Part shown: piece by piece, positions 1 to 10,955 of the stretch | How the letters are laid out: each line of letters opens with the position of its first letter | Numbering within the stretch: the first letter of the stretch is position 1 | Source of the DNA: an uncultured Deinococcales bacterium | Lineage (GTDB): Bacteria; Deinococcota; Deinococci; Deinococcales; JAAFIG01 | Length of the DNA stretch: 10,955 bases | Assembly: GCA_964244895.1 (NCBI GenBank) | Contig: CAXTKV010000109.1 | Coordinates: 6,298-17,252, forward strand | Reading direction: 5' to 3' | Program-made: the position numbers and the translations under genes | The notes under the pieces: generated by a model | Database searches by the model: none | Seen by the model: the letters and a program-made list of their open reading frames with translations, nothing else | Told to the model about the DNA's origin: nothing

Positions 1-28
1 CGGGATCAGTCGAACGCCATCAGCGGGA

Positions 29-1258
29 TCAGTCGATCCACACGCCGATGGTCGCACCCTGGTTGACGGCGGGCGTCCAGCCGCGCCGCCTGGATTCGTC
101 CCAGGCTTCGCGTTGGGTCGCGGCGGTCAGGGCGTAATCGAGGGTGAAGACTTTCGCGCCGCGATCCTGTGCGGCTCTGGCCCAGGTTTCCTCGCTGGCG
201 CGACGCGTGGGGTCGTTGGCGCGGCACTCGCCCGGCCCGAAGCAGTGGTAGGTGAAGCCTTCGATGTTCAGCCCGTCGAGCGCCTCGAGAAAGCCGGAGT
301 CGGCTTCCAGGCTGCTCTGGATCAATCTGGCATCGGTGTTGCAGACGAGCTTGACACCCGGTCGGATCGAATCCACCAGCGCGCGCACGCGGCGCACGAT
401 CTGCACGTAACGCTGAATGTTCTGGGGGCTGGTGTCGTTCTCGAACTGGAATCCGGCGCAATCATCCAGCCAGATGCCGTCGTAGCCGCGCCCCAGGTCG
501 TCGCGCACGACTTTTTCCAGCACGCCAAACCAGGCGTCGCTCGAGACATCCACCAGGTACGAACCCCAGCTCGTCTGGAACTTGATGTAGGGCGAGCTGG
601 CGTTGACATCGGTGGGCCAGGTGCGTTTATCCCACGGGGCTGCCGCCGCCACGTCCTCGTAGGCGAGCACCCACTTGCCGGACGCCTTGATGCGTTCCAG
701 GTCGGCGGGCTCGAGCAACCTTCCGGTGCAGCGCGCGCTCAGCGTGACCATGCCGAACCTGGAATTCAGGATGTCGGGCAGCCTGCAATTGGTGTCCTGG
801 CGCATCCAGGAGCGCACGTCTTTCCACTCGGGTCGCGCGCCGGATCGGGCTGGCGCGTTGGGGTTGGGCGGCAGGGCGGTGTCGTTCGCGACGCTGAAAC
901 GCAATTCCGATTTGATGCTCGAGCCATCATTCAGGGCTGCCGTGGCGCGCAGCGTGTAGGTTCCGTCCGGCACGTAGTTGGTCGTCCAGGCGCTGCAACT
1001 GCCGCCGTCCAGGCCCGTGATGCAGGCCAGCGCGCCGTTCTCGTGGCGCTCCCACCACCTTGAACCGTCGGGGCGGAAGATCTCTATTTTGAGGCTCGCG
1101 ATCCGGCTGGAATTGATGGTCGCACCGGGCGAGTTCAGCATGACGGACTGCACCACCTGACCGTCCTTGATGTTTAGGAAGTTGATCGTCTCGCTCTGAG
1201 CGGAGGCGGTGGCGCTCATGGTCAATAGGAAAGCCAGAATGAAAATCAGAGGTCGCAC
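29..1258 (-). CDS. Secreted protein: signal peptide, Ig-like beta domain, Pro-rich linker, GH114-like (endo-alpha-1,4-galactosaminidase/PelA-hydrolase-like) TIM barrel
   Basis: 409-aa ORF with GTG start. Signal peptide MRPLIFILAFLLTMSATASA. Ig-like motif W..NYVPDGTYTLRATA. C-terminal motifs GYDGIWLDD, NIEG and VFTLDY resemble GH114/TM1410-type proteins. TAGGCT lies 6 nt upstream. Confidence 0.75.
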   Translation of the reverse strand: MRPLIFILAFLLTMSATASAQSETINFLNIKDGQVVQSVMLNSPGATINSSRIASLKIEIFRPDGSRWWERHENGALACITGLDGGSCSAWTTNYVPDGTYTLRATAALNDGSSIKSELRFSVANDTALPPNPNAPARSGARPEWKDVRSWMRQDTNCRLPDILNSRFGMVTLSARCTGRLLEPADLERIKASGKWVLAYEDVAAAAPWDKRTWPTDVNASSPYIKFQTSWGSYLVDVSSDAWFGVLEKVVRDDLGRGYDGIWLDDCAGFQFENDTSPQNIQRYVQIVRRVRALVDSIRPGVKLVCNTDARLIQSSLEADSGFLEALDGLNIEGFTYHCFGPGECRANDPTRRASEETWARAAQDRGAKVFTLDYALTAATQREAWDESRRRGWTPAVNQGATIGVWID

Positions 1259-1264
1259 GGCTTG

Positions 1265-1270
1265 AGCCTA
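1265..1270 (-). promoter_or_regulatory. -10 element TAGGCT of leaderless promoter
   Basis: Minus strand reads TAGGCT-caagcc-GTG(1258), with no Shine-Dalgarno sequence. Confidence 0.65.
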
Positions 1271-1336
1271 CGGTCTACCCAGCGCGACGACAGTGGTTGA
1301 TGTTAGGGATGAATATCATCAATCGCACACACGGGA

Positions 1337-1390
1337 AACACCGTCCAGGACAGTGTTATTTGCGCCACAATTCTCGCGTGCAGGATGGTC
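1337..1390 (-). repeat. Bipartite palindromic element, copy A (inverted orientation)
   Basis: Full site AACACCGTCC-A-GGACAGTGTT at 1337-1357 (centre 1347). Degenerate half-site on the minus strand, GACCATCC-T-GCACGCG, at 1375-1390 (centre 1382). Spacing 35. Confidence 0.8.
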
Positions 1391-1488
1391 TTTTTCTGGG
1401 AACCCGACTGGCTCGAGCGAGTTTGATTCACGCGTCGGCGCGACTTCGCGGGGCCGCTCAGGACTCACCTCAACTGAGGTCGTTCGGG

Positions 1489-1494
1489 TAGGCT
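1489..1494 (+). promoter_or_regulatory. -10 element TAGGCT of leaderless promoter
   Basis: TAGGCT-ggctccc-GTG(1502), with no SD. Confidence 0.65.
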
Positions 1495-1501
1495 GGCTCC
1501 C

Positions 1502-2617
1502 GTGAAAGCCGCCCTCGTATCGGTTTGTGTGATCGCCCTCGCGTGCGCCAGCGCCCTCGGTCAACCGGGCGCGAAGGGCAGCAGTTTCGGGCAGCCGGAC
1601 TTGACCCCGATTTTAGAGCGGGTGCGCGCCAGTTACGGCTTGCCGAGCCTGACGGCGGTGCTGGTCGAGGGCGGCAAGGTCGTGTCCAACGCGGTCGTGG
1701 GTGAACGCGCCATCGGCAGCGGCGTGTCGGTCACATTAACCGATCAGTACCAGCTCGGCAGCATCTCCAAGAGCTTCACCGCGACCGTGATCGCCAGGCT
1801 GGTCGAACAGGGCAAGTTGCGCTGGAATATGACCCTCGAAGAACTCCTTCCGGACATGAAAATACGAGACGCGTACAAATCCGTGACGCTCGAGATGCTG
1901 CTCTACCACTTCGCGGGATTCCCGGCGGATGTCAAGAACAAGAGCGTCTACGACTGGAACCTCGAGCCGGGCGCGGCCCGCAAAAAATACCTCGAGCTCG
2001 CACTGGTGAGCGTTCCCGAATTCAAACCCGGTGAGATGGTGGCGTATTCCAACATCGGGTACGTGATCGCCAGCCTGATCGCGGAACGCGCGGGCGGAAA
2101 GCCGTGGGATGCGCTGGTGCGCGAGATCGTGCTGGAGCCGTTGGGCATGAACTGCGGTTTCGGCGTGATCTTTCCAGCCCTGACCAACCCGCACCCGCAC
2201 GCCATCAAAGATGGGGGCGCGCAGGCGCTGGAACCCGCGGCGGGGAACGGCAACTCGCCCGTGCTGAACGGCGCGGACAACCTGCGCTGCAGCATGGGCG
2301 ATCTGGGTCTGTACCTGGCGGCGCACCTGGAAGGCGAACGCGGGCGGGACGGCATCCTCAGGAGCCAGACGTTCAAGTTTCTGCACCGCGCCCGCGCCGA
2401 TGGCGGTCAGGGCATCCGCGCGGCGCTCGGCTGGTTTATTTTTCCGGACGGCGAGATCTGGCACAACGGCAGCAACACCCTGAATTACGCCGAGATGATC
2501 CTGCTGCCCCGTCAGGACGCCGCCATCGCCGTGGCCACCAACGCCGCCGGGGGCGGAGCGGAGGCTCGGGCCGTGGCCGAGGTCTTCGAGGCGATCGAAG
2601 CGCTCGTGCCGCGCTAA
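1502..2617 (+). CDS. Exported serine hydrolase, beta-lactamase class C/AmpC-like family
   Basis: 371 aa with a signal peptide. SxxK (GSISKSF), YxN (YSNIGY), HxG (WHNGS) and the LLYHFAGF family motif are present. Confidence 0.9.
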   Translation: MKAALVSVCVIALACASALGQPGAKGSSFGQPDLTPILERVRASYGLPSLTAVLVEGGKVVSNAVVGERAIGSGVSVTLTDQYQLGSISKSFTATVIARLVEQGKLRWNMTLEELLPDMKIRDAYKSVTLEMLLYHFAGFPADVKNKSVYDWNLEPGAARKKYLELALVSVPEFKPGEMVAYSNIGYVIASLIAERAGGKPWDALVREIVLEPLGMNCGFGVIFPALTNPHPHAIKDGGAQALEPAAGNGNSPVLNGADNLRCSMGDLGLYLAAHLEGERGRDGILRSQTFKFLHRARADGGQGIRAALGWFIFPDGEIWHNGSNTLNYAEMILLPRQDAAIAVATNAAGGGAEARAVAEVFEAIEALVPR

Positions 2618-2618
2618 A

Positions 2619-2666
2619 AACACTGTCCTGGACGCAAAAAAAGAACGCCGTGCTGGACGGTGTTCT
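2619..2666 (+). repeat. Bipartite palindromic element, copy B (between convergent genes)
   Basis: Half-site AACACTGTCC-T-GGACGCA at 2619-2636 (centre 2629). Full site AGAACGCCGTGC-T-GGACGGTGTTCT at 2642-2666 (centre 2654). Spacing 25. The A-tract at 2636-2642 could serve as a U-tract for minus-strand termination. Confidence 0.9.
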
Positions 2667-2678
2667 CGAGCTTCGCGC

Positions 2679-3158
2679 TCAGTCGGCGCTGCCGATCTCG
2701 CCGCAGGCCACGCGCGCCCGATCGGTCTTGATCAGCACGGTGTGACCGATGACCGAATTCGGGCCGGGGGCGATGGTCAGGCGCGCGTTCAGGGTCGAGA
2801 TGATCTCGGAGCCGCTCGCGCCGACCACGAAATCCTCGAGGTTGCCCATCTGGCCTTTGAACTGATCGCCCGCCGCCGCGAAGGTCGGGCTGTTGTTGCA
2901 ATCACTGCCCGCGTGAATGGCGCTCAGGTACTTGCCGGGTTGAAAACCCACCACCCGCACGATGGTGCGCAATCCGCCCGCCGTCTCCGCGAAGGTGACC
3001 GTACCGACGTTCTTGCCGGACGGATCGATCAGCGATGCCGCAGCGGTCTTCCCGGTAATGCCGGACGCGTTGGCGGGTTGGGTGGCGGGCTTTGCGGCTG
3101 GCGCGCAGGCCGCCATGGCGAACATCGTGACCGCGAGCAACGGTGTCAATCGGTTCAT
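2679..3158 (-). CDS. Cu/Zn superoxide dismutase-fold lipoprotein with degenerate metal ligands
   Basis: ATG at 3158 preferred because TAGCTT lies 7 nt upstream; 159 aa. Lipobox-like MAAC. SOD_Cu motifs GTVTF, IHAGSDC, FAAAG, GNL, SVIGHTVLI and RVACGEI. Confidence 0.85.
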   Translation of the reverse strand: MNRLTPLLAVTMFAMAACAPAAKPATQPANASGITGKTAAASLIDPSGKNVGTVTFAETAGGLRTIVRVVGFQPGKYLSAIHAGSDCNNSPTFAAAGDQFKGQMGNLEDFVVGASGSEIISTLNARLTIAPGPNSVIGHTVLIKTDRARVACGEIGSAD

Positions 3159-3165
3159 GGACTTC

Positions 3166-3171
3166 AAGCTA
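3166..3171 (-). promoter_or_regulatory. -10 element TAGCTT of leaderless promoter
   Basis: Minus strand reads TAGCTT-gaagtcc-ATG(3158). Confidence 0.55.
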
Positions 3172-3241
3172 GACGCCGTATCTGAGTACAGGGTCGGGAA
3201 TAGATGATATTTCTCAGCAAGAACCTAACCGTGAAACGCGG

Positions 3242-3294
3242 CTGCTCGAGCCGCTGGAATCTACCCCGTCAACGGATTCCAGCGGCTCGAGCAG
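3242..3294. repeat. Perfect 20-bp inverted repeat (hairpin/cruciform), 13-nt loop
   Basis: CTGCTCGAGCCGCTGGAATC (3242-3261) and its reverse complement GATTCCAGCGGCTCGAGCAG (3275-3294). Confidence 0.9.
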
Positions 3295-3296
3295 GC

Positions 3297-3347
3297 AACA
3301 CCGTCCGGGACGCATCTTTAAGAACACCGTCCTGGACGGTGTTCTTA
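3297..3347 (+). repeat. Bipartite palindromic element, copy C (best preserved)
   Basis: Half-site AACACCGTCC-G-GGACGCA at 3297-3314 (centre 3307). Perfect palindrome TAAGAACACCGTCC-T-GGACGGTGTTCTTA at 3319-3347 (centre 3333). Spacing 26. Confidence 0.95.
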
Positions 3348-3351
3348 TTTT

Positions 3352-5436
3352 TTATGGGCCGAACGGTTGCGTCCAGATCGGCAATTCCAGACTGAAACGG
3401 CTGCCGCGTCCAGCTTCGCTTTCGGCGTCGAGCGTGCCGCCCATGGCTTCCAGCAGTTCGCGGGCGAGGGAAAGGCCCAGCCCGGCGCCGCCCGTGGTGC
3501 GCGCGCGGCTGGCATCGGTGCGGTAAAAGGGCTCGAAGATCCGATCCAAGTCCGATTGGTCAATCCCGATGCCGGTGTCCAGCACGCTCAACCGCACGCG
3601 ATCACCGATGGTTTCGGCTTCCAGGCGCACCAGCCCGCCTTCGGGCGTGTACTTGAGGGCGTTCTGCACCAGATTCACCACGGCCTGCGTCAGGCGCTGA
3701 CGGTCGGCGCGCACGCGCGGCAGGTGCTCCGGGATGGCGTCCAGCAGCGTGATGCGTCCAGCTTCGGCCACGGGTTGCAGGCTGCGCGCCAGCGAGCGCA
3801 GCAGTTCGCCGGGATCCACCGCCTCGAGGCGCACGTCGAGCTGTTTCAGGTCGGCTCGAGAGAGCGTAAAAAGATCCTCGACGAGTCGCTCGAGCCGCGC
3901 GACTTCCGTTTGTAAAACGCGGCGCACGTCGTCCTGGACGGACTCACCGCGCAGTTCAGCGCTTTCCAGGTGGGCGCGCATGACGGTCAACGGGGTGCGC
4001 AATTCGTGAGAGGCGCTGGCGGTCAAGCGCCGGTTGGCGCGCAGCAAGGATTCGACGGTGGTTTTCTCGCGCCCGAGGGCTTCGAGGTTGTGTTCCAACC
4101 GATCCGCCATCGCGTTCCAGCCGACACCCAATCGCGCCACCTCGTCTTCGCCCTCGACGGGCACGCGCACGCCCCAGCGACCAGCTTCGAGGGATTGCGA
4201 TCCGGCCAGCAAATTCTCGAGCGGCCCGGTCAGGCGGCGCGCCGTCAGGTAGCCCAGAAACCCGAGCGCCGCGAAGATCGGCAGAAAACTCTGTGAGAGC
4301 GTGTCCAGCACCAACGTCAGGTCGTGCGCGAGCTGTGAAACCACGTCCGAGAGCGGCGCGCTCGAGGGACTGGCCGGGCGCAGAACCGCCGCGATCACCC
4401 AGCGCCGCGACAGTCCGGGTACGTCCGGTTCATCCGCGAAGGCCGGGCAGCCCGCCAGCACCTCGTTGCCGATCACCGTGGCGCGGCAGCGTCCAGCGGC
4501 GTTGGCGTTCAGCACGTCCGCCCAAAGGGTTCTGAAGGTTTCCGGCAGCGGCCCGACCTCGAAGCGCGAGGGTCGGCTCGAGGCGATCACCTGAGCGTAA
4601 GGGCTGAGGATCAACGCGGTGCGTCCCGGCCCACCGACGGGTAATACGTCCATGTCGGGATCGGGTTCGATCACGCGCGGGCGGGGTCGGTTGACACCGC
4701 GCCGCAAGCTCTGCATCAACTGGCGCACCGCGTCGTCGTCCAGTCCCAGTTGCAGGGTCGGGGTGAAGGTCAGCGCCAGGTCTCGGGCCTCGCGCAGGGC
4801 CTGCCCGGTCAGGCTGCGGGACGGAGCGCGCACCAGCGACACCAGGCCGGGCAGCACGGCCACCAGCGCGCTGGCCAGCACGCCGCCGCCGAGGGCCAAC
4901 GCCGTCAATCGCCAGCGTAGACTGCGCCGTCCCTCGAGCCAGACCGCGCGGTACGAGTACGCGAACACGAAGCGCAGCGTGGCCGTCAAGACCAGCGCGT
5001 TCAAGCCCGTGCCCAGGAATTGTTGCGGGTCGGGGGCGGACAGCGCCTGAAATTCAAAGAACGGGCGCTCCGGCGGAATCAAGCGCGCCAGTTCCCCGCC
5101 CAGCGCGGCGAAGCCCAGTCCGGCCAGCGCACCGAACAGCGGAACGCGGGCCACGCGCCAGACGACGTGGCCGCGCGATGGTCGGAGCCGCAAGGCTCCC
5201 AGAAACCAGAGCGCGTGCTCACCGATGAAGGCCAGCAGTTCCGGCCACGGTGTGGGCACGAAGCGTTGCGTCCACATCAACGCCAGCGCCTGCAAGACCA
5301 GCGCGACCAGCAGCACTTCCAGGAGTGCCCTAGGGAACGGAGCGGAGTAGAAAATCCGGTGCGCCGCGCGACGAAGCCAGGTTGGCTCCTTCTCGAGCCT
5401 GAAGCCGGGGTGGGTTGAGGCTGGCTCGGGAATCAA
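3352..5436 (-). CDS. Membrane sensor histidine kinase (multi-TM N-terminus, extracytoplasmic domain, HAMP, HisKA, HATPase_c)
   Basis: H-box SHELRTPLT, N-box NLVQNALKY, G1 DTGIGI, F-box IFEPFYR, G2 GAGLGL and HAMP EDEVARLG..WNAMA. The TTG start is uncertain. Confidence 0.93.
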   Translation of the reverse strand: MIPEPASTHPGFRLEKEPTWLRRAAHRIFYSAPFPRALLEVLLVALVLQALALMWTQRFVPTPWPELLAFIGEHALWFLGALRLRPSRGHVVWRVARVPLFGALAGLGFAALGGELARLIPPERPFFEFQALSAPDPQQFLGTGLNALVLTATLRFVFAYSYRAVWLEGRRSLRWRLTALALGGGVLASALVAVLPGLVSLVRAPSRSLTGQALREARDLALTFTPTLQLGLDDDAVRQLMQSLRRGVNRPRPRVIEPDPDMDVLPVGGPGRTALILSPYAQVIASSRPSRFEVGPLPETFRTLWADVLNANAAGRCRATVIGNEVLAGCPAFADEPDVPGLSRRWVIAAVLRPASPSSAPLSDVVSQLAHDLTLVLDTLSQSFLPIFAALGFLGYLTARRLTGPLENLLAGSQSLEAGRWGVRVPVEGEDEVARLGVGWNAMADRLEHNLEALGREKTTVESLLRANRRLTASASHELRTPLTVMRAHLESAELRGESVQDDVRRVLQTEVARLERLVEDLFTLSRADLKQLDVRLEAVDPGELLRSLARSLQPVAEAGRITLLDAIPEHLPRVRADRQRLTQAVVNLVQNALKYTPEGGLVRLEAETIGDRVRLSVLDTGIGIDQSDLDRIFEPFYRTDASRARTTGGAGLGLSLARELLEAMGGTLDAESEAGRGSRFSLELPIWTQPFGP

Positions 5437-5467
5437 AACGGGTTGCTCGAGCTTCGGGGCGGGTTGT

Positions 5468-6172
5468 TCAGCCTTCGAGGCGATAACCCACCCCCCAGAC
5501 GCTGACCACGCGCTCGCCTTCTTGCGAGAGTTTGCGGCGCAAGCGCACGACGGTCGTGTCCACCACGCGATCCGATCCCTCGTAGGCCGGGCCCCAGATG
5601 TGTTCCAGCAAGTAATCGCGGCTGAAAGTGCGTCCGGGCTGGCGAATCAACATCAACAAAAGGTCGTACTCGCGCGGGGTCAGGTCGGTGGTGTGCCCCT
5701 CGACGCGCACCGCGCGGGCTTCGGGGTCGATCTGGATCGCACCGATCCGCACGGGTTCCCGAGAAATTTCCAGGGTTTCGCGCAGCAGTTGCACGCGGCG
5801 CAGCATCGCCCGGACGCGCGCCACGAGTTCCTTGAGGCTGAAGGGTTTGGTCAGGTAATCGTCCGCGCCGACTTCCAGGCCCAGCACCCGATCCGATTCC
5901 TCGGCGCGGGCGGTCAGCATCAGGATCGGCACGCTGGAGCGCGTCCCGGACGGGTTGTTCGGTGTCGAACGCAGCACCCTGGCGACTTCCAGGCCGTCCA
6001 CGCCGGGCAGCATCAGGTCCAGCACGATCAGGTCGAACATTTCGCGGGCGGTTCGCTCGAGCGCCTCGCGCCCGTCGGTGGAGAGACGCACCTCGAAGCC
6101 TTCGCTTTCCAGGTGGCGCGTCAGCACGCTGCCCAACTCGCGTTCGTCCTCGACCAGGAGCAGTTTCGTCAC
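5468..6172 (-). CDS. OmpR/PhoB-family DNA-binding response regulator
   Basis: Receiver motifs LLVEDE, LIVLDLMLPG, LMLTAR and DDYLTKPF. Winged helix LTPREYDLL..., VWGVGYRL. Lies directly upstream of the kinase. Confidence 0.96.
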   Translation of the reverse strand: MTKLLLVEDERELGSVLTRHLESEGFEVRLSTDGREALERTAREMFDLIVLDLMLPGVDGLEVARVLRSTPNNPSGTRSSVPILMLTARAEESDRVLGLEVGADDYLTKPFSLKELVARVRAMLRRVQLLRETLEISREPVRIGAIQIDPEARAVRVEGHTTDLTPREYDLLLMLIRQPGRTFSRDYLLEHIWGPAYEGSDRVVDTTVVRLRRKLSQEGERVVSVWGVGYRLEG

Positions 6173-6178
6173 GGGATC

Positions 6179-6184
6179 ATTCTA
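6179..6184 (-). promoter_or_regulatory. -10 element TAGAAT of leaderless promoter for the two-component operon
   Basis: Minus strand reads TAGAAT-gatccc-GTG(6172). Confidence 0.7.
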
Positions 6185-6231
6185 CGGTTTGGAACCAGGA
6201 AAACCGTGAGCCATCGCGTTCTAGAGCCTTC

Positions 6232-6249
6232 AGAACGCCCTCCAGGACG
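6232..6249 (+). repeat. Degenerate solo half-site of the palindromic element
   Basis: AGAACGCCCTCC-A-GGACG versus consensus AGAACACCGTCCNGGACG (2 mismatches). No clear partner site. Confidence 0.5.
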
Positions 6250-6389
6250 AAGAATTGTGTTTTCTGGAATTCAGTCCAAAACCCGAGCGCACGCCGCACG
6301 CCAGCCGATCCCGAGCTGTCGAATCGAGATGTTGGCTCGGGTCGGGTTCCGGCGTCCCACCGGGCAATTCTGGGTGGGCTTGCGCGGGG

Positions 6390-6448
6390 ACACCGTCCCA
6401 GACGCAATTCCTTCGGATAAGAAGGACACCGTCCTGGACGGTGTTCTT
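6390..6448 (+). repeat. Bipartite palindromic element, copy D (upstream of dnaG)
   Basis: Half-site ACACCGTCC-C-AGACGCA at 6390-6406 (centre 6399). Full site AAGGACACCGTCC-T-GGACGGTGTTCTT at 6422-6448 (centre 6435). Spacing 36. Confidence 0.92.
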
Positions 6449-6478
6449 TCGTTTCAGGAAGTCGGGCTCAAAAGGGAT

Positions 6479-6519
6479 TAAGATGTCCACCTGACCGTCA
6501 CTTGACCGTCCGTGGGGAG
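6479..6519 (+). promoter_or_regulatory. Putative dnaG -10 (TAAGAT), 11-bp tandem repeat and Shine-Dalgarno (GGGGAG)
   Basis: TAAGAT at 6479-6484. CACCTGACCGT/CACTTGACCGT at 6488-6509. GGGGAG at 6514-6519, 5 nt before ATG 6525. Confidence 0.5.
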
Positions 6520-6524
6520 CCCGC

Positions 6525-8261
6525 ATGAAGGATGAGATTCGGCAACGACTCGACCTCCGAGAGATCGTCTCGGAGTACGTCGCGCTGAAACCGTCCGGGC
6601 CGAACAAGTGGAAGGGTTTAAGTCCGTTCAGCAAGGAAAAAACGCCCAGCTTCTACGTGAACGCCGCCAAGCAGGTCTACTACTGCTTTTCGACCAAACA
6701 GGGCGGCGATGTCTTCGATTTCATCATGAAGGTCGAGAACATCTCCTTCCGCGAGGCGATGGAAAAGCTCGCCCTGCGCGCGGGCGTGCAACTCGAGAGC
6801 TACAAGAGCGACGACAAACGCAAACGCGACCTGTATGAAGTCAACACGCTGGCGCTCGAGTTCTTCCGCAAGAATTTGCCGGGCTCCGAGGCGCTTTTCT
6901 ACCTCGAGCGGCGCGGCGTCAGCCCGGACATGATCGAAGCCTTCGGGCTGGGTTGGGCTCCGGCGGGCTACGACAACCTCCTGAAATTCGGCAAGGCCCG
7001 AAACATCTCTGAGCGCGAATTGCTCGAGGCCGGACTTCTGTCCGAATCCGCCGAGAACGGACGGATTTACGACCGCTTCCGCGCGCGCGTGATGTTCCCG
7101 ATCAAGGATTACCTGGGGCGCGTGATCGCCTTCGGCGGGCGCGTGCTGGACGACAGCAAACCCAAATACCTGAACAGCCCCGAAACCGAGGTCTTCAAGA
7201 AACACGACACGCTCTACGGCCTCGAGATGGCCCGCAAGCACATCCAGGAAACCGGCGACGCGGTCGTGGTCGAAGGTTACATGGACGTGATCGCCATGCA
7301 CCAGCACGGCTTTCACGGCGCGGTCGCCAGCCTGGGCACGGCGCTCACGCAGGATCACGCGCACCTGCTCTCGCGCCAGGGCGCGCGGCGGCTGGCGCTC
7401 CTGTTCGACAACGACCCGGCGGGGCAACGCGCCACGCTGGCCGGGCTGGATCAGGAAATCGGCAAGATGTTCCTGGTGCGCGCCGTGGTCGCACCGGGCG
7501 GCAAGGACGCCGCCGACATCCTGCTGGCGGGCGGGCGGGACGAACTGGCGGCGGCGCTGGCGGGCGGTTTGACTGAAGTTGAAGTGCGCCTGAACGCGGT
7601 GCTGGAAAAATTCGACGTGAATACCCTGGATGGCAAACGCGGCGCGCTCCAGGCGTTGCTGCCGCGCCTGCGCCCGCGCGATGTCTTCGATCCAGTCGCG
7701 CTCGATCTGCAACGCATGGTGATCGACCGGCTCGGCCTGGAACCCAAACGATTGGACGAACTGCTGAACGCCAGCAAACCCAACCCGCGATCCGGCACGT
7801 CCATAGACCGGATTCAGGTCTCGGGCCTGATGTCGCGCGGCGTGGGATCGGGTGATCGCGGCGAGATCCGGCTGGCGCAACTGCTGGTGCAGAACCCGTC
7901 GCTGACGGCCAAGCTGGACGGCGAGGCGCTGTTTGAAAATCCGTTGGTGATGGAGATCATCGCGGTCGCCCGCACCGCCACCACCAGCGACCAGATCTTA
8001 GAGCACTTCCGGGGTCGCCCGGAAGCCAGCATGCTCTTCGAGGGCCTGATGGACGGCCCCGAGGGTTCTCCCGGCCAAGACGAACTGGCCGTGGACGAGA
8101 TCAGTTCGCGCAAGCGCGAGGAATCCATGAAGCGCGAACTGGCCGCCACCAAAGCCAAACTCTCGAGCGTCACCAGCGACGAGCAGGTCGCGCTGTTGCG
8201 CCAGTGCAGCGAGTTGCAGCGCGGCATCGAGGCCGAACGCCGGTTGCGCCTGCGAAATTAG
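6525..8261 (+). CDS. dnaG: DNA primase
   Basis: 578 aa. N-terminal ZBD-like region (PF.KEKTPSF.V...YYCF...GGDVF), YDRFRARVMFPI, IAFGGR, PKYLNSPET, and Toprim motifs EGYMDV, ASLGTALT and FDNDPAG. Confidence 0.97.
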   Translation: MKDEIRQRLDLREIVSEYVALKPSGPNKWKGLSPFSKEKTPSFYVNAAKQVYYCFSTKQGGDVFDFIMKVENISFREAMEKLALRAGVQLESYKSDDKRKRDLYEVNTLALEFFRKNLPGSEALFYLERRGVSPDMIEAFGLGWAPAGYDNLLKFGKARNISERELLEAGLLSESAENGRIYDRFRARVMFPIKDYLGRVIAFGGRVLDDSKPKYLNSPETEVFKKHDTLYGLEMARKHIQETGDAVVVEGYMDVIAMHQHGFHGAVASLGTALTQDHAHLLSRQGARRLALLFDNDPAGQRATLAGLDQEIGKMFLVRAVVAPGGKDAADILLAGGRDELAAALAGGLTEVEVRLNAVLEKFDVNTLDGKRGALQALLPRLRPRDVFDPVALDLQRMVIDRLGLEPKRLDELLNASKPNPRSGTSIDRIQVSGLMSRGVGSGDRGEIRLAQLLVQNPSLTAKLDGEALFENPLVMEIIAVARTATTSDQILEHFRGRPEASMLFEGLMDGPEGSPGQDELAVDEISSRKREESMKRELAATKAKLSSVTSDEQVALLRQCSELQRGIEAERRLRLRN

Positions 8262-8316
8262 ACCGTCCCGGACGCGTTATTCTGAATCTAAAAAAGACCG
8301 TCCAGGACGGTGTTCT
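8261..8316 (+). repeat. Bipartite palindromic element, copy E (between convergent genes, overlapping both 3' ends)
   Basis: Half-site GACCGTCC-C-GGACGCG at 8261-8276 (centre 8269) begins in the dnaG stop codon. Full site GACCGTCC-A-GGACGGTGTTCT at 8296-8316 (centre 8304). Spacing 35. Confidence 0.9.
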
Positions 8317-9682
8317 CGAGCCAGGTGCGGGCACCCGAGCCGCCCAATCGCAGCAAGGTGGCGACGCACGCACCATCGAGCGGTTTGAGCGGGCCGTTCT
8401 GACTGGTCTTGTAGGCCGCCGTGCCGACGTAACCCGCCCCTTTCGGGCTTTTCGCGTCGAAGGTGCAGACCTGGATCGTGGCTGCACCCGCGATTTCCAG
8501 GGTGGCGCGGTTGGTTTTGGGATCGAAATAAAATGTGGCGTCCGCGCGGATCTTGCCGGTGGTGGCCGGGCCGGTCGGTCTAGCGTTGACCAGTCGCGTC
8601 AACGCCAGGTCGTAGCGGGTTTTGCCCAGGTCAACCATCCAGACCTGCCCGAGCGCGATGCGCGGCGGCCACGCAGCCAGGTTCGAGGACGCCGTACTCG
8701 AGGGTGAAGCTGGACTCGTTGGTGCAGCACTCGGGGGTGGGGTCGCAACGCTCGGGGTCGCCGCGGGCGCGGCGCTCGGGCCGCTCGAGAGCACCGCGTT
8801 GCAGGCCATGTTCGTCAACTCGAAGGCCGCGTTCGGATCGGCGCGCCGCACCACCGACCCGGTCATGACCGATCCAGCCAACGAACCCGCCGGGAACACG
8901 CAGGCCGTGATGGTCGTGCCGTCCGAGAGTTGCAGGATCGCGTTCCGCTCCTGCGGCGCGTAGTAAAAAAACGCGTCCAGGCTCGAGCCGCCACCGACCG
9001 GGGTGGCCGTGCCCGTCGGGTCGCCATCGGCGTCCGTGCCGTTCAATGCGACGTTCCACTCGCGCAATCCGGGAATCGTGACGCGCCACGTCTGACCGGA
9101 TTGCAACCGCACCCACGGCGAAACCGGAGGGGTGGTGTCGGGCGTCGGATTGAGGTTGATGCCCAGTTGCGCCAAAGGATCGAGGCTGGCGGCGCAAACG
9201 TTATCAATCGGTTTGAAACCCGCGTCGGATTTGGTGCGCGTGAAGGTCGCACCGAACATCGTTTCACCCTGAACGCTGCCCCGATCGAAGGTGCACAGCG
9301 TCGTGATTGACCCGTCCGTCAGCGCCAGGTACGCCTGATCGTCGGCGCGTTTGAAGTAAAAGAACGCCTGCTGATCCTTGATGTCCTTGGTTTGCGCGAC
9401 CGCCTTGCCGACCGGATCGCCGTCCGTATCGCGCCCGGTCAACTTCAATTCCCAGGTGCCGATGCCGTTGATCGTGATCACCCAGGTCTGGTTGAGCTCG
9501 AGCTTCGGTGGCCAGCCGATCGGCCCGGCGGGTGGCGCGGTCGGTGCTGGCGGTGTCTGCGCCAGGCCGACCGAGAAACTCAGAACTGCAATTGCCCCCA
9601 GTCGCGCGAGCGAAGACCGTCCTGCACGGCGTCTTCTGGATTCAGGCGAGCGGTCAGCGACGGTCTCAGCTCGATCAAACAT
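8288..9682 (-). CDS. Secreted hypothetical protein with three tandem ~108-aa beta-rich repeats
   Basis: 464 aa. Basic n-region plus hydrophobic segment ending GLA-Q. Repeats share Q.W, A.FY and two Cys, and are separated by Pro/Ala/Ser linkers. TAGGCT lies 7 nt upstream of the ATG. Confidence 0.85.
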   Translation of the reverse strand: MFDRAETVADRSPESRRRRAGRSSLARLGAIAVLSFSVGLAQTPPAPTAPPAGPIGWPPKLELNQTWVITINGIGTWELKLTGRDTDGDPVGKAVAQTKDIKDQQAFFYFKRADDQAYLALTDGSITTLCTFDRGSVQGETMFGATFTRTKSDAGFKPIDNVCAASLDPLAQLGINLNPTPDTTPPVSPWVRLQSGQTWRVTIPGLREWNVALNGTDADGDPTGTATPVGGGSSLDAFFYYAPQERNAILQLSDGTTITACVFPAGSLAGSVMTGSVVRRADPNAAFELTNMACNAVLSSGPSAAPAATPSVATPPPSAAPTSPASPSSTASSNLAAWPPRIALGQVWMVDLGKTRYDLALTRLVNARPTGPATTGKIRADATFYFDPKTNRATLEIAGAATIQVCTFDAKSPKGAGYVGTAAYKTSQNGPLKPLDGACVATLLRLGGSGARTWLENTVLDGLF

Positions 9683-9689
9683 GGGCTCG

Positions 9690-9695
9690 AGCCTA
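9690..9695 (-). promoter_or_regulatory. -10 element TAGGCT of leaderless promoter
   Basis: Minus strand reads TAGGCT-cgagccc-ATG(9682). Confidence 0.6.
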
Positions 9696-9860
9696 CCGCG
9701 CCCGATCTCGAGCGTCGTGAGTCAAATCTGGGTCATCGCCCCTCCTCGAGTCCCGATATTTTATCATTCCGAGGACAGAATTGCCGCGAGAACATCGAAT
9801 TGAAGCGCTTCGACCCGCTTTAAAGCAGGATCAGGCGGTGCCTATCTTCAAAAGAGAACC

Positions 9861-9889
9861 TTGCCCAACGGGTATGACTTTGTTATACT
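9861..9889 (+). promoter_or_regulatory. Sigma-70-type promoter of the TA operon with overlapping inverted-repeat operator
   Basis: TTGCCC (9861-9866), 17 bp, TATACT (9884-9889, with TG extended -10), then 6 nt to ATG 9896. GTATGAC-ttt-GTTATAC inverted repeat at 9872-9888. Confidence 0.8.
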
Positions 9890-9895
9890 TTTTCT

Positions 9896-10135
9896 ATGAA
9901 GACTGCGATTAGCATCCCCGACGAGACCTTCGAGGCCGCAGAACGCCTCGCCAAGCGCCAGGGTCGTTCGAGAAGCGAACTGTACGCCGCCGCCGTGCGG
10001 GAATATTTGAAACGCAACGGTCACGACGATCTGACGGCCCGCATTGACGCCGCCATAGAGGGTCAGGAGACCCGACCCGACGCGTTCTTCCAGGCGCTCT
10101 CGGCGCGAACCCTCGGTTCGGCAGAAGACTGGTGA
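9896..10135 (+). CDS. Ribbon-helix-helix (CopG/ChpI/MazE-like) antitoxin
   Basis: MKTAISIPD...AERLAKRQGRSRSELYAAAVREYL fits the RHH pattern. 79 aa, with a GTGA overlap with the toxin gene. Confidence 0.88.
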   Translation: MKTAISIPDETFEAAERLAKRQGRSRSELYAAAVREYLKRNGHDDLTARIDAAIEGQETRPDAFFQALSARTLGSAEDW

Positions 10136-10470
10136 GGCGCGGAGAGATCTGGTGGGCGGAATTACCCGATCCTTCCGGCTCCGGCCCCGGAGGTCGCAGA
10201 CCCGCACTGGTGATCTCGAGTGATGGGTACAACCGGAGCGGTATTCAGACGGTCGTGATCGCGGTCATGACCTCGAATACGAAGGCCGCGAACTTCCCCG
10301 GCAATGTCTGGGTCTCGGGCGAGGAGTCGGGCCTCTCGAGAGACAGCGTGGTCAACGTTACGCAACTGTTCACGCTCGATAAGCGCGACCTCAGCGAGCG
10401 CGTCGGTGAACTGGCGCTCGACAGCCTGGATTTGGTGGATCTCGGTCTGCGAACGGTATTAGAGCTGTAG
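10132..10470 (+). CDS. mazF: PemK/MazF-family endoribonuclease toxin
   Basis: MRRGEIWWAEL..P.GS.PG.RRPALVIS.D.YN, V.IAVMTSN and SGL.RDSVVNVTQLFTLDK. Confidence 0.93.
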   Translation: MRRGEIWWAELPDPSGSGPGGRRPALVISSDGYNRSGIQTVVIAVMTSNTKAANFPGNVWVSGEESGLSRDSVVNVTQLFTLDKRDLSERVGELALDSLDLVDLGLRTVLEL

Positions 10471-10531
10471 CGCCTGCGGTCAGGGTGACGCCTCAGCTTG
10501 TCGTCTGACCCACCCTTCCAATACCCTCAGT

Positions 10532-10954
10532 TCAGGCCTTCGCGTACCGTCCACCCGGCAGTTCGCGCACGATGCCCTGCAAGGACAGCATCATCAGCGC
10601 ACTCAGCACTTCTGAAGCGTTCAAACCGCTCGAGGCGACGATCTCGTCTAGAAGCGGCGTGCCGTCCAGCGCGGCGTAAACGCGGGCTTCGTGGCCTTCG
10701 AGGGTCGGTGCTTCGCGGGGCAATCGGTTTCCCGTAGCCCAGCCGAGTTCCTCGAGGATGTCCTGGGCGCTCTCGGTCAGCACGGCTCCGTCGCGGATCA
10801 GGCGGTGCGGGCCTCGGGCGTTCTCTTCACTGGGGCGTCCGGGCACGGCGAAGACCGTGCGTCCGGCTTCCAGGGCCGCGACCGCCGTGATCAACGAGCC
10901 GGATTTCAGGTCGCCCTCGACCACGACCACGCCGGATGACAAACCCGCGCTGAT
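10532..10954 (-). CDS. dprA: DNA-processing protein DprA, 3' part (runs off the window)
   Basis: The frame is open to the window edge. ISAGLSSGVVVVEG..KSGSLITA..ALE.GR.VFAVPG, G.H.LIRDGA.L...AQDILEEL, and a C-terminal winged helix (L.G.V.ELPGGRY). Confidence 0.95.
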   Translation of the reverse strand: MSAGLSSGVVVVEGDLKSGSLITAVAALEAGRTVFAVPGRPSEENARGPHRLIRDGAVLTESAQDILEELGWATGNRLPREAPTLEGHEARVYAALDGTPLLDEIVASSGLNASEVLSALMMLSLQGIVRELPGGRYAKA

Positions 10955-10955
10955 G

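Follow-up and report, generated by a model that had tools for sequence, protein, structure and literature searches.

A putative phased double operator repeated along the chromosome of an uncultured Deinococcales bacterium

Paired sites in the window

The window, which is the whole 10,955-nt stretch of DNA analysed here, carries genes for a GH114 protein, a serine beta-lactamase-family protein, a histidine kinase, a response regulator, a Cu/Zn SOD-like protein and DnaG, and it also holds DprA. Five elements (A to E), none with an assigned strand, lie in or beside the gaps between its genes, and each consists of two sites. Element A (1335..1394) occupies the divergent gap between the GH114 and serine beta-lactamase-family genes, with a full site centred at 1347 and a half site centred at 1382, a spacing of 35 bp. 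Element B (2617..2666; half site 2629, full site 2654, spacing 25) lies in a convergent gap and begins on the final base of the stop codon upstream. Element C (3295..3345; half site 3307, perfect full site 3333, spacing 26) is found a few bases past the stop codon of the minus-strand histidine-kinase gene and upstream of the Cu/Zn SOD-like gene. Element D (6387..6447; weaker site 6399, full site 6435, spacing 36) is in the divergent gap between the response-regulator gene and dnaG, while element E (8257..8316; half site 8269, full site 8304, spacing 35) overlaps the stop codon of dnaG together with the final codons of a convergent minus-strand open reading frame that ends at 8288. The centre distances given for the five elements in a preliminary description are reproduced exactly by the recomputed centres.

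Further sites in the window are an unpaired half site on the plus strand (6232..6256, centre 6244, score 16) and an unpaired degenerate full site without assigned strand (9611..9635, centre 9623, scores 21/20). Two weak intragenic sites may be chance matches: one in the histidine-kinase gene (3923..3947, plus strand, centre 3935, score 13), the other in the response-regulator gene (5935..5959, minus strand, centre 5947, score 12). An Rfam search of the window gave no match on the elements and a single chance match elsewhere. Gene order across elements A to E is kept in the contigs of a related strain (run X1), a small sample, and also around comparable loci of congeners. One-base indels called within the elements in that strain comparison were set aside, as further copies of the repeat map to the same positions.

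Spacing, placement and inheritance across the genome

A weight matrix trained on single sites, without spacing information, and applied at a score of at least 12 gave 7,083 oriented matches in the genome, as compared to 82 in the reversed genome. Distinct sites number 5,292, and the core chromosome carries about 1,900 paired elements, approximately one per 2 kb. The unit is a pseudo-palindromic site of about 21-25 bp with a conservation profile of the dimer type: positions -7 to -3 and +3 to +5 mostly reach 0.85-0.99, AA at -10/-9 reaches 0.83-0.89, and the centre is variable. Within pairs, the stronger half-sites point outward. Adjacent sites lie 15-60 bp apart in 2,007 cases, and in 1,773 of these the distance is exactly 25, 26, 35 or 36 bp. 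The band at 24-27 bp (1,008 pairs, mean 25.14) and the band at 34-37 bp (850 pairs, mean 35.24) have means 10.1 bp apart. Peaks near 25 and 35 bp had been predicted from the window, and both are present genome-wide. A third, predicted near 46 bp, is absent (4 pairs at 44-51 bp), and where troughs had been foreseen, near 30 and 41 bp, there are instead small peaks (63 pairs at 29-31 bp and 59 at 40-43 bp), which consist partly of other orientations; the real troughs lie at 27-29, 32-33, 38-39 and 44-51 bp. Distinct spacers account for 777 of 833 at 25 bp, 577 of 577 at 35 bp and 215 of 215 at 36 bp, and nearest-neighbour identity barely exceeds a second-order Markov null (10.31 versus 10.13 of 12 positions; for the longer spacers, 17.02 versus 16.6 of 22 and 17.22 versus 16.89 of 23). 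Because nearly all spacers are unique, the two classes are not explained by one old 10-bp indel.

The pairs crowd gene ends and are evenly spaced. A stop codon lies within 20 bp in 303/567 and 210/459 tandem pairs, and elements are present in 477 of 592 convergent and 365 of 610 divergent gaps. Pairs avoid divergent gaps when these are short, since below 120 bp 1 of 52 is occupied, as compared to 133 of 205 convergent ones. Convergent gaps are expanded, since none of 41 is under 40 bp in length, as opposed to 20-50% in five relatives. Against a class- and length-matched null, the distances from pair to pair have a coefficient of variation of 0.606 (null 0.720+-0.018), and 5.7% of them are below 800 bp (null 12.1%). 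The odds ratio for joint occupancy of adjacent gaps rises from 0.44 below 800 bp to 0.57 at 800-1,200 bp and 0.95 at 1,200-1,800 bp; at distances under about 1.2 kb, pairs repel one another. The gaps between pairs are filled by strong intragenic sites (n=76), whose median distance to the nearest pair is 1,146 bp versus 770 bp for length-matched controls, whereas weak intragenic sites are background-like and show no shift (617 versus 624). There are 423 intragenic sites, as compared to 168-186 under synonymous shuffling, and 17 intragenic pairs at 25, 26, 35 or 36 bp, as compared to 2 in five pooled shuffles. In an assembly of 328 unordered pieces, most contigs of at least 10 kb have 3-6 pairs in every 10 kb, while in 52 contigs the figure is below 1. 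Accessory contigs are without pairs; the gene caller used here missed some AT-rich foreign genes.

In congeners (75-84% nucleotide identity), pairs occur at orthologous places while the spacer sequence diverges. Spacings here and in the congener are 26/25, 25/25, 26/26 (inside a gene) and 36/35, and at one further locus the congener has a 36-bp pair where a single site is found here. The pairs are thus inherited vertically. In PheT and MiaA (five relatives each) pairs fall within gap-free alignments, and in 3-hydroxyacyl-CoA dehydrogenase (five relatives) and NuoG (three relatives) lengths vary by no more than a few residues; the pairs in these four enzymes, hand-chosen from 38 intragenic pairs, were therefore written into existing codons by substitution. 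The motif is confined to one genus-level lineage. A 946-kb sample from family relatives yielded 28 matches, none with a partner at 25 or 35 bp, and no analogous family. Viral contigs held no motif match, and phage and plasmid records gave partial, chance-level matches only. We found no published description of a phased pair family of this kind.

Alternative explanations

The crowding of pairs at stop codons and in convergent gaps could reflect RNA hairpins at gene ends, acting as bidirectional terminators or mRNA stabilisers and possibly replacing Rho. Predicted hairpins in the window have energies of -16 to -35 kcal/mol, four of the five elements fold better than shuffled sequences (z -4 to -6; element A, z -1.35), and three full sites score as terminator-like. 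The rho gene was matched in 18 of 18 relatives and not found here, but it is probably only unassembled, because its downstream neighbour in relatives is truncated here at a contig end; EF-Tu and S10 motifs are likewise missing from the assembly. The pairs themselves do not behave as transcribed stems. No compensatory pairing was detected inside a site (kappa at most 0.08), and a perfect 7-bp stem of its own is possible in 126 of 3,268 paired sites. In tandem gaps, G-U is not preferred to A-C mismatch on the sense strand (669 versus 743 and 619 versus 678), full sites have no orientation bias (downstream versus upstream, 148:139 and 150:132), and no T excess follows 565 and 459 pairs. Pairs also occupy most divergent gaps and lie inside essential genes, and hairpins have no need of loops fixed at 12-13 or 22-23 nt. 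This last argument had been made from the window. We consider RNA hairpins very unlikely. The companion proposal, of two protein dimers on double-stranded DNA, survives these tests and is supported by spacer length that is kept while sequence drifts between species and by pairs written into codons, although the two arms in 25-bp pairs complement each other slightly better than expected by chance (13.51 versus 13.04 of 16 bp, +0.47, z=16). This covariation is mirror-specific, is absent from the 35-bp class, and is not predicted by protein binding alone. The preliminary description also allowed a recombinase-type site. Each site would then be a tyrosine-recombinase crossover site, with two arms and a 5-7-bp overlap, and its partner an accessory element. 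The layout of arms around a variable centre agrees with this, the genome has 11 integrase-family matches, and Thermaceae elements with an integrase contain the same motif, but there it lies at the Rep end and not at the element ends. Moreover, gene order is kept across the elements, no serine resolvase was found in the genome, and thousands of live crossover sites would be expected to scramble the chromosome, so that this origin is highly improbable.

Covarying arms in 25-bp pairs and expanded convergent gaps speak for another reading, in which the pairs descend from old REPINs or comparable non-autonomous elements. An HUH transposase would have spread these as hairpins with two favoured lengths, they would later have been retained, and the phasing would reflect the geometry of the transposase or of a later host factor. 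As described in PMC3116915, PMC3733652 and PMC6006769, REPs, REPINs and BIMEs are, like the pairs, high-copy, lineage-specific, extragenic inverted doublets at preferred distances, often just past stop codons, from which hairpins can be drawn; variable spacers are described in the first two. An unrelated AT-rich contig, L101, has a Y1 transposase gene and two near-perfect doublets of similar core, one upstream of the gene and one within it, at spacings of 25 and 27, but its protein is unmatched in the genome (best E 0.25). The genome's own RAYT-like gene, on contig C12 (NF047646, E 6e-14, below the curated cut-off), was a false negative of the Y1_Tnp search and was confirmed otherwise. The REP that it carries is another one, of GTAG type, matched 8 times over 6 contigs, and the nearest phased pair is about 1.4 kb from the gene. 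No cognate RAYT flanked by phased pairs was found in this genome, which is 91% complete and could lack a second gene, and 30 Y1 loci of relatives hold no copies of the phased pair; viral contigs hold neither L101-type nor Rep loci. In contrast to REPs, the pairs have no GTAG or GGAG foot (at most 2% at every flank position) and no terminal CGTC tag, CGTC occurring only within the core at -5, and most sites form no stem of their own. Spacers are unique and form no families, flanks are uncorrelated (in no class do the 30 highest mutual-information pairs include one that joins the left and right flanks), and there is neither the target-site duplication nor the shared internal sequence of a MITE. 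The two distances differ by one helical turn, the doublets are over-dispersed where those in SBW25 extragenic space are random (PMC3116915), and intragenic copies in the four tested genes arose by substitution, without insertion. A REPIN origin thus appears quite unlikely. We also judge it unlikely that the two-dimer recognition serves DNA uptake or recombination instead of the nucleoid. A receptor or a protective 'self' system would then favour fragments with a pair, and sites would build up by molecular drive, as Neisseria DUS do. DUS and the USS of Pasteurellaceae, as presented in PMC2397512, share with the pairs a density of about one site per kb, core bias, absence from recent acquisitions, clade specificity, gain inside genes, even spacing and a frequent arrangement as inverted pairs at gene ends, and DprA is located in the window. 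On the same account, DUS is a single non-palindromic word of which one copy is enough, and inverted pairs leave transformation efficacy unchanged, whereas here palindromic units dominate as fixed-phase pairs, and intragenic copies are few. Inside core genes, the excess is only about 240 of 5,292 sites, sampled stretches of family relatives hold no analogous high-copy word, and palindromic dimer geometry with promoter avoidance would point to a cytoplasmic protein.

The double-operator reading

The phased pair is, in our view, likely though far from certain to be a double operator, bound in double-stranded form by an abundant homodimer of helix-turn-helix type that would organise the chromosome. 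The nucleoid-organising part of the original suggestion gains from the even spacing of pairs, while its recombinase part is unsupported, with gene order conserved and no resolvase found. Against the operator reading, uptake-sequence drive would account just as well for the even spacing and for the lack of pairs in accessory DNA, the expanded convergent gaps match what insertion would cause, and siting just past stop codons is also the REP pattern. The conservation profile and textbook helix-turn-helix geometry together suggest a dimer that contacts ACCGT at +-5 through two successive major grooves, recognises the AA/TT steps at +-9/10 from the minor grooves flanking these, and leaves the central five bases unread. 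Two dimers, 2.4 or 3.4 turns apart and thus ~130-140 degrees apart round the helix, would touch and bend the A/T-tract spacer, with a reach ending before about 46 bp. The bound complexes would serve as loop anchors or as topological or transcriptional insulators, which is the least certain step, and would be selected for coverage at roughly 2-kb intervals. Under such selection, a second pair within about 1.2 kb would add little and promoters would be avoided.

None of the candidate binders compared is co-distributed with the sites. Three HU-family genes are present, as they are in two sister-genus genomes that lack the motif, and the arm residues of the main HU are identical to those of relatives (two divergent paralogues lie outside the alignment). 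The four ParB genes and a basic 159-aa protein on contig C258 (also in 12 of 18 relatives) are common to relatives without sites. The winged helix of the Thermaceae Rep gave only generic HTH matches in the genome, and DUF559 and GIY-YIG genes, with one match each, are not among the genes most densely flanked by sites.

Palindromic homodimer sites with structural rather than regulatory roles are known from matS/MatP, parS/ParB, NBS/Noc and SBS/SlmA, and the sites described here share their palindromic form and dimer-type profile. Those systems have tens of sites in one region, whereas here thousands, arranged as phased pairs, appear to extend over the core genome. Two dimer sites at a spacing set by helical geometry also make up cooperative tandem operators, for example lambda OR1-OR2 (about 24 bp) and the NrdR boxes (31-32 bp). 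Those are few and lie at promoters, whereas the pairs are concentrated at gene ends and avoid promoter gaps that are short. The core word recurs, its stronger arm flanked by AA/TT, in small integrative elements of the Thermus family that encode an integrase, an HTH_17 protein and an AAA-type Rep with a C-terminal winged helix. It lies at and past the end of the Rep gene in all 9 loci scanned, 5 of which have inverted pairs 39 bp apart. These elements have 1-6 sites each and another spacing, and a Rep homologue was not found in the genome studied here. It is possible, though doubtful, that the ~1,900 phased double operators form a sequence-encoded chromosome scaffold for a tetrameric protein, perhaps derived from a Thermus-type integrative element and its origin-binding winged helix, and that selection for coverage rewrote PheT and MiaA codons where intergenic space was not nearby.

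Nucleoid proteins known from bacteria fall into two kinds, abundant ones with a loose preference for sequence and specific ones that have tens of sites. If the operator reading is true, double sites that are specific, phased, placed every 2 kb and selected for even coverage would amount to a third nucleoid design. With every site known to the base, and a spacing rule from which failing spacer mutants can be predicted, the pairs would offer a direct handle on the limits of supercoil and loop domains. If the uptake reading were true instead, they would constitute a new uptake-sequence system outside Proteobacteria. That a REP-looking family fails the tests for REPs suggests looking for helical phasing in other 'REP-like' families as well.

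Abundance and spacing of the paired sites

The source genome (5.12 Mb in 328 contigs, 91% complete) carries as its most abundant word family a pseudo-palindromic site of about 21-25 bp with an ACCGT core. A weight matrix trained on single sites gave 7,083 oriented matches in the genome, as compared to 82 in the reversed genome, and 5,292 sites in total fell into 1,911 pairs, 1,351 singles and 39 larger arrays. From elements A-E, the five site pairs of the window, the preliminary description proposed that spacing is quantised by the helical turn. Its five centre spacings (35, 25, 26, 36 and 35 bp) were exact, and the rule extends genome-wide: 1,773 of the 2,007 adjacent pairs lying 15-60 bp apart are spaced by 25, 26, 35 or 36 bp, and the two main classes average 25.14 and 35.24 bp. 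For many nominally single sites, a weak match is likewise present at one of these distances. The anticipated peak at 46 bp was absent, with only 4 pairs at 44-51 bp, and the anticipated troughs near 30 and 41 bp were instead minor peaks (63 pairs at 29-31 bp and 59 pairs at 40-43 bp), composed partly of other orientations. The quantisation is real, with 30 and 41 bp as minor allowed spacings.

The site profile has ACCGT at -7 to -3 and a mirrored ACG at +3 to +5, with AA at -10/-9, T-rich positions at +9/+10 and a variable centre; within pairs, the stronger arms face outward. Spacers are T-rich, then A-rich, because the two inner site flanks overlap there. Nearly all spacers are distinct (777 of 833, 577 of 577 and 215 of 215 for the 25-, 35- and 36-bp pairs, respectively) and they form no families beyond a Markov null, which argues against one ancestral indel as the source of the two classes. 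A different word, CTCGAG, adjoins 10-18% of the outer arms. It is strongly over-represented, at 4.3 per kb in this genome and mostly 4.5-8 per kb in family relatives (L001, L003, L081-L099), and this HIP1-like excess extends across the family without relation to the paired sites.

Genomic setting and coverage

The gene content of the window (C109:6298-17252) is ordinary: GH114, a beta-lactamase-family hydrolase, a Cu/Zn SOD-like protein, a two-component pair, dnaG, a secreted protein without family, an RHH/PemK pair and dprA. At window 8288-8316, the final codons of the secreted-protein gene on the minus strand are formed by element E's full site, and the RHH antitoxin and PemK/MazF-type toxin pair (window 9896-10470) is probably accessory, since it is thinly covered in related-strain contigs. 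The window DnaG shares 71-72% identity with its counterparts in two Deinococcales MAGs. In two relatives, repeat clusters resembling DnaA boxes and a pair of parS-like palindromes lie a few kb upstream of dnaG (L001:390-487 and 2209-2267; L003:411-507 and 2206-2266). The rho gene, matched in 18 of 18 relatives, is absent from the assembly; the left end of contig C149 truncates the gene that is 3' of rho in relatives.

By our own gene calls, from which some AT-rich genes are missing, the gaps holding an element number 477 of 592 (convergent), 1,451 of 2,487 (tandem) and 365 of 610 (divergent); elements cluster near stop codons and avoid short divergent gaps. The median distance from pair to pair is 1.8 kb, and these distances are more even than in a matched null (CV 0.606 versus 0.720 +/- 0.018). 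Joint occupancy of neighbouring gaps, tested in gaps of 60-450 bp because of the missed genes, falls below expectation at less than 1.2 kb (odds ratios 0.44 and 0.57); there is no repulsion at 1.2-1.8 kb (odds ratio 0.95), and beyond 1.8 kb it is not significant (odds ratio 0.61, p 0.18). Strong intragenic sites are located far from other pairs, whereas weak ones are not. Fewer than one pair per 10 kb occurs in 52 contigs (540 kb), and those inspected have IS, CRISPR or plasmid-like content.

Synonymous shuffling lowers the number of sites in core genes from 423 to 168-186, and the number of pairs at the main spacings from 17 to 2 in five shuffles pooled. Four hand-chosen pairs of the 38 intragenic ones were aligned with relatives. 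Those in PheT (36 bp) and MiaA (34 bp) align gap-free with five relatives each; the proteins carrying the other two, a 3-hydroxyacyl-CoA dehydrogenase (34 bp) and NuoG (25 bp), vary in length by no more than a few residues across five and three relatives, respectively. Judged from these alignments, the copies in the four genes were gained by substitution, amino-acid changes included, and transposition does not explain them.

Distribution and possible origins

Exact motif matches number 1,166 in this genome versus 0-3 in each of 60 relatives. The paired pattern was found in 4 of 363 other genomes of the phylum, at 1-2 copies each; 946 kb sampled from the family held no analogous repeat family, and the genomes searched included no second member of the genus. 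Sixteen metagenome stretches carry the pattern, four of them from congeners at 75-84% identity. At orthologous places the matched spacings are 26/25, 25/25, 26/26 and 36/35 with diverged spacers, and at a fifth a 36-bp congener pair stands against a single site. In contigs of a strain about 92-94% identical, gene order is retained across elements A-E. Convergent gaps exceed those of relatives in length, and the intergenic copies may therefore have arrived together with extra DNA. A long perfect palindrome containing the core word lies at a contig end (L111:2480-2611); it could represent a hairpin terminus or result from misassembly.

One possible source is a set of small integrative elements in Thermus-family genomes (L151:8692-15417 and L251-L263) that encode an HTH_17 protein, a 312-aa protein, an AAA/winged-helix Rep and an integrase, and that carry GTGCAC-type repeats lined up at intervals of about 10-11 bp. 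The site word and its flanks lie at the end of the Rep gene in 9 of 9 loci (8 genomes, one family). Rep homologues are named from Thermus species, and no homologue was found in this genome; the 312-aa protein, without a Pfam match, looks by eye like a primase-polymerase. In the source genome, an integrated element at C32:416-6321 has an integrase, an AAA-type Rep-like gene split by an assembly gap, an excisionase-like gene and a few single sites. A second possible source is an unrelated AT-rich contig, in which a Y1 transposase gene (L101:981-1275) has near-perfect palindromic doublets of similar core, one just before the start codon and one in frame within the gene, a single-locus likeness that may be chance. 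An intact RAYT-like gene (C12:40619-41188; L292:1620-2189), which escaped the Pfam Y1_Tnp search of the genome, has a GTAG REP upstream and in frame inside it; this REP has 8 matches genome-wide and differs from the paired-site motif.

The paired sites are REP-like in placement, yet do not behave as REP in the tests that define it; similarly, they resemble DUS in density and history, yet depart from DUS in its defining tests. Passages of PMC3116915 describe REPIN doublets at 71 and 110 bp with random placement and common compensatory changes, and those of PMC3733652 on REPs describe dimers with variable spacers and name no Deinococcus or Thermus family. PMC2397512 (DUS) and PMC6006769 (REP/REPIN-RAYT) were further sources for comparison. 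In the literature covered, which lacked most subscription papers, neither this family nor any paired sites with helical phasing at comparable copy number were described.

Function as DNA or RNA and a proposed binding mode

Action through RNA would be consistent with the good folding of 4 of the 5 window elements, which any inverted repeat would show. Individual sites lack compensatory pairing, and a perfect 7-bp stem is possible in 126 of 3,268 paired sites. Neither a G-U preference on the transcribed strand, nor an orientation bias relative to transcription, nor a U-tract downstream of pairs was detected. Complementarity between the two arms is slightly higher in 25-bp pairs than between shuffled partners (13.51 versus 13.04 of 16), an excess absent from 35-bp pairs, confined to mirror positions and present in divergent gaps as well. 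This signal may reflect copying by template switching from time to time, or a relic of how the pairs originated, rather than a selected function.

For action as DNA, the preliminary description had envisaged two protein dimers on the double helix, and we infer a mechanism along these lines. The site profile, set beside the familiar homodimer geometry of CRP-, Fis- and MarR-type sites, fits an HTH homodimer that would contact two major grooves in succession as well as the minor grooves on either side. With 2.4 or 3.4 turns between them, two dimers of this kind would be offset by about 130-140 degrees round the helix, and the abrupt end of the spacings before 46 bp suggests that they would be in direct contact. 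No binding protein was found in the genome among candidates including the HU genes, ParBs, a 159-aa protein, the Rep winged helix, DUF559, GIY-YIG and a serine resolvase. The three HU-family genes (C10:5198-5500, C117:13596-13862 and C103:16593-16886) compare with three in the sister genus and two in most family genomes. The basic 159-aa protein (C258:1094-1573; L163), whose tail is rich in lysine and alanine, has the codon bias of high expression and no Pfam match; it is conserved in 12 of 18 family genomes and is, independently of the paired sites, a candidate nucleoid protein.

The paired-site feature is real and strong. Its most likely reading, at somewhat better than even confidence, is a phased double operator for an abundant, putative dimer, and apparent selection for coverage would favour a role in structure.

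Follow-up and report, generated by a model that had tools for sequence, protein, structure and literature searches.

Paired, helically spaced intergenic sites in a Deinococcales genome: a likely binding site for an IHF-like DNA-bending protein

Copies of the motif in the window

The DNA analysed here, referred to as the window, comprises 10,955 nucleotides from the genome of an uncultured Deinococcales bacterium (G000; assembly 91% complete), and carries genes for GH114-like, beta-lactamase family, histidine kinase, Cu/Zn-SOD-like and response regulator proteins and for dnaG, with dprA at its end. A preliminary description of this sequence had reported five copies of a bipartite palindromic element at gene boundaries, of which A and D were placed between divergent, B and E between convergent, and C between tandem genes. 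These copies are real and their gene contexts are as described: with at most one mismatch, ACCGTCCNGGACG matches the window 17 times against 0.15 matches expected, a number reached in 0 of 200 shuffles, and the copies are members of a genomic family of about 5,000 sites. The pairs and solo sites, to which no strand is assigned, are as follows.

1335..1394, no strand: Pair A, centres 1347/1382, 35 bp apart, between divergent GH114-like and beta-lactamase family genes
2617..2666, no strand: Pair B, centres 2629/2654, 25 bp apart, between convergent genes
3295..3345, no strand: Pair C, centres 3307/3333, 26 bp apart, between tandem histidine kinase and Cu/Zn-SOD-like genes
6232..6256, no strand: solo weaker site, centre 6244, score 16.1, upstream of the response regulator
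6387..6447, no strand: Pair D, centres 6399/6435, 36 bp apart, upstream of dnaG
8257..8316, no strand: Pair E, centres 8269/8304, 35 bp apart
9611..9635, no strand: solo near-palindromic site, centre 9623, score 21.9

Pair B begins at the stop codon of the gene at 1502-2617, and the arms of Pair E run over the stop codon of dnaG as well as the final codons of its convergent neighbour. Some details of the earlier account need adjustment. The solo element noted at 6232 does correspond to a weaker site, but the second solo site, which lies near the uncertain start of the open reading frame 8288-9682, had been overlooked, and the proposed CCWGG centre does not extend to the right arm of B, which has GCTGG. 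The layout of a half-site plus a full palindrome applies to the 26-, 35- and 36-bp classes but not to the 25-bp class, the largest, which consists of two sites that are each strong on the outer and truncated on the inner side. Hairpin folding of the DNA, suggested earlier for the unit in general, applies to B, C, D and E (z -2.7 to -5.9) but not to A (z 0.11).

In a relative of about 93% identity, Pairs A and C are bridged, the latter with a 1-bp deletion at 3315, and Pair E is present with six substitutions, three of them in the cores, and is thus not better conserved than its surroundings. Upstream of dnaG, the position of Pair D, the relatives G005, G007, G009 and G011 carry degenerate single sites.

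A genome-wide family of phased pairs

The copies are not confined to the window, a possibility that had been raised earlier, but belong to some 5,000 sites and about 1,900 pairs in the genome, with a consensus that is a 25-bp pseudo-palindrome, RAGAACAC-CGT-N5-ACG-GTGTTCTY. The pairs are intergenic in 1,790 of 1,838 classifiable cases (97%), and 69% of all intergenic gaps of this genome carry the site. Pairs are commonest between convergent genes, where they occupy 403/565 gaps, compared with 238/615 divergent gaps, and they are biased to positions just past stop codons (941/1,484 within 40 bp). They are missing from islands of 15-45 kb, and the phasing of sites to -10 boxes is limited to weak peaks at 44, 57 and 67 bp. 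The family of pairs is restricted to one lineage, and de novo k-mer counts in G006 (400 kb), G003 (308 kb) and G005 (121 kb) revealed neither an expanded dialect nor any pair spacing. A literature search on the exact motif gave unrelated papers only, and there was no Rfam match; the earlier account had not recognised the sequence as a described family.

The most frequent centre is CCAGC/GCTGG, found in 1,196 of the 4,639 strong sites. In the same set, pyrimidine-purine steps occur at -5/-4 and +4/+5 in 99% and 98% of sites and AA at -10/-9 in 81%, frequencies which are partly built in by the PWM used to call the sites. The resulting sequence pattern, two pyrimidine-purine steps separated by 9 bp and flanked by A-tracts, matches the kink geometry of HU and IHF.

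The distance between the two sites of a pair is quantised at 25, 30-31, 35-36 and 41 bp, that is, in steps of one DNA turn, and 1,936 of 1,960 neighbour pairs (at most 60 bp apart) fall at 24-27, 29-31, 34-37 or 40-42 bp. Information is concentrated in the arms (1.5-2 bits), compared with about 0.2-0.4 bits in the spacers. On two metagenome contigs from a related species (80-84% identity), a pair is found at the orthologous place with its arms and spacing kept and its spacer changed. The information in the arms and the retention of spacing while spacers drift are unlike neutral decay.

Sites in replication origins and CRISPR leaders

Sites of the same pattern are conserved across the phylum, also in genomes that lack the expansion, at two kinds of locus, the origin of replication and the leader of type I-C-like CRISPR arrays. 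Origins were fetched by DnaN alone, and 27 of 30 could be anchored, from which G000 and G006 were removed because they had prompted the test. In 12 of the remaining 25 Deinococcota origins, which are related by descent and hence not independent, YGT-N5-ACR (at most one mismatch) is centred 19 bp past the DUE-proximal pair of DnaA boxes; it lies at 20 bp in one further origin and at none of the other offsets from 9 to 32. The motif is missing in 12/25, among them three genus-g4 genomes, three family-f5 genomes and four Deinococcus-family genomes with a CGC..GCG variant. The interspace past the DnaA boxes is bound by IHF or HU in E. coli and in T. maritima (PMC10325909).

Type I-C-like leaders were fetched by Cas2 (PF09827) alone. 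In 17 of the 23 leaders from outside G000, likewise related by descent, the motif is found at -23/-24 from the first repeat, and in 22/23 if up to two mismatches are allowed, with other offsets averaging 0.18 and reaching 3 at most. A second copy at -116/-117 is present in six of these leaders and in that of G000. The central 5-mers of the leader sites, which are unconstrained by the pattern, fall within the 40 most frequent of G000 in 14/17 cases, versus 101/995 in the background. In IHF-bearing bacteria, used as a control, an array was found at 4/6 type I-C loci, and the dyad of the IHF consensus lies at -23 and -116 in the leaders of Geminicoccaceae and Rhizobium, at -118 in N. vulgaris and, weakly, at -24 in Zymomonas. 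The motif is missing from the I-C leader of T. thermophilus SG0.5. Type I-E leaders are without it at an IHF-like distance (2/29 at -21 and 2 at -18), and a look-alike is located at -9 in 23/29 of them. DdrO/RDRM sites and low-affinity DnaA boxes share TGT/CGT with the motif, but neither would explain the dyad at both leader positions.

Candidate binding protein, alternative explanations and related systems

Two readings had been offered initially, a REP-like non-autonomous element and a genome-wide protein-binding system, and it is the latter that the quantised spacing and the positions in oriC and leaders support. Given some 5,000 copies, spacings in helical turns and these positions, the motif is likely the site of a bending protein and not a jumping element. 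From sequence comparisons, we consider it likely that a sequence-specific, IHF-like bender, probably the HU of Deinococcota, binds the site as double-stranded DNA, and that the copies, mostly in phased pairs, would thereby fold the DNA at gene boundaries. HU was found in 31/31 Deinococcota tested, as a single copy in several motif-bearing genomes, and 30/31 scorable proteins have the arm tip GV[KR]PGT. G000 encodes three HU/IHF proteins, none of which reaches the cut-offs for IHF-alpha or IHF-beta. Among the matches to its HU is PDB 2NP2 (E 7e-12), which we take to be Borrelia Hbb, a homodimeric HU/IHF protein with site preference. Sites also occur upstream of hup genes in several f1 genomes, though not phylum-wide. 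Deinococcota are reported to be without IHF in passages of PMC10325909, and PMC8421141 describes an IHF site of 35 bp that includes an A-tract and is kinked by the prolines of IHF at points separated by 9 bp. The HU of D. radiodurans has been described as structure-specific, and the main text of a 2026 preprint is without the words 'sequence' or 'motif'.

By analogy with IHF, the arm prolines of an HU homodimer would enter the DNA at the two pyrimidine-purine steps, which are separated by 9 bp (-5/-4 and +4/+5), and the A-tracts lying another 5-8 bp outwards would be clamped by the protein. A spacing of 35-36 bp would then correspond to two abutting footprints of about 35 bp, and 25 bp to an arrangement one turn closer. 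In both cases an angle of about 130-155 degrees round the helix is predicted to separate the two bends, which would be nearly in phase in the rare 30-31 and 41 bp classes. Since the pairs follow closely on stop codons and are most frequent in convergent gaps, their likely function is to fix the tips of plectonemes or to take up supercoils generated by transcription.

A protein other than HU is the alternative that survives best, but we regard it as rather unlikely. The site would then be bound by another IHF-like architectural protein, for example YbaB/EbfC or an uncharacterised phylum-wide dimer that reads CGT-N5-ACG in two major grooves, with the rest of the bending-protein reading unchanged. 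The positional evidence (oriC, leaders and the IHF control) identifies a role and not a protein, YbaB/EbfC is present in 5/5 genomes tested, and a helix-turn-helix dimer would also suit a GC-rich palindrome whose half-sites are separated by 11 bp. However, at -23 and -116 the motif and the IHF site have their dyads on exactly the same base, and the 9-bp geometry of pyrimidine-purine steps and A-tracts is specific to HU/IHF; a DUF1931 histone was found in only 1/5 genomes and not in G000.

We consider it unlikely, and somewhat more so, that the pairs are a selfish REPIN- or MITE-like element without host function, which carries a host site as passenger and whose transposase was lost or is missing from the 91%-complete assembly. 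Such an element would account for the restriction of the pairs to one lineage, their bias past stop codons and their absence from islands, and the pairs do resemble REPINs in that they are inverted doublets, lie between genes and can form a hairpin. The spacers have a weak directional consensus and a modest excess of close neighbours over an independent-position model, the two arms of a 25-bp pair complement each other somewhat better than shuffled partners do (2.73 vs 3.17 mismatches), and in G117 a site lies inside a conserved repeat family of about 100 bp, with a weak partner 36 bp away. The spacer excess and the 25-bp arms would be compatible with some copying. Against an element of this kind, the doublet is not copied as a clonal unit, since 822/825 pairs of the 25-bp class and 554/554 of the 35-bp class are unique and the spacer is unconserved, and the arms of the 35/36-bp pairs are no more complementary than shuffled partners. 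Neither PF01797 (0 matches) nor the IS110 family (PF02371) was found in G000. The RAYT or TnpA gene flanked by clustered copies, for which the preliminary description had suggested looking, did not emerge: the one RAYT-like gene (C12; NF047646 at 50 bits, under the 80-bit cut-off) is flanked instead by an unrelated GTAG-type REP, GTAGGGGC, from a family of 107 matches. No unpaired GTAG or CGTC tag, which belongs to the definition of REPs in PMC3733652, stands beside the stem, as CGTC lies inside the palindrome. Direct repeats that would indicate a target-site duplication are not in excess at offsets 10-16 and k 2-8, bar one weak 3-mer, and the orthologous sites compared, which cover few loci, are all filled (2/2 metagenome contigs; A, C and E in the close relative). 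The conserved spacing likewise speaks against a selfish origin. The proposed REP/REPIN-like element, for which these searches found no cognate transposase and whose copies are near-unique, is therefore not upheld. A mobile origin of the copies in the distant past is conceivable; on the bending-protein reading, a repeat that is inactive today may have dispersed them first, with selection on arms and spacing retaining them afterwards.

It is very improbable that the pairs were selected as RNA hairpins, serving as terminators or stabilisers of mRNA 3' ends: they lie near stop codons and in most convergent gaps, four of five window copies fold and the 25-bp arms co-vary slightly, but the transcribed strand shows no asymmetry of T-tracts, G-U mismatches are as frequent as A-C ones (503 vs 530; 318 vs 332) with no bias to G-U, the 35/36 class is without co-variation, divergent gaps also hold pairs, no Rfam family matches, and loop lengths in 10.5-bp steps make no sense for RNA. 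More remote still is a DNA uptake sequence built up by biased transformation, as in Neisseria or Haemophilus, which shows comparable density (here about 1 per kb) and inverted pairs and would suit the nearby dprA, given that coding enrichment over the reversed control is equal in G000 (867 vs 186) and the non-expanded G006 (24 vs 5), that intergenic enrichment is 2,998 vs 13, and that uptake would need no fixed positions in oriC or CRISPR leaders.

A bolder form of the bending-protein reading, for which we see the chances as evenly balanced, is that Deinococcota HU evolved an IHF-like specificity independently, with CGT-N5-ACG read by the arm tip GV[KR]PGT, and acts phylum-wide in the opening of oriC and the integration of CRISPR spacers. 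In one lineage the site, written some 5,000 times as helically phased pairs into 69% of the intergenic gaps, would then amount to a folding code for the whole chromosome that is encoded in its sequence. HU is generally regarded as lacking sequence specificity, and, according to PMC10325909 and PMC13769266, what substitutes for IHF at origins and CRISPR leaders of IHF-less phyla is an open question. A concrete site with two conserved positions is directly testable in T. thermophilus and D. radiodurans, and thousands of natural site variants are on offer. A 'REP-like' family would thereby be reinterpreted as hard-wired chromosome architecture, which may extend to other unexplained phased intergenic motifs.

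Several known systems share individual features with this family. The HRM of Lactococcus lactis, a short intergenic motif of about 1,000 copies and unassigned function, has a similar layout of pairs with a periodic spacing of about 10 bp; its sequence is unrelated, and we know of no link to a bending protein. In E. coli, RIB/BIME-1 elements are REP pairs which carry an IHF site at the 3' ends of transcription units. Like the present family, they are dispersed intergenic repeats that bring binding sites for a bending protein close to the ends of genes, the subject of Boccard and Prentki (1993). In RIBs, however, the REPs flank one IHF site, whereas here the arms themselves are the sites, the spacers are not conserved and there are thousands of copies. 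REP/REPIN-RAYT systems are also intergenic, near stop codons and often in head-to-head pairs, and CGTC-tagged REPs, like this family, have no dedicated transposase in the account of PMC3733652, which reports CGTC families from five other phyla and whose text is without the words 'Deinococcus' or 'Thermus'. Unlike REPs and REPINs, the present family is spaced by helical turns, occupies conserved positions in oriC and leaders, and is without an unpaired tag, a cognate RAYT or clonal copies. Borrelia Hbb shows that a homodimeric protein of the HU family can prefer particular sites, though its lineage and its site differ from those considered here. To our knowledge, no genome-wide paired amplification accompanies it. 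IHF sites (WATCAR-N4-TTR) differ from the GC-rich, near-palindromic motif in consensus, and the HU-family proteins of G000 score below the IHF cut-offs; nevertheless, the two share the oriC interspace, the I-C leader dyads at -23 and -116/-118 (IHF sites being found in type I-C and I-F leaders), kink steps 9 bp apart, flanking A-tracts and a unit of about 35 bp.

Paired sites in the window and in the source genome

The preliminary description had reported five paired copies of a palindromic element, and these proved to be real: the window contains 17 matches to the motif, a 25-bp pseudo-palindrome with the short form YGT-N5-ACR, against 0.15 expected. Their site centres are listed here.

Site centres in the window
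Pair A: 1347/1382
Pair B: 2629/2654
Pair C: 3307/3333
Pair D: 6399/6435
Pair E: 8269/8304
Solo sites: 6244 and 9623

Genes beside the sites include those for GH114-like, beta-lactamase-family and Cu/Zn-SOD-like proteins and for a histidine kinase and its response regulator, and further dnaG, an unknown protein, an RHH/PemK pair and dprA. The RHH antitoxin and PemK/MazF-like toxin genes (9896-10470) adjoin dprA and are thinly covered in run X1, which contains a relative of about 93% identity, and an ORF at 8288-9682 (464 aa, repeated domains, start uncertain) has no Pfam or NCBIfam match.

The copies are not confined to the window, since 4,993 sites reach a matrix score of at least 12 in the source genome, G000 (5.12 Mb assembly, 91% complete), versus 46 in the reversed genome. 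They form 1,900 pairs and 23 larger groups, with another 1,122 standing singly; by our own gene calls (4,466 genes), 1,790 pairs are intergenic, 48 fall inside coding regions and 62 lie at the edges of contigs. Sites occur in 2,255 of 3,263 gaps of at least 50 bp, and pairs in 403 of 565 gaps between convergent genes, 1,101 of 2,083 between tandem genes and 238 of 615 between divergent genes; 941 of 1,484 lie within 40 bp after a stop codon. Stretches of 45 kb on contig C5 and 38 kb on C15 are free of sites. Of 1,960 spacings between neighbours at most 60 bp apart, 1,936 fall into two series, with one helical turn per step in each (24-27 bp, 1,011; 29-31 bp, 60; 34-37 bp, 825; 40-42 bp, 40). 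The arms are sharply conserved. The spacers are AT-rich and almost every one is unique (822 of 825 in the 25-bp class, 554 of 554 in the 35-bp class); their directional consensus is weak, and close neighbours among them are somewhat in excess.

The hexamer CTCGAG is hugely over-represented in a HIP1-like manner, with about 21,900 sites in G000 and 4.8-6.3 per kb in samples of relatives (G006, G003, G005). Its frequency is highest 11 bp outward from the motif centre (620 cases), and 44-47% of the 35/36-bp spacers contain it.

Mobility, transcripts and relatives

A REP-like non-autonomous element, as initially suggested, is not borne out: profile searches of the 91% complete assembly with PF01797 and PF02371 returned no matches, and the single RAYT-like gene, which scores under the cut-off, is flanked by the GTAGGGGC REP, a family separate from the motif with 107 matches genome-wide. 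Copies of the GTAGGGGC type lie at the start of this gene (1405-1971 of locus L265, contig C12) and inside it. No target duplication was found at the G000 pairs. Complementarity above that of shuffled partners is limited to the 25-bp class (2.73 vs 3.17 arm mismatches; 4.13 vs 4.09 in the 35-bp class), G-U bias between arms on the sense strand is absent, G-U equalling A-C, and the sites show no terminator-type T-tract asymmetry. An Rfam search of the repeat gave no match. In the open-access literature (main texts), we found neither the motif nor a sequence-specific Deinococcota HU described. Enrichment in coding sequence is equal in G000 and a non-expanded relative, which argues against a DNA uptake sequence.

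At the few loci that allow an empty-site comparison, the pair is filled in L091 and L092, two of four metagenome matches, both from a related species, and pairs A, C and E are bridged by the run X1 relative, in which pair E shows 6 differences, 3 of them in cores. The pairs in L091 and L092, loci selected by motif on their own side but not on that of G000, retain arms and spacing (25 vs 25 and 26 vs 25) at the orthologous position, and their spacer is altered.

The expanded family was not found in 40 relatives or in 300 phylum genomes, and no congener of G000 occurs among 19 family genomes. Relatives of its Cas2 and HU proteins place G000 in Deinococcota. The top count among the 300, 10 exact 16-mers in G117, lies inside a conserved longer repeat with a weak second site 36 bp from the motif (counted by hand in locus L099), an example of a repeat able to carry a site pair of this kind. 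This repeat family (L093-L102) measures about 100-200 bp and includes, besides motif and weak partner, degenerate 7-bp tandem units at the flanks. Upstream of dnaG, four relatives have degenerate single sites. In genus g4, a single contig of G007 (C526, L110) and one of G003 (C56, L109) bear G000-like pairs, spaced 25 and 34-35 bp, which may reflect transfer or binning contamination. In L103-L106 (G138, G176), putative integrated elements have motif copies between their iteron-like repeats, and copies also lie upstream of a promoter-like sequence. The metagenome contig L090 (40% GC) carries an inverted repeat pair, CACCGTCCCGCACGGTG, that has a 25-bp spacing but looks unrelated.

Bend positions at origins and CRISPR leaders

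The alternative first offered, a genome-wide protein-binding system, is favoured by the presence of the motif at bend positions of oriC and CRISPR leaders. The accessible text of PMC10325909 places the bend by IHF or HU in E. coli and T. maritima within the DnaA-box interspace and reports the phylum to be without IHF. In the oriC of G000 and its relative G006, the motif centre lies 19 bp past the DUE-proximal DnaA-box pair. A box-plus-motif pattern was matched in 30 of 301 genomes, mainly at their origins, against 3 matches of the control; because this set is motif-selected, an unselected set was drawn from 28 dnaN loci, 25 of them anchored (G005 gave no match, the G001 locus is cut and a second G112 copy was dropped). 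With at most one mismatch, YGT-N5-ACR stands at 19 bp in 12 of the 25 and at 20 bp in 1, with all remaining offsets between 9 and 32 bp empty; including G000 and G006, the totals are 14 and 1 of 27 origins, rows which, like those of the leaders, share descent and are not independent counts. In family f5 origins (L157, L159, L162, L165), a TATCG-containing block replaces the motif in the interspace. Near 1175 on G000:C106, upstream of a sugar-epimerase-like gene, 5 further DnaA boxes form a second cluster that encloses motif sites and is possibly a datA- or DARS-like locus.

Most type I-C leaders contain multiple IHF sites (10.1101/2023.05.26.542337, accessible text). In G000, the leader of the C36 array carries the motif twice, at 24 and 117 bp before the first repeat. 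Among 30 loci chosen by Cas2 PF09827, 24 have an array (two repeat starts hand-corrected), and 17 of the 23 non-G000 leaders carry the motif at -23/-24, or 22 when up to two mismatches are allowed, where other offsets average 0.18; a second position, -116/-117, is occupied in 6. The free central 5-mers belong to the top 40 of G000 in 14 of 17 leader cases versus 101 of 995 in the background. As a control, six I-C loci of IHF-bearing bacteria yielded four arrays: IHF-consensus dyads lie at -23 and -116 in Geminicoccaceae (1 mismatch each) and Rhizobium (2 each), at -118, distal only, in N. vulgaris, and at -24 in Zymomonas (2 mismatches, among several weak matches). The T. thermophilus SG0.5 leader, from which the motif is absent, counts against a conserved leader role; the A. 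silvanus locus has no array. Type I-E leaders do not have the motif at about -20; in 23 of 29 a look-alike is centred at -9 instead, formed by a conserved TTTTGC[CT]GT..TCA[AT]GT block directly before the first repeat (L205-L234).

A candidate binder and the comparison with IHF

HU is the probable binder. It is present in 31 of 31 phylum genomes, and none of the three HU/IHF-family genes of G000 scores above IHF cut-offs. The DrHU dimer has been modelled on 36 bp, with arm-dependent binding to tight loops shown, in a preprint whose accessible text leaves sequence preference unmentioned (10.64898/2026.08.18.745388). YbaB, found in five of five genomes, could possibly bind the sites in place of HU; the DUF1931 histone, found in only one of five, was rejected. 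Two kinks per site, introduced by an HU-type dimer, would bend the DNA into a U-turn. Computed from spacing, 25 and 35-36 bp would set two bends 130-155 degrees apart, and the angle would be about -34 degrees for 30-31 and 41 bp, which would yield defined zig-zag or loop shapes directly past stop codons. IHF itself is described as pinning plectonemes and buffering supercoils (PMC9519438, accessible text).

YR steps occupy positions -5/-4 and +4/+5 of the motif, and A-tracts lie further out, a sequence pattern matching the layout of IHF, with prolines 9 bp apart, an A-tract and a 35-bp site (PMC8421141, accessible text). The arm tip of the phylum HU is GV[KR]PGT (in 30 of the 31 proteins that could be scored among 33), whereas that of IHF is GRNPKT. 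Overall, the motif would act as IHF sites do without being one of them.
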